Positions 1 through 64,000 of a stretch of DNA of 64,000 nt are shown piece after piece. The DNA is taken from assembly GCA_965140585.1 (NCBI GenBank), contig OZ223264.1:480001-544000 (forward strand). The letters run 5' to 3'. The position numbers and the translations under genes were made by a program. Source of the stretch: Spirochaetia bacterium (GTDB taxonomy: Bacteria; Spirochaetota; Spirochaetia; UBA9216). A model generated the notes under the pieces. That model made no database searches, had not been told where the DNA came from, and saw nothing but the letters and a program-made list of their open reading frames with translations. Position 1 is the stretch's first letter. The number at the start of each line of letters is the position of its first letter.

Positions 1-1
1 G

Positions 2-454
2 GCCGCCCAGCTTGACCGGTTTTTGATGAGACTGTCGATAGGCTATCCGGATGCTGAATCAGAGTTTCTTATCGTTACCGAAGATCCTTCAGTTAAAACA
101 ATCCCTTCACTCAGCCCGGTCTGCACAGGAAAGACAATAACTGCAGTCCAGAATACGGCCGGGGAGATCTACTGTCATCCCGAACTCATAAAAGCGGTTA
201 TTTCAGCCGTTTCACAGACCAGGGCAAAAAAAGAAATAGAACTGGGCGCCTCACCGAGGGGCTCACTCATGCTGATAAAATCGGCAAAGGCTCTCGCGCT
301 GCTCCGCGGAAGAGACCATGTTGTCGATCAGGATATCATTGACCTCGCAGTACCTGTTCTCGCGCACAGGATAGTAATGAAAAAGAGGGAAAGTGGAAGT
401 CGCGAAATGATAAGGGAACTGATAATTGGCAGTCTTGATAAAATCAATTACTAA
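2..454 (+). CDS. moxR: MoxR-family AAA+ ATPase, C-terminal part (5' truncated by window edge)
   Basis: Frame open from base 2: AAQLDRFLMRLSIGYP ... LGASPRG ... PVLAHRI, typical MoxR C-terminal motifs; followed by DUF58 and transglutaminase genes. Confidence 0.92.
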   Translation, partial: AAQLDRFLMRLSIGYPDAESEFLIVTEDPSVKTIPSLSPVCTGKTITAVQNTAGEIYCHPELIKAVISAVSQTRAKKEIELGASPRGSLMLIKSAKALALLRGRDHVVDQDIIDLAVPVLAHRIVMKKRESGSREMIRELIIGSLDKINY

Positions 455-1723
455 AACTGGCACAGGTTTTTTTTTGCCTCGCTGGTATTTCTGATCACTG
501 GACTTATCCGCATTGAAATGGGAACCATACTGTTGGGCAGCGGGTTTCTCTTTCTTTTTCTTTACTCATTCACCGGAACAGTAATACAGTATCTGACTCT
601 TAAAAAAAGCATACGGCATGGAATACGGCTTTACGGTCCTGAACTTCCGGTCACCTGCGGCGAAGAAACAATCTTCAGATATGAAGCTATGCCTCCGTCT
701 TTTCTGATGCCCGGATTCTACTGCAGGCTGACTGCCGAGCTTGCTTGGATGAACAGGCTTATCCGTTTAAGCCGTCCTCTCGGCCCCGGGCAGGAACCTT
801 CCGGAAGTATAAGCGCAGTCCCGGAACAGAGGGGAGCCTATACCTGCAGCAGCTGCGGTATAGAAACAGGCGATATCCCCGGCTTTTTTAGACTTAAACT
901 TGAGACCGGCTGTGAGTGTCCGGTTGATGTTAACCTGCTTTCTGAAGTAAATACCATTACTGAAAGACCTCCGGCACGGGGTGGAGTAACATCAGCCAGA
1001 GTCAGTCGGAAAAAGCGCAATGAAGATATGATTGAGTCACGGGCCTACTACCCGGGTGATGATATAAGACGGCTGAACTGGAAGCAGTTTGCCCATTCCG
1101 GTGAGCTGTTTATCCGGATAGGCGAGGAAGTTCCTCTGCCTGAAGAGCGTCTTCTGCTGGTTGCGGATCTAAGCTGCTGCTTTGAACCGGATGGAGAGTA
1201 CCGTGATCTTCTTGATATCTACCTTGATGAGACCGTCGGAAAGCTTATGAGCATGTGCAGACTCTACGGTGATGCCGGGATTGAAGTGAATCTTGCTGTT
1301 TATCCGCAGGCACCTGTTATTCCGACAGAAAAACTGTATCCGGGTCTATGGTGGTCCGCTGCCGGCGCCGGGGAGGCTGTATCAGCAGACAGGCCTGTCT
1401 TTGCAGACAGTTTTAAAAACTGGAATGCCGATAGGCGTTTTAAGAGCGCGGTACTGCTTACAACTGCTGTCACAAGGGATGCTGCCGGGGTAGCGCGCAG
1501 AATGAATAAGGCAGGCCTTGATGTGCATCCGGTGATCAGTCTTAAGGCCGGAGACAGCAGGGACTACAAACGCAGCCTGCTTAGCTCTGTTCTTTTCAGA
1601 AAGCTGGCGGAAGAGAAGCTGGCGGGGAAGCTTAAGCAGCAGAGCCTCTCTGTGAACAGCAGAGCACAGGCTGTCGGAGCGGAATTGTCTGCCGCAGGAG
1701 GCCGATTTGTCAGGTTTTTCTAA
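435..1723 (+). CDS. DUF58-domain protein, apparent frameshift in T9 tract 467-475 (ORF track start 518)
   Basis: RAYYPGDDIRRLNWKQFA motif. TTG at 435 gives MIKSITKTGTGFF, which joins FASLVFLITGLIRIEMG (frame of 518) if one T is added, restoring an N-terminal TM segment. Confidence 0.8.
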
Positions 1724-4700
1724 AAACGAAGCTCTTGTTTTTACTTTCCGCGTCACTGCCCAGTTCGTTCTGATTATAATAGGCTTCCGGTTTCTTTATG
1801 ATATAGCATCTCCTGTGATTTTTATTTCCGGCTTTGCCGCTGCAGCCGTCGGAGGTTTTCTCGGCGGCCGGAGCAGTCTGCGTTTTGTATCTGCTTTACT
1901 CGGGGCTGGAGCCCTGTTCTTTATAATCAGGTTTATCTATATCTTTATTTCAGACCGTTTTGCCGCGGCGTCTTTAAATCCGGCATATGATTTTGGCGGG
2001 ATCTTTTTTGATTCGTCTTTTATACCGCTCTTTATCCCGATGCTGTATATATGGGCAGGCGGTTTTCTTTCATCCCGCGGCCGGATATTTCTTATTCTCG
2101 AACTGGCAGCGAACTCGCTAATTCTTTCTGCTCTTCTCTGGTCTCAGGCCGGATATAGACTGACAATTTTCCCCCATCAGGGCTACCTTGCGCTTATCTG
2201 TGTTATTTATATCATAGCAGAGGTTCTTGTGATTGTTTTTTCCGGTCCGGAGGGGGAGACCGCTTTTATTCAGCGCTTTCTGCCCTTTCTTCTTACAGTG
2301 ATTCCGGCCATAATTCTTGTTCTGTTTCTGATTCTCGGAAGTTATTCGGATGGTGCAGCCAGAGAAGGCGGGGGATTAATGAAGCCGACTCTCTTCCGCT
2401 TTGACTTTTCAGACTATGTGAAGCTTGAAAGTGAGATTTCAATGAATACCGATCTGGTAATGCTGTTCAGAAACTACGGCTATCTCAATTCGGTGTACCT
2501 GCGGCGCTACTACCTTTCCGGATACCGGGAGGAGCGCGGCTTTTATATCCAGACAGGTCCCGGAGAACAGGAGCAGCTGACTGTGCTGCCCGACAGACCG
2601 TCAGTAACCAATGCCGAGCGCTATCCAAAGCGGATAACCGCCGAGCAGGAATATTTTATTCTTAACTTTGATCCCTCATCACTTATTGCAATCAACTACC
2701 CTGTCGAGATAACACCGCTTACCAACTGGGACGGTTCTTCATTCCTGAGAAATTACCGGGCTGTTTCCGATGCAATTGAACTGCCTTCATGGGATCTCAT
2801 GGATGCGGGAATGCTTCCAATGTCCGACCGGCTGTACAGCTTCTACACTGAATACGGCGATGATGAAGCAATCCGTGAACTTGCGGAAGAGGTGACCGAA
2901 GGCCTGGACCTCTACTACGACAAGGTGATGGCGATAATGTATTATCTGCGTGATAACTATTATTATTCGCTTAAACCCGGCGTAGCTGTCGATGGTAACC
3001 AGCTTGACTACTTTCTCTTCGACAGCAAAAAAGGATACTGTTCATACTTTGCATTTTCAATGGCGCTGATGTGCAGAAGTCTGGGAATCCCTGCCAGGGT
3101 CGCCGCCGGATTTTATATCGATCCCCAGTCCGGTATCCTGAACGTTTACCCTGTAAGGGCTGATATGGCGCACGCCTGGGTTGAAGTCCCCTTTGAGCAA
3201 TTCGGCTGGGTGGAATTTGACCCGACCTCAGAAACTGTGGCTCCCGGTGAAGAGCTTGAGTTCTGTTCGATTAATCCGGATGAATACTCATCATATGTTG
3301 AAGAAATATTTGAAAATGAATACAGCCTTGCAGAGAGTCCTGATGATGAGCCGGATGCTGCTGATACTCATGGGCTCAGCCTTCAGGCTGTTATCCGTTA
3401 CGCGGCTGCAAAGTGGCCCTTTATACTGGCAGGCCTTTATATTTTTACAGTATTGGCCGTACATCTTTCCGCTCTTATAAGAATCAGGTTTAATTCCTGT
3501 CGGAAAAAGGCACGAGCTGTCTTCAGGAGGGCTTCAGCATGGGCTTCGGCTTCCGGGGGCTTCCGTTACTCAGACGAGAGCATTCATGAATATGCAGTGC
3601 GCACAGAATCAAAAACCGGCCTTTGCTTCACCGTTCTTGCGGATTCCTACCTGTCTTCGGTATTTTCCGACAGCTATACTGATGCTGATGCAGAGGCTCT
3701 TGATTCATCATGGAAAGCCTTTCGCATCAGTCTTAAAAATGTTTCTATTTTTAAACGCATCCTTTTTATTCTTTTTCCGTTCCGGAGACTCCGAAGCAAG
3801 CGTATTACAGCCCTCGTTCTTGTTTTAGCCGCGCTGATGCTGCCAGTATCACATTTGGAAGCTCAGGATTTCGTGGATAATTCCCCGGGGGAACAGAGCG
3901 GAGCCGCACCGGATGCCGGCTGGTATATTGATATGGCCGGTAGGGAGATGGATGCTGAAAATTATGAGGCGGCTCTCAGACTGCTTAAAGAAGGGGCTTC
4001 TGAATACCCGCAGAGCGCGGAAATATATACCGAGCTTGGGACACTTTATCAGGATCGTGAATTGTACAACATGTCGGTTGAAAACTATAACCGTGCTCTT
4101 GAAATAAATCCGCTGGATTCTGAAATCCTCTATATGCGTTCGGTTTCAGAGGGGCTGTTAAACCATGATGCCGAGTCGACTGCCAGTCTGGAACAGGTGC
4201 TCAGCCTTGACCCTGAAAATTTCGAAGCCATTGCAGATCTGGGCTGGATGTATTTTAAAACCTTCAGGCTTAATTCCGCAGAGGCTCTTCTTCTGGATGC
4301 TGTTGAACGATTTCCCGATTCCCCCATCCTGTATATGACGCTTGGAACAGTGTATTCGGGCAAGTATGACTATGATAATTCCAGACTGAATTATCAGAAG
4401 GCGATTGATTTAGCTCTTAACGAAGGATGGAGCTACTTTGCCTCGGTTTCCTATTACAATCTGTCGCTGCTTGAACATGGTTTTTATCACTATCAGGAGT
4501 CAATGGATCTTACAAACATGTCAATTGAAACCTCGGAACGTGCACCCGGCTACATTGCCAGAGCTGAGCTGTTCACACGTAAGCTTGATTTTACCAATGC
4601 CTTTCTTAATTATCAGAGGGCTTATATTCTGGACTCTACCCCGCTTGCCCTTATGGGCTATGCTGATCTCTACCTTACCTTCGGCCTGCTTGATGAAGCC

Positions 4701-5615
4701 CTGTCGCACATTAATGAGGTACTCAACCGCAGTGATGATTCATGGATGTACTATTTCGGTGTGGACCGGGACAGGCATCTGATGGAGGTGGACAGAATCC
4801 TTGCGGGGATTTACGAGGGCCTGGCATACCGTACCGAAGGAATGCCGGAGACTGGATTCGCACTGCTGGGGAAGCTGTTCCAGGGTATGAAATACAGGAT
4901 GCTTTCATGGTTTCACGACCGCAGATACCGGAAAGCCTCCTTCACTGTCGGCAGCCAGAATTATGCGGAGGGTAACAGTCTGGATGCAGCATGGTCCTTC
5001 TACAAGGCTGCAGAGAAATATCCGCGAAAGGCGCTTCCCTATCTTCTGCAGGCTGAGAAGATAGAGACCGCTGTAGCTCCGGAGGCCGAACCCTCCTACC
5101 TGCTTGAGAAGGGCAGGCTTTTATCCGACCCGGTGATGCTCAGCACTGCCGCCGGCAGCTTTGATCCCGACTGGGAGAAGCTTGAATTGTCGGAAGCTCT
5201 GACCGAGCTGATCCCTATAGCTGAAGATTCGGGAAGGCCGGAAATGAGCGATGAAATGGCCTGGCAGCTCTATGAACTCAATCCGGGAATTTTTCTCAAA
5301 ACGGATCTGAAATTTCCGCTTCGGCTTGATTTTGAGCCGGGATTCAGGTTCAGACATATCCTTACATCATCAGGTTTTAATATTTTATCAAATAAATCGG
5401 ATATTCATTACAGATATAGCCTGAAGGCTGCCGATAATCTGACCAGTGGCCGTGTATACCAGCTTGAAGACGGGCTTTCAGGAAGAATTCTGTTTTCAAT
5501 TCCAGTAGAAACCGATTTAAGCAGCAGGCGGGATATTACGGCTTTTGTAAAGAAGTTCAAGGAGAAGCTGTACAAAATATCTGATGAAGCGGATGCTGCT
5601 CTACCATATCAATAA
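1707..5615 (+). CDS. Multi-TM transglutaminase-like (TgpA-like) protein with C-terminal TPR domain
   Basis: Several N-terminal TM helices; GYCSYFA...GIPARVAAGF...AHAWVEV...GWVEFDPT (Cys-His-Asp triad); TPR-like repeats (AEIYTELG...YNRALEINP) after about aa 735. Confidence 0.9.
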   Translation: MSGFSKNEALVFTFRVTAQFVLIIIGFRFLYDIASPVIFISGFAAAAVGGFLGGRSSLRFVSALLGAGALFFIIRFIYIFISDRFAAASLNPAYDFGGIFFDSSFIPLFIPMLYIWAGGFLSSRGRIFLILELAANSLILSALLWSQAGYRLTIFPHQGYLALICVIYIIAEVLVIVFSGPEGETAFIQRFLPFLLTVIPAIILVLFLILGSYSDGAAREGGGLMKPTLFRFDFSDYVKLESEISMNTDLVMLFRNYGYLNSVYLRRYYLSGYREERGFYIQTGPGEQEQLTVLPDRPSVTNAERYPKRITAEQEYFILNFDPSSLIAINYPVEITPLTNWDGSSFLRNYRAVSDAIELPSWDLMDAGMLPMSDRLYSFYTEYGDDEAIRELAEEVTEGLDLYYDKVMAIMYYLRDNYYYSLKPGVAVDGNQLDYFLFDSKKGYCSYFAFSMALMCRSLGIPARVAAGFYIDPQSGILNVYPVRADMAHAWVEVPFEQFGWVEFDPTSETVAPGEELEFCSINPDEYSSYVEEIFENEYSLAESPDDEPDAADTHGLSLQAVIRYAAAKWPFILAGLYIFTVLAVHLSALIRIRFNSCRKKARAVFRRASAWASASGGFRYSDESIHEYAVRTESKTGLCFTVLADSYLSSVFSDSYTDADAEALDSSWKAFRISLKNVSIFKRILFILFPFRRLRSKRITALVLVLAALMLPVSHLEAQDFVDNSPGEQSGAAPDAGWYIDMAGREMDAENYEAALRLLKEGASEYPQSAEIYTELGTLYQDRELYNMSVENYNRALEINPLDSEILYMRSVSEGLLNHDAESTASLEQVLSLDPENFEAIADLGWMYFKTFRLNSAEALLLDAVERFPDSPILYMTLGTVYSGKYDYDNSRLNYQKAIDLALNEGWSYFASVSYYNLSLLEHGFYHYQESMDLTNMSIETSERAPGYIARAELFTRKLDFTNAFLNYQRAYILDSTPLALMGYADLYLTFGLLDEALSHINEVLNRSDDSWMYYFGVDRDRHLMEVDRILAGIYEGLAYRTEGMPETGFALLGKLFQGMKYRMLSWFHDRRYRKASFTVGSQNYAEGNSLDAAWSFYKAAEKYPRKALPYLLQAEKIETAVAPEAEPSYLLEKGRLLSDPVMLSTAAGSFDPDWEKLELSEALTELIPIAEDSGRPEMSDEMAWQLYELNPGIFLKTDLKFPLRLDFEPGFRFRHILTSSGFNILSNKSDIHYRYSLKAADNLTSGRVYQLEDGLSGRILFSIPVETDLSSRRDITAFVKKFKEKLYKISDEADAALPYQ

Positions 5616-7416
5616 AATCCCAGGTTACATTAAGAACGCTGAAATACCTCAGTGGGCAGAGCTGAAGTCTATCGAAAATCTCGAGCAGATAGTTAAAGAA
5701 GAAAATACCGTTACTGCGTTTATTACAACATACCGACAGTTTATTAAACTCAGAAGCAGACTCGGCGAACTTCTCTGCAATGCAAGTGTGCTGATTGCCT
5801 ACCATGACAGGCGTCGTACTGACCTCGACGATGATCCTCTTGTTTTTGATCAGCTCTCAACCCGGAGACTTAAAATATTCCCCCATGTCATTGATAACAT
5901 GTATAAGCGCATGATGATCGAACTGAAGGCGGATGAACTTCAGAAGATAAATAAAAAACTTCTTTCGATCGGAGTAGCTCTATCTGCCGAGCGCGATAAC
6001 AACATCCTGCTTGATGATATCCTGCGTAAAACCCGTGAGATAACAAAGGCTGATGCGGGAAGCCTATATCTCCTAGAAATAAAGCCTGAAGATAACAGTA
6101 AGTGGCTTCTGTTCAAAATTGCGCATAATGATTCAAATCCGAAAGAATACTCTGAATTTAAAATGGAGCTTAATAAGAAATCGATAGCCGGTTATGTTGC
6201 TGAAACCAGTGAAATTCTGAATATTCCGGATGTTTATGAAATATCCGGGGATACTGCCTACTCATTTAACCGGGACTATGATATTGCCACGTCATACCGA
6301 TCAAAGAGTATGCTCACAGTTCCGATGCTCGACCACAACTCCAAGATTATCGGGGTAATCCAGCTTATTAACAGGAAGAAGGATTTTGACTACAGGCTCT
6401 CAACCGACAAGGATTTTACAGATAATGTAATTCCCTTTACCAAAGAGAATGAGGATATAGTTCTCGCACTCGCCGGGCAGGCCGCGGTGTCGCTTGAGAA
6501 CAACATTCTTTACAATGAAATACAGACCCTGTTTAAAGGATTTGTATGGGCTTCGGTAAAGGCTATTGAATCACGGGATCCGACTACAAGCGGTCACTCA
6601 AGCCGTGTTGCCGCATACAGCCTTGCAATAGCCGAAGCTATCAATCAGGACTGCTGCGGTGATTTTGCCGATATAGCCTTTTCTGAAGATCAGCTCAAAG
6701 AGCTTGAGTATGCGGGGCTGCTGCATGATTTCGGCAAGGTAGGTGTCAGTGAGCCAATTCTGATAAAAGCAAAGAAACTCTATCCGGGACAGCTGGAACT
6801 TCTGAAGATGAGATTTGCCTACATCAAAAACCAGCTGATGCAGGAGACCGGCGAGCTTGTCTGGAAAAAGGATATAGACCGGGCGCTTATCACACTCATT
6901 GAAGCGAATGAACCCGGAGTAAGTGTGGAAGAGCTGACGGATGAGCTTGAGGTTTACCGCAGAAGGACATATACAGATGTGGACGGAAAGGTTAAACCAT
7001 GGATTACCAACGAAGAATATGAAATGCTTTTGATTGAAAAGGGTAATCTTAATGAACTTGAACGCCGTGAGATAGAATCGCATGTTGTTCATTCATATGA
7101 GTTTCTTATAAACATTCCCTGGACAGATGCCTTCAAAAACCTTCCGAAAATTGCAAGGGCTCATCATGAAAGAATGGATGGTTCCGGCTATCCGGACGGC
7201 CTTACCGGTGAAGAGATGCCCCTTCAGTCAATGATAATGGCAGTCGCCGACGTATTTGATGCTCTCACCGCAAATGACAGGCCCTATAAACCGGCCATTC
7301 CGGTTAAAACCGCTCTTGATATCCTTAAAGAAGAAGCAGACGCAAACCATCTGAATTCAGATGTTGTAAATATATTTATTGATAAACAAGTTTATAAGCA
7401 GGTCATGGCCAAATGA
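5584..7416 (+). CDS. GAF + HD-GYP cyclic dinucleotide phosphodiesterase
   Basis: GAF (ADAGSLYL...SKSMLTVPM...IGVIQLIN); RDPTTSGHS, LHDFGK, HHERMDGSGYP, AVADVFDAL, DRPYK. Confidence 0.92.
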   Translation: MKRMLLYHINKIPGYIKNAEIPQWAELKSIENLEQIVKEENTVTAFITTYRQFIKLRSRLGELLCNASVLIAYHDRRRTDLDDDPLVFDQLSTRRLKIFPHVIDNMYKRMMIELKADELQKINKKLLSIGVALSAERDNNILLDDILRKTREITKADAGSLYLLEIKPEDNSKWLLFKIAHNDSNPKEYSEFKMELNKKSIAGYVAETSEILNIPDVYEISGDTAYSFNRDYDIATSYRSKSMLTVPMLDHNSKIIGVIQLINRKKDFDYRLSTDKDFTDNVIPFTKENEDIVLALAGQAAVSLENNILYNEIQTLFKGFVWASVKAIESRDPTTSGHSSRVAAYSLAIAEAINQDCCGDFADIAFSEDQLKELEYAGLLHDFGKVGVSEPILIKAKKLYPGQLELLKMRFAYIKNQLMQETGELVWKKDIDRALITLIEANEPGVSVEELTDELEVYRRRTYTDVDGKVKPWITNEEYEMLLIEKGNLNELERREIESHVVHSYEFLINIPWTDAFKNLPKIARAHHERMDGSGYPDGLTGEEMPLQSMIMAVADVFDALTANDRPYKPAIPVKTALDILKEEADANHLNSDVVNIFIDKQVYKQVMAK

Positions 7417-8729
7417 AAGTATTGGGAATTATAAGTTCTGACGGGAACCTTAACAGAAAAATTATGCAGGCTTTTGAGCTAAGCGGGGACAGGTACTATC
7501 GCCTTGAATTTATTTCAAATGATGACGGCATCTATGAATTTATCAACTATGAGCTGCCCGAAATAGTCATAATTAATTTTTCTGATCCCGGTATCAAAGT
7601 GAACGATTTGATTCACCGGCTCGAACAGGATATCTGGCTTCATCATTTTGGAATTATAGGGCTTCATGACCAGGAGCATATTGATGAAGTTGATCTGCTG
7701 AACAAGCTTAAGAATATAAATGTCCTTACCCTCCTGAGCACTTTCAGGCTACGCTCCCATTTGATGAAGAGTGTTGAGATCATCCGGGAGAACTACCAGA
7801 TAATCTTTCAGCGCGGATTTGCGTCGAAGATCATGGAAAGCACCTCCGGATCCTTTTTAATTCCTAATGATATTCTGTCTGTTCCAATTTATGCCGGAAT
7901 TGCCGCGACAACACTCTCCCAGTCCGGTAAGATTGACACAGACTCTAAAATGCACCTTCAGCTGGCACTTGCCGAGCTTATAGTTAACGGAATTGAACAT
8001 GGAAACTGTGAGCTTTCGTATGATGAGAAGACTGTCTTTATGGAAGACGGCGGCAATATTGTTGAACTGATAGCAAGAAAATGCGAAAACACGGAAATTG
8101 CGGCAAAACGGGTTCACCTCGACTGGGAGATGCATAATAACTATACATGTTTTACCATCCGCGATGAGGGAAGGGGTTTTGATGTCTCCGACCTTAATGA
8201 AAAACTCAAAAATCAGGATGAACTGTCCCTTCACGGACGCGGTATCAGAATGGCCATGGCGCTGTGCAGGGAACTATATTATAACAAAACCGGAAATCAG
8301 GTCACGCTCATAATAGACCATGTTGAGCAGGAGGCTCAGCCCTTCCCGATACGGTTTAGAAAAGAAGAGATTCTTGAAGTAGAGAAGGGTGATATAGTTT
8401 TCAGAGAAGGTGAAGAAAGCGACTTTCTTTATTATATAGTTTCCGGTAAATATTATGTCTATCATCGCCGAAAAAAAGTAGGTGAGCTTAATCAAAATGA
8501 TATTTTCATGGGTGAGATGTCATTCCTTCTGAGCAACAAGCGGAACGGTACCATCAAAGCAGCGGAAAAGGGTAAACTCATCAAAATATCGAGAAAGGCT
8601 TTTGTTACCCTTGTTCGTGATTATCCCTATTATGGTATCTTTCTTTCCAGGCTTCTGGCAAAAAGACTTGCCAGATCCAATGATCAGAACGCCCAGCTTA
8701 CGGAGAGACTGAAAAAATTTGAAACTTGA
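7413..8729 (+). CDS. Receiver-like + RsbW-type HATPase (Ser/Thr kinase-like) + cNMP-binding domain protein
   Basis: ELIVNGIEHG, IRDEGRGFD, HGRGIRM (HATPase boxes); IVFREGE...GEMSFLL...RNGTI (cNMP-binding domain); ATGA overlap with upstream gene. Confidence 0.85.
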   Translation: MKVLGIISSDGNLNRKIMQAFELSGDRYYRLEFISNDDGIYEFINYELPEIVIINFSDPGIKVNDLIHRLEQDIWLHHFGIIGLHDQEHIDEVDLLNKLKNINVLTLLSTFRLRSHLMKSVEIIRENYQIIFQRGFASKIMESTSGSFLIPNDILSVPIYAGIAATTLSQSGKIDTDSKMHLQLALAELIVNGIEHGNCELSYDEKTVFMEDGGNIVELIARKCENTEIAAKRVHLDWEMHNNYTCFTIRDEGRGFDVSDLNEKLKNQDELSLHGRGIRMAMALCRELYYNKTGNQVTLIIDHVEQEAQPFPIRFRKEEILEVEKGDIVFREGEESDFLYYIVSGKYYVYHRRKKVGELNQNDIFMGEMSFLLSNKRNGTIKAAEKGKLIKISRKAFVTLVRDYPYYGIFLSRLLAKRLARSNDQNAQLTERLKKFET

Positions 8730-8765
8730 TTTTTGCATTGTTTAGTATAAAAGGTTATTAAAAGT

Positions 8766-10502
8766 ATGTCGGGAGAACTGGATTTTTATATCAGGATATT
8801 TGAAAACTCACAGGACGGGCTTCTTCTTCTTGACCGGAAAGACTGGCGGATAAAGTTTATAAACCAGCGCTTTCTGGAAATGACGGATCTGGAGCTCAAG
8901 TCTGTTCTCGACGATCAGCAGACTTTCCTCTCCAATTTCAAACTGTTCGGAGGTGAGGGAATTGAGCACACCGCCAGTATTAAATCCAGAAAAGGCGAAG
9001 AGTCAAAATTCAAATATACCTACATATCGCAGGGGAAGAACAATGAACTTCTGCTTCTGCGTCTTGAAGAATTTCAGGAAAAGAAGCTCGCTCCATGGAC
9101 GGGTAATGTATACAAGCATCTTTATTACAATCTCCCCGACCCCGTGGTTTCAATGGATATAAGGGGAAATATAATTACAGCAAACCCGGCATTTACCGAA
9201 CTCCTTGGCTGGAATCTTAAGTCGGTCAAGGGTGCCGATGCTCTGTATACCGATAAGGATGCCTTCAACCTCAGAAAAAGAACCCTGGTGGAATCAAGAA
9301 CTGTTTTAAGTCAGACTGCCAGTCTGAAAGCAAAGGACGGCGCTGAAAAGAAGTTTTTTGAAACGATATGGCCGCATTTTGATGAACATTATGATCTTTC
9401 CGGCTACACTGCACATTTTCAGGATCTTTCAAGAGAAGAACTTCTGAAAGCCCAGCTTGATGCAAGTCAGACAAACTATAACAGGCTCTTTGAATACTTC
9501 GCCTCATCCATCGTTATTGTTGATGAACTTGGGATGATTGTGAATATGAACAGTGCTGCCGAAAGCATGTACGGATACAGCAGGGTCGAGGTTCTCGGTG
9601 AAGATTATGACAAGTATTTCTCCGCCGGTTCGGACAGGCCCGATATTCTTGAGATTATAAACCTTACAAGGGAGAACGGCGGAAGGTATGTCGAGATTGG
9701 TATTCCCCGAAAACGTCAGAACGGCGGACTGCTGTATACCTATGTAACTTACTATATCGTAGATTTGAGCGGAGAAGGCATGTTCGCCCTCTTTGTTCTT
9801 GAAAAGGATCTCACAACTAAAATCAGGCTTGAGAAGCAGCTTACCGACTCACTCTATCAGCTTAAGGAAACTCAGGCTGCTGCCATAATGGGGTTTGCCA
9901 AGCTGACCGAGTACCGTGACCACTGTACCGGCGGACATCTTGAACGTGTCCAGGATTATACGAGGGCACTTGCGGAGTCTTTGAGTGAACATTCTGAATA
10001 TATGGGATATATTACTCCGGAATATATAGACGATCTTTCGCTTTCCTCGGTTCTTCATGATATTGGAAAGGTCGGCATCAAGGATTCTGTTCTGCTGAAG
10101 GCCGGAAAATTCTCTGAAGAAGAATTTGAGATGATGAAATCCCACTCCAAGATGGGCGGTGATGCCTTAAGTGTTATTGCCGATGATGTAGGCCATAAAT
10201 CCTTTCTTACAATAGGTAAGGAAGTCGCCTCGTATCATCATGAAAAATGGGATGGAAGCGGATACCCCGAAGGCCTGAAAGGCACTGAAATCCCGCTTTC
10301 TGCCCGAATTGTCGGACTTGCCGATGTCTATGATGCTCTTAGAAGTGAACGTCCGTATAAAAAACCCTTCTCGCATGAAGAAGCAGTCAAACTTATTACC
10401 GAAGAAAGCGGCCGGCATTTCGATCCCGACATTGTTGAAGCCTTTATCAAGTGCAGGGATGAATTCGCCCAGATAAGCGATCTAAAATCCGATGAGGAGT
10501 AG
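8766..10502 (+). CDS. Triple-PAS + HD-GYP phosphodiesterase
   Basis: Three PAS-like segments (FINQRFLEMT, ANPAFTELLGW, MNSAAESMYGY); EYRDHCTGGH, LHDIGK, HHEKWDGSGYP, ADVYDAL, RPYK. Confidence 0.92.
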   Translation: MSGELDFYIRIFENSQDGLLLLDRKDWRIKFINQRFLEMTDLELKSVLDDQQTFLSNFKLFGGEGIEHTASIKSRKGEESKFKYTYISQGKNNELLLLRLEEFQEKKLAPWTGNVYKHLYYNLPDPVVSMDIRGNIITANPAFTELLGWNLKSVKGADALYTDKDAFNLRKRTLVESRTVLSQTASLKAKDGAEKKFFETIWPHFDEHYDLSGYTAHFQDLSREELLKAQLDASQTNYNRLFEYFASSIVIVDELGMIVNMNSAAESMYGYSRVEVLGEDYDKYFSAGSDRPDILEIINLTRENGGRYVEIGIPRKRQNGGLLYTYVTYYIVDLSGEGMFALFVLEKDLTTKIRLEKQLTDSLYQLKETQAAAIMGFAKLTEYRDHCTGGHLERVQDYTRALAESLSEHSEYMGYITPEYIDDLSLSSVLHDIGKVGIKDSVLLKAGKFSEEEFEMMKSHSKMGGDALSVIADDVGHKSFLTIGKEVASYHHEKWDGSGYPEGLKGTEIPLSARIVGLADVYDALRSERPYKKPFSHEEAVKLITEESGRHFDPDIVEAFIKCRDEFAQISDLKSDEE

Positions 10503-10548
10503 ATGAAAGCCTCAATTTTCTAAAAACGCAATAGTCCGAATACTATAG

Positions 10549-10577
10549 TTGACAATTACTTAACCTGGATTTATCCT
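10549..10577 (+). promoter_or_regulatory. sigma70-like promoter, predicted leaderless transcript
   Basis: TTGACA(10549)-17 bp-TATCCT(10572); ATG 6 nt downstream, no SD. Confidence 0.65.
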
Positions 10578-10583
10578 TGCATA

Positions 10584-11033
10584 ATGGATCTTAAAAGAGT
10601 ACTCACTGAAGAATTAATTACGACAGATTTAAAAGGAAACACCAAAACAGAGATCATAGACTCACTGATAGAATTATTGAGTGTTTCAGGAAAGATATCA
10701 GATAAAGCCAAAGTCCGGGAATGCATATTCGACAGGGAGGCAAAAATGTCGACTGGTATGGAAACCGGCATTGCCATTCCTCATGGAAAGACTGATGCCG
10801 TTGATGAGCTTGTTGCCTGTGTCGGTATCACAAGGGAAGGCGTTGACTTTAAATCGCTTGACGGTCTGCCCAGCAGAATCTTTATAATGACAGTTTCTCC
10901 TGCCCACCGCACCGGACCGCACGTTCAGTTTCTGGCTGAAATAAGCAGGGTTTTAAGAGATGATGAGCACCGGCAGAAGCTGATGAATGCTGAAACCCCT
11001 GCCGATGTTTACAGGATTATCTGCCTTGAATAG
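10584..11033 (+). CDS. Stand-alone PTS EIIA (Fru/Mtl/Ntr family)
   Basis: REAKMSTGMETGIAIPHGK with phosphoacceptor His; HVQFLAEISR. Confidence 0.9.
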   Translation: MDLKRVLTEELITTDLKGNTKTEIIDSLIELLSVSGKISDKAKVRECIFDREAKMSTGMETGIAIPHGKTDAVDELVACVGITREGVDFKSLDGLPSRIFIMTVSPAHRTGPHVQFLAEISRVLRDDEHRQKLMNAETPADVYRIICLE

Positions 11034-11051
11034 GGCCTGAATTATAAGGGC

Positions 11052-12710
11052 TCATTTTAACCGATTGGAAAAGACCAGTCCTTCATAGTCCGACAGGCTT
11101 ATCTCGCTGTTATCCGGAGCTGAACCTGTGGACTGTGTTGAAACACTTTTATTCAAGCCTTCGGCGAGTTCTGCCTTAATCTTTTTTTTCTTTCCGGTAA
11201 AATTTAAAAGCACAAGACATTCCTCATCTTCATACTTCCGCCGGTATCCAAGAACGCCCTTTGAAAGACTGTTCTCCGGCAGCAGTTCAATGTTGCCGAA
11301 ACGCAGCGCCCTGCTGCTGTTTCTGAAATGAAGGAGACGGCTGTAACAGTTGTAGAGTGAGCGGGAATCCTTCTGCTGCATTTCTGCATTAACGGTTTCG
11401 TAATCAGTATTAATCGGCAGCCATGGCACTGCTCCCGGAGCCGCAAAGCCGGCGTTCTGCTCGGAAGTCCATTGCATAGGTGTTCTGCAGTTGTCGCGAT
11501 TCAGAGCGCAGCTGACTTTATGGTCTATAAAGTTAAAAACCGGCCCGGGCAGCCAGCTGAAGCCTCCGGAAACCGGATCAAGTGACTGCTTTCCGGGTAT
11601 TCTTCCGTTTGACATTCCAATCTCTTCTCCGTTGTAGATGAAGGGAATACCCCGTACCGTCAGCTGGAAGAATATGCTCAGTGCTGCTTTTTTTTCATTT
11701 TTCCCGAGTGCGGAGAAGCGTCTTATTCTGTCATGATTTGAAAAGGCCCAGCAAGGGGTTAGAGGATATTCAAAGCAGTCTTCGTATTCCGCTATAAGCT
11801 TCCGAAATGATTCAGCAGTAAAGGGTTCGGATGCGCATTTAAAGGCAAAGGCTGCGTGCAGTCCCCGGTTTCGGCAGAACTCCGCGATGTCATCAGGAGT
11901 TCCGAAGGTTTCCCCGACTAGTATCCTTGGAGGATTCTGAAACTCCTCTGTGACCCTTCTGAGTTCTTTGGTGAATTCAATACTTTCGGGCAGATTGTGC
12001 GTCATTTTTGTGCTTTTAAAAAGCATGCCTTCATGGGTTTCGTCAGGAAAAAGTTTCAGTGACGCCGGGTTGTTTCTGAAATCCGCATCTTCGAAGATGC
12101 TTCCTATTATATCCAGCCTGAAACCGTCGGCTCCGCGTTCAAGCCAGAAGCGCAGTGTTTCCAGCATTTCGTTTTTAACATCGGGGTTCCGGTAGTTCAG
12201 ATCCGGCTGAAAGGGCAGGAATGAAGCCCAGTACCACTGCTTGGTTATCTCTGAATAGTGCCAGCCTGAACCGGAGACCTGGCTCAGCCAGTTGTTCGGC
12301 GGGAGTCTCCCCCTTCCATCCTTCCACACATACCAGTCACGCCGCGGATTGTCCAGGGACGAGGATGATTCTTTAAACCATGGATGTTCGTCGCTTGTAT
12401 GGTTAAGAACCATATCAAGGATTATTTTCATGTCTCTTTTGTGAATCTCTTCAACGAGTCTGAAGTAGTCTTCCATAGTCCCGTATTCAGGGGCTATGCT
12501 GCGGTAGTCGGATATGTCGTAGCCGAAGTCCTTCTGCGGACTCGGAAAGAAGGGTGAACACCAGATTGTTTCAAATCCAGTTTCCTTAATGTAGTCGAGC
12601 CTGCTGATAATACCGCGGATATCTCCGATTCCGTCGTTATTGGAATCGGAGAAGGAGCGGGGGTAAATCTGGTACACATTGGTACCGTACCACCACCTGG
12701 TTTCGGACAT
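11052..12710 (-). CDS. GH13 alpha-glucosidase / oligo-1,6-glucosidase
   Basis: YQIYPRSFSDSNNDGIGD, DMVLNHTS, QPDLN, GFRLD, VGE, SNHD, RDNCRTPMQW. Confidence 0.92.
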   Translation of the reverse strand: MSETRWWYGTNVYQIYPRSFSDSNNDGIGDIRGIISRLDYIKETGFETIWCSPFFPSPQKDFGYDISDYRSIAPEYGTMEDYFRLVEEIHKRDMKIILDMVLNHTSDEHPWFKESSSSLDNPRRDWYVWKDGRGRLPPNNWLSQVSGSGWHYSEITKQWYWASFLPFQPDLNYRNPDVKNEMLETLRFWLERGADGFRLDIIGSIFEDADFRNNPASLKLFPDETHEGMLFKSTKMTHNLPESIEFTKELRRVTEEFQNPPRILVGETFGTPDDIAEFCRNRGLHAAFAFKCASEPFTAESFRKLIAEYEDCFEYPLTPCWAFSNHDRIRRFSALGKNEKKAALSIFFQLTVRGIPFIYNGEEIGMSNGRIPGKQSLDPVSGGFSWLPGPVFNFIDHKVSCALNRDNCRTPMQWTSEQNAGFAAPGAVPWLPINTDYETVNAEMQQKDSRSLYNCYSRLLHFRNSSRALRFGNIELLPENSLSKGVLGYRRKYEDEECLVLLNFTGKKKKIKAELAEGLNKSVSTQSTGSAPDNSEISLSDYEGLVFSNRLK

Positions 12711-12713
12711 CTG

Positions 12714-15287
12714 CTATTCCGACTTGGCGTCAAGACGCTCCAGAGCCCAGAGCGTGTATTTACGGACACGTTTGTCCGGGTCATTTTTTAATTCTTCAAG
12801 AATCGGTTTGCCCTCTTTGGTGTTAAGCATTTCAAGGGCCTTGAGCACTTCAACCCGAACATTCTGATCCGGATCCCTTGAAGCGAGAACTATACCCTTA
12901 AATGCTTCCTTTGTTTTTATCAGGCTGAGAACTGCAGCAGCGTCCTTTCTTACGTCGGGATTTCTGTGCAGAAGTTTCTTCATTGTTGTATCAATGTATC
13001 CGGTTTTCAGCAGAATGTCGGCAAGCACACCGTGGAGTGATGTGATGTTTTCTTTAAGTATTGATACAATTTCTGGTTCAATACTGCTTCCCATCAGTTT
13101 AAAGGATTCGGCTATGCGATCCCTGACTTCCGGTGAGGCATCCTTGAAGTATTCAAGCAGAAGCTTGAGAAGTTTACCCGGCTTTTTTACACTGAGAGCC
13201 TGTACGGCTGTATCGGCAAGGTCGGGATCCTTCAGCAGATTTACAAGGATTCCAACCGATTCTTCACGTTCGGAATAGCCAAGCCCTATCACTGCCGCTT
13301 TCTTGACTGGGTCGACCTCATTAGGATCCTTTATGATTTTTTCAAGTTCAGTCAGAGCCGCTGCAGGTCCGGAGGCGGCAATTACCTCTGCCGATTCCAT
13401 TCTGACTCTTTCAACAGGATCCCTCAGCATGGCAGTCATCTGGCCTATAACCTTTGTCTCTCCGAATCCTGCCAGAGCTCTTACCCCGGCTATTCTTACC
13501 TCGGGATCTGAATCTCCGGCTGCATCTTTGATTGTTTTCACAAAACTTGTCATTCCGGTTGCCGGGAGGCTGCTGATAAGCGCTGCCTTTACGGCAGCAT
13601 CGACAGACTCAAGCAGATCAGAAACCCTCTCCTCGAAAACATCCGGAGCGTATTCCGCAAGCAGTGCGGCAAATTCCTGCTGCTGACCCGGAGAGAGTAT
13701 CGTGAGGTTTTCAAGTATTACCTGGAGGCAGCAGGGCATTTTCAGCTCGCCGAGTATTTTAAAGGCTTCCTTCCGGATATTATCTTCGTAACCTCCGCCT
13801 TCGTTGTGAAGAATGGAAATAAGCACTTCCAGATAGGTTGAAACGGCGAAGCGTTCGATTGTGTGCCTGAGAAGATCCGGTTTACAGAAATTACCCTCAG
13901 TAAGAAAGTTTATCAGGGTCGGTATGAAGATATCCTCTCCGCGTTCCGGGAGGGCTTTTAGTAGAATACTCAATCTAACCGGATCATCAGCTGATTTCTT
14001 GAGCTCCTTATCCATCAGTCTAAGTGCGTCATCACTGCCACGAAGTGCTATACATTCCACACCGGAAGCATAGAGTTCAATGAAGGCTTCTTTCGCATTT
14101 GCTTCAAGCGTCGGAGCGAATATTCTTTCGGCAAGGTAGTCAACAAATTTACGGCTGCCGTTCTGCTTCAGCAGATCCGCAGCCAGCATTATCGATGCCG
14201 GGTTCTCTACAGTTCCTATTTTTTCGAGGAAATTAGTACAGTTAACATCACATGCGTTTGCCAGGAGGGTAGATACGCGTTTGTATCCCTCCCTGTCCCC
14301 CAGATCGGCCTTTATAAAAAGCCGGCTCAATGCGTTTTGTCTCTGAAGATAAACTGCGGCCTGGAGCCTGATTTCCATATCATCGGAAATTAAATACTGG
14401 AGCGCAGTATTCTCGTCTTCCTTTGAATCGTCATGAAGCTGTTCGAGTACATGGAAAAGCTGGGTTTTATTAAGGTCTCCGGTATCTATACGGTAGAACT
14501 CCGGATAATCGTTGTCCAGACGCCTTCTTGCGGCAGTTCGTACTATGAAAGACGGGTCATCCTTGAGAAGTTCCAGCAGATGTTTTCCAAGCATCTTTTT
14601 GTCTGCGGTCTTGAATTCTGCGGCAAGGGCGGCACGGATTCTGAAGGCAGGATCCTTGAATGCTTCCCAGCCTGCACGTTCTGCCCTCTTGTCGCTGTAA
14701 TGTATTAGAAGTTTCAGGGCGAAGAATCTGACTTCCCATTCCGGGTCTCCGGTCATCTCAAGAAGGTTCTGAAGCTGGTCAGGAATAAGTGATGCTGCAT
14801 ATTTTCCACTGAAATCGGTTCCTTTTCCTGCAATGGCAATTCTTTTAAGCAGCAGTTCATCGCTGCTGTCAGCTGTTTTTTTTGCGAGGATCTTACCGAA
14901 ACCGGGCTTTGAGGGCCCTGCTTCAAGGCAGTAGAATAAGCCCCTGTCGGGGTAGTATTTCAGCAGTTTTTTAAGATCGGAAATTCTGCGGTTTGTTCTG
15001 AGCCTCTCTTCCCAGAGTATGTCGAGTCCTGTTGATGCAATGAAGTCTCCCTCGTTCTTTTCAGAGGCTCTTTGAATCAGCCGGGCCTTTCTGAGACGTG
15101 CTGCGGGCGGATACTTTTCCAGAAAAGCATTAAGCAGTTCCTCATCGCTGCAGGCCTTATCGCAGGTCTTCAGAAAGCGGAAGTTAAGAAGCAGTTTGAT
15201 AAGAACAAAGATAATGATTGCCGTGACAGCGCTTAATATTAGAATAATTGCCCATAACGGCATTATTAATCCGGGGATTATCTCCAT
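12714..15287 (-). CDS. Membrane-anchored HEAT-repeat protein
   Basis: N-terminal TM helix; repeated D(P)xxxVR motifs (DPEWEVR, DSDPEVR, DPVERVR, DPDQNVR, DPDKRVR). Confidence 0.85.
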   Translation of the reverse strand: MEIIPGLIMPLWAIILILSAVTAIIIFVLIKLLLNFRFLKTCDKACSDEELLNAFLEKYPPAARLRKARLIQRASEKNEGDFIASTGLDILWEERLRTNRRISDLKKLLKYYPDRGLFYCLEAGPSKPGFGKILAKKTADSSDELLLKRIAIAGKGTDFSGKYAASLIPDQLQNLLEMTGDPEWEVRFFALKLLIHYSDKRAERAGWEAFKDPAFRIRAALAAEFKTADKKMLGKHLLELLKDDPSFIVRTAARRRLDNDYPEFYRIDTGDLNKTQLFHVLEQLHDDSKEDENTALQYLISDDMEIRLQAAVYLQRQNALSRLFIKADLGDREGYKRVSTLLANACDVNCTNFLEKIGTVENPASIMLAADLLKQNGSRKFVDYLAERIFAPTLEANAKEAFIELYASGVECIALRGSDDALRLMDKELKKSADDPVRLSILLKALPERGEDIFIPTLINFLTEGNFCKPDLLRHTIERFAVSTYLEVLISILHNEGGGYEDNIRKEAFKILGELKMPCCLQVILENLTILSPGQQQEFAALLAEYAPDVFEERVSDLLESVDAAVKAALISSLPATGMTSFVKTIKDAAGDSDPEVRIAGVRALAGFGETKVIGQMTAMLRDPVERVRMESAEVIAASGPAAALTELEKIIKDPNEVDPVKKAAVIGLGYSEREESVGILVNLLKDPDLADTAVQALSVKKPGKLLKLLLEYFKDASPEVRDRIAESFKLMGSSIEPEIVSILKENITSLHGVLADILLKTGYIDTTMKKLLHRNPDVRKDAAAVLSLIKTKEAFKGIVLASRDPDQNVRVEVLKALEMLNTKEGKPILEELKNDPDKRVRKYTLWALERLDAKSE

Positions 15288-15308
15288 ATGAATATTCCTC
15301 CATAGCCG

Positions 15309-16862
15309 CTAAATCGCGACATTATATATTTCAATCGGTTTAACCTTGCCTTTGACCGTTACAGGAGAACGTTTTTCAAGTTTGAAACGGTCATCAAGCA
15401 GGGCTTTTGTTGATTCAGTAATAATTATTTCATTTGCACCGGCAACACCCTCAAGTCTTGCAGCAAGATTCACTGTGTCACCGATGACTGAATAATCCAT
15501 TCTGCGTGAACTGCCAAGGTTTCCGGCTACAAGGGGGCCGGTATGCATGCCTATACCAATCTTAAGAGATCGTGCCGGCCCTGTAAAGAATTGACGCTGT
15601 TTGGATGCTACAAGTCTCTGTATTGCTACCGCGCACTCCACCGCCTTTACGGCGTCTTCTCTCTCATCTGAAAGAGGCACTCCCCATGCCGCCATAATGC
15701 AGTCGCCTATGAACTTATCAATATATCCTCCGTGCTGAATGACAAGCTCTACGGCTTCACGGAAATATTCGTTCAGAATATCGATAATAACTTCCGGTTC
15801 CTGTCCTTCGGAGAAGGCTGTGTATCCCCTGATGTCGGCAAATAATACGGTTGCGGTCTTTTTGGAGCCGCCGGGATTTACAAGTTCCGGCTGTTCCATG
15901 AGGTGATTGACTATCTCGTGGGAAAGATACCTTGAGAACATATCCTTTATAATCCTGCGTTCTTCGACGGCGATGTTTACTCTGTTTTTCAGTTCTTTTT
16001 CTGCACTCTGATCTTTGAAGATCAGGGTAAGTCCCTCTTTCCGGCCCCTCTTGGTCTGAAGCGGTGTAATATTCAGGGAGTAATCGATGTTTGTCTTTTC
16101 TCCCTTGAATATACCTTCGAGGCCGAGGATTATGCTGCTGTTCTTTTCAGATTCGGAGATTGTATTTATGACTCTGGGAGTAAGTTTCTTTTTGAAGAAG
16201 TCTTTCAGGTCACTCCCGATATGCCCGCTGTTGAGGCCGAGCTTTTCCGCAGCGGCATCGTTGAAATAGTGAATGCTGCCGTTGGGATCGGTTGTGATTA
16301 GGAAGTCTGACATCGATGTAAAGATTCCTTCCTGGTAACGCTCCATGCTTTCAATTACCCTGAACTGTTCCTGCAGCTGGGAGTATAGAATCGAGTTATG
16401 AAGCATCCCTCCGGTAAATTTAGCCGCTGATTCCAGGAAACGGAAACGGTCGCCCCGATAGAAGCCCTCGGTATCCGAGTTCAGAACCAGAAGGCCTATC
16501 CTCTCACCGGGAGCATTCAGCGGAAGGATTATTCCGCTGTTCATTACTTCTGTAAGCAGAACCTCAGCGAAGGGACTTTTTTTACGGCTGTTTAGAACAA
16601 CTGCCTCTCCGCAATCTTCCAGGAAATTAACAAGCTCTGATTTCCGGTTCAGTTTTGCGGGAATCTCGTGCCAGCCCCTTTTGTATACAAGTTCGGGATC
16701 CTTATCAGGCTCCGGATATATGAAGAGCCCCGCAAGTTCGGAGCGGCTGATATCAAGTGTCTGTTCCACAAGTATTGAGAAAAGTGATTTCAGACGGTTC
16801 TCACGAGCCAGTGCAGAACATAGTCTTACTGTTTCATCTAATAGCTGATTTTCTTTTACCAT
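15309..16862 (-). CDS. GAF-PAS class III adenylate cyclase
   Basis: FADIRGYT, IDKFIGDCIMA, GMHTG, DYSVIGDTVNLAARLE, VKGK; N-terminal GAF and PAS segments. Confidence 0.92.
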   Translation of the reverse strand: MVKENQLLDETVRLCSALARENRLKSLFSILVEQTLDISRSELAGLFIYPEPDKDPELVYKRGWHEIPAKLNRKSELVNFLEDCGEAVVLNSRKKSPFAEVLLTEVMNSGIILPLNAPGERIGLLVLNSDTEGFYRGDRFRFLESAAKFTGGMLHNSILYSQLQEQFRVIESMERYQEGIFTSMSDFLITTDPNGSIHYFNDAAAEKLGLNSGHIGSDLKDFFKKKLTPRVINTISESEKNSSIILGLEGIFKGEKTNIDYSLNITPLQTKRGRKEGLTLIFKDQSAEKELKNRVNIAVEERRIIKDMFSRYLSHEIVNHLMEQPELVNPGGSKKTATVLFADIRGYTAFSEGQEPEVIIDILNEYFREAVELVIQHGGYIDKFIGDCIMAAWGVPLSDEREDAVKAVECAVAIQRLVASKQRQFFTGPARSLKIGIGMHTGPLVAGNLGSSRRMDYSVIGDTVNLAARLEGVAGANEIIITESTKALLDDRFKLEKRSPVTVKGKVKPIEIYNVAI

Positions 16863-16919
16863 AATAAATTATTCCGAATGATATCATATAATAAAATTAT
16901 GTGATAGATTTTAAAAATT

Positions 16920-17555
16920 ATGGATGTGAAAAAAAAATACTACTCAACTATGTCAAAAAAACTGCTTTCAGAAATCAGGAAGCGGAATATGGACGCTGAA
17001 TATTACGAAGATTCCGCCTCTGCTCTTAAGGCCGTCATGGCTGATATTCCCGAGGGTTCTGCCGTGAGCTGGGGAGGTTCTGTTTCACTTGCCCAGGCCG
17101 GTTTTCATGATGCACTTAGAAACGGCAATTTTAATCTTCTTGACAGAGACCGGGCGGAAACCCCTGCCGAGGCTGATGAGATTTATCGTAATGCCTTTAA
17201 CTGTGATTATTATTTTATGGGAACCAACGCTATTACCGTTGACGGCAAACTTGTTAATATCGACGGGAGGGGCAACCGCCTTGCTGCGCTGCTTTTCGGG
17301 CCTGCCCATGTGATTATTGTTATCGGAATGAACAAGGTCACCGCCGATGAGAAGGAAGCTCTTTCAAGGGTAAATAATGTTGCTTCACCGCAGAACGCCG
17401 TGAGGCTTGATAAAAATACTCCCTGTGGAAAGACCGGCCGCTGCGGCGACTGTCTTTCAGACGATAGTCTCTGCAGCAATATTGTGATTACCAGACGAAG
17501 CTGGACAGCCGGACGGATTAAGGTGATTCTTATCGGCGAGGATCTGGGGTATTAA
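16920..17555 (+). CDS. LUD-domain (lactate utilization-like) protein
   Basis: SWGGSVSL, GTNAITVDGKLVNIDGRGNR, GMNKV, TPCGKTGRCGDC, ILIGEDLGY. Confidence 0.85.
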   Translation: MDVKKKYYSTMSKKLLSEIRKRNMDAEYYEDSASALKAVMADIPEGSAVSWGGSVSLAQAGFHDALRNGNFNLLDRDRAETPAEADEIYRNAFNCDYYFMGTNAITVDGKLVNIDGRGNRLAALLFGPAHVIIVIGMNKVTADEKEALSRVNNVASPQNAVRLDKNTPCGKTGRCGDCLSDDSLCSNIVITRRSWTAGRIKVILIGEDLGY

Positions 17556-17583
17556 AAAGAAGCCGGCTGCAAGTTCCGGCTCC
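17556..17583 (-). terminator. Probable intrinsic terminator of nucleoside ABC operon
   Basis: Minus strand AGCCGG-9 nt-CCGGCT followed by TCTTTT, between convergent genes. Confidence 0.5.
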
Positions 17584-17593
17584 TGTCTGTCTG

Positions 17594-18547
17594 CTACTTA
17601 TCTTCTCTGACGTAGGGATTTCCCAGTGCCTGGGGAGGCCCCGAAAGGCTTTTACGGTTTTCCCAGACTGTTATTATTACAAGTACAACAATCGTTGCTA
17701 TGTATGGAAGCATGTTCAGAAATGTTGCAGGGATGTCAGTTCCCGAGGCCTGAAGCCTGAACTGCACAGCATTGATACCGCCAAAGAGTACCGCTCCCCA
17801 AATGGCCCTTGATGGATTCCACAGTGAGAATATTACCAGTGCAATTACAATCCATCCGCGTCCGCCGGTGATATTTTCAATCCAGCCCGGTGTGTAGGAA
17901 AGGGCCAGATGAGCTCCTCCGACTGCGGACATCATTCCCCCGAAAATTGTATAGATGTACCTTGTCCGCGTGACGTTTATGCCCATCGCGTCCGCCGTTT
18001 CCGGACTTTCGCCTACTGCCCTGAGATTCAACCCATGCCTTGTTTTATACATGAAAAACCATGATACCGGCAGCAGAATAAGCACTATATAGGTCAGAAT
18101 ATCCTGATTGAACAGTACTCCGATAAGGGGGATCTTTGAAAGTCCCGGAATTGAGAGCGCTGTAAATTTGGCGGCAGTCAGGCCTGTAAGGTAATTGCTG
18201 TTTGTCTCCGGGCCCAGTGTCTGTCCGAGAAAACTTGCCATTCCTGTTCCGAACAGGGTTATGCTCAGTCCGCTTACAACCTGCTGAGCCCTCATCGTTA
18301 CCGATAGAAATGCATGAATCAGCGAAAGCAGGGCTCCTACAGCACAGGCTGCAAAAAGAGCTGCAAAAAGATTATGCGTGTAATAGGAAACTGCAAAGGA
18401 GGTTACTGCTCCCATCAGCATGGTTCCTTCAACACCGAGGTTCAGGACTCCTGATTTTTCAGAGTAAATTTCCCCGATCGTTGCATATATTAGCGAGGTT
18501 CCGGCTTTAAGTGTAATAGCCAGTACAGATGCTATTATGGCTATCAT
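17594..18547 (-). CDS. Nucleoside (BMP-type) ABC transporter permease
   Basis: EKSGVLNLGVEG, GLNLRAVGE, GRGWIVIALV, PQALGNPY. Confidence 0.9.
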   Translation of the reverse strand: MIAIIASVLAITLKAGTSLIYATIGEIYSEKSGVLNLGVEGTMLMGAVTSFAVSYYTHNLFAALFAACAVGALLSLIHAFLSVTMRAQQVVSGLSITLFGTGMASFLGQTLGPETNSNYLTGLTAAKFTALSIPGLSKIPLIGVLFNQDILTYIVLILLPVSWFFMYKTRHGLNLRAVGESPETADAMGINVTRTRYIYTIFGGMMSAVGGAHLALSYTPGWIENITGGRGWIVIALVIFSLWNPSRAIWGAVLFGGINAVQFRLQASGTDIPATFLNMLPYIATIVVLVIITVWENRKSLSGPPQALGNPYVREDK

Positions 18548-19638
18548 TCGGCAGCCTCCATACTATTATTGTCCGCTGAACTGTTTCTGATTATTTTCAG
18601 CTTGTAGTCGGTGAATACCGAGCCGGCAAGCATCGGGAAGAGAATCATACCCTGCATAACCTGACCCATCGCGGCAGGCAGCTGCATCATAATCTGTACG
18701 CTGTCGCCTCCGACAAGAAGTCCGGCCATTACAACCGAGGTAAAAATACAGGCTATTGGGTTAAGCTGGCTCATCCAGGCAATGATAATTGCCGTATAAC
18801 CGTAGCCGAGGGAAAGTCCCTGCTGCAGCCTCCGGGCGATCCCGGTAACCTCCGTGGCTCCGGCCAGTCCTGCCACAGCTCCTGATACAAGCAGTGCCAG
18901 CATTATGTTCCGTTCTATACTTACACCCAGAACCCTGGCTGCTTTGCGGTTTTTTCCTATCATCTGCAGTTCAAATCCCCAGCGGGTCTTGTAAACCACG
19001 AACCACAGCAGTACTGCAATTGCAATGGCAAAAAAGAGTCCGGCATGTGCTCTTCCGTAAAAACGGGGAAGCCATGCGGCTTCCGGGAACTTTGCAGAAC
19101 CCGGAAATCCAAACCCTTCCGGGTCTCGCCATGGGCCGTGATATATTCCGTCATAGATGAGTATCGCAATGTAGTTGAGCATAAGCGTGGTGAGCGTCTC
19201 ATCGGTTTTAAGTTTTATCTTTAAAAGTGCGGGAATTCCTGCCCATAGACCGCCTGCAGCGGCGCCGATTATCAGTGTTACAGGCAGAAGCAGAAAGGGC
19301 GGGAGCCAGGATGACCAGAACAGGGCAACCCAGGCTGCCGCTATTCCTCCAAGTACTATCTGACCCTCTGCTCCTATGTTCCAGAACTTGAGCCTGAAGG
19401 CTATTGATACGCCAAGACTTGCAAGCATCAGCGGAATTGCTTTTACCAGAGTTTCGCTGAAATCACGCATTGATCCGAAGGCTCCGCGAAGCATAGCAGA
19501 AAATGTTACAAAGGGATTAATATCAAAAATTCCGAGCATCAGTGCTGTAAGAACAAGCGATACGGCGAATGAAATAACCGGTGTAAGCACAGTGGCCGAT
19601 CCGGAATAGGCTTTCCTTTTGACAAAAATAATTTTCAT
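18544..19638 (-). CDS. Nucleoside (BMP-type) ABC transporter permease
   Basis: WNIGAEGQ, TLMLNYIA, GYGYTAIIIA; multi-TM. Confidence 0.9.
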   Translation of the reverse strand: MKIIFVKRKAYSGSATVLTPVISFAVSLVLTALMLGIFDINPFVTFSAMLRGAFGSMRDFSETLVKAIPLMLASLGVSIAFRLKFWNIGAEGQIVLGGIAAAWVALFWSSWLPPFLLLPVTLIIGAAAGGLWAGIPALLKIKLKTDETLTTLMLNYIAILIYDGIYHGPWRDPEGFGFPGSAKFPEAAWLPRFYGRAHAGLFFAIAIAVLLWFVVYKTRWGFELQMIGKNRKAARVLGVSIERNIMLALLVSGAVAGLAGATEVTGIARRLQQGLSLGYGYTAIIIAWMSQLNPIACIFTSVVMAGLLVGGDSVQIMMQLPAAMGQVMQGMILFPMLAGSVFTDYKLKIIRNSSADNNSMEAAE

Positions 19639-21206
19639 TCACTGCCCCCGGCTGCTGCATTTTCTTCGGGGACTCCGGCCATCATCAGCCCCAGTTTATT
19701 GATATCAGCGTTTTTGCTGTCCACTATTCCCATAATCCTGCCTTCGAACATTACCGCTATCCGGTCTGAAACAGTGAGCAGTTCCTCCAGATCTTCCGAC
19801 ACCAGAAGCACTGCCTTTCCGCAGTCCCTCTGCTTGACCATCTGAAGCCTTACTGCTTCAGTAGCTCCTACATCAAGGCCTCTGGACGGGTAAGCTGCAA
19901 CCAGAAGTCCGCCGCATGCATCAATTTCTCTTGCAAGAATTGTTTTCTGGATGTTCCCTCCGGAGAGGAATTTTACATGTGTATGCGGTCCAGGCGTTGT
20001 AATGCTGAATGCGGAAATCATTTTTTTTGCAAAATCGAGTATCTTTGAGGAGCTCATGACTCCCCGGCTGACGATGGGCTGCTTTCTGTAGCCCTTCATT
20101 ACAAGGTTGTTTGCAACGCTCATATCGCCGACTATTCCCATTGCAACCCTGTCCGAGGGGATATGGCTTACACCGGCCTTTATCAGTTCGAGCGGCTGTC
20201 TGTTTGTCCGGTTGCTGCCGTTAAGCATAATCTGTCCGGATGATACATTTCGAAGGCCGGTAACAGCTTCGGTCAGTTCAACCTGACCGTTTCCTGCAAC
20301 TCCGGCTACACCCAGAACTTCCCCCTCACGTATGGTGAGATTTACATCCTTAAGAACAGCTTTTTCATGTTCGCTTACAGCTGTTACATTCTTCAGTTCC
20401 AGTACCGGGTCTCCCGGTTCAGACGGTTTTTTATTTATATTGAAAAGAACTTCCCTTCCGACCATTAAACGGGCCAGTTCCTCCGGGTTTGTCTGTGCTG
20501 TTTCCTTAACTGCTATCAGCTTTCCCTTCTGCAGAACTCTTACCCAGTCGGAGAATTCCATTACTTCTTCCATCTTGTGGGTTATGAAAATGGCTGATTT
20601 TCCTTCCGAAGTCATCTGCTTGATAACAGCATTGAGTTCTGCAGACTCCTGGGGTGTTAGGACCGCTGTAGGTTCGTCAAGGATTAGAATGTCCGCACCT
20701 CGGTAGATCAGTTTGAGAATCTCAACCCGCTGGCGTTCTCCTACGCTCAGCCGTCCGACAAGGGCACGCGGATTCACCTTTAGATCATAGTGTTCGGAAA
20801 TTTCCTTTATCCGCTTTTCTGCCTCTCTTAGATCGGGAATGAAATTCTGGTGAAGATCGCCAAGAATTACATTCTCAATCACACTCATTGTATCTACGAG
20901 TTTAAAATTCTGATGGACCATTCCGATCCCGAGTTCCATGGAGTCCTTCGGTGAGGAAATATTCACCTTCTTTCCATGCAGGAAGATCTCCCCCTCATCC
21001 GGTCTGTAAAGTCCGATCAGGACGTTCATCAGTGAGCTTTTACCTGCACCGTTTTCACCAAGCAGGGCAAGTACTTCTCCGCTGAAAAGTTCCAGATCGA
21101 CGTGATCATTCGCAAGCACTCCCGGGAACTGTTTGGTAATCCCTCTCATTTCCAGGATCATATGAGGGGCCGTATTATCTGTATTCTGATTTTCTGTTGG
21201 AATCAA
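19635..21206 (-). CDS. Nucleoside/sugar ABC transporter double-NBD ATPase
   Basis: GENGAGKS, LSVGERQ, ILDEPT; second domain LSGGNIQK. Confidence 0.92.
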   Translation of the reverse strand: MIPTENQNTDNTAPHMILEMRGITKQFPGVLANDHVDLELFSGEVLALLGENGAGKSSLMNVLIGLYRPDEGEIFLHGKKVNISSPKDSMELGIGMVHQNFKLVDTMSVIENVILGDLHQNFIPDLREAEKRIKEISEHYDLKVNPRALVGRLSVGERQRVEILKLIYRGADILILDEPTAVLTPQESAELNAVIKQMTSEGKSAIFITHKMEEVMEFSDWVRVLQKGKLIAVKETAQTNPEELARLMVGREVLFNINKKPSEPGDPVLELKNVTAVSEHEKAVLKDVNLTIREGEVLGVAGVAGNGQVELTEAVTGLRNVSSGQIMLNGSNRTNRQPLELIKAGVSHIPSDRVAMGIVGDMSVANNLVMKGYRKQPIVSRGVMSSSKILDFAKKMISAFSITTPGPHTHVKFLSGGNIQKTILAREIDACGGLLVAAYPSRGLDVGATEAVRLQMVKQRDCGKAVLLVSEDLEELLTVSDRIAVMFEGRIMGIVDSKNADINKLGLMMAGVPEENAAAGGSE

Positions 21207-21290
21207 CGCGGGTTCCGCCTTCCATTAAATGTAGTTGAAAGGCACGGGACAGAAAGCCCCGTACCGTGATAATAAAAAGTATCTTTGGTT

Positions 21291-22397
21291 TTACTGGCTT
21301 ATTTTGCCTTCAACGCCTTCTACGAACCAGCTCATTCCAAGCAAGTCGCCGTCTGAAGGTGAAGTACCGGCTGCAATTTTAACGCTGCCGCTCTGATCTT
21401 TAACAGGTCCGCTGAATACGTCCCATGAACCTGATTCAATCTTTGCTGCTTCTTCAGCAATAAGAGCCTTTGTTGCATCGTCTACAAGCGGGCTGAAGTC
21501 TGAAAGTTTAACAACCCCTTCCTTGAGACCGCCCCAGTACTGATCGGCTGTCCAGGTTCCGTTCATACCTGCTTCGATTCTGTCGATGTAGTATGTTGAG
21601 AACTCCCACATTGCACTTACAAGTACGCTGTCGCCTACGAATTTACCCATGTCTGAGTGGTAGCCTACAGATACGGCGCCTCTCTCCTGTGCTGCTTTCT
21701 GCGGTTCGGTTGTATCCTGGTGCTGAGCAATAACGTCAGCGCCTGAATCGAGAAGTGCTACAGCAGCTTCTCTTTCAAGAACGGGATCATACCATGTGCT
21801 TGTCCAGACAACCTTAACTACTGCATCCGGATTAACTTTCTTTACACCGAGTGTAAAAGCGTTGATTCCGCGGATAACTTCAGGAATAGGGAAGGCGCCT
21901 ACATAGCCGATGATGTTGCTCTTGGTAGCCTTACCTGCTGCAATACCGCTTAAGTATCTTGCCTGGTAGATTCTTCCGAAGTAGTTGCCCATGTTGTCGA
22001 GGGTTTTATATCCAGAGCAGTGCTCGAAGAGTACATCAGGGAATTCCTCAGCAACTTCAAGTGTAGGATCCATGTAGCCGAAAGATGCTGTGAAAATCAT
22101 CTGACATCCCTGCTGTGCTAGCTGGCGGATAACTCTGGTTGCATCAGGACCTTCAGGCACGTTCTCAACAAATACTGTTTCGATCTTGTCTCCGAGGGCT
22201 TCAACTGCGCCGAGTCTTCCACGGTCGTGTTCGTATGTCCAGCCCAGGTCTCCCGGAATACTGAGATATACAAAACCGACCTTGTACGGCTGTGTTTCTG
22301 GCGACGCGGCGGGTTCTTCCTTTGACCCTCCGGCAAAAGCAACTGCTGAAACCATAACCAGCAGTACAATAAGAAGCGGAAAAATGTGTTTTTTCAT
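21291..22397 (-). CDS. BMP-family (purine nucleoside) ABC substrate-binding protein
   Basis: GDLGWTYEHDRGR, SFGYMD, PIPEVIRGINAF, WYDP, QHQD; leader ends FAGGSKEE. Confidence 0.92.
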   Translation of the reverse strand: MKKHIFPLLIVLLVMVSAVAFAGGSKEEPAASPETQPYKVGFVYLSIPGDLGWTYEHDRGRLGAVEALGDKIETVFVENVPEGPDATRVIRQLAQQGCQMIFTASFGYMDPTLEVAEEFPDVLFEHCSGYKTLDNMGNYFGRIYQARYLSGIAAGKATKSNIIGYVGAFPIPEVIRGINAFTLGVKKVNPDAVVKVVWTSTWYDPVLEREAAVALLDSGADVIAQHQDTTEPQKAAQERGAVSVGYHSDMGKFVGDSVLVSAMWEFSTYYIDRIEAGMNGTWTADQYWGGLKEGVVKLSDFSPLVDDATKALIAEEAAKIESGSWDVFSGPVKDQSGSVKIAAGTSPSDGDLLGMSWFVEGVEGKISQ

Positions 22398-22455
22398 TTT
22401 AAATACCCCTTTTAGGAAAAATAAAAAAGTATTTTACTTCTTAGGAGGTAATAAA

Positions 22456-22962
22456 TCAACCGTGTGAATCAATATCTACAGCATCCCAGGGGTAGCATAT
22501 CCACTTGTCTTCAATTTCTTCACCGACATAGTATCGGTTTATCTCTTCAGGAATAATGCCGCGCTTCTCCTTTAGTTTGTTGTGAAGTACTGCAACGGCT
22601 ATTTCAGAGGGTTCGTCACTCAGGAGCTCTCTGAGACAGTATTCAAGGGTGGTTCGTGAGTCATCAACCTCGTCAACAAGAAGAATCTTCTTCCCCTTCA
22701 GCTTTTTTTCGACTTCATCGATCCACTGGATTTTTTCTGGAGCAGCCTTCGGCTGATTGTTTTTGTCGTAAAGCGAAAGGCCTACAGTCAGAATGGGTCT
22801 TGCAATGAAGGTTTTTATGATTCTGGCCGGAATAAAACCACCGGTTCCTATTGCAACAATAAGATCAGGGTCGTATCCTGATTCAATTATCTCTTCAGCA
22901 AGGTTCTTTATTGTTTTATGTATCTGATTATACGTATAATAGATCTTCTGGGGTTCTGACAT
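22456..22962 (-). CDS. Purine (xanthine/hypoxanthine-guanine) phosphoribosyltransferase
   Basis: AIGTGGFIPARI, PRPP loop ILLVDEVDDSRTTL, WICYPWD; upstream of nucleoside ABC genes. Confidence 0.85.
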   Translation of the reverse strand: MSEPQKIYYTYNQIHKTIKNLAEEIIESGYDPDLIVAIGTGGFIPARIIKTFIARPILTVGLSLYDKNNQPKAAPEKIQWIDEVEKKLKGKKILLVDEVDDSRTTLEYCLRELLSDEPSEIAVAVLHNKLKEKRGIIPEEINRYYVGEEIEDKWICYPWDAVDIDSHG

Positions 22963-22991
22963 GTAAATCTCCGTGTTTGTGGATGGAAGTC

Positions 22992-23020
22992 AGAATAATG
23001 AACTGAAAATAACTTTTCAA
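22992..23020 (-). promoter_or_regulatory. sigma70-like promoter for PRTase/BMP operon
   Basis: Minus strand TTGAAA-17 bp-TATTCT; SD-like GGAG before ATG 22962. Confidence 0.55.
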
Positions 23021-23022
23021 GT

Positions 23023-23190
23023 GAGCTTTTTGCAAAACTCGGTTAGTTTTGCAAAAAGCTTTGAAGCAAAATTTTACATAATCATGTAAAACATTATTTA
23101 ATAACAAATTGTAAAATTTTCTTCATTTACATTAAGGTCGCAATTTCAAAACTTTCTAAGTTTTGAAATTGCCTCAAGTGCAACGCACTA
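23023..23190 (-). repeat. Four-hairpin intergenic element, copy A
   Basis: IRs 23024-39/23045-60 (16 bp perfect), 23062-78/23110-25, 23140-54/23158-72 (15 bp perfect), 23177-81/23185-89; homologous to inverted 37875-38014. Strand is inferred from G-U bias in the other copies. Confidence 0.8.
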
Positions 23191-23218
23191 TTTTTCGAGA
23201 ATATAATCAGAGGAAGAA

Positions 23219-26200
23219 ATGATCAGGATTAAAAATATAATTTTCGGGTTAATGATTGCCGGATGCGGACTTCTTGTGGCTTTTCTGGGCTTTAATATTG
23301 TGCAGAGTACTGTTTCACTAGGCAGTTTTTCGGCAGGAAGCAATACAGTGAAAGTTCCTGAGGGCAAAACAGTCTCTCTGGACAGCCGTTGGCTGTTTGT
23401 AAAAGATGAGCTTGTCGCTCCTGAAGATGCTGCAGTGAGATTCAGCAGTGTCACCGGTACAATTTCACCTAAGATTTTTCCTTCAGGATCCGGAAGTCTG
23501 TATCTTATTCTTGATATCGATGAATCCTGTAAGAATCCGGCGCTTCTTATTAATCCTGTTTATTCCGCTTTTTCAGTTTATATTAATGGTAATTATGCCG
23601 GCGGAGCCGGTTCGCCTGCAGAAAATTACTCCGGTGAAACGGCTTCAACCGATACAATGATTATTCCCTTTCAGACCGACTCCTCAAAGATTGGAATTCT
23701 GATCCATATATCAAACTTTTCACATTACTATGGCGGAAGCCTGCTTAACTGGGTTGAGCTGGGCCGCTTTGATAATATTGTAAAGCGGGAACGCTTCGGC
23801 AAGATTCTTGATTCGCTGATGTTTTTTATGATGCTGGCCTTTGCGGTGATGCACTTTATTAATCAGTTTTACCAGAAGAAAAGGGATTACAGCATGTTTT
23901 TCTCTCTATTCTGCTTTTTCTATTCGCTCTATGTTCTTACAACCGGCAGAATGCTGCTTACCGCCATAATCCCGCAGATTCCACTCGGGCTGGTTTTCAG
24001 GCTTGAGATTATTTTTCTGATATTTTCAGTTCCTCTGCTTGCAAATTATTTCCGTTCGCTTTTCAGTTCCGAGGTTCCGAGATGGTTTGTCATAATTCTG
24101 CAGACAGCGGCTATACCCTTTACTCTGGTGATGGCTGCAGCGCCCCTCTGGATTACTGTCTATGCGGCAAGGGGCTTCATTGCCGTACAGGCCGCAGCAT
24201 TTCTTTTCCTGCTGATCTTCATCATAAGAGCTGTAGCTGCCCACCGGAAATTCAGCAAAATGTCGCTTTTAAGTTTTTCAGTCTTTTTTCTTGTTATGCT
24301 GAATGACGGATTGATTCTGCTTGGTCTGATACATTCGATAAAACTGATATGGGCAGGAGTCTTTCTCTTTATCCTTCCTCAGACATACAAGGTTATAGTA
24401 GACGGATTTACCGATCTGAGAGAATTTCAAACACTGCATATGCAGCTTGCAGCAGTGACAAAGCAGAAAGATCTCTTCTTTTCAAAGAATTCCGATGAAC
24501 TTGCCAAACCAATACATAATATAGTTGAATTGGGTGAGAGCCTGCTGCGAGGCTCAATAGGTCCGCTCAATTCCGAGCAGATAGCAACATCCTCGCTTAT
24601 CGTCTCAAACGGAATCAGGCTTTCCAATATGGTCAACGATCTTGTGGACTTTACCGTCATTAAGGAAAAAACGGTTAAACTCAATTTCGGATCTGTGGAT
24701 CTGTTCAAGGTTTCCAGAAAGGTTATAAGCAGCTGTGACGCCCTTGTTGCAGTTCGGGATCTCTCTCTGATGAGTGAAATTAACAGAGATGATCCTTTTG
24801 CCTACGGAGATGAACGGCGTATTGAGCAGATTCTCTATAATATAATCACAACCTGTATCAGGCATCTTACCAGCGGAAGTATAAATATATCCGCAGATTT
24901 TACAGATACTCATGCTGAACTCAGGATTAAGACTGAAGGCTGCAGTATGGCCGAAGATGCAATAATGCAGCTTCTGAATGTGGAAATCTCAATGTCGAAG
25001 GATAATGAAAGCGAGGATATGGGTGAGATGAGTCTCGCTATCGCATATATTCTGGCAGAGATGCATTCCAGCAGGGTTAATGTTGAAAAGCAGGAGGATG
25101 GCTCGGTTCTGTTCAGCCTTAAACTTGAAAAGTGGGCAGGAGAGGAGCCTCTGAGTGACGAGGAATACCTTGAGATGGATGCACTCATAAATTTGCAGCC
25201 CGTCTTTGATGAGGTTACATCTGACAGGGATATTGAAGTGCTTCTTCTCGGAAAGGATGTAGAAGAACTTCAGATCATGAAAAGCCAGCTCGCCTCAATG
25301 AATTATACGGTAATCCCGATGTTCAACGGCAGAGATGCACTATCCCGCATAAAAAGCGATCCGCCTAATCTGGTAATTGTAAATGTGAAGCTTACGGATA
25401 TGAGCGGATATGATGTCTGCAGCGAAATAAGAACAGTGTATTCAAAAGATGCCCTTCCTGTAATTCTTGTTATGAATAAGGAAGACATGAGTGAAATGAT
25501 GGAAGGGCTAACCTCCGGGGCTAATGACTTCCTTTCTCGCCCGTACATTCAGGAGGAGTTCCTGACAAGGGTAAATACTCATCTCCAGCTTTCAAGAATC
25601 AGCACTGTATACAGCCGCTTCGTTCCAACGGAGTTTCTGCGTTCACTGGGGTCGCATAATATTGTGGATGTTGAACTCGGTGATCAGGTACAGAAGGAGA
25701 TGACAATCCTTTTTGTTGATATCCGTGCATTCACAAACCTGTCTGAAAATATGACTCCGGAGGAAAACTTCAAATTTATCAATTCCTACCTGAGCCGCTT
25801 CAGCCCCATGATAACCAATAACGGAGGGTTTGTTGACAAATACATCGGTGATGCCATCATGGCGCTTTTTCCCAACAGTCCAGAAGATGCAATCAGAGCA
25901 GCAAATCAGATGATTGAGCATGTGGCTGTATACAACGGACATCGTGCCAATGTCGGCTACCGTGCCATCAATATCGGAGTCGGTATCCATACCGGTAACA
26001 TGATTCTGGGAATCATCGGTGATGAAACAAGAATGCAGGGAACCGTTATATCGGATGCTGTAAACCTTGCCAGCCGTATTCAGGATGTTACCAAGCTCTA
26101 CAAGGCCAATGTCGTAATCAGTCAGGAAAGCTTCATGAAAATTGATGATATGATGAATCATAACTTCCGCTTTCTAGGCCGTGTACGGGTAAAGGGCAAG

Positions 26201-26449
26201 GACCAGGCTGTAGCTCTATTTGAAATATTTGACGCCGATACCGAGGAACTGAGAGAGCTTAAGAACAATACCAAGACTGACTTTGAGCAGGCAATTATGA
26301 AATTTTCACTGAAGGATTTTGATGGAGCGCTGGCACTTCTTCAGAGAGTCATGGAACTCAATCCAAATGACAGTACTGCTCAAGTCTTTATTGAACGTAT
26401 AGAAAAAATGCAGATTGCTGAAAAGAAGAACTTTCTTACTTCTCTTTAA
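23219..26449 (+). CDS. 7TM-DISM-like sensor + degenerate histidine kinase + degenerate receiver + class III adenylate cyclase
   Basis: Extracellular domain and about 7 TM helices; H-box-like SDELAKP; REC-like NLVIVNV...GANDFLSRP; cyclase FVDIRAFT, VDKYIGDAIMA, GIHTG, TVISDAVNLASR. Confidence 0.9.
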   Translation: MIRIKNIIFGLMIAGCGLLVAFLGFNIVQSTVSLGSFSAGSNTVKVPEGKTVSLDSRWLFVKDELVAPEDAAVRFSSVTGTISPKIFPSGSGSLYLILDIDESCKNPALLINPVYSAFSVYINGNYAGGAGSPAENYSGETASTDTMIIPFQTDSSKIGILIHISNFSHYYGGSLLNWVELGRFDNIVKRERFGKILDSLMFFMMLAFAVMHFINQFYQKKRDYSMFFSLFCFFYSLYVLTTGRMLLTAIIPQIPLGLVFRLEIIFLIFSVPLLANYFRSLFSSEVPRWFVIILQTAAIPFTLVMAAAPLWITVYAARGFIAVQAAAFLFLLIFIIRAVAAHRKFSKMSLLSFSVFFLVMLNDGLILLGLIHSIKLIWAGVFLFILPQTYKVIVDGFTDLREFQTLHMQLAAVTKQKDLFFSKNSDELAKPIHNIVELGESLLRGSIGPLNSEQIATSSLIVSNGIRLSNMVNDLVDFTVIKEKTVKLNFGSVDLFKVSRKVISSCDALVAVRDLSLMSEINRDDPFAYGDERRIEQILYNIITTCIRHLTSGSINISADFTDTHAELRIKTEGCSMAEDAIMQLLNVEISMSKDNESEDMGEMSLAIAYILAEMHSSRVNVEKQEDGSVLFSLKLEKWAGEEPLSDEEYLEMDALINLQPVFDEVTSDRDIEVLLLGKDVEELQIMKSQLASMNYTVIPMFNGRDALSRIKSDPPNLVIVNVKLTDMSGYDVCSEIRTVYSKDALPVILVMNKEDMSEMMEGLTSGANDFLSRPYIQEEFLTRVNTHLQLSRISTVYSRFVPTEFLRSLGSHNIVDVELGDQVQKEMTILFVDIRAFTNLSENMTPEENFKFINSYLSRFSPMITNNGGFVDKYIGDAIMALFPNSPEDAIRAANQMIEHVAVYNGHRANVGYRAINIGVGIHTGNMILGIIGDETRMQGTVISDAVNLASRIQDVTKLYKANVVISQESFMKIDDMMNHNFRFLGRVRVKGKDQAVALFEIFDADTEELRELKNNTKTDFEQAIMKFSLKDFDGALALLQRVMELNPNDSTAQVFIERIEKMQIAEKKNFLTSL

Positions 26450-27064
26450 TCAGACTGTAGCGTCAGCAATAGCGACTCTGTTTCTACCTGATTCTTTAGC
26501 TTTTTACAGAGCATTGTCGGCACGTGCGAAAATTGATTCAAAATCATCATCCGTTTTATAGCATGAAACCCCTATGCTTACGGTTATAACGGAGCCGGCA
26601 ATAGTGATTTCTTCAACAGTTGATACAAGCTTGTCGCATAGATCCCAAAGTTCTTCACTTATTTCATAAAGGTTTTCATAAGGGGGTTGAACCTCCCTTT
26701 GAATCATTATAGCCTGCAGAAGGCTGTCCCACAGTCTTTCAATCTCAAGAGTGTATTTATGAATCTGCGTTTTATATTTTAAGCTGATGATTACTGTTTC
26801 GGTCTTTTTCAGGATATCTATTTTGTTGTCGATGATATTTATCTGTTCAGCTGTATCAAGTTTATAAATCTCATTTTTAACCAGCCTCTGGATTCCACCT
26901 CTTATCCGCCCGGTTCCATTAAGCATTGTTGAAAAAAAACCAATCTGTCTTGAAATACTGAAAATAATAACACTTGTGATGATAAGAATAATAAGCATAA
27001 TTGATGATACAATGAGTAGATTCGTTGTTACTGATCGCTGATCCTGTCCCCGTCTTTGTTTCAT
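26450..27064 (-). pseudogene. Diguanylate cyclase remnant: NarX/PilJ-like sensor fused to GGDEF C-terminus, with nonsense codon
   Basis: ITVSIGVS...FARADNAL*KAKESGRNRV; TAA at 26504-26506 replaces the Tyr of ADxALYxAKxxGRN; GGDEF motif and most of the domain absent. Confidence 0.85.
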
Positions 27065-27118
27065 ATCTGACAGTTTTAAGTATTATTTTTAAGGGAGCGT
27101 ATATCAAGTCCGGAGATT

Positions 27119-27953
27119 TTATTGTGTAAAGGCCTCAATTCTGACTGACGGCAGTCCCTGCTCTGTAATTTGATGTTTCCCCGTCAGCAGACTGAAGATT
27201 TCTGCGGCGTTCTGAATTGCCTTGCCCTTATGATGGTTATTGAAGGTAATCAGAAGCCTGTTGACTCTTGAGGCTATTTCCTCAATACGGCATAACCAGG
27301 ACTGAAGCTCGTGGTTATTGTACAGGTAATCGTAGCGGCTGGTGCTGTCTCCACCCCACCAGTTTTCTGCGTTCCGGCCGTGAAAGCGGATGTATCCGAT
27401 ATCTGAAGTTGTTACCGATGTCGGCAGCGGTAGTTTGTCGAGCAGCGGGAGATCTGTCTGCACAAAACAGATATTTCTTGCTGAAAAAATCATGGTACAC
27501 CTTTTCAAGCATCCATTCACTGTTGCGGAACTCAATGCACAGCGGGAGTCCGGAAAGTATTCCTGTCAGTTCTGATAGATAGAGCCTGTTGGTTCGGTTG
27601 TGATGAAAACTGAAGGGGAACTGAATAAGTACCGAGGCCAGCCTGTCCTTTTCTTTCATCGGTGTGAGTGCGTGATAGAAGGTCTCTGCATCCTGCTGCC
27701 ATCCCTTTCCCCTGCCGTGTGTCAGGCTCTGGAAGGCCTTGACTGAAAACCGGAATGTTTCCGGCGTCTGGGTGACGAAGTTTAGAATCTGACTGCGCTC
27801 GGGCATCCGGTAATAGGAATAATTGAGTTCGCAGAGAGGGAAGCGTTCGCTGTAAAAACCCAGGTACTCATCTTTTCTGAGGGTTTCCGGATAGAAAACG
27901 CTCTTCCAGTCGGGATAATAGTAGCCGGATGTTCCGATAAGGATTTCAGCCAT
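27119..27953 (-). pseudogene. DUF72-family protein, frameshifted at A6 tract 27484-27489 (possible sequencing error)
   Basis: IGTSGY..PDW...ELNYSYYRMP...SVKA...QFPFSF...EFRNSEW in one frame; YIRFHG...YDYLY...FNNH...AIQNA in the next; removing one base joins them. Confidence 0.8.
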
Positions 27954-27960
27954 GGCAGTC

Positions 27961-28003
27961 ATTATATCTGTGCTTGCACATAAAATCCATATCCGGTTAT
28001 TAT
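27961..28003. promoter_or_regulatory. Back-to-back divergent promoters, both predicted leaderless
   Basis: Minus: TATAAT (27961-66) 7 nt before ATG 27953. Plus: TTGCAC(27974)-18 bp-TATTAT(27998) 6 nt before ATG 28010. Confidence 0.5.
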
Positions 28004-28009
28004 TTGAAC

Positions 28010-28882
28010 ATGCAAATAGAAACTCTCAATCAAAAACAGATAATAGATGCCTCAGGCGGACTTTTAGCCGGGCTGCTTGAGCTTTGGGCTGATGCCTCAA
28101 CTTTACGCTTCGGCTCTGCCGTTCCTGTAATGCTTGGTAACCGTCGTGATAATGCCAGTCCTGTCAGCCAGGGAATCCTGACCGAGACCGTACTTACAAG
28201 CAAAGACGGCAGCCTAGTTATGATGATCTGGTGCGATCCAATGGAGCTTTACTATGATAAAAGGATTGCTGAATCCGGCTACAGCAGTGAGCTTATCACC
28301 GAGATTTCGGAAATGCTACGGACCGGAACTGCGCCGGGTAAAGAGTTTGATCCGGTTAAGCATCCGGATAAGATTGAATGGGACGGAATTGCCAGACAGA
28401 TAGGCCGCTGGCTGCTGCGTGTTCGCGGGTTTAAAAAGCTTCGCAATGAGGACCGCCACTTTCATGAGCTTGAAAGTTTCCTGAACCTTGAACTGATGAT
28501 ACCTCCGCTCTATGCGCTTTTTGATGAAGCCGGCTACAGCTGGAAGTCCGGGGAAGAGAAGCGGATAAGGGATGTCCTTGAGGGGCTCAAGAATATGGAT
28601 GAACCGTCAAAGCGGATAGATCGGGTGCTTAACTGTATAAGGCTCAGTTTTATTTACCGGTATTCAGCTGAGGCCGGCATTGATTCAACAGAACTTAAAG
28701 AAACGGTTATCAGCCGGTTTGAATCATTTCCGGAGCTTATAAAAAAAATATCCGCGATGGCTGATAATGCGGATCCTGTTTCACCGGAAGGTAATATTTC
28801 ATTCCGGAAAGAGCTTGTAAGAACATTCCGGATTCCCGGAAGCTGGTCGACCGTCGATGAAGTTGCGACAGCAACAGTTTAA
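28010..28882 (+). CDS. Hypothetical protein (about 290 aa)
   Basis: Long ORF with protein-like composition and downstream terminator-like hairpin; no motif recognised; ATG 28010 chosen from promoter geometry. Confidence 0.75.
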   Translation: MQIETLNQKQIIDASGGLLAGLLELWADASTLRFGSAVPVMLGNRRDNASPVSQGILTETVLTSKDGSLVMMIWCDPMELYYDKRIAESGYSSELITEISEMLRTGTAPGKEFDPVKHPDKIEWDGIARQIGRWLLRVRGFKKLRNEDRHFHELESFLNLELMIPPLYALFDEAGYSWKSGEEKRIRDVLEGLKNMDEPSKRIDRVLNCIRLSFIYRYSAEAGIDSTELKETVISRFESFPELIKKISAMADNADPVSPEGNISFRKELVRTFRIPGSWSTVDEVATATV

Positions 28883-28923
28883 GGAAGTAATTTCTAGTAA
28901 CTGATGACTTTGTAAGTTCTTGA

Positions 28924-28958
28924 CCTGTAATTTCTGGAGATTACATCAGGGTTTTTTT
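28924..28958 (+). terminator. Probable intrinsic terminator
   Basis: TGTAATTTC/GAGATTACA stem followed shortly by T7. Confidence 0.5.
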
Positions 28959-28971
28959 ATAAAAAGCTCCA

Positions 28972-29001
28972 TTGACATATCACAGCAGCTGCTGTTACTA
29001 T
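28972..29001 (+). promoter_or_regulatory. sigma70-like promoter of rib operon
   Basis: TTGACA(28972)-18 bp-TACTAT(28996) with TG extension; predicted start site coincides with riboswitch 5' end. Confidence 0.7.
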
Positions 29002-29006
29002 GTTCC

Positions 29007-29155
29007 CAATGATTTTCAGGGCCAGGTGAGTTAATGACATTTAAAAATGTCATATGCAATTCCTGACCGGCGGTTATAGCCCGCGACTCCCGAAAGGGAC
29101 TGAACCGGTGAGATTCCGGTGCCGACGGTAAAGTCCGGATGGAAGAAATTCGTTG
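29007..29155 (+). ncRNA. FMN riboswitch (RFN element) with insertion in L2
   Basis: CAGGGC..GGTG...AATTCC.GACCGGCGGT...AGCCCGCGA...CCGGTGAGATTCCGG.GCCGACGGTAAAGTCCGGATGGAAGA upstream of rib genes. Confidence 0.95.
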
Positions 29156-29196
29156 ATGTACAGTTAGAGCTGTATTAATACACCAATCGAAACTTC

Positions 29197-29228
29197 AAGC
29201 CCTGGAGAATGATCCGGGGCTTTTTTTT
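29197..29228 (+). terminator. Riboswitch attenuator terminator
   Basis: AAGCCCTGGA-gaatga-TCCGGGGCTT, T8 run at 29221-29228. Confidence 0.85.
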
Positions 29229-29300
29229 GCTTTGAACCTGTTAATCCCATAAGGTTTCACAGCAATCCAAACGCCCCGGCCGCATACTGGGGAGAGAATC

Positions 29301-30435
29301 ATGCACAACAACTCAACACACTTCCTCTACATGAGGAAGGCTCTGGCACTGGCCTGTAAAGCCGGTGTCCGGGAAACCTCTCCGAACCCGAGAGTCGGTG
29401 CCGTCATTTTCAAAGACGGCCGGATAATCGGAGAGGGCTATCATCACGGGCCGGGGGCTCCGCACGCGGAAGCCGCGGCCATCGCAGACGCACGGACGCG
29501 TTTTCCGCAGCAGCTGCCCGGAGCAGACCTCTATGTCACCCTGGAACCCTGCTGTCACAGCAGCCCGGGTAAAAGGACTCCGCCTTGCACGGACGTTATT
29601 CTGCGTTCGGGGGATTACTTCAGTCTGTGCCGCTGTCCAGGATCCCAATCCGCAGGTTGCGGGTAGGGGTCTTGAACTGCTAAGAGCCCGGGGGCTGAAG
29701 GTTACTTCAGGAATTCTTGAACAGGAAGCTGAAGAGCTTAACCGCTGGTATTTTCATTCAATGCGTACAGGCCGCCCCTGGGTTATCCTCAAGGCTGCCC
29801 AGAGTCTGGACGGTTTCATCGCAGACAGGAGCGGAAAGTCAAAATGGATCTCCTGTCCCGAGTCGAGAGAGGAAGTTCACCGGCTTCGGGCAGATGTCGA
29901 CGCGGTTCTTGTGGGCCGGGGAACTTTCAACTCCGACGACCCTCTTCTTACAAGCCGGGCAGGGAGGTTTCAGGATGCTGACGTCCGTCAGCCTGTTCCG
30001 ATAATTCTTGGAAGTCCCGGCAGACTTAACCCCGGCAGCAGGCTTTTACTCAATCCTCCCTCCGGGATGATAATTGCCTGTTCAGATGAGGCTTTCAATA
30101 ACGCAGAAGAGTTTGAATCAAGGGGTATAAAAATCCTGAGGTTCACCGATCTTTCTGAGCTTCTTCGAACTCTCAGGACTCTGGGAATCAATTCCATCCT
30201 TGTTGAAGGAGGGAACCGCGTATTCAACAGCTTTATTGGACAGGGCCTCGCAGATGAGATGATGCTTTATATCGCTCCGCTCCTGTTCGGCTCGGGGCTG
30301 CCCGGGTTGTCAGGCTTTGACGGAGCCGGGGAAAATGCTGCTCCGGCCTTCATTTCAGCAGACTGGGCCCGGTTAGGTACTGATATCCGCTTCCGCGGCC
30401 TCTTCAAAGGAGGTCCAGAATGTTTACCGGCCTGA
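29301..30435 (+). pseudogene. ribD: RibD deaminase/reductase, frameshifted at G5 tract 29609-29613 (possible sequencing error)
   Basis: SPNPRVG, HAE, TLEPCCH...TPPC, then GITSV...DPNPQVAGRG, KAAQSLDG, DDPLLT, LVEGG in next frame; deleting one G restores the ORF. Confidence 0.9.
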
Positions 30436-31064
30436 TTGGCGGGCGTGGCAGGGTATTCAGGCTTGAAAGGCGGAGCGGTTCGGCAGTTCTGTCATTTTCA
30501 GCCGGATCACTTGCAGACGAATTAAGCTGCGGCGATTCAATTGCGGTAAACGGTGTATGCCTCACCGTCACATCAAAAATCAGCCGCTGTGTTACCGCAG
30601 ACGTATCAGCCGAGACTCTGCGAAAAACACTTACAGGTACCCTCTCGCCCGGAGATGAAATAAATCTTGAACTCCCACTTGCTGCCGGTGATCGTTATCA
30701 CGGCCATGTTGTAACCGGTCATGTGGCCGGAGCCGGAACAGTCGGCCGTGTGGTAAGCCGTCAGGGCAGCCGCTGGCTGACAATCCTGATTCACGAAGAG
30801 ATACGCAGACAAATCACCCTTGAAGACTCTGTCGCTGTCGACGGTGTAAGTCTTACCGTCAGCGCAGTAAGCCGTGATGCGATTACTGTCTGTCTTATTC
30901 CGGAAACACTTTCAAGAACCAGTCTTGGAAGGCTGCGCAGCAGAGACCGGGTGAATATAGAGCCTGACCGGTTTAAACCCGGTAGGAATCCTGATAACAA
31001 TTTTGGAGAAATAATCAATGACATACATAAAAACAAAAGAAGATTCAGTTTACTGCTCGGTTGA
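30420..31064 (+). CDS. ribE: Riboflavin synthase (alpha chain)
   Basis: MFTGL, GDSIAVNGVCLTV, GHVVTGHV, SVAVDGVSLTV, VNIE. Confidence 0.92.
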   Translation: MFTGLIGGRGRVFRLERRSGSAVLSFSAGSLADELSCGDSIAVNGVCLTVTSKISRCVTADVSAETLRKTLTGTLSPGDEINLELPLAAGDRYHGHVVTGHVAGAGTVGRVVSRQGSRWLTILIHEEIRRQITLEDSVAVDGVSLTVSAVSRDAITVCLIPETLSRTSLGRLRSRDRVNIEPDRFKPGRNPDNNFGEIINDIHKNKRRFSLLLG

Positions 31065-32217
31065 AGACGCACTTAAAGAGCTGGCTGCCGGCAGAATGAT
31101 AATAGTTACCGATGACGAGGACCGTGAGAACGAGGGTGATTTCTTTATCCCGGCCTCACGCTGTACAGCCCGTCATATCAATCTGATGGCATCCTGGGGC
31201 AAGGGCCTTATCTGCGCGCCGATCAGTGGAACCGTCGCAGAGCGGCTTAAACTCAGTCTGATGATTCCCGAAGGCGCTAATGCCCTGCACGGTACTGCCT
31301 TTACCCAGTCCGTTGATGCCATTCCCGGCTGTACAAGCGGAATATCTGCAGCTGACCGGGCTGTAACGCTTCAGATGCTGGCCGACGGCAGTACATGCCC
31401 CGAAGAACTGGCCAGTCCGGGACACATTTTTCCAATATTGGCCAATCCTGACGGGATTGCCGGACGTGACGGTCATACCGAGGCTGCAGTTGAGCTCTGC
31501 AGGCTGGCAGGCGAGCCGGAGGTCGGGGTTATCTGCGAAATCCTTTCTTCTGACGGGTCTATGGCCAGGGGCCGCATTCTTGAAGATATGGCTGCAGCCT
31601 GGGATATTCCGATACTGACCATCCAGAGACTCAAGGAATTTATTCTGAATAAAAAAAAGCCTGTAGAAACAGTGCTTCCGCAGTCTGGAGAAGCTGTACG
31701 TACCCTGTATTATCCGGCGGAAGCCGTAGGCTGTGAGGCTGTTGTTCTGATCAATGACGGTTGGGACGTCAGGCCCCTGGTGAGGATTCATTCGGAATGC
31801 CTTACAGGTGATGTTCTGGAGAGCGGCCGATGCGACTGCGGTTCCCAGCTGAAGGAGGCGAAGCGCCGAATCCTTGAAGAAGGCGGAGTTTTGATCTATC
31901 TGAGACAGGAGGGCCGGGGCATCGGACTTGAAAACAAGCTTCGCGCCTATGCCCTGCAGGATCGCGGCTGTGATACGGTAGAAGCTAATACGGCCCTCGG
32001 ATTTCCAGCTGATATGCGCGATTACTCAGCTGCAGTGAAGATTCTGAAAGAGCTTGGTATAAGCAGTCTCCGTCTTCTGACGAACAATCCGGACAAGATC
32101 TCCGCTATAGCCGGAAGCGGGATAGTCGTGGAGCCTCTTCCGCTAATTGTCGATTATCCGGAGACCGCCGCGGTATATATGAATACAAAGAAAGCCCTTA
32201 TGGGTCATTTACTATAA
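31018..32217 (+). CDS. ribBA: Bifunctional DHBP synthase / GTP cyclohydrolase II
   Basis: DDEDRENEGD, PGHIFP, GHTEA; VRIHSECLTGD...CDCG, QEGRGIGL, LTNNP, MGHLL. Confidence 0.95.
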   Translation: MTYIKTKEDSVYCSVEDALKELAAGRMIIVTDDEDRENEGDFFIPASRCTARHINLMASWGKGLICAPISGTVAERLKLSLMIPEGANALHGTAFTQSVDAIPGCTSGISAADRAVTLQMLADGSTCPEELASPGHIFPILANPDGIAGRDGHTEAAVELCRLAGEPEVGVICEILSSDGSMARGRILEDMAAAWDIPILTIQRLKEFILNKKKPVETVLPQSGEAVRTLYYPAEAVGCEAVVLINDGWDVRPLVRIHSECLTGDVLESGRCDCGSQLKEAKRRILEEGGVLIYLRQEGRGIGLENKLRAYALQDRGCDTVEANTALGFPADMRDYSAAVKILKELGISSLRLLTNNPDKISAIAGSGIVVEPLPLIVDYPETAAVYMNTKKALMGHLL

Positions 32218-32237
32218 ATAATCAGGGAGATAATATT

Positions 32238-32699
32238 ATGAGAGAGATACACGGAAATTTAAACGCCGAAGGAAAGAAGATCTGCATTGTTCTGTCGAGG
32301 TTCAATGATCTGATAGGCAGCAGGCTGCTGGAAGGGGCAAGAGACTGCCTTTTGAGGCACGGAATGGATGATGCAAACCTTGATCTCATCAGGGTGCCCG
32401 GAGCTTTTGAGATTCCGCTTGCTTCGGAGCGAGCAGCATCTTCTGGAAGGTATGATGCTGTAATCTGTCTTGGAGCTGTAATTCGCGGTGATACTCCGCA
32501 TTTTGAGCTGGTCTGTGCAGAGGTATCAAGGGGGATCGGCCGGGTTTCGGTTTCAAGCGGTGTTCCAGTTATATTCGGTGTAATAACCACTGATAATATG
32601 GATCAGGCTATTGACCGCAGCGGAGGAAAAGTCGGTAATAAGGGTTGGGATGCCGCCCTTGCTGCAATAGAGATGACATCAGTGCTTGCCGCAGTCTAA
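32238..32699 (+). CDS. ribH: 6,7-dimethyl-8-ribityllumazine synthase
   Basis: SRFN, VPGAFEIP, GAVIRGDTPHF, FGVITT, GNKG. Confidence 0.97.
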   Translation: MREIHGNLNAEGKKICIVLSRFNDLIGSRLLEGARDCLLRHGMDDANLDLIRVPGAFEIPLASERAASSGRYDAVICLGAVIRGDTPHFELVCAEVSRGIGRVSVSSGVPVIFGVITTDNMDQAIDRSGGKVGNKGWDAALAAIEMTSVLAAV

Positions 32700-32800
32700 T
32701 CAACTTTTAATTCGTCAAGTTCTTCCGGCTATTGAATTTATATTGTATTTTTACTACACTGCCTATCCATAATATAAATGATAATAGCCGGAACACGCAT

Positions 32801-32829
32801 TTGCTTTCGCGTTTTCTGATGAGTATAAT
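32801..32829 (+). promoter_or_regulatory. sigma70-like promoter of fusA
   Basis: TTGCTT(32801)-17 bp-TATAAT(32824); SD GAGGA before ATG 32852. Confidence 0.65.
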
Positions 32830-32851
32830 TACTTTGAGAGGATAATATACA

Positions 32852-34936
32852 ATGGCAACACTTGAAAAAATGAGGAATATCGGTATCAGTGCGCATATCG
32901 ATTCTGGTAAAACCACGCTGACAGAACGTATTCTGTTTTACTGTAATAAAATTCATGCTATCCATGAAGTGCGTGGTAAAGATGGTGTCGGCGCCACAAT
33001 GGACTCGATGGAGCTGGAAAAAGAAAGAGGAATTACCATCGCCTCAGCCGCCACCAATGTTGAGTGGAAGGGACATCCTATTAACATCATCGACACTCCG
33101 GGTCACGTTGACTTTACAATTGAAGTAGAAAGGGCCCTCAGGGTTCTTGACGGAGCTATCCTTGTTCTATGTTCAGTAGGCGGTGTTCAGTCACAGTCAA
33201 TCACAGTTGACAGACAGCTTAAGAGGTACAAGGTTCCAAGACTTGCGTTTGTTAACAAATGTGACCGAACCGGAGCAAATCCGCTTAGAGTATGCGGCCA
33301 GCTTCGCGACAAACTTGGACTTAATTCTGTTATGATGCAGCTTCCCATCGGACTTGAAGAAAAGCATGAAGGTGTCGTAGACCTGATCACCATGAAGGCT
33401 GTTTACTTTGAGGGTGATGCGGGTACAGAAATCAGAATTGCCGACATTCCTGCTGATATGCAGGCTCAGGCTGAAGAATACAGAGAGACAATGCTTGATG
33501 CTGTTTCAATGTTTTCAGACGAGCTGATGGAAGCAATGATGGAAGAGGCTGTTACAGAGGAAATGATACATACCGCTGTAAGAAAGGCTACTCTTGCTAA
33601 CGAACTCTGTCCTGTTTTCCTTGGAAGTGCTTACAAGAACAAGGGTGTTCAGGCTCTGCTTGATGCTGTTATTAAATACCTTCCGGAACCAAGGGATGTT
33701 CAGAATATCGCACTTGATCTCGATAACAACGAAGAAGAGGTCAAGCTTGTAGCAGATGAAAATAAAAAGACTGTTGCTCTTGCATTCAAGCTTGAAGACG
33801 GTCAGTATGGTCAGCTTACCTATATCCGTGTTTATCAGGGCCAGGTTAAGAAGGGCTCGGAACTTTATAATACAAGAAGCAGAAAGAAGTTCAAGGTTGG
33901 ACGTCTTATCAGAATGCATTCAGATCATATGGAAGATATTAACGAAGCAGGCTGCGGAGATATAGTAGCTCTTTTCGGTATCGAATGTGCATCAGGTGAT
34001 ACATTCTGTGACCCAAGCCTGAACTACTCAATGACTTCGATGTACGTTCCGGCCCCTGTTATCTCTCTTGCTATTGAACCTGTTGATAAAAAGGCTGCCG
34101 ACAATATGGCAAAGGCCCTTAACAGGTTTACCAAGGAAGATCCGACTTTCAGAACTTATGTCGACCCTGAATCAAACCAGACTATCATCCAGGGAATGGG
34201 TGAGCTTCATCTTGATGTTTACGTTGAAAGAATGAAACGTGAATACAAGGCTGAAGTTCAGACCGGTATGCCGCAGGTTGCCTATCGTGAGGCAATAAGC
34301 AAGCATGCTGATTTTAACTATACTCACAAGAAACAGTCAGGTGGTTCCGGTCAGTACGGTCGTGTAGCAGGTTTTATGGAACCGCTTGAAGAAGGAAACT
34401 ACGAGTTTGTTAACCAGATAAAGGGTGGTTCTATTCCAACTGAATATATCCCGGCATGTGACAAGGGTTTTCAGGCCTCACTTGAGAAGGGTTCACTTAT
34501 CGGATTCCCGATTGTAGGAGTTAAGGTTACCATCAATGATGGTCAGTCCCACTCCGTCGACTCTTCAGATATGGCTTTCCAGCTTGCGGCAATCGGGGCA
34601 TTTAAGGAAGCTTATTCAAAGGCAGGCCCCCAGATTCTCGAACCTATAATGAAGGTTACAGTTGAAGGACCTACCGAGTTCCAGGGAAATATTTTCGGTT
34701 CAATCAACCAGAGACGAGGTCTTATCAGCAGTTCTGCCGAGGAAGGCGTCAACTGTACCGTTGAAGCTGAAGTCCCGATGAGTGAAATGTTCGGATATTC
34801 TACAACTTTACGTTCTCTTACACAGGGAAAAGCAGAGTACTCAATGGAATTCCTAAAGTACGGAAAGGTTCCCCAGAGCATTTCTGACGAGCTCATAAAA
34901 GAACATGAGCAGAAGAAGAAAGAACAGAACAAGTAA
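32852..34936 (+). CDS. fusA: Elongation factor G (spirochete/mitochondrial EF-G1 type)
   Basis: [41 protein letters not shown]; not flanked by rpsL/rpsG/tuf. Confidence 0.97.
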
Positions 34937-34951
34937 GGAGATTGGGAATAA

Positions 34952-35659
34952 ATGATTAAATCAGAGCTCAATAAAAGAAGCCCGCTTAGAATTTTTGAAA
35001 ACTCAATAAAGGGCGGACTCGGAAAAGGTAATATCGGAGTTCTTGCTTCGAAAAAAGGTGTTGGAAAAACAGCATGCCTTGTACACATCGCCATGGATAA
35101 ACTTTTCAGAGGCCGTCATGTTATACACGTGTCATTTTCTTCCAAGGTTGATCATATTGCTGAATGGTATGAGGATATCTTCAAGGAAATAGCAAAGAAA
35201 AGAGAACTTGATGATTCTGTAGAAGTGCACAATGAAATAATCAAGAACCGGGTTATCATGAATTTCAGTCAGGAAGGTCTTGAAACAGCCAAGATTCTGG
35301 CAAGTGTTACTGCCATGATAGAGCAGGGACACTTTGCTGCTGATGCGGTAATGATAGACGGGTATGATTATTCAAAGGCTTCAGATGAGGACATTGCAGC
35401 ACTCAACAAGTTTGCAAAAGACACAAACCTTGAAATCTGGACAAGTGTATCGCTTCAGAAGGATGCTCCCTATGATGACAACGGAATACCGGTAATTCTT
35501 GATGACTACCTTGAAAATATTGCTGTTGTTATAACTCTGCAGTATGAGGGTGAATATGTTCACCTCAAAGTAGTTAAGGATCATGAAGAGATTTCTCCCA
35601 AGGAGATGTCTATTAAACTGGACCCGAAAACACTCCTGATTGCAGAGATGCAGGATTAA
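34952..35659 (+). CDS. Uncharacterised RecA/KaiC-like P-loop protein
   Basis: GGLGKGNIGVLASKKGVGKT (Walker A-like), VMIDG (Walker B-like); SD AGGAG. Confidence 0.75.
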   Translation: MIKSELNKRSPLRIFENSIKGGLGKGNIGVLASKKGVGKTACLVHIAMDKLFRGRHVIHVSFSSKVDHIAEWYEDIFKEIAKKRELDDSVEVHNEIIKNRVIMNFSQEGLETAKILASVTAMIEQGHFAADAVMIDGYDYSKASDEDIAALNKFAKDTNLEIWTSVSLQKDAPYDDNGIPVILDDYLENIAVVITLQYEGEYVHLKVVKDHEEISPKEMSIKLDPKTLLIAEMQD

Positions 35660-35671
35660 TTTTCTAATTAC

Positions 35672-35702
35672 GGGCTGATCTTTTCGAAGTCAGCCCTTTT
35701 TT
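35672..35702 (+). terminator. Intrinsic terminator of fusA operon
   Basis: GGGCTGA...TCAGCCC + T6. Confidence 0.8.
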
Positions 35703-35829
35703 ATCCTTCTTTTTCAAAGAAAACATTGCTTGAATTACTCTCGTAACTATCTTATAATCAACACTCAAAACTTATATTAATATCCATAATAATATTTAGT
35801 TACATCTTTTGTGCTTTCGGAGGGTAATT

Positions 35830-37851
35830 GTGCGAATTAGAAAGAAGTTAAATTTACTTGCTATAGGTGTTATAGGGACTCTTTTTATTGGAGTTATTGC
35901 TTTCGGACTGACCCTGGCTCCGACAATCCTGATGAGAACTGAAAAAGATAATCTGATGGTGCTCGATACTTCCATCTCAGAATTACGAGCGGAAGTTAAT
36001 AAGTTGGCCAATGCTCAGCTTGCATCCCAACGCGACGTTATTATAGCTGATCATGAACAACTTACAAAGAATTTTGAAATGCTGGATAATGTAGAAGCAC
36101 TCAGCAAAGATGAAGATATTGCAGAATCAATACAGATTATGAAGAGATTGTATACACTGTATTCCGGCAATTATTTTGATTTGATAAGCAACATTACCAA
36201 TCTTGGCCAGGAGGCTGAGGCAATATTTTTTACCGATAACGTAAAAATTGACACATTCAGGGAATCTACACTGGTACAGAATTCAGGAAAAGAGAATATC
36301 ATCTATTCCAAGGTTAAATCTCTTCTGTCGGTTATTACCATTCTTGATTCAAATCTTACTTCAACACACATGGTGGTAACCGAACAGTTTGAGCTTATGA
36401 ACGATTTGATCAATAAAAAAGAGCTGAACGCGTACATAATCGGTGTGGGAATAATTGTAGTGATCGGCATAGCTGCATTTATTGCTGTCTTTTTTATAAC
36501 CGGATTGATAGTAAGATCCATCAGTGCTGCTCATAAAGGAATTGAGCTCATGAGTTCGGGTGATCTTTCCATTAATTTTGATATAAAGAGCAAAGATGAG
36601 ATTCAGTCTCTCGGAGAGAATCTCAATACCCTGACAGATAAACTGAAGAATGTATTTTCGTCAATGAAGTCCGGTGCAAAAGACGGTGTTGAACTTCAGG
36701 AAGAGCTAATTACTTCAACCAACCAGACCTCAGCTGCGGCTCAGGAGATTGCCTCAAACAGTGAGTCAATCAGAAAGCAGTTCAACAGCCTTGCTGAGCT
36801 TGCATCAGGGGCTCAGGAAGCGTCAGAAATAATGAAAAGAACTTTGGGTATGCTCAGTGATTTTATAGGTGAGCAGAAATCGATGGTAGAAGAGTCTACT
36901 ACTGCGGTAACCCAGATGATAAGTTCGATCAATAATGTTACCGAGATAACCCAGAAAAAGAAAAGTGCTACAGACATTCTTGTTAAGACTGCCGAATCCG
37001 GCGGTGCCAAGCTTGATACAACTACATCAATAATTAATGATATCACATCGAATCTTGATGAGATCAAGGGTACAGCCTCTATCATACAGCAGATAGCAAG
37101 TCAGACCAATCTTCTGGCAATGAATGCTGCCATTGAGGCTGCGCATGCAGGTGAGGCCGGACGCGGATTCGCCGTAGTAGCCGATGAAATCAGAAAACTT
37201 GCGGAAGCTTCCTCGATGAACTCAAAACAGATAAGCGGGGTTCTGAAAGAGGTCGTTGAGAGAATCGAAATGGCTTCATCGGCAGGCTCTGAAACACAGC
37301 TTGCATTCAATGCCATTGATACCGAGGTTAAGGGGGTTTCCCAGTCTCTGGAAGAGATTTCAATGAGCATGGAGGAACTCAGTATCGGCGGCAAGCAGAT
37401 TCTTCAGTCGATGACCGGTCTTCAGGAAGTTTCATTCAAGGTAGACGGCGGGAATTCTGAGATGGATCAGGCTTCTGTTAAAGTATCAGATGCTATCTCT
37501 ACTGTTTCGAGGGTTACATCCGAGGTCGCAAACAGTGCTGCTGAGATAACTGCCGGCATTAAGGAAATCAGTTCATCAATGCTGCTGCTCTCTGATCTTG
37601 CCGAAAAACTCGGTGAAATCACTGATCTGCTTGAAACCGAGGCCAGTCAGTATAAAACTGAAGCTGCGGCTGAAACACCCGTTGCAGATGATTCTGCTGT
37701 AAAAACTGATGATGAAGCAGTCAGAACCTATGCAGAGTCATTTGAAGGCGGACTCAGCAGTACAAAGGAAAGCTCCAGTCCGGAACTATCCGATGCAACG
37801 ACTGTTACCCTTGCTGATGAGCAGGAAGATTCAAATATAGAGGAGTTGTGA
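35830..37851 (+). CDS. Methyl-accepting chemotaxis protein
   Basis: Two TM helices, HAMP (GDLS...KDEI), [38 protein letters not shown]; GGAGG before GTG 35830. Confidence 0.95.
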
Positions 37852-37874
37852 GAGAACTTTGAACTCCGTTTGTT

Positions 37875-38014
37875 ATAGTTACTAACTAACTGTAAAATCA
37901 AAAGTTGGTGACTTTTGATTTTGCTTCCTTATATGTAAATGAAAGATTTTGTAATTAAAGTTACAAAATCTTTCAGAGAAACAAATATACCCAGCCGGGT
38001 TATATTTGTATCTC
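37875..38014 (+). repeat. Four-hairpin intergenic element, copy B (inverted relative to A)
   Basis: IRs 37877-81/37887-91, 37894-905/37911-22, 37940-54/37961-75, 37976-92/37998-38014; linker CCTTATATGTAAATGAA. Confidence 0.8.
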
Positions 38015-38017
38015 CGG

Positions 38018-38674
38018 TTACCGGCTTTTTTTTACATCTATTCTTTTACAGTAATCCGTAATTACACATTCCGAGCATTTGGGTGATAAGGGGGTGCAGG
38101 TCCGCTGTCCGTAGCTGACAAGCATTTCATTAAGGGGGATCCAGTATTTTTCGGGCAAAACCTTTTCCAGTGCTAATTCCGTATCATCCGGATTTTTTGT
38201 ATTAACCCATCCGGCTCTGTTGGATATACGGTGTACGTGGGTATCTACACATATTGCATTGATTCCGAAGCCCAGATTAAGCGTGAGGTTCGCCGTCTTG
38301 CGTCCGACTCCCGGTAGTTTAAGGAGTTCATCCCTGTCTGAAGGTATTTTGCCGTCGTGTTCATTAATTATAATTGTGCAGCATTTCTTTATACTCGAAG
38401 CCTTGTTCCGGTAGAAAGCTGCAGGATAAATCAGCTCCTCGATCCTTTCCTCGTCAAGGCTGCTGAGTGTGTATATGTCAGGGGCTTCTGCGAAAAGTCT
38501 CTCTGAAGCTGCAAGTGTAACTTCGTCACGGGTTCTCAAAGACAATATGGTTGAAAACAGAACCCGGTAGGGGTCGGAATCAGCTTCCGCAATCGCAGAT
38601 ATTGAAGGAAGTATATCGTTTTGAATGTGCTTTCGAAGAAGCTTGAAAACGGACTCCCAGTCCCCTGCGTTCAA
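38018..38674 (-). CDS. nth: Endonuclease III
   Basis: HhH LPGVGRKTA, VDTHVHR, C-x6-C-x2-C-x5-C 4Fe-4S motif. Confidence 0.93.
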   Translation of the reverse strand: MNAGDWESVFKLLRKHIQNDILPSISAIAEADSDPYRVLFSTILSLRTRDEVTLAASERLFAEAPDIYTLSSLDEERIEELIYPAAFYRNKASSIKKCCTIIINEHDGKIPSDRDELLKLPGVGRKTANLTLNLGFGINAICVDTHVHRISNRAGWVNTKNPDDTELALEKVLPEKYWIPLNEMLVSYGQRTCTPLSPKCSECVITDYCKRIDVKKSR

Positions 38675-39147
38675 TTTGCATCTCCAAGAAGCACAACAGC
38701 AATGGCTTCGACTGCTCTGCCTTCACCCGCAGCATTAACTTTTTCACTGGTTTTAGCTTTGACTGAAATATCACCTGCCGGTATTCCCGCGGTTTCGGCA
38801 ATATTACTGATAATTTCGGAGATATGAGGCTTGAGTTTAGGCTGTTCGAGAATTACTGTTGTATCAAGATTAATAATTCGATAGCCTTTTCGGGAAACAA
38901 GCTCAGTAGTATGTTTTAGAAGGTCCATGCTGTCGGCATTCTTCCATTCATCAGATGTGTCGGGGAAATGGCTGCCAATGTCTCCCAGAGCTGCGGCTCC
39001 GAGTACGGCATCTATAATTGCGTGAATCAGAACATCTCCGTCTGAATGGGCAATACAGCCCTTATCGAAGGGGATGTCGACGCCGCCGATTATCAGCTTT
39101 CTACCTGGTTCAAGCCTGTGTAAATCCCAACCCTGTCCTATTCTCAT
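38671..39147 (-). CDS. ispF: 2-C-methyl-D-erythritol 2,4-cyclodiphosphate synthase
   Basis: MRIGQGWDLH, HSDGDV..HA, GDIG.HFPD, VKAKT.E. Confidence 0.97.
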   Translation of the reverse strand: MRIGQGWDLHRLEPGRKLIIGGVDIPFDKGCIAHSDGDVLIHAIIDAVLGAAALGDIGSHFPDTSDEWKNADSMDLLKHTTELVSRKGYRIINLDTTVILEQPKLKPHISEIISNIAETAGIPAGDISVKAKTSEKVNAAGEGRAVEAIAVVLLGDAN

Positions 39148-39862
39148 CTGTTACCTCAATATCCGACATATAGGTTATTTTTCTGTTGCTTAAGTCTCCG
39201 TCAACTGTGAAAACCCGGGACTGATACCTATCGTATATTTCCGTGTCATCAATATAGCTGAAACCGTCATTCTGGGCTTTTGAATGGGCAGAGACGATCT
39301 GACCGAAATTAAAGCCCTGTGGTGTCTGTATGCCGACTGTTTCCTGTCTTCGCAGATGATGCTCAATAAAACCGTCATGACTAATCTGCTTCATTGCATC
39401 GATGGAAGGAATGACCGGTGCACAGGCTCCGTGCTTGTAGGCCCCTTCGGCGACCTTGACGACTGTCTCAGCGCTTATCCAGGGTCTGGCTCCGTCATGG
39501 ATAAGGATAATTCCCTTCTCGTAGTCAAAGCCTTCATCATGCAGAGCCTTCAAGCCGTTGAATACAGAAGCCTGTCGTTCTCCGCCGCCTTCGCAGTAGA
39601 TTAGTTTATGTTTAAGCTGATTAAGTAAGTCCGATGCAGGCTTAAGTGCTTCCCGCGTTTTTTCCAGAGTACCTTCGGCATAGGTGATGAGCCCATAACT
39701 GAAGAGTCCGGTTGATAAAAATGTCGAGACTGACTTAGCAAGTACGGTGGAGCCGTTAAGTGGAAGAAATTCCTTTTTAACTCTCCCGCCCATACGGGTG
39801 CCGCTGCCCGCAGCTGTAATTATAAAAGCTGCAGGCGGGAAGTCTTCCGGAATTCGGCTCAT
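39110..39862 (-). CDS. ispD: 2-C-methyl-D-erythritol 4-phosphate cytidylyltransferase
   Basis: AAGSGTRMG, GG.ERQ.SV, IHDGARP, QTPQ, N.KIT. Confidence 0.95.
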   Translation of the reverse strand: MSRIPEDFPPAAFIITAAGSGTRMGGRVKKEFLPLNGSTVLAKSVSTFLSTGLFSYGLITYAEGTLEKTREALKPASDLLNQLKHKLIYCEGGGERQASVFNGLKALHDEGFDYEKGIILIHDGARPWISAETVVKVAEGAYKHGACAPVIPSIDAMKQISHDGFIEHHLRRQETVGIQTPQGFNFGQIVSAHSKAQNDGFSYIDDTEIYDRYQSRVFTVDGDLSNRKITYMSDIEVTDENRTGLGFTQA

Positions 39863-40371
39863 TCCTCTATTTCGAGTTTGCTGAAGATAAGCTGTTCAAC
39901 TTCCGGCTTGGTTTTTCCAAGTGAAAAGGAAATTTCATCAACAAGCAGTTTCAGTGCATTGTCGAAGAGTTTTCTTTCAAGAATTGGAAGTTCCTTGACT
40001 TTACTCCGGTGATAGAGGGTTCTGACAACAGTGGCTATGTCGGTTACGCTCCCGCTTTTTAGCAGGTCAAGGTTCATCTGATAGCGCATTTTCCAGTCTG
40101 CTGTAACCGGTTCATACTCTTCTGAGATGAGTTTAAGCGCTTTCTTGGATTCTTCCTTATCGACGATTGCCCTGATTCCGAGTTCCTCAGCCTTGTCGGT
40201 CGGAACCATTATTGTCATGTCAGACACTTCAAGATAGATGATGTAGTAAAGCACATCGTTGTTTTTGAACTTTTTAGTTTCAATACTTATGATCTTTCCG
40301 ACACCCTGAAGAGGGTATACTACTTCCTGATTGACCTTGAAGGTCGTTGCATTGCTATCTGTTTTGGCCAT
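39859..40371 (-). CDS. carD: CarD-family transcription regulator
   Basis: FKVNQEVVYPLQGVGKI, MVP, GIR, W..R; typical carD-ispD-ispF synteny. Confidence 0.93.
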   Translation of the reverse strand: MAKTDSNATTFKVNQEVVYPLQGVGKIISIETKKFKNNDVLYYIIYLEVSDMTIMVPTDKAEELGIRAIVDKEESKKALKLISEEYEPVTADWKMRYQMNLDLLKSGSVTDIATVVRTLYHRSKVKELPILERKLFDNALKLLVDEISFSLGKTKPEVEQLIFSKLEIEE

Positions 40372-40378
40372 ATCTATT

Positions 40379-40407
40379 ATTATACCTGAAAAGTCTGTGA
40401 GAGTAAA
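40379..40407 (-). promoter_or_regulatory. sigma70-like promoter of carD, predicted leaderless
   Basis: Minus strand TTTACT-17 bp-TATAAT, ATG 7 nt downstream. Confidence 0.65.
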
Positions 40408-40450
40408 TATCTGTACATGATCTTGCTGGTAATGAAGGCTTATATGTGTG

Positions 40451-42052
40451 TTAAAAAGATATCAAATGTATAGAATTTTCTGTTTCAGTGTTATCAACAA
40501 CTCCCTCCGGCATCTGCGGTTCCTTGAGCCTGAAATACCTGAACGGATGTATGTCCAGAACATTCGGATACCAGCCTTCAAGACTGTCCAGATCGACAAG
40601 GTTGAAGGCAGGATAATTTTCAAGCGGCAGAACAAGGGCTGTCTCCAGCAGTATCGATTCTGCCTCGGCAAGGGTTTTGTACCTCTGTGCCGGGGCCTCG
40701 GTTTCCGCCCTTGCTATCAACCTGTCATATTCAGGATCTGCAAAACCGGAATCGTTTAGATTGCTGTTGCTTGTCCACATCTGCAGAAATGTGAGAGGGT
40801 CCGCAAAGTCACCGATCCAGGTTGTGGTTCCAAGAGAGTAATCATTCAGCTTTAGTGAGTTGTAGTAGTCGGGGTAGGGGCGAACCTCGATCTGAACCGT
40901 TACATCAAGGTATTTCTCCCAGGTCTCTTTCATGATCTGTCCTATATATGAGGGAAGGTTACCGTTGGGAACCCTGACTGTTATATTTCCAATTCCTTTT
41001 CCCTTTGTGTATCCGGCCGAATGAAGCAGTCCAAGGGCCTCTTTAAAATCTCTTCTATCGATGCCTTCAACTGCGGGGTATCCGGGAATTGCCGGAATCA
41101 GTGTTGCTGTAGGCAGAAAGTAGTTGTTAGAATTACGGATTCCTTCCCAGGGAAGTATAAGCGCAAGGGCCCTCCTCACGTCACCGTTTTTCAGTGCGTC
41201 ATTTGAAGTGTTGAAGAAGAAGTAGGATGTTGCAAAAAGAGGATTGGATACAAGTTTGTCGCTGTCTTCCACCATAGACAGATAGACACCATCAGGAGCC
41301 CACTGTATTTCCCCCTTGTTGAAACGCTCGGCGGCCAGCTGGGGATCATCAATAAATGAGATGCTGATTGTATCCGTGTCAATGTTGCTCTGATCCCAGT
41401 AAAGGATGTTCTTTTTGAGAGTTATATGTGATTCATCGGCCTTTGTTATATAAAATGGCCCGTTTCCGAGTGTGGATGGGCCGGTCTTCCATTTACCGTT
41501 TTCAAGATTAAGCGGATGAACCGGAGAAAAACTGTGGTGACAGAGAATTTTTAAAAAGTATTCCGCCGGCTCCCTCAGTTTTACTTCAAGAATATAGTCG
41601 GATATAACCTTTATTCCTACAGTGCGGCGGTCTTCGTTCTTCCCCGTTCTGAAGTCGAGGGCTCCTTCTATTATGTCAAGAAGAAAAGAGTACTCCGCAT
41701 TCTCATCAGGAGACAGCAGGCGGAACCACGCCTCTGAGAAGTTTGTTGCTTTGACCGGATCTCCGTTCCAGAAGTGTCCCTCCGGTCTTAAAAAGAAGGT
41801 GTATGTTTTTCCGTCAGGTGAAACAACCCAGCGTTCAGCTGCCGCTGCCACAGGTTCGAGAGTGAGCGGATGGTAGCTTACCAGTCCTTCGTAAACAGCT
41901 GTGAAAAGCTGTGCCTCGGTAGTTGTAAAAGCATGCGCAGGATCCAGTCCGTATTCGGATGATGAATAGCACACAGTAATCTTTGCTTCTTCCGCCATTA
42001 CAGAAAGTGGAAGTATCATTAATATCAGCAACAGGTACAGACGTCTGGTCAT
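40451..42052 (-). CDS. OppA-like peptide ABC substrate-binding protein (family 5)
   Basis: Signal peptide; LDP, YEGLV, SPDGKTYTFFLR, GNGPF, VRRAL, WIGDFADP. Confidence 0.9.
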   Translation of the reverse strand: MTRRLYLLLILMILPLSVMAEEAKITVCYSSSEYGLDPAHAFTTTEAQLFTAVYEGLVSYHPLTLEPVAAAAERWVVSPDGKTYTFFLRPEGHFWNGDPVKATNFSEAWFRLLSPDENAEYSFLLDIIEGALDFRTGKNEDRRTVGIKVISDYILEVKLREPAEYFLKILCHHSFSPVHPLNLENGKWKTGPSTLGNGPFYITKADESHITLKKNILYWDQSNIDTDTISISFIDDPQLAAERFNKGEIQWAPDGVYLSMVEDSDKLVSNPLFATSYFFFNTSNDALKNGDVRRALALILPWEGIRNSNNYFLPTATLIPAIPGYPAVEGIDRRDFKEALGLLHSAGYTKGKGIGNITVRVPNGNLPSYIGQIMKETWEKYLDVTVQIEVRPYPDYYNSLKLNDYSLGTTTWIGDFADPLTFLQMWTSNSNLNDSGFADPEYDRLIARAETEAPAQRYKTLAEAESILLETALVLPLENYPAFNLVDLDSLEGWYPNVLDIHPFRYFRLKEPQMPEGVVDNTETENSIHLISF

Positions 42053-42079
42053 ATAAGCCTTTCTTCTTTATAGTTTACG

Positions 42080-42115
42080 GAGCTTCATGCAAAACCCGGT
42101 TAGTTCTGAAACAGC
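42080..42115 (-). repeat. Partial copy C of hairpin element (AACCG-loop hairpin only)
   Basis: 31/37 identity by manual alignment to 23023-23059. Confidence 0.7.
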
Positions 42116-42117
42116 CT

Positions 42118-42852
42118 CTATAGAATATGTCTGAGAAAGTTTTTAGTTCTTTCTTCAGAAGGCGAATCGAAGACCTGTTCAGGAGACCCTGTTTCAATGA
42201 TCTCACCGTCGTCCATAAAAACCACCCGATCCGCCGCCGCCCTTGCAAATCCCATCTCATGTGAAACAACCATCATGGTCATTCCGTCCCTGGCAAGATC
42301 CAGCATAACATCAAGTACTTCTTTAATCATTTCAGGATCGAGTGCGCTGGTGGGTTCGTCAAAAAGCATCACCCTGGGATTCATAGCCAGCGCCCGGGCA
42401 ATTGCAACACGCTGCTGCTGTCCTCCGGAAAGCTGCTGCGGGTATGCGTTCTCCTTCTCCGCCAGTCCGACCCTTGAAAGAAGTCTTCGGGCGGTCTCAT
42501 CCGCCTCGTTTTTGGTCATTTTTTTTACTGTTTTAAGCGCAAGTGTAATGTTCTCAAGTGCAGTTATATGGCTGAAAAGGTTGAAGTTCTGGAAAACCAT
42601 TCCTACTTCCTCCCTGATCTTGCGAATGTCGGATTTAGTGTCGGTAACACAGTCGTCATCAACCCAGATTTCACCCGAAGTGAGGATTTCAAGGCGGTTC
42701 ACGCAGCGGAGCATTGTGCTTTTTCCGCTTCCTGAGGGTCCGATTACCAGTACCACCTCACCTGGTTTAACGTCAAGGCTGGCGTTTCTAAGCGCCTGTA
42801 TATCGCCGAAGTGTTTGCTGGCATCTTTTATCCGGATTCTGTATTCCGCCAT
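42118..42852 (-). CDS. Polar amino-acid ABC transporter ATPase (GlnQ-like)
   Basis: [43 protein letters not shown]; start 42852 chosen from promoter TTGACT(42890)-16 bp-TATTCT. Confidence 0.92.
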
Positions 42853-42945
42853 TTCGATCATAAGAATATCAAAATACCCGTAAAAGTCAATTAAAGTGCC
42901 GAATCATATTGATATTATTATTTTCATACAGTATCAATATTGCAT

Positions 42946-43905
42946 ATGTCTGCTGTTTTATCTCTTTTATCACTACTGGTCTTCATTGCCGCAGGAATGT
43001 TTTCCGCATTGCTTCCGGTTGTCAGAAAATCTTCGCTGATAGGAAAAATTTCAGCAGTACTGCTGTATCTGCTGCTTTTTTTTATGGGCTTCAGGATCTC
43101 TTCAGTCACCGACCCTGCTCAGATCGTTAATATCGGGTTAATGTCTGTTGTTTTTGCAATTGCCGCTGCAGCCGGAACCGCTGCTGTACTTTATTCTTAC
43201 TATGCAATGCGCTTCCGTTTTTCAAAGGCAGCAGTCCCTGCAGGTGCACAGGATGATATCAGCAGTAATTCCCCTGCAGAAAAACATTCAGGAGGCTTCA
43301 GTCTTTCCAGTCTTAAGGATCCGCTCAGATTGCTTGCGGCTGTTATTGTCGGTTTTATTTCAGGCAGTCTAATTCATATTCCAGGTTTCACCGGTGAGGA
43401 TGTTTCAACCTGGATGCTGAGATTTCTTCTCTTTACCATTGGAATAGACCTGGTTAAAAATGGTGTCAGCCTGAAGGAATCGCTCTCAGGCTTTCAGGCT
43501 GTTATTCTTCCCGCTCTAGTTGTAGCAGGTACTATTGCCGGAAGTCTTCTGCCTGCGATTCTTTTCAGCGTACCTGTCAGAAACGCCGCGGCTGTCGTCT
43601 CCGGTTTCGGCTGGTATTCGCTCTCAGGAGTGCTTATTACCGATATGGGTGACCCCCTCCTGGGCTCCGTAGCCTTTCTTTCCAATATACTCAGAGAGAC
43701 AATAGCCCTTATAACAATTCCCTTCATCGGCCGGACCAGGTATAAGGATGTAGCCATCGGTATTGCAGGTGCTACCAGCATGGATGTTACCCTTCCTCTT
43801 ATTGAAAAATGCTGCGGATCCGCGAAGGTTCCGCTATCGGTGGCCAGCGGAGCAATCCTTTCACTCCTCGTTCCGGTTCTTGTTCCAATCCTTTTTCAGG
43901 CATAG
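42946..43905 (+). CDS. lysO: LysO/DUF340-family lysine exporter
   Basis: Multi-TM; GFGWYSLSG, FLSNILRE, GATSMDVTLP. Confidence 0.85.
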   Translation: MSAVLSLLSLLVFIAAGMFSALLPVVRKSSLIGKISAVLLYLLLFFMGFRISSVTDPAQIVNIGLMSVVFAIAAAAGTAAVLYSYYAMRFRFSKAAVPAGAQDDISSNSPAEKHSGGFSLSSLKDPLRLLAAVIVGFISGSLIHIPGFTGEDVSTWMLRFLLFTIGIDLVKNGVSLKESLSGFQAVILPALVVAGTIAGSLLPAILFSVPVRNAAAVVSGFGWYSLSGVLITDMGDPLLGSVAFLSNILRETIALITIPFIGRTRYKDVAIGIAGATSMDVTLPLIEKCCGSAKVPLSVASGAILSLLVPVLVPILFQA

Positions 43906-44032
43906 AAATTCGCACGGATCGCTGATTCAGAACTTGATTTTTTGCTGATATTTGTGCAAATTCTTCTCTATAACACAAGGTCGACAGAATCTGGCTGAGT
44001 CCTCAGCCGGTTTAAATATAAGGAGACATTTT

Positions 44033-44815
44033 TTGCGCCTCTCTTTCAAAAAAATGCGGACAGTTTTTTGTGCCGTAATCATCTTCTCAGTTCTTCCCCT
44101 TTTCAATGCCGGTACAGATTCGGCATCATCAGAGCATGTCTCATGGCTCGGGGAGGCTGAGTTTATCGGAGATTATCAGGTTTTCTCCGAAATCAAGGAA
44201 CTTGATCTTTATTCGCCCGAAAGTTTTGCAGCTACAATAGTTCTTTCAGATAACGAAGATATGGGATATGTACTTTACAGGGATCCTTCATTCAGATCAG
44301 AAATATACAGTTTCTATACAGGTATCACCGGCTCTTCTGAGATAGCCTCAGCTGTTATTGAAAATGCCTATAAAAACGGCATATCCTTCACCCTTGCTTT
44401 TTCACTGATGTGGGCGGAAAGCGGATTCAATCCCGAGGCGGTCAACCGTAATGCCTCAAGCATCGACCGCGGGCTCTTTCAGCTCAACTCAAAATCATTT
44501 CCCGAGCTCAGAACCGCTGACTTCTTTAATATTCAGACCAACGCGGCTGTCGGGCTTTCATACCTCAGCTACTGTCTACGGCAGGGTGATAATGAAATAG
44601 TCGCACTTGCAATTTACAATGCCGGTCATAACCGAGTAAGCGGAGCAGGAGCTCCCCTGATGACGCTTGAACATATATCAAAGATTCTCGATTACCGTGC
44701 AGAACTTGAACGTAACTTTGAAAGGTATATTTCAAGGACCGGAAAGATAAGAACCGATAAAAAGGCTGAAAAGAATTTGATTCCGGTAGTTGACACCCGT
44801 AAGGCTCTCAAATAG
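44033..44815 (+). CDS. Lytic transglycosylase (SLT domain)
   Basis: AESGFNPEAVN, DRGLFQLNS, AIYNAG; SD AGGAGA before TTG 44033. Confidence 0.88.
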   Translation: MRLSFKKMRTVFCAVIIFSVLPLFNAGTDSASSEHVSWLGEAEFIGDYQVFSEIKELDLYSPESFAATIVLSDNEDMGYVLYRDPSFRSEIYSFYTGITGSSEIASAVIENAYKNGISFTLAFSLMWAESGFNPEAVNRNASSIDRGLFQLNSKSFPELRTADFFNIQTNAAVGLSYLSYCLRQGDNEIVALAIYNAGHNRVSGAGAPLMTLEHISKILDYRAELERNFERYISRTGKIRTDKKAEKNLIPVVDTRKALK

Positions 44816-44818
44816 AGT
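44790..44818 (+). promoter_or_regulatory. sigma70-like promoter inside SLT gene end, predicted leaderless
   Basis: TTGACA(44790)-17 bp-TAGAGT(44813), ATG 44825 6 nt downstream. Confidence 0.7.
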
Positions 44819-44824
44819 TTTACC

Positions 44825-46723
44825 ATGATTATAATACTAAGCAGAGATATAACCGAAGAGCAGAAATATAAAATTTCATCCTTTCTGGAGACCCGGGGAT
44901 TTAAAGTAAAGGAAATTGTTGGTGAAGAGGAAACCGTTCTTGGAGCCGTCGGATCAATTTCAATCGATCCCAGAGCCGTTGAACTGCTTGAGGGCGTAAA
45001 GTCCGTAATTCCAATATCAAAACCCTACAAACTGGCCTCACGTGAGCTTAAAAAAGAAGATACAATTATAGATGTCGGCGGTGTTCTCATCGGCGGTCCA
45101 AGGGTTGCTGTTATTGCCGGCCCATGCGCTGTAGAATCCGAAGAGCAGATAGAAGAAGCTGCAGCAGCCCTGTATGAAGCCGGCGCTGTTATTCTCCGCG
45201 GCGGCGCATTTAAACCCAGAACCTCTCCATACTCCTTCCAGGGACATGGAGAAAAAGGACTTAAATGGATGAAGGCCGCCGGTGAACGTTACGGAATGCC
45301 GATAGCTACCGAAATTGTATCACCTTCCTATATTGATATTATGCGTGATTACGTTGATATCTATCAGATTGGTGCCCGCAATATGCAGAACTTTGAACTG
45401 CTTAAGATTGTCGGAGAGCTCGGCAAGCCAGTAATACTTAAGCGCGGCCTGTCTGCAACCATTGAAGAATGGCTGATGGCTGCTGAATATCTGCTTGCTC
45501 ATGGTACCGACAATGTTATCTTCTGTGAACGCGGTATTCGTACCTTCGAAACATATACAAGAAATACCCTTGATATTTCTGCTATTCCAATAATAAAAAA
45601 ACTCAGTCATCTTCCTGTGATCTGCGACCCCAGTCATGGTACCGGCATCCGCGGGAAAGTTTCTCCGATGGCGCTTGCATCGGTTGCCGCCGGAGCCGAC
45701 GGTCTGATGATCGAGGTTCATCCGCATCCTGAGCAGGCTCTTTCTGACGGACCGCAGAGTCTGTATCCTGCGCAGTTTGAGAAGCTGATGCGCGATATCG
45801 AGGCGCTTGGGCCTGTTATCGGAAAGGAAATTTCAAGACCTCTTAAGAAAAGCTTTAACATCTACCGTTCTTCCGGAGAGAAGGCTGTAAGCACAAGCGG
45901 AAAGCTAAAGGTTTCATACCAGGGAGAACCCGGCGCCTACAGCGAATCCGCCGCCGAGAAGCACTTCCAGAATGCAGATATTGAATTCTTTCCCGGTAAG
46001 CGCTTTGAGGATGCCTTCCTGTCCGTCTTCAAGGGTGAAAGTGACTACGGGGTTATACCTATCGAGAACGCGCTTACAGGCTCAATCCATGAGTGCTACG
46101 ACCTGTTTCTCAGGTTCCCGGATCTGAAGATTGTAGGAGAGAAACAGATAAGGATCCAGCATAACCTCATCGGTCTGCCAGGAACCGACATCTCTAAAAT
46201 AAAGAGAATATATTCACATCCGCAGGGTCTGCTGCAGTGTTCGAAGTACCTCGATACTCTCAGTGCTGAACGGGTTCCTTATTACGACACAGCAGGCGCT
46301 GTTGCCTTTGTCGCAGAGCAGAAATCAACTGATATTGCCGCTATAGCCGGAGCCAGGGCTGCTTCAGTATACAAGATGGAAATTCTCAGAGATGGTATTG
46401 AAACCAATTCTGTAAATTATACCAGGTTTTTTATAATCTCCAGATCAGAGCATCCTTTACCCATAGATTGTGACAAAGCTACTGTCGTCTTCTCTGTAAA
46501 AGATGAAAAAGGAAGTCTTGTTAAGGTCCTCCAGCTTTTTGACAAGCAGGAACTTAATATGAAAAAACTTGAGTCCAGACCTATTCACGGAAAGCCGTGG
46601 GAATATATGTTCTATGTGGATTTGGAAGTCTCTGCACCTGAAGCATTTAAGGCTTCAGTCGCGGAAATTACAAATGTTGCGGATGATTTCAGGATTCTGG
46701 GCATTTACAAGGCCGGGATCTAA
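44825..46723 (+). CDS. aroF-pheA: Fusion: regulatory domain + type I-beta DAHP synthase + prephenate dehydratase/ACT
   Basis: IAGPCAVE, GGAFKPRTSPYSFQG, IGARNMQN, LKRG, ERGIRTF, DPSH; YQGEPGAYS, PIEN, YSHPQ, NYTRF, KLESRP, YMFYVD. Confidence 0.93.
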   Translation: MIIILSRDITEEQKYKISSFLETRGFKVKEIVGEEETVLGAVGSISIDPRAVELLEGVKSVIPISKPYKLASRELKKEDTIIDVGGVLIGGPRVAVIAGPCAVESEEQIEEAAAALYEAGAVILRGGAFKPRTSPYSFQGHGEKGLKWMKAAGERYGMPIATEIVSPSYIDIMRDYVDIYQIGARNMQNFELLKIVGELGKPVILKRGLSATIEEWLMAAEYLLAHGTDNVIFCERGIRTFETYTRNTLDISAIPIIKKLSHLPVICDPSHGTGIRGKVSPMALASVAAGADGLMIEVHPHPEQALSDGPQSLYPAQFEKLMRDIEALGPVIGKEISRPLKKSFNIYRSSGEKAVSTSGKLKVSYQGEPGAYSESAAEKHFQNADIEFFPGKRFEDAFLSVFKGESDYGVIPIENALTGSIHECYDLFLRFPDLKIVGEKQIRIQHNLIGLPGTDISKIKRIYSHPQGLLQCSKYLDTLSAERVPYYDTAGAVAFVAEQKSTDIAAIAGARAASVYKMEILRDGIETNSVNYTRFFIISRSEHPLPIDCDKATVVFSVKDEKGSLVKVLQLFDKQELNMKKLESRPIHGKPWEYMFYVDLEVSAPEAFKASVAEITNVADDFRILGIYKAGI

Positions 46724-46734
46724 GCGGATAACGG

Positions 46735-47268
46735 ATGGGACTTACTGCTGATTTTTCACCTGAAACTTTAATTGTCGGAGTTCTTTCTGCAGATATACGG
46801 ACTTCAAAGAATATAGTCACTGAGCTCGAATCTCATTTCGGGCCTGTTGACTATGAAAGTCCTGTCCTCGATTTCAACTACACCGAATACTACACTCCCG
46901 AGATGGGAGCCGGACTCAAGCGCTGGTTCTATTCATTCCGGGATCTGGTTCAGCCCGACAGGCTCGGACCGATTAAAAATCTGACAAATGAAATAGAAAT
47001 GAAATATGCTCCGGAATCCGGAAACCGCAGTATCAACCTCGATCCGGGGCTGCTTGATCTCAATCGCCTGATACTTGCTACAACCAAGAATGTAGGGCAC
47101 AGGATTCCTCTTACCGAGGGAATCTACGGTGAGGTTACCCTTATTTATATGAAAAAGGATTACCACCCGCTTCCATGGACCTATCCGGATTACAAGAGTG
47201 AAGAGTATAAAGCAATACTCAAAGAGATCCGTGACAATTACCGGCAGAAATTGAAGCAGCAAAAATAG
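46735..47268 (+). CDS. DUF4416-family protein
   Basis: YY..EMG, K..TNEIE, R.INLDPG, LATTK...HRI, GIYGEVTL, WTYPDY. Confidence 0.85.
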   Translation: MGLTADFSPETLIVGVLSADIRTSKNIVTELESHFGPVDYESPVLDFNYTEYYTPEMGAGLKRWFYSFRDLVQPDRLGPIKNLTNEIEMKYAPESGNRSINLDPGLLDLNRLILATTKNVGHRIPLTEGIYGEVTLIYMKKDYHPLPWTYPDYKSEEYKAILKEIRDNYRQKLKQQK

Positions 47269-47288
47269 TCATCTGTTTTCACTTCTAT

Positions 47289-48077
47289 GTGACTTCTGGA
47301 AAAATATTGATTTCGTTCTTACTGTTGATGCTCTGCTCATGCTCGTTTTTTTCAGACAGCATCTCTGTTGTTCTGGTAATTCCAGACTTTCCTGATGGAG
47401 CTCAGCCTCCGGGACTGGAAGCCTGGCGTGTGGTGTATCCGGAATCTATTTCAAAGGACGGCTGCTGTTTTGCAGAACTGATCATTGATTCCTTGACTGA
47501 TGAAGAACCTCCGGTTATTGAAATGAGCAAGGGCGTGAATCTACCGGTACTTGTCTATCCTGTATATGCAGACGGTACCTGCAGCAGCTTCCCGGCCGGG
47601 GGCTTATTTCCTGCTGACTACAGAGGCGGCAGCCTCGTTCTTTCCTGGGACACCGGTCCGGCTGCAGAAATAATCCACGATTTTTCCCTGCAGGGGGAAC
47701 TGTTTGAAGGCTTCAATGCAGTGAAGCTCAGGGGGGTGATAATGGAAAAAGCTGTACAAGATTACAATGATGATCCCTGGTTCGCTGACCCCGTTGAAAT
47801 TAAAAGCAGGCTTGGATACGGACTTTTCAGGGAGAGTTCTGTAAAATCAAGGGAAACTGCTGATTTCGGTATTCCGGCGTTCAGCAGAACCTGGCATTGC
47901 GATAATCCATTTGTGCCTGAAATTATTGCTGATGACGGAGAACTGCGGGTAATACTATACAGCGGGCTGACATACCGTTTCTTCTGCAGCGACGAAGTTA
48001 TTTCAGTATATTTTAATGAGGATTACTGGGTCTGGAAAAATTCTGCTATTGGAGCCTCAGGATACGGGACGAGGTGA
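47289..48077 (+). CDS. Putative lipoprotein, unknown function
   Basis: KILISFLLLMLCSC lipobox-like leader; 262 aa ORF. Confidence 0.7.
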   Translation: MTSGKILISFLLLMLCSCSFFSDSISVVLVIPDFPDGAQPPGLEAWRVVYPESISKDGCCFAELIIDSLTDEEPPVIEMSKGVNLPVLVYPVYADGTCSSFPAGGLFPADYRGGSLVLSWDTGPAAEIIHDFSLQGELFEGFNAVKLRGVIMEKAVQDYNDDPWFADPVEIKSRLGYGLFRESSVKSRETADFGIPAFSRTWHCDNPFVPEIIADDGELRVILYSGLTYRFFCSDEVISVYFNEDYWVWKNSAIGASGYGTR

Positions 48078-49176
48078 GCTTTTCCACACCGGTTTCAGTG
48101 ATGAGAAAATCATCCTCATAACGCACTCCGCCGGCTTCGGCGTCATATAATCCCGGTTCAATAGTGAATATCATTCCAGGTAGCATGGGCTTGTTGTACA
48201 GCTGGTGATTTTTAAGAATCGGAGCTTCATGAACATCCAGTCCTATTCCATGGCCCAGGCTGTGGGGCATAGTCCTCCCGTTTGTTGAAAAGAAGCAGTC
48301 AACAGCCTCGGCAATGCCGGCCGCTGATATTCCCGGTTCTGCCGTTTTAAAGGCTATGCTGTGGGCTTCTTTTACAAGTTCTACCATCTGCTCCTGTTTT
48401 TCAGAAAGCTTTCCTCTGCACACGGTCATCGTTATATCAGTAGCATAGCCGTCAAGCTTCAGGCCGCAGTCTATGATCGACAGGCCCCCTCCGGTTTCCA
48501 GTATTCCGCCAATGGGCCCGGCACTGTAGGCTGGTATACAGTGTATTCCCCATGAGCGGGTTGGTCCTGCAGCAAGAGTTTCAAACGACGGGCCTTCGGC
48601 TCCGAGCCTTCGGGATTCGGCTTCTATCAGCATGGCTGCATCGATTTCGGTTTTGATACTTCCGCTGCTGAATCCTGCCTCCAGAGCGTCTATCAGTTTA
48701 TTAGTCATTATACCGGCTTTGCGGTATAGCGCAATCTCTGCCTCATCCTTTATCGATCTCATTTCAAGCAGCTTTTCAGAAACTCCATCGTCCCGGCAGA
48801 CAATCTCAAAGCCCTTAAGTTCGGCTGTAATTTCGGTATAGAGCAGATACGGAGTTCGGGAGGAAAGTTCTATCCGGCCGCTGCTCAGTTTACTGCTGCA
48901 TATGGACTTCAAAGCCTTCACGGCATTCCGCTCAAACTCGGCGTAGGGAATTATTTTATCTGCAGCAGCAGTTTTTTCTGCCATTATAATATCCCAGGGG
49001 ATGAGCACAGTACTGGCATCGGAAAATATTACAAGAAGCGCATCTGAATCCATTCCGGAAAGGTATTGGAGATTCTTTGAACGCCGGGTTTCAGCATCTT
49101 CAATAAAAACCGCATCAATGTTTTCCTTCTCCATCCAATCGCATAATTTTTCAATTCTGTTTTTGTAGGCTTTCAT
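48046..49176 (-). CDS. Xaa-Pro peptidase (M24B family)
   Basis: RSIKD..EI, IDCG...GYATDIT, HSLGHGIGLDVHE, TIEPGLY, GVRYEDD. Confidence 0.93.
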   Translation of the reverse strand: MKAYKNRIEKLCDWMEKENIDAVFIEDAETRRSKNLQYLSGMDSDALLVIFSDASTVLIPWDIIMAEKTAAADKIIPYAEFERNAVKALKSICSSKLSSGRIELSSRTPYLLYTEITAELKGFEIVCRDDGVSEKLLEMRSIKDEAEIALYRKAGIMTNKLIDALEAGFSSGSIKTEIDAAMLIEAESRRLGAEGPSFETLAAGPTRSWGIHCIPAYSAGPIGGILETGGGLSIIDCGLKLDGYATDITMTVCRGKLSEKQEQMVELVKEAHSIAFKTAEPGISAAGIAEAVDCFFSTNGRTMPHSLGHGIGLDVHEAPILKNHQLYNKPMLPGMIFTIEPGLYDAEAGGVRYEDDFLITETGVEKLTSSRILRLQ

Positions 49177-49277
49177 AGACGCTCCCTGTTTTATTAGAAG
49201 TTAAAGACATTAGCTGAATTATATCATGTACAATACAAAATATATATGTATATTCAATTGCCATATTATATCGTCCG

Positions 49278-49962
49278 ATGTTATCTTGTCTTATGCCTCT
49301 GATTGATCCTCAGGGTCATACCGTAGAAGTTCCTATAAAACCAATGGATTTGTCTGATTTTGAGCCTGAAATTACTGTATCTGAATTTGCTGTTGTAACA
49401 GAACCGGCGTCCATAGAAAACGGAGTAGCTGCAGAATACAATGTAACAGCGGAAAACGGTGATTCTGTTACCTGGACCGTAACCATAAATCTGGCTTACG
49501 GTGTTCGGTATGTATTTGATGGAACAGAAGTAGTTCACCTGCATGGTTTTATAGACAGCACCGATCCGGACGATGATAAAATGGGGCTGCGGAATTCCCG
49601 GTATAGAAATTGATTCATCCAATGGCAGGAGTTCGGGGATTATACTGGAGCAGGAATATGATTGAAGCGTAACAAGTTCAGGACCCCAGTGGGATTATAC
49701 AAATCTGGATATAGATAATTCTTCAACAGGTTACTGTGACGGCAACCTGAACCTCTTTGATTTTTCTGAAGAATCCAGATACAGTTTTACTCTGAATATA
49801 AATATTCTGGAAACCGGGTCTATTGATGATGATTTTAAGGCAGTTTTTGATGGAATGGGTGGTCTTAACAGCAGCGTCCCCCTGAGCCGTGCATCCTCTA
49901 CTCAACTTACCGGAGGATATGCTAAACTGAAGGTGGTGGCCTGGGCTTCTCCCAGCCGCTGA
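49278..49962 (+). pseudogene. Decayed paralog of downstream lipoprotein
   Basis: Aligns with 50008-50802 (FEPEITVSEFA, YNVTAENG, LHGF, GIPG, WDY, DFKA, GYAKLKVV); no signal peptide, frameshift near 49578-49586, TGA at 49663-49665. Confidence 0.85.
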
Positions 49963-50007
49963 TGTTATTTATCAATATATACTTACTATTATGAGGAGAA
50001 CTTTTAA

Positions 50008-50802
50008 TTGAAAAAAAGAATATTTTTAGTGCTTCTGGCAGTTCTAATGCTTGGGCTTGTTACCGGATGTGATCTGTACAATTCGATTTTCGGTTCATCA
50101 GAGGCAGTAATTCTGGACTATGCTTCCGACTATATTGTTGGAGATCCGGTAATTGATCTTGAAGCGCGGACAGTTGAGGTGACAGTAAAACTGATGGACT
50201 TTTCTTCATTCGATCCTGAGATCACTGTTTCAGAATTTGCTCAGTTGTCAGGCCCGGAATCTATTGAAGACGGTGTTCCTGCTGAATATACAGTTACCGC
50301 TGAAAATGGAGAAGCAGTTACCTGGGAAATAACCGCGACAATGCAGTACGGTATTATTTTTGTAATGAACGGAACAGAGATTTCACTGCTGCATGGTTTT
50401 TCAGACAGTGAAGAAGATGCCCATGATGCCGCACTTGGCAGTGGCGTCCCCGGAATCATCAAATCTACCGATTCTGACTACAGCCAGAACTATATTCTAG
50501 GTGAAGAGGATGATCTTGCAGTAGATGAGTCGGAAATTACCTGGGATTATGCTGATTTTGGATTCGGAGGGCGTTCTACCGGAACCTTCGACGGAACATT
50601 ATATTTCTCAGATTATTCCGAAGGTGTAAGATATTACTCGGATATTTCAGTTACTGTCTCAGTATTCGGGGATACAGGAGCAGATTTTAAAGCCTCTTTC
50701 ACAAAGTCTGCAACCGCTGAAAGCAGAGTTGCGGCTGGAGATGTAATGACCAGCCTTGTTGACGGTTTTGCCAAGTTAAAGGTTGTAACTGTCGGTCCGT
50801 AA
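50008..50802 (+). CDS. Acidic lipoprotein with DUF5018/Ig-like beta-sandwich motif
   Basis: SD GAGGAG; lipobox LVTGC; PEITVS...YTVTAENG...TW. Confidence 0.8.
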   Translation: MKKRIFLVLLAVLMLGLVTGCDLYNSIFGSSEAVILDYASDYIVGDPVIDLEARTVEVTVKLMDFSSFDPEITVSEFAQLSGPESIEDGVPAEYTVTAENGEAVTWEITATMQYGIIFVMNGTEISLLHGFSDSEEDAHDAALGSGVPGIIKSTDSDYSQNYILGEEDDLAVDESEITWDYADFGFGGRSTGTFDGTLYFSDYSEGVRYYSDISVTVSVFGDTGADFKASFTKSATAESRVAAGDVMTSLVDGFAKLKVVTVGP

Positions 50803-50823
50803 GCATAGACTGCCTGGAATATC

Positions 50824-50864
50824 AAAAAAACACCGCATCAGCATAGGCTGTGCGGTGTTTTTTT
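50824..50864. terminator. Bidirectional intrinsic terminator
   Basis: A7-CACCGCA(T)CAGC-atag-GCTG-TGCGGTG-T7 between convergent genes. Confidence 0.9.
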
Positions 50865-50920
50865 ATACGCAAGTTAAAACTCAGCGAGCTATAACATTTT
50901 GCTGTAAATGTTGATTAAAA

Positions 50921-53431
50921 TTACTTAACTACAAAGTTAACCAGTTTATCCGGTACTGCAATAACCTTGACTATATTTTTCCCTTCGAGATAGGCTGCCA
51001 GCTTATCGCTTTCCCGGGCGGTTTTTTCAAGATCATCCTTCGACAATCCGCGAGGAAGCGCAATTCTGTCGCGAAGCTTCCCGTTTACCTGAAGAATCAC
51101 AGTTACCTGATCGTCAATCGTAAGCTCCTCATCCCAGGCCGGCCATTCCTGTTTGCAGACGGAAGGCTCATTGCCAAGCATTTCCCAGAGCTCTTCTGCA
51201 ATATGGGGAGCATAGGCTGAAAGCATAATCAGGAATTTTTCCCATGCTGTTTTGTACAGCTTATCTTCTTTGAATGATTCATTTATAAAGATCATCATCT
51301 GGCTGATAGCAGTATTGAACTCAAGTGCTCCGGTATCGTTACTGACCTTTTTGATAGTCTTGTGAAGCAGCTTGTTAAGCTCTGCCGGAACAGCTTCAGT
51401 ACTCAGCGGTTTCTCGGTCATTCTCCATACCCTGTCAAGGAAACGGTGAACGCCGGTCAGGCCCTTGGTCTGCCAGGGTTTTGAAACCTGAAGAGGCCCC
51501 ATGAACATCTCGTACATTCTCATGGAGTCTGCGCCGAATTCTTCGATAATATCATCGGGGTTAATTACGTTTTTAAGACTCTTGGACATCTTGGCAATCA
51601 CCTGCTCAACGCTTTCGCCGGTAGCAGTTTCTACAAATACGCCTTCAGACTTTTCCTCTACTTCATCAACAGGCACAAGTGATTTGTTGGGCCGCTGGTA
51701 GGCGAAGGAGGTAATGAGTCCCTGGTTGATAAGCCGTTGGAAGGGTTCCTTTGTTTTTACAACACCGAGATCGTAAAGAACTTTATGCCAGAAGCGTGCG
51801 TACAGCAGGTGAAGAACCGCATGCTCGGCACCTCCTACATATAGATCAACAGGCATCCAGTAATCCTGGACAGCTTCAGATGCAAACTCTCCTGTATTTT
51901 TCGGATCGAGGAAGCGCAGGTAGTACCAGCATGATCCGGCCCACTGCGGCATGGTATTTGTTTCGCGTTTAGCTGCTGCACCGCAGACGGGACAAGTTGT
52001 GTTTACCCACTCATCGATTCTTGCAAGCGGAGATTCTCCTGTTCCGGAGGGTTCATAGCTTGCGACATCCGGCAGTTCAAGCGGAAGCTCTTCTTCGGGA
52101 ATCGGTACTATTCCGCAGTCAGGGCAGTGAACCAGTGGAATCGGCTCGCCCCAGTAGCGCTGACGGCTGAAGATCCAGTCGCGAAGTTTATAGTTTACAG
52201 CTGCATGACCAAGACTTTTTGATTCAAGCCATTCTGTGATTTTTCCAATTGCCTCCTGCTTGCCCAGACCGTCAAGAAAGCCTGAGTTTACATGAGGGCC
52301 GTCTTCGGTGAAAGCAGCCTCGTCAACATTGCCGCCCTTGAGCACTTCAATGATCGGCAGACCGAAGACCTTGGCAAATTCCCAGTCACGTTCATCATGA
52401 GCAGGTACGGCCATGATAGCTCCGGTTCCATAGGAAATCAAAACGTAGTCAGCAATCCAGACCGGTATTTTCTCTCCGTTAACAGGATTGATCGCATAGC
52501 TTCCCGAAAATACACCGGTTTTTTCCTTTGCAAGATCGGTTCTTTCAAGGTCTGATTTGAGTGAGGCCTTGTATATGTACTGCTCAACCGCCTCTTTATT
52601 CTCTGCGGTTGTAAGTTTCTCAATAAGCGGATGCTCGGGGCTGACAACCATGTAGGTTGCACCGAAGAGGGTATCGGGGCGTGTTGTATAAACCTCAAGT
52701 TCCTCATCAAGGCCGTCAAGCATAAATTTAACATCGGCACCCGTTGATCGGCCAATCCAGTTGCGCTGCATAGCCTTGATCGAATCAGACCAGTCCAGGC
52801 TGTCCAGATCCTCAAGCAGCTTATCAGCGTACTCGGTGATCTTGAGAATCCACTGTCTGATGTTCTTCTTTTCGACCTGGGCACCGCAGCGGTCGCATGT
52901 GCCGTCATTTACTTCCTCGTTTGCGAGACCAGTCAGACATGAGGGGCACCAGTTGATCGGTGCAGCAGACTCATAGGCCAGTCCTTTTTTGAAGAGCTGA
53001 AGGAAGATCCACTGAGTCCAGCGGTAGTATTCCGGTGTATGTGTCTTTATCTCCCGACTCCAGTCGTAACTGAATCCGAGGCTCTTTATCTGCTTGGTAA
53101 AGTGTTTAATATTTTTTTCGGTAGTCGCCTTGGGGTGAGTACCTGTCTTGATTGCATAGTTTTCCGCCGGAAGTCCGAAGGAGTCGTAGCCCATGGGATG
53201 AAGGACATTGTAGCCGTTCATTCTTAGGTATCTGCAGTATATATCGGTTGCTGTGTATCCCTCGGGGTGGCCTACATGCAGTCCTGCACCTGAGGGGTAT
53301 GGAAACATGTCCAGTACGTACATCCGCTTTTCGGGCGGGAAAGACGGGTCCTCTTCGACCCTGAAAGAGTTGTTCTCTTCCCAGTATTTCTGCCATTTCG
53401 GCTCTATTTCGCTAAAAGGGTATCTGCTCAT
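50921..53431 (-). CDS. leuS: Leucine-tRNA ligase
   Basis: [48 protein letters not shown]. Confidence 0.98.
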
Positions 53432-53438
53432 GAGAGGT

Positions 53439-53467
53439 ATGATACCCGTGTGAGTCTATCTCGTCAA
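53439..53467 (-). promoter_or_regulatory. sigma70-like promoter of leuS, predicted leaderless
   Basis: Minus strand TTGACG-17 bp-TATCAT, ATG 7 nt downstream. Confidence 0.7.
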
Positions 53468-55363
53468 TCAGACTCCGGGCACCAGAGCCAGCGAAAACCA
53501 GGGCACATAAGTAATTAGCAGCACCATAAGAAGCAGAATAAGGAAGAAGGGAATTACCCCTCTGTATATCTTTGCGAGCGGTGTTTCAAAGGCGTAGGAA
53601 GCCAGAAAAAGGTTCAGTCCGACAGGCGGTGTAAGGTATCCAAGCTGCAGGTTCGCAAGAAAAATTATTCCAATCTGTACCGGGTTTATACCGTACATCT
53701 CTCCCAGGGGTATTATAAGAGGGGCTACAACCATGATTGCAGAGAATATATCCATCAGGCATCCTGTAATAAGCAGAACAACATTCAAAAGCAGCAGGAA
53801 TACAAGCGGCGACTGAATATGTCTGCTGAAGAAGCCGGTAAGCATCATAGGGACTTCTGCATCAACGATGAAGTAGGAAAGACCCTTTGCCATCGCCAGT
53901 ATCATCAGCACACCGCCAATAACCGGCATGCTCTTTTTCATTATTACGTTGAAATTACTGACTTTAAGATCTCTGTATATAAAGAACTCAAGTACAAAGC
54001 TGTACACGACTGCAACTGCCCCGGTTTCAACCAGGGTTGTTATTCCGCCGAAGTAGCAGAAAAGGATAAAAACAGGAAGAAGCAGATCTCCAAGCGCTCC
54101 TTTTAGGGCTGACAATCTTGATATGCTGTGGCTTTCATCTTCAATAGACTGATGAGCCTGTGCAGTTTCTGTATTATTTTTTGTAAATCTGCGGCTGTGA
54201 AGTATTGCCATTACCGAGAGCGCTGTTACCAGGATAACCCCTGGTATTATTCCTGCAAGAAACATATCCCTTATGCTTATCTGCGCCTGAACTCCGTACA
54301 TTATGATCGGCAGGCTCGGCGGGAACAGCAGTCCTATGCTTCCCGAGGAGGTGATTAGCCCCTTTGTAAAGTCTTCTGAATACTCCCTGCTTTTTATCAG
54401 TATGAATGAAAGCAGTCCTCCCATCGCCAGAATTGTTACCCCTGAAGCCCCGGTGAAGGTAGTAAAGAAGGCGCATACCAGCACGGTCATAACCGCAAGG
54501 CCGCCGGGCATTCTGCCTATAAAAGCTCTGAACAGGTTGACCAGGCGTTCACCGGTTTTTCCTTCGGAGAGTATAAATCCGGTCAGTGTAAAAAGCGGAA
54601 TGGCCGGAATGGCTGAACCGGTAAGCAGATTATATACTTCGTTCGGGATAACCTCGGGAACACTCCATGAGCCTGCAAAGAGAATGAAGGCGGTGCCCCC
54701 CAGAAGTATGAATATAGGCAGTCCGAATACTGTAAGTACAATTATCAGAATTACAATCAGCCAGTCAAGTTTATCAAAAAGCGCATAATAGCCTTCCTGA
54801 ATTACTTCAAGAAATTCAGGCGGCATGAAGGGCGTTGAATACCAGAGGTTCAGTACTGACGGAAGGGCAAGAAATAAACCGGTGAGTACTGCAATTGTGA
54901 AAAGAATCGGCTGCTTTTTATCTGAAGCTGTAAAGAATCTGATACCGGTAAATGCAAATGAGACGGGAATTATACAGCTTATTATCCCTATGGGAATCAT
55001 CCACAGTCTCTGGTCGGGGGAAAAGCCGATTATAATAAAAGAAACAGCAGCGACAGCCACACTAATTGATACCGAAGCTCCGGTAAAGCGGACTGCACTG
55101 TTCACGGCTTTTTTCAGCTTCCCGTCCGGGAGGTTTTCATCAAATCCGAGTTTGATATGCTGGTTTTCCCTTGTGCATATCATTCCCGATGTCAGTCCAA
55201 TCCATAATGTCAGGTGTCTGAGTAATGTCTCGTATTCAGGAACTGCCTGCTTTGACAGCAGCCTTGCAATAATCTGAAGTACAGGAGCTGCGGCAAGGGC
55301 GATAATTATGACCGATGCGAATCCGTTCTCAATTTTTCTAATCTGCTCTATCAGTTTCTTCAA
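53468..55363 (-). CDS. dctM: TRAP transporter fused small/large permease (DctQM)
   Basis: AIPLFTLTG, GSIGLLFPPSLP, MFLAGIIPG, GYLTPPVGLNLF; N-terminal DctQ-like TM region. Confidence 0.92.
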   Translation of the reverse strand: MKKLIEQIRKIENGFASVIIIALAAAPVLQIIARLLSKQAVPEYETLLRHLTLWIGLTSGMICTRENQHIKLGFDENLPDGKLKKAVNSAVRFTGASVSISVAVAAVSFIIIGFSPDQRLWMIPIGIISCIIPVSFAFTGIRFFTASDKKQPILFTIAVLTGLFLALPSVLNLWYSTPFMPPEFLEVIQEGYYALFDKLDWLIVILIIVLTVFGLPIFILLGGTAFILFAGSWSVPEVIPNEVYNLLTGSAIPAIPLFTLTGFILSEGKTGERLVNLFRAFIGRMPGGLAVMTVLVCAFFTTFTGASGVTILAMGGLLSFILIKSREYSEDFTKGLITSSGSIGLLFPPSLPIIMYGVQAQISIRDMFLAGIIPGVILVTALSVMAILHSRRFTKNNTETAQAHQSIEDESHSISRLSALKGALGDLLLPVFILFCYFGGITTLVETGAVAVVYSFVLEFFIYRDLKVSNFNVIMKKSMPVIGGVLMILAMAKGLSYFIVDAEVPMMLTGFFSRHIQSPLVFLLLLNVVLLITGCLMDIFSAIMVVAPLIIPLGEMYGINPVQIGIIFLANLQLGYLTPPVGLNLFLASYAFETPLAKIYRGVIPFFLILLLMVLLITYVPWFSLALVPGV

Positions 55364-55366
55364 AAT

Positions 55367-56365
55367 TTATTGATTCCTGAATTCTTCGAGTTTTCCGGTA
55401 ACTTCTTCATAAGTATCATATGAGACAATCTTGTTGTTGCCGACTATTGAGGCTATTCCCTTGACCATTATGTTCTTCCAAAGGACATAATCTTCAATAG
55501 TCAAATCGTTTATCTGCAGTCCGTTGTCCAGCATTACATTGATTGCCTTTTCTTCTATCCTGGCAGCTTGGCTGTAGAATCCGGAGGCCATATCCTTTGC
55601 AGCTGCCAGAAGTTCAGCATGATATTTGTCCGGGACTTTTTTCCAGGCTCTTTCTGTAATTATAATTCCGCCGATAACAGGCGAAAGTTTGATATTCATC
55701 ATATTTGGGGCCAGGGCGAACCACTGATATGAGGCTGCGGCCATCGGAGCTCCGTAAAAAGAGTCAACCATCCCGCTCTGAAGCCCCATCAGAACATCTG
55801 TCACATCAACGGGAACTACATTGAATCCCAAATCTGTAAAGGCTTCTGATATTCCAGGCTGAGTGATTGAACCTGCAAATTTAAGAGCCATGAGATCCTG
55901 CGGTGAGTAAACAGGCTTGTTTGAAAATATGTTGATCCATCCAGATTTGGCCCAGGCCAGCATGATAAACCCGTTTTCCTCAAAGCCTTTTTCAAATTGC
56001 GGTGTAAATTCACTGAGTATGTAATCAAGCTCTTCTTCAGAATCAAGAAGAAATGGGATGCTCATGGCGAAGGAGTCGGGGTATATGGCTGTCATTCCTA
56101 CTGAAGTAAGAACTGCCATATCGATCTGGCCTATACGCATTTTTCTGATAACATCGGCTTCGGAACCCACAATTCCTCCGGCATATATCTTTATTTTTAC
56201 CCTGCCGTCTGAAATTTCCGACCAGTCTGAAGCCATTCTTTTCAGACTGAGATCCCATTCTGTGCCTTCCGGCAGCAGGCTTGCAAGCTTAAGGTTCAGG
56301 CTGTAGATATTTGATGCTGAGAGCAGCAGGGCTGTACAAATTAATATGATTAACCTTTTATTCAT
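55367..56365 (-). CDS. dctP: TRAP substrate-binding protein (TatP/DctP), copy 1
   Basis: LKLASLLPEGTEW, GRVKIKIYAGG, RKMRIGQ, GLQSGMVD; start MNKR overlaps tatT stop. Confidence 0.9.
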   Translation of the reverse strand: MNKRLIILICTALLLSASNIYSLNLKLASLLPEGTEWDLSLKRMASDWSEISDGRVKIKIYAGGIVGSEADVIRKMRIGQIDMAVLTSVGMTAIYPDSFAMSIPFLLDSEEELDYILSEFTPQFEKGFEENGFIMLAWAKSGWINIFSNKPVYSPQDLMALKFAGSITQPGISEAFTDLGFNVVPVDVTDVLMGLQSGMVDSFYGAPMAAASYQWFALAPNMMNIKLSPVIGGIIITERAWKKVPDKYHAELLAAAKDMASGFYSQAARIEEKAINVMLDNGLQINDLTIEDYVLWKNIMVKGIASIVGNNKIVSYDTYEEVTGKLEEFRNQ

Positions 56366-57380
56366 AGTCTTCCTCAAAATCAAGCAGAAAATAATCATCG
56401 GCGTGGTCAAGAAGCCACTGCGCCTTCTGCTGGTAGATGGTTATAACAAGTTTATTATCCGGCATATTCACCGGGTCTATAGAAAGCGCTTTTTCAAGCA
56501 GTTCCCTGTATTCTTCATAATCCTGGTTTTTCACTGAAACAGACTGGGCATAGGTGTTGAATGTCCCGGGGTTTGTTCCTCCGGATATCCGCACTGATTC
56601 GTTAAAATGAAACAGAGCCTTATCCTGTGAACTGCTGACGTTTTTCGGATAATAGGATTCAAGGAAGGCTCCTGCATTCAGAGGGGCCGCTGCAGCAGCC
56701 TTTACAAGGTGGGACACCGGAAGGCTGCTGTAAAGCTGGATGAAGATGTCATGTACCGCACCATTACTGTATTCAGGATTGATTTCAAGCGCCTTAATCA
56801 ACATTGCTACAGGCATGTATATTTCGGCTGCCATCTCAAAGTCAAATGGATCGCAGCTGTATGCGCCTATCCAGCCTGCTGCAGTCCAGTAGAGGTTGTC
56901 CGCCTCGTCCGGGTTTTTGATCATTGAAAGTGCAGTATCAGCTGCTTTTCCGGCAAGAGCTTCGGTAAATCCGGGATGCAGAAGTTCCAGCGACTGTATG
57001 CTGTAGTTTTTACCGCGGATGTACATCTTTTTGGCTCGTTTCAGCTCTGCAGCGGCTTCTTCATAATCATCATCGGAAAGCATGCCTGCCGGTGTCTGTA
57101 TGAAAGCGTTGGCGTACATAACGAAATTCTTGCCCGTAGAAAGCTGCATGGCAGGTTTTTCAGGAGTCTCGGCTAGAATCATTTCATAGAGTTTTAAAGC
57201 CAGCGGAAGTGCATCGGCTACGAGCTGCGGATCGTCATCGTTCATGAAGACGCCTGCGCCTCCGGAACCGGAAGAAAGAATATCTGCAGCCTTATTCATA
57301 GCTATATCTTCAACAGATACGCAGGCTGCGGCGGAAAGAATCAGCATGAAAACTGATAAATACCTTATTACCTTTATCAT
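56358..57380 (-). CDS. tatT: TRAP transporter TatT lipoprotein
   Basis: Lipobox AAAC; DDDPQLV.DALP..LK.YE, YANAFIQ, RAKKMY.RG, YW.AAGW; adjacent to dctP-dctQM. Confidence 0.88.
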   Translation of the reverse strand: MIKVIRYLSVFMLILSAAACVSVEDIAMNKAADILSSGSGGAGVFMNDDDPQLVADALPLALKLYEMILAETPEKPAMQLSTGKNFVMYANAFIQTPAGMLSDDDYEEAAAELKRAKKMYIRGKNYSIQSLELLHPGFTEALAGKAADTALSMIKNPDEADNLYWTAAGWIGAYSCDPFDFEMAAEIYMPVAMLIKALEINPEYSNGAVHDIFIQLYSSLPVSHLVKAAAAAPLNAGAFLESYYPKNVSSSQDKALFHFNESVRISGGTNPGTFNTYAQSVSVKNQDYEEYRELLEKALSIDPVNMPDNKLVITIYQQKAQWLLDHADDYFLLDFEEDYE

Positions 57381-57386
57381 ATCCAC

Positions 57387-57436
57387 TCCAATATATAATT
57401 AATAGTAGAAAAAAATAAGGTGTTTAACCAATTTCT
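57387..57436. repeat. About 50 bp direct repeat, copy 1 (upstream of tatT)
   Basis: TCCAA-TATATAATTAATagTAgAAAAAAATAAGGTGTTTaACcAATTTCT; 45/51 match to 58437-58487. Confidence 0.85.
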
Positions 57437-58430
57437 AATTTCTGAAATCTTCAAGCATGGAAAGAACCCTGCTGTAGGTTTCCGGCTGAACCAGTTTATT
57501 CGGTCCTACAATAGAGCTTATGCCGGTCTGCATTGTCTCCCTCCACTGTTCAGCTTCCTGAGGTGTTGTTTCATTTATCTGGAGTCCGTTTTCAAGCATT
57601 ACGCCAACAGCTCTCTGTTCAAGCTGAAGAGCCTCGCTGTAGAAACCTGCTGCCATTTCCCTGGCGGCTTCTATCATTTCGGCATGGAATCTGTCCGGAA
57701 CTTTCTTCCAGGCTCTTTCGGAAATAATTATTCCGCCTATTACCGGAGAAAGTTTCAGATCCATCATGTTGGGAGCAAGGGCAAACCACTGGTAGGATGC
57801 AGCCGCCATGGGGGCGTTGTAGAAGGCGTCAATCATACCGCTCTGCAGCCCCATGATAAAATCATTGATATCCATTGGCACCACTCTGAAACCCATCTGT
57901 GTGAAAGCTTCAGGAATTCCCGGCTGTGCTATTGATGCGGCGAATTTAAGTGAACGGAGTTCATCAGGGGTTGAAACCGGAGTTCTTGAAAAGATGTTGA
58001 TCCATCCTGATTTTGCCCATGAAAGCACGATGAAGCCCTCATCTTGAAAACCCTGTTCAAAATCAGGTGCTATCTTATCCAGAACAAAGTCAAGCTCATC
58101 TTCATTTTCGAGAAGAAAGGGTATGCTTAAAGCGAAGGAATCGGGATTTATAGCAGTCATCCCTGCCGCTGTCAGGACCGCCATGTCAATCTGTCCGAAA
58201 CGCATCTTTCTTATTACATCCGGTTCTGTTCCTGCAATCCCGCCGGCATAGATTTTAACTTTTACTCTGCCGTTGGAAATATCGGACCAGTCCGATGCCA
58301 TGCTTTTTAGATTCCGGTCCCATTCTGTTCCTTCAGGAAGGAGGCTGGCAAGCTTGAGTGTAAGACTGCCAGCATCAAACACCGCGAAAATAAGAAGTAT
58401 CATGACATATAAAGCTATTTTCTTCTTCAT
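57435..58430 (-). CDS. dctP: TRAP substrate-binding protein (TatP/DctP), copy 2
   Basis: Close paralog of copy 1 (LKLASLLPEGTEWD, APMAAASYQWFALAPNMM); signal peptide MKKKIAL... Confidence 0.9.
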   Translation of the reverse strand: MKKKIALYVMILLIFAVFDAGSLTLKLASLLPEGTEWDRNLKSMASDWSDISNGRVKVKIYAGGIAGTEPDVIRKMRFGQIDMAVLTAAGMTAINPDSFALSIPFLLENEDELDFVLDKIAPDFEQGFQDEGFIVLSWAKSGWINIFSRTPVSTPDELRSLKFAASIAQPGIPEAFTQMGFRVVPMDINDFIMGLQSGMIDAFYNAPMAAASYQWFALAPNMMDLKLSPVIGGIIISERAWKKVPDRFHAEMIEAAREMAAGFYSEALQLEQRAVGVMLENGLQINETTPQEAEQWRETMQTGISSIVGPNKLVQPETYSRVLSMLEDFRN

Positions 58431-58436
58431 AGACCA

Positions 58437-58487
58437 TCCAAGTATATAATTAATCATATAAAAAAATAAGGTGTTTGACAAATTTCT
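58437..58487. repeat. About 50 bp direct repeat, copy 2 (upstream of dctP copy 2)
   Basis: TCCAAGTATATAATTAATcaTAtAAAAAAATAAGGTGTTTgACaAATTTCT. Confidence 0.85.
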
Positions 58488-58497
58488 GTTCTCCGCG

Positions 58498-58526
58498 TTG
58501 ACTTGTAAATGGGCAGAAGGTATCAT
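58498..58526 (+). promoter_or_regulatory. sigma70-like promoter of pepT, predicted leaderless
   Basis: TTGACT(58498)-17 bp-TATCAT(58521), ATG 58533 6 nt downstream. Confidence 0.7.
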
Positions 58527-58532
58527 TATCCC

Positions 58533-59789
58533 ATGAAAGATGAAATTTTAAAGCGGTTTGTACGTTATGCAAAAATCGAGACAACTTCTGATCTGCATCA
58601 GGAAGTTACACCTTCCACTGAGTGCCAGTGGGATTTGCTCAATCTGCTTGTTGAAGAATTAAAAGAGTTGGGAATAAAAGATATTTCCCTTAATGAGCAT
58701 GGCTATCTGATAGCAAGACTCGAATCGAATTTTTCCAAATTAAAACCGGGAGCACCGGAGCCTCCTGTAATCGGGTTTATGGCGCATGTTGATACATCCT
58801 CGGATGTATCGGGCAAGAATGTAAATCCGCTTATCCATGAAAATTATGACGGTAATCCCATTAAGCTGAAATCGGATGTGTTAATTGATCCTCAGTCAGA
58901 TCCGGATCTCGGCAAATATACCGGACATACGGTAATTACTGCAGATGGAACAACACTTCTCGGGGCCGATGACAAGGCCGGGCTTGCAGAAATTATGACA
59001 GCCGTGAAATATTTTCAGGATAATCCGGAAATTCCGCACGGAACAGTAGAGATAATCTTTACTCCTGATGAGGAAACCGGCAAGGGGATGGATCGTTTTC
59101 CGGTTAAGGAACTCAAATCTGTTTTCTGCTATACCCTTGACGGCGGAGAAGAAGGCCACATTGAAGTTGAGTGCTTTAATGCCTTTATGGCAAAGCTTGA
59201 GTTTAAAGGCCGTGTTATTCATCTCGGAAGTGCAAGAGGCTCACTGGTGAATGCAGTAACAATGGCAAGCACATTTATAAGCATGCTGCCCAGAAACGAG
59301 AGCCCGGAAGCAACTGATGAACGTTATGGATATTACTGTCCCTTTGAAATTAAGGGTGAGCTTGAAGAAGCTGAAGTTGTCGTTTATATCCGTGATTTTG
59401 ACCTGAGTGAGGCAGAGCGGCGTGTTGAAACTGTAAAGACGCTGGCGAAGGCTGTTGAGGCTGTTTTTCCCGGCGGTCAGGTAGAAGTTACCGCAAAAAA
59501 GCAGTACCTGAACATGAAGGAACATATGGACAAAGTGCCTCAGGGGCTTGAGTTTCTGCTTGATTCAGTACGAGAAGCAGGAGTTGAACCTGAATATGAG
59601 ATAATCAGGGGAGGAACCGACGGTGCCAGGCTTGCAGAGATGGGAATTCCGACACCGAATGTGTTTACAGGCGGCCATAATTTTCACAGCAGGAAGGAAT
59701 GGGCAGTGCTTTCAACTATGGAAAAATCCTGTATCACAGTGATAAATCTGATCAGAAAATGGGCGGATACTGACGGAACAGAATCCTAG
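58533..59789 (+). CDS. pepT: Peptidase T (M20B tripeptidase)
   Basis: RFVRYAKIET, AHVDT, TLLGADDKAG, FTPDEE.G, IRGGTDG, GGHNFH. Confidence 0.95.
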   Translation: MKDEILKRFVRYAKIETTSDLHQEVTPSTECQWDLLNLLVEELKELGIKDISLNEHGYLIARLESNFSKLKPGAPEPPVIGFMAHVDTSSDVSGKNVNPLIHENYDGNPIKLKSDVLIDPQSDPDLGKYTGHTVITADGTTLLGADDKAGLAEIMTAVKYFQDNPEIPHGTVEIIFTPDEETGKGMDRFPVKELKSVFCYTLDGGEEGHIEVECFNAFMAKLEFKGRVIHLGSARGSLVNAVTMASTFISMLPRNESPEATDERYGYYCPFEIKGELEEAEVVVYIRDFDLSEAERRVETVKTLAKAVEAVFPGGQVEVTAKKQYLNMKEHMDKVPQGLEFLLDSVREAGVEPEYEIIRGGTDGARLAEMGIPTPNVFTGGHNFHSRKEWAVLSTMEKSCITVINLIRKWADTDGTES

Positions 59790-59838
59790 TGCTATATTTA
59801 AATTGCAAGGTTGGAAAAAAGTGAAACAGGCGGCAGAT

Positions 59839-61032
59839 ATGAAGAGTAAATGCTTAAAAAAAATAGGGACGGGGATAGCAGCCTTTTTATTGTTAATCCC
59901 CGGTATAGTTTCAGCTGAAGATGTGATAGGCCGTATTGCTTATCTTGAAGGCATTGTCGACCTTCAGCGGGACGGAGACATAATCGAACTCTGGGATACA
60001 GACATCGGTTATGAAATCCTTAACTATGATCTTATAGAAACCGGAGTCGACGGATTTATTGAAATAGAAATGCTTGGTCAGAAAAACCGCGGAACCAAGG
60101 TAAAGGTTGAGAACGATACCGCCTTTTACTTTGATTCAGCGAAGGTCGGCGGAGACAGCAGGACCAATATCAATATGCTTTCCGGCGCGCTTGCTTTCAA
60201 GGTTCAGCATCTTACCGGCAGCGAACAGTTCAATGTAAAAACCGAGAGCGCAGTAATGGGCGTGCGGGGAACAGAATTCGCGATTAAGAGAGCTCCAGAG
60301 GGGTCTGTCCTTGTAACCTGTGTAGAGGGCAAGGTTGCCTGTGAAGATGACAGCAGACGTGAGCGTTTTGCATCTCCGGGAAGTATTGTTGAAAAGAGGC
60401 CTGATGAAGATTTAACACGGATAGATGTTGATCCGGGTGATGAGAATCTTTACAGCGTTTACTGGACCGGAAAAAGAGAAGAAATCTTCCGTGCAGGTGC
60501 CGAGACCTTTGTAAAGGGCTATTCCAGTCAGTACATGTCACTGCTGCCGAGGTTTCTTGAGGCATATGACAAGCTTGATGAAGTTCGTGACCTGCTTGTA
60601 ACATACGGCAGCGATGCGGCCTCCTCAGGATATTCTTCAAAGATGATTACCGTAAAAAGTGAAGTATCTGATGAAATGATAATGATGCGAAGCATTCTTC
60701 CGCTTTTTGAGCATTCATTCTACGCGGTTCAGGTTCTTGAGGGCTATCATGAACTTGGAATCGGCAGGGTAAATCTGGACAAGAATTATTCATCAGATGA
60801 TTTCTTCACAGAATTCTCATATGACAAGCTCGAAATCAAGCAGAAACTGGCAAATGTAAGATACTTTATTAAACTTTATATAAATATAAACAGGGCTTCA
60901 TCTCCGGGAGAGCTTGATACTCCCTCATTTTTTGAAGATATGATGACTGCTCCGAATCCTATGGGCGGAGGCGGGGTTCCGTCAGAATCAGCTCCCGCAC
61001 CCGGAATGCCCGCACCTTCCATGAATTTCTAA
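59839..61032 (+). CDS. Exported FecR-domain protein
   Basis: Signal peptide; IAYLEG.V, D.IETG, T.SAVMGVRGTEF, V.CVEGKV; Pro-rich tail. Confidence 0.8.
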   Translation: MKSKCLKKIGTGIAAFLLLIPGIVSAEDVIGRIAYLEGIVDLQRDGDIIELWDTDIGYEILNYDLIETGVDGFIEIEMLGQKNRGTKVKVENDTAFYFDSAKVGGDSRTNINMLSGALAFKVQHLTGSEQFNVKTESAVMGVRGTEFAIKRAPEGSVLVTCVEGKVACEDDSRRERFASPGSIVEKRPDEDLTRIDVDPGDENLYSVYWTGKREEIFRAGAETFVKGYSSQYMSLLPRFLEAYDKLDEVRDLLVTYGSDAASSGYSSKMITVKSEVSDEMIMMRSILPLFEHSFYAVQVLEGYHELGIGRVNLDKNYSSDDFFTEFSYDKLEIKQKLANVRYFIKLYININRASSPGELDTPSFFEDMMTAPNPMGGGGVPSESAPAPGMPAPSMNF

Positions 61033-61055
61033 GTTTTAAAAATTTTAGATTATCG

Positions 61056-61083
61056 GGGCTGTCCGTCTGGACGGCCCTTTTTT
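61056..61083 (+). terminator. Intrinsic terminator
   Basis: GGGCTGTCC-gtct-GGACGGCCC + T6. Confidence 0.8.
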
Positions 61084-62215
61084 ATTCGATTATCCGCGGC
61101 ACCCGTTTGGATAAGGAACAGGTGAGCTCGTATGAGATTGTTCCGATAAGTTCGGCAAGATCTTCAGCTGTCAGTGCTCCGTCTTCTGGTCCGAAAAGAA
61201 CCGCACGATCGTAGAGCTTAACTTCAGGGTTCGGTCCCAGATCCACCATAAGCATATCCATGCACACAGTTCCAGCTACCGGGTAAAGTTTTCCGTTTAT
61301 CAGTATTTTACCCCTGTTTGAAAGCAGCCTGTAGTATCCGTCTGCGTATCCCGCCGGAATAGTACCTATCCAGGTTTCCGCATCTGCAGTAAACCTTCTG
61401 CCGTAAGAAATATCAGTGCCTCTGCTCACTTTTTTTATGTGAATCAGCCTGGATTCAAAACCCATTATCGGCCTGGGCATGAAATTCAGATTTTCAGGCT
61501 CTATTACAGACTCCATTCCGCCGGGTAGATAGCCGTAGGCAAGTATTCCCGGCCTCACCATATCAAAGTGGGATTCAGGATAATTTATTATACCGCCGGA
61601 GTTTGCTGCATGGATGGTCCCCGGATCAATGCCTCTGCTTCGTATAAGTTCAACCCTGTCGTTGAAAAGTTTAATCTGGTTTCTTGTAAACTCAATATCA
61701 CTTTCTGCAGTGCTGTCACTCACCGGAAAATGTGTACAGACTCCGCTGAGTTGAAGACCCGGTGCATCGCTGATCATCCCGGCCAGGCGGATAACATCAT
61801 CTTTGTGGCATCCGATCCGGCCCATTCCTGTGTCAATTTTAAGATGAACCCTTACTGAATTCCCGTCTGCAGCCTCTGAGAGCCTGATAAGCTCTGCTTC
61901 TGTGGAGATTACAGGTTCAATATTAAGCTGCAGAAGCTCTTCTGTTTCTTCAGGCAGTGCCGGACTCAGAAGAATTATTGGAAGCTCTATCCCGAAGCAA
62001 CGAAGTTCAGCCGCTTCGCTCACTGCTGCGACTGCCAGACAGTCCACACCGTAATCCCGCGCCAGGCGGCTGATTCCCTCTGCGCCGTGTCCATACGCAT
62101 CAGCCTTAACCGCCATGCATATTTTCACACTCTTACCGGTAAGATTCCGGATACTTTCCAAATTAAACTTCAGATTCGATGAATGAATTACAGCTCTGGT
62201 TGCTCTCATTCGCAC
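61082..62215 (-). CDS. alr: Alanine racemase
   Basis: AVKADAYGHG, HLKIDTGMGRIG, HAANSG, MVRPG, ISYG, GYADG, VCMD. Confidence 0.97.
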   Translation of the reverse strand: MRMRATRAVIHSSNLKFNLESIRNLTGKSVKICMAVKADAYGHGAEGISRLARDYGVDCLAVAAVSEAAELRCFGIELPIILLSPALPEETEELLQLNIEPVISTEAELIRLSEAADGNSVRVHLKIDTGMGRIGCHKDDVIRLAGMISDAPGLQLSGVCTHFPVSDSTAESDIEFTRNQIKLFNDRVELIRSRGIDPGTIHAANSGGIINYPESHFDMVRPGILAYGYLPGGMESVIEPENLNFMPRPIMGFESRLIHIKKVSRGTDISYGRRFTADAETWIGTIPAGYADGYYRLLSNRGKILINGKLYPVAGTVCMDMLMVDLGPNPEVKLYDRAVLFGPEDGALTAEDLAELIGTISYELTCSLSKRVPRIIE

Positions 62216-62248
62216 ATTCTAACTTTAAATATGCTTCTTGAAAAGCAT

Positions 62249-62277
62249 TTGAAAACCGGATCTAAAAGCGGTATAAT
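62249..62277 (+). promoter_or_regulatory. sigma70-like promoter
   Basis: TTGAAA(62249)-17 bp-TATAAT(62272). Confidence 0.65.
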
Positions 62278-62291
62278 CTGAAACAGATAAT

Positions 62292-64000
62292 ATGCATGAA
62301 AAATTTATGTGGATAGTATGCAGTCTGCTCATTTTCATTTCGGGCTGCAGTAATTCCTCAGTAGAAAGCCTGCTCTCGGATGACGATGACTCTGTGATAA
62401 ATACTTCGATAAAAAGTTCCATGACAGCTCCGGGTGAGGCTTTCGATATAGAGATCAATCTTGATGATGATCAGTACCCCTCCGATTTAGTTACTCTTGC
62501 AATAACTGACTCCTACGGAGTCGAGGTTTTCGCAACCGAATTCAGGGGAACTTACATGAATGACTTCTATACCGAACTGAATATTCCTGAGAATCTGAAT
62601 CCCGGGCGTTATGTGATGGAAATAATTCTCTACAGTCAGGATGAAGAACTCTCTGCAGACCGATCCGTATTTTATATTTCTGAATCAGGATTTTATATTA
62701 AAACAATTACTACATTCCCCCCTGTTTTTTATCCGGGGAGCAGCGGTCTTGTCTTTGCCGATTTTGAAAGCCCTGAAGCTTCCGCCTGGGTAAGGTGGAT
62801 GCTTGAGGATGAGCTGATTGCCGAGGGATATCTGTTAAACGGGCTTGAAAGAATAAATCTTCTGGCACCGGAGAACGAGGGAATCTACCGCCTTCAGGCC
62901 GAGTTGTATCCTTACAATCCCGCTGATTATGAGGATGAGAACGGCATCGAGGAGCCGTCGGTAAAACGTTATGTCTCGGTTTATGTAAAAAGGGACCAGC
63001 TGCCGGCAGATCTGGAGTTCAGTCCGGACAGCGATTTTACAAGTCTGTATCACTTCAGGGGTAATTTTATTAATTCCGGTCGTGATTCAGACAGCCTTGC
63101 TGCGGTTATGTACGGAAAGGCTGTTCTGAATGTTGATCGGGGAGTATTCGGATACCTCATTGAACCTGAATCCGGACTGTCCTTCCGTGAATCACTTCTC
63201 CCCTCGGAATGGGGAATTCTGCAGCCCTTTTCGGTGATGTTATCAATAATACCGGAATGGGGTGAGGCTGAGTTCAGCAGTGATACCCTGTTTTTCAGCC
63301 GCAGCAGTGATGAAAGTTATACCCTGCATCTTAAAATATCATCTGACGGGATCCTTTCTTCTGAATTCAGGGCAGGAAATGCAGTTTATGAATTAAATAG
63401 TGAGCCCGGCCTTATAAACAGCGGAATGCACTCGGAACTTGCTCTTGCAGTTGAGCCTGAAGGAGAGTACCTCAGTCTTGCCCTTTACAGCAATGGAATT
63501 CTGGTGGCATCCGAAACCTTCAGAAATTATGCAGGCGCAGACAGTAAAACTTCGGAGGCAGAGCAGGGAGGCGGAATAACTTCTCTTTTCTCCGGAAGCA
63601 GGATAAGTTATCTTGCCGATGAATTCGGAATCTATAACAGTCCTGATTCGGGCGCGGTGGATCCCCTGCAGTTTTACCGTTCAATGGAAAAATTATTCGG
63701 AAGCAGTGTTGTTCTTGCCGAGGGGTTTGACAGCCCCGGTAAATGCAGCATTTCAATAATGGAGGAATCATTTATATCCGACAGCAGACTTTATCTGCAT
63801 CCGGGAAGCGCTGCAAAGATTCCGGTACTTTTCCCTTCCGGTGAGGAATTTTCCTTTACTATTGATTCTGTTACAGAGAATCTGCCCCTGCTGGTAAGCA
63901 TTCAGCCGGCAGGATCATCTGACTCCTCTGTGACAATTGAACTCGAACCGGAAATGCAGGACGGTGCAAGCGCCTACCGGTTTACATTTGTCTTTTCTGA
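62292..64000 (+). CDS. Large lipoprotein with LamG/concanavalin-A-like domain (3' truncated, absent from ORF track)
   Basis: Manual translation: MHEKFMWIVCSLLIFISGC (lipobox), SLYHFRGN ... ADEFGIY; frame still open at window end. Confidence 0.8.
   Translation, partial: MHEKFMWIVCSLLIFISGCSNSSVESLLSDDDDSVINTSIKSSMTAPGEAFDIEINLDDDQYPSDLVTLAITDSYGVEVFATEFRGTYMNDFYTELNIPENLNPGRYVMEIILYSQDEELSADRSVFYISESGFYIKTITTFPPVFYPGSSGLVFADFESPEASAWVRWMLEDELIAEGYLLNGLERINLLAPENEGIYRLQAELYPYNPADYEDENGIEEPSVKRYVSVYVKRDQLPADLEFSPDSDFTSLYHFRGNFINSGRDSDSLAAVMYGKAVLNVDRGVFGYLIEPESGLSFRESLLPSEWGILQPFSVMLSIIPEWGEAEFSSDTLFFSRSSDESYTLHLKISSDGILSSEFRAGNAVYELNSEPGLINSGMHSELALAVEPEGEYLSLALYSNGILVASETFRNYAGADSKTSEAEQGGGITSLFSGSRISYLADEFGIYNSPDSGAVDPLQFYRSMEKLFGSSVVLAEGFDSPGKCSISIMEESFISDSRLYLHPGSAAKIPVLFPSGEEFSFTIDSVTENLPLLVSIQPAGSSDSSVTIELEPEMQDGASAYRFTFVFS

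Follow-up and report, generated by a model that had tools for sequence, protein, structure and literature searches.

Bacterial MITEs are described as non-coding, AT-rich, intergenic elements of <500 bp with terminal inverted repeats of 4-30 bp; they have direct repeats and stable predicted stem-loops, and an IS is their presumed source and supplier of transposase (PMC10969869). The pneumococcal BOX elements are named beside them in the same account (PMC10969869). In the Bacillus cereus group, the bcr1 element of ~155 bp has 5-bp direct repeats and a non-conserved distribution among strains; compensatory changes keep its multi-stem structure, and it is reportedly transcribed (PMC3184786).

The element described here lies in a 64-kb window (the whole stretch of DNA analysed) of a Spirochaetia genome, G000; the congeneric genome used for comparison is G001. 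This three-hairpin repeat is very likely a MITE with ends like those of an IS5/IS1182-like IS, that is, mobile DNA and not an RNA gene. It resembles bacterial MITEs, as characterised in the account drawn on here, in size, AT-richness, terminal repeats, predicted stem-loops and an IS as presumed source, and in direct repeats that are present on young copies and fade on old ones (PMC10969869). Unlike the usual MITEs of that account, it does not form a single end-to-end hairpin: its ends are separate palindromes with a third hairpin between them, and target duplications are also borne by a 39-nt derivative that consists of its two ends alone. The closest described analogue found is bcr1, which shares the size, direct repeats, strain variability and compensated multi-stem structure, as judged from its published description; it differs in belonging to another phylum, in having a 5-bp instead of a 4-bp duplication and in its reported transcription. 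BOX elements have a modular structure. The present element, compared by description, is likewise modular, with exchangeable modules and a stable predicted structure, but no tandem multiplication of its middle module was seen. Paper searches did not find a MITE family from this lineage, and the element is a previously undescribed family within a known kind, the bacterial MITE, from a poorly known lineage of Spirochaetia.

Copy A, a young 153-bp MITE with GAG...CTC ends, occupies 23023..23175 on the + strand. Hairpin 1 pairs 23023-23039 with 23045-23061 around the loop CGGTT (23040-23044), and hairpin 2 pairs 23063-23078 with 23110-23124 around a variable interior. An unpaired linker (23125-23139) leads to hairpin 3, in which 23140-23153 pairs with 23159-23172. 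The parts conserved among copies are the hairpin-1 loop, the linker and the hairpin-3 core. These three hairpins and the linker are found where the original prediction had placed them, both in copy A and in the reverse complement of copy B. Copies are 125-175 bp long and have 26-30% G+C; no ORF of at least 80 aa is present within 23023-23175, in keeping with the small, non-coding nature of MITEs. Folding of 23023-23175 (+) gave a minimum free energy of -55 kcal/mol, with a z of -8.1. The covariance model R1, built from six copies with copy B left out, scored copy A at 169.8 bits on the + strand and at 50.7 bits on the - strand.

Terminal inverted repeats had been denied in the original prediction. 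They are present: both termini are imperfect 17-bp inverted repeats starting with GAG. When the first 17 nt of a copy are set against its last 17 nt read as reverse complement, 10.9/17 positions agree on average, compared with 4.7 for internal 17-mers. The match is 12-15/17 in young copies and 5-9/17 in old ones such as B. An inverted copy backs each terminal repeat, and hairpins 1 and 3 thus form the ends of the element, with hairpin 2 and the conserved unpaired linker placed between them.

The limits of copy A were set by comparison with G001. The orthologous site in G001 is empty: the sequence is continuous and holds a single AAGT, versus AAGT-element-AAGT in G000, with the duplicated target at 23019..23022 and 23176..23179. 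The check at orthologous loci that had been proposed earlier thus yielded an exact empty site. The element ends at 23175 and not at 23190, as had been predicted. The small fourth hairpin (23177..23189, +), previously counted as part of the element, is also present at the G001 empty site and is therefore pre-existing flanking DNA. This hairpin is the sole match in a terminator-like scan of 22900-23300. When copy A was compared with four G001 copies at other loci, identity was 85-94% over 152-169 aligned nt. Copy A lies between a divergent phosphoribosyltransferase gene and a gene for a 1076-aa sensor kinase/response-regulator/cyclase, and ends 43 nt upstream of the start of the latter.

Copy B (37889..38014, - strand, ~126 bp) is an old, diverged copy. 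It shares A's three hairpins, of which hairpin 2 is shorter, and both its target duplication and its terminal repeats are decayed (flanks match at 0/4 positions, ends at 7/17). Its start lies 3 nt past the stop codon of an endonuclease III gene (38018-38674, -); on its other side, 37 nt separate it from the stop of a convergent MCP gene (35809-37851, +). Copy B is present at the orthologous site in G001 with 91% identity. The proposed kinship of A and B was borne out by models that had not seen B: an HMM of four other copies found it with an E of 0.007, and R1 found it at 86.4 bits with an E of 2e-14. A direct reading of the two sequences also confirms the claimed changes, namely three compensatory swaps in hairpin 3 and a T-A to C-G replacement in the pair that closes the loop of hairpin 1.

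Searches of G000 with blastn and nhmmer revealed three further copies of exactly A's length, of which C and D are 87-92% identical to A and E is more distant, plus several diverged copies. With R1, 12 full copies were detected in G000, all on the correct strand; A and B are the only ones within the window. All 12 are intergenic or overlap gene ends by <=13 nt. R1 matches (E<=0.001) were obtained in 9/10 other genomes of the bacterial family, with up to 38 per genome, and in 3/50 genomes outside the family, elsewhere in the class. G008 is a genome with near-identical copies, as recent activity would leave them. More than 100 matches are present in related genomes. Six pattern hits were rechecked with R1; the one in a Spirochaetales MAG scored as a member, and the five outside Spirochaetes did not.

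The 12 copies in G001 were compared with the corresponding G000 sites. At two of these sites G000 is cleanly empty, the duplications being TTAT and AAGT, and at one a short remnant is left. Another two sites hold short derivatives in G000, namely a form reduced to one hairpin and a solo that lies 4 nt away and has its own duplication. The remaining seven G001 copies are colinear with G000 copies (B, E, G, H, K, L and the C1:29057 locus). Filled and empty sites are thus found in both directions between G000 and G001. The X locus (C1:28947-29194) was left out of the ortholog counts because it consists of two overlapping inverted family copies, which score 63.3 and 64.3 bits and may represent a nested or head-to-head insertion. 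Two other repeated regions were noted when G000 was compared with itself and with G001: a short-period tandem array at C6:524148-524521, with matches stepping by ~21 nt, and a 20-kb region at C9:465800-487000 with repeated units of ~0.5-1 kb.

Target duplications were scored on 35 copies. Perfect 4-nt duplications flank 15/35 copies, against 20/1190 (1.7%) of mismatched left/right controls, and the flanks match at >=3/4 positions for 24/35 copies, against 10% of controls. The target words are AT-rich and without a fixed sequence; AAGT occurs three times among the 35 copies.

Covariation was analysed in the same number of copies, 35 from several genomes, aligned to R1. Model-based alignments were used since MAFFT alone misaligned the diverged copies. 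In this alignment, which is model-fitted and favours structure, the signal is still very large: standard pairs fill 95.5% of cells versus 71.3% in shuffles, and both sides have changed in 40/46 pairs. Pairing falls to ~57% when partners are slid by one column, and none of 500 shuffles reached any of the covariation measures. The possibility that A and B are merely AT-rich palindromes with a chance likeness had been raised at the outset, and the low G+C content of the copies is what would favour it. The detection of B by a model that did not contain it, the behaviour of the shuffles and the many matches in related genomes leave no room for such an explanation.

Strong covariation of all three stems, a conserved hairpin-1 loop and linker, the very stable fold and the strand asymmetry of the R1 score of copy A would also be expected of a structured small-RNA or ribozyme-like gene family with hairpins selected at the RNA level, as the original prediction had proposed. 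The composition of the stems speaks against this. Among 1550 stem cells of the model-fitted alignment, 1467 are Watson-Crick, 16 are G·T/T·G and 20 are A·C/C·A. Selected RNA normally has more G·U than A·C in its stems. G·T is not above A·C here, and the stems thus carry no RNA-strand signal; changes that are nearly purely Watson-Crick fit the pattern of DNA palindromes. The strand asymmetry can be explained by the asymmetric loops and the linker alone. A scan of copy A revealed no promoter-like site within it in its own orientation, and in the terminator-like scans of copies A and B the element strand was free of matches. Rfam gave no relevant match to the element at gathering and E-value thresholds; near copy A, the best sub-threshold match reached 26 bits against a threshold of 80. 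The insertion polymorphism, the 4-bp duplications and the IS-type ends are likewise at odds with an RNA gene, and an origin of this kind is very improbable. The more general expectation of a dispersed family with conserved hairpins that is absent from Rfam was correct. The sole Rfam family above threshold in the window is an FMN riboswitch (RF00050, 29008-29154, +, 95.5 bits vs 66.2), which lies upstream of ORFs starting at 29301 and 29533.

Movement of single-stranded DNA by a hairpin-recognising Y1 (HUH) transposase, as for REP/BIME-like or IS200/IS605-type elements, had also been put forward. The element has in common with REP, BIME and REPIN sequences that it is made of short intergenic palindromes, dispersed and at times paired, whose stems are compensated. 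Hairpins are present at both ends, the stems vary by pure Watson-Crick changes with pairing kept, as expected of DNA hairpins, and in size the solo hairpins of 39 nt resemble REP sequences. Target duplications are not expected of Y1 systems. Unlike REP/BIME/REPIN with RAYT, the element is flanked by duplications of a constant 4 bp, whose target word is not fixed, and its ends match a DDE-type IS. The Y1 profile PF01797 matched nothing in G000, in G001 or in six further carriers (G003, G006-G010); it was found in 3/11 genomes, one of which, G004, has no MITE match, and the search was positive in 6/14 control genomes. A Y1-type mover is thus highly improbable. The broader proposal of a trans-acting mover is probably right.

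The matching IS was identified in G023, when IS5-like loci of relatives were scanned. It is 1449 bp long and encodes a 391-aa transposase with DUF772 and DDE_Tnp_1. Its left end is identical to the left ends of the G007 (L056) and G008 copies (17/17), and its right end matches the A-type right end at 14/17 positions. The difference between left and right ends of the MITE is the same as in this IS. Ends of this same type are also borne by IS elements in G021 (5 loci) and G022. The combination of inverted-repeat ends and a matching DDE-type IS identifies the element as a MITE, one that differs from the IS in lacking the transposase. The G023 transposase falls below the curated cut-offs of all NCBIfam IS models (best scores: IS1182, 91.8 bits vs 270; IS5_4, 81.8 vs 140) and is thus not placed in a subgroup. 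At the single complete IS of this type (n=1), the flanks match at only 3/4 positions. Members of the IS5 group typically duplicate 4 bp (ISfinder table), and the IS5 target is palindromic; the MITE targets are AT-rich words without a palindromic target of this sort.

A decayed relative of this transposase is present in G000. It was recognised at C7:62008-62885 as three pieces of 59, 50 and 54% identity. In the relic IS, C7:61793-62903, the transposase is spread over three frames with stops and lacks the N-terminus; one recognisable end, which matches, remains at C7:61793. Of nine G000 sites with <=2 mismatches from the G023 left end, seven lie at MITE, solo or relic ends. The earlier statement that no transposase is nearby holds within the window; it does not hold for the genome, given this relic. 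Neither G000 nor G001 yielded an intact partner IS, and the same is true of most carriers. An intact G023-type transposase is seen in G023 alone; the transposase also occurs in G021, where the contig cuts the best match, and G023 and G021 have no MITE match. Most of the relatives are fragmented MAGs, in which IS elements often stay unassembled. No autonomous copy, with left and right ends 0.5-4 kb apart, was found in G000, and the one candidate pair of ends encloses a glycerol-kinase-like gene and not a transposase.

Other transposases were considered as partners. A self-comparison of G000 for repeats of >=400 bp returned rRNA operons, duplicated genes and one IS5-family IS. The latter is present as two intact copies of ~1.19 kb (C1:857549-858737 and C1:877200-878396) that are 96% identical, and its 338-aa transposase scores 276 bits on NF033581. 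The ends of the NF033581-type IS match G043-type MITE ends at 16/17 positions; as a partner of the A-type copies it was rejected, as its ends are only 11/17 identical (counted by eye). Among the 10 other family genomes, it was found in one (G004, broken copies and no MITE match), and G000 is the only genome with both this IS and the MITE. It is flanked by TTAA/TTAA in G004 and TTTA/TTAA in G000, and an orthologous empty site was not found in G001. The IS4-like IS of G007 was also set aside, since its ends differ and its duplication is 9 bp. G007 holds ten copies of this ~1.3-kb IS (L091, L094, L097 and L100-L106), with a 394-aa transposase, and seven of the ten lie within ~92 kb. PF13586, found in G009 only, and PF13359, found in 0/5 genomes, were discarded. 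The rve loci were rejected as a source, having no MITE-like ends by R1 (best E 0.044, 18.4 bits). When PF05598 was searched in five further genomes, none was detected in G043, which has two young copies.

A probable course of events can be outlined for the MITE. The DDE transposase of an IS5/IS1182-like IS, supplied in trans, would recognise the ends of the MITE and move it. By making a 4-bp staggered cut in AT-rich intergenic DNA, it would give rise to the 4-bp duplications. Copy A is a recent insertion, and the element may still be mobile; copy B is an old, immobile copy kept between convergent genes. Recombination between copies probably exchanges hairpin modules and gives rise to the 39-nt solo forms. 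End recognition by a transposase leaves the conservation of the linker and of the hairpin-1 loop unaccounted for, and likewise the covariation of the internal hairpin 2.

Besides the full copies, G000 holds the "solo" derivatives of ~39 nt. The one in the window, at 42080..42118 (C1:522080, +), joins the left end and its loop to the right end; it lacks a target duplication and is missed by the full-length model R1. Duplications of 4 nt were seen by eye on 6/16 solo forms. Exchange of modules is suggested by copy E. Its hairpin 1 in G000 is close to that of copy D (14/16 positions), and the G001 ortholog has another hairpin 1 that is equally well paired. Over the rest of the element, the two orthologs differ at 0/29 hairpin 2+3 pairs and at 7/67 unpaired columns. 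A D-like hairpin 1 in G000, a different one in G001 and a little-changed remainder point to an exchange of modules between copies, rather than slow compensatory evolution, as the probable source of the change in E.

Old copies retain near-perfect hairpins although their duplications and terminal repeats have decayed. The 5' end lies <=13 nt from an upstream same-strand stop codon in 6/12 G000 copies (B, G, H, I, L and C9:25672), all of them older. In copies H, I, J, G and C9:25672, a T precedes the element start and TGA spans the junction; in H, I and C9:25672 the upstream gene stops at this TGA, and its stop codon may thus have been provided or replaced by the insertion. Co-option by the host is conceivable for old copies such as B, for instance with their hairpins terminating or stabilising the mRNA of the gene just upstream; such a role would be compatible with the MITE reading and is put forward tentatively, as a rather unlikely addition. 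The position of half the G000 copies behind a stop codon is in its favour, as is the constancy of the stems between G000 and G001: hairpins 2 and 3 are unchanged in B (0/27 comparable pairs) and in E, as are hairpins 1 and 3 in H (0/31 pairs), while the aligned regions overall differ by 7-11% between these orthologous copies. Hairpin 3 of B, on the + strand, also matches the terminator-like scan behind the MCP gene. On the other hand, hairpin 1 has no U-tract behind it and the stems are AT-rich, orthologous K, L and G diverge faster than their own flanks, and siting at gene ends may merely reflect what selection tolerates.

Stated more widely, the family may extend beyond selfish DNA: its hairpins, conserved loop and conserved linker might persist through a use of old copies by the host, for instance as 3'-end hairpins sited exactly at stop codons or as a structured element that binds protein, and the 39-nt form might be independently mobile. 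This proposal is speculative, and we consider it doubtful. If it were true, the two-end 39-nt form would be among the smallest transposable elements.

A candidate novel RNA is thus replaced by a defined mobile-element family of a poorly known Spirochaetia lineage. The family accounts for many of the intergenic hairpins in these genomes and for breaks in draft assemblies at such sites. Strong compensatory covariation alone is no proof of an RNA gene, since palindromes of mobile DNA give an equal signal. The insertions provide polymorphism markers between species. Copy A, which lies upstream of the sensor kinase/cyclase gene and is missing in the sister species, offers a natural case in which an effect of a MITE on the expression of a neighbouring gene may be sought.
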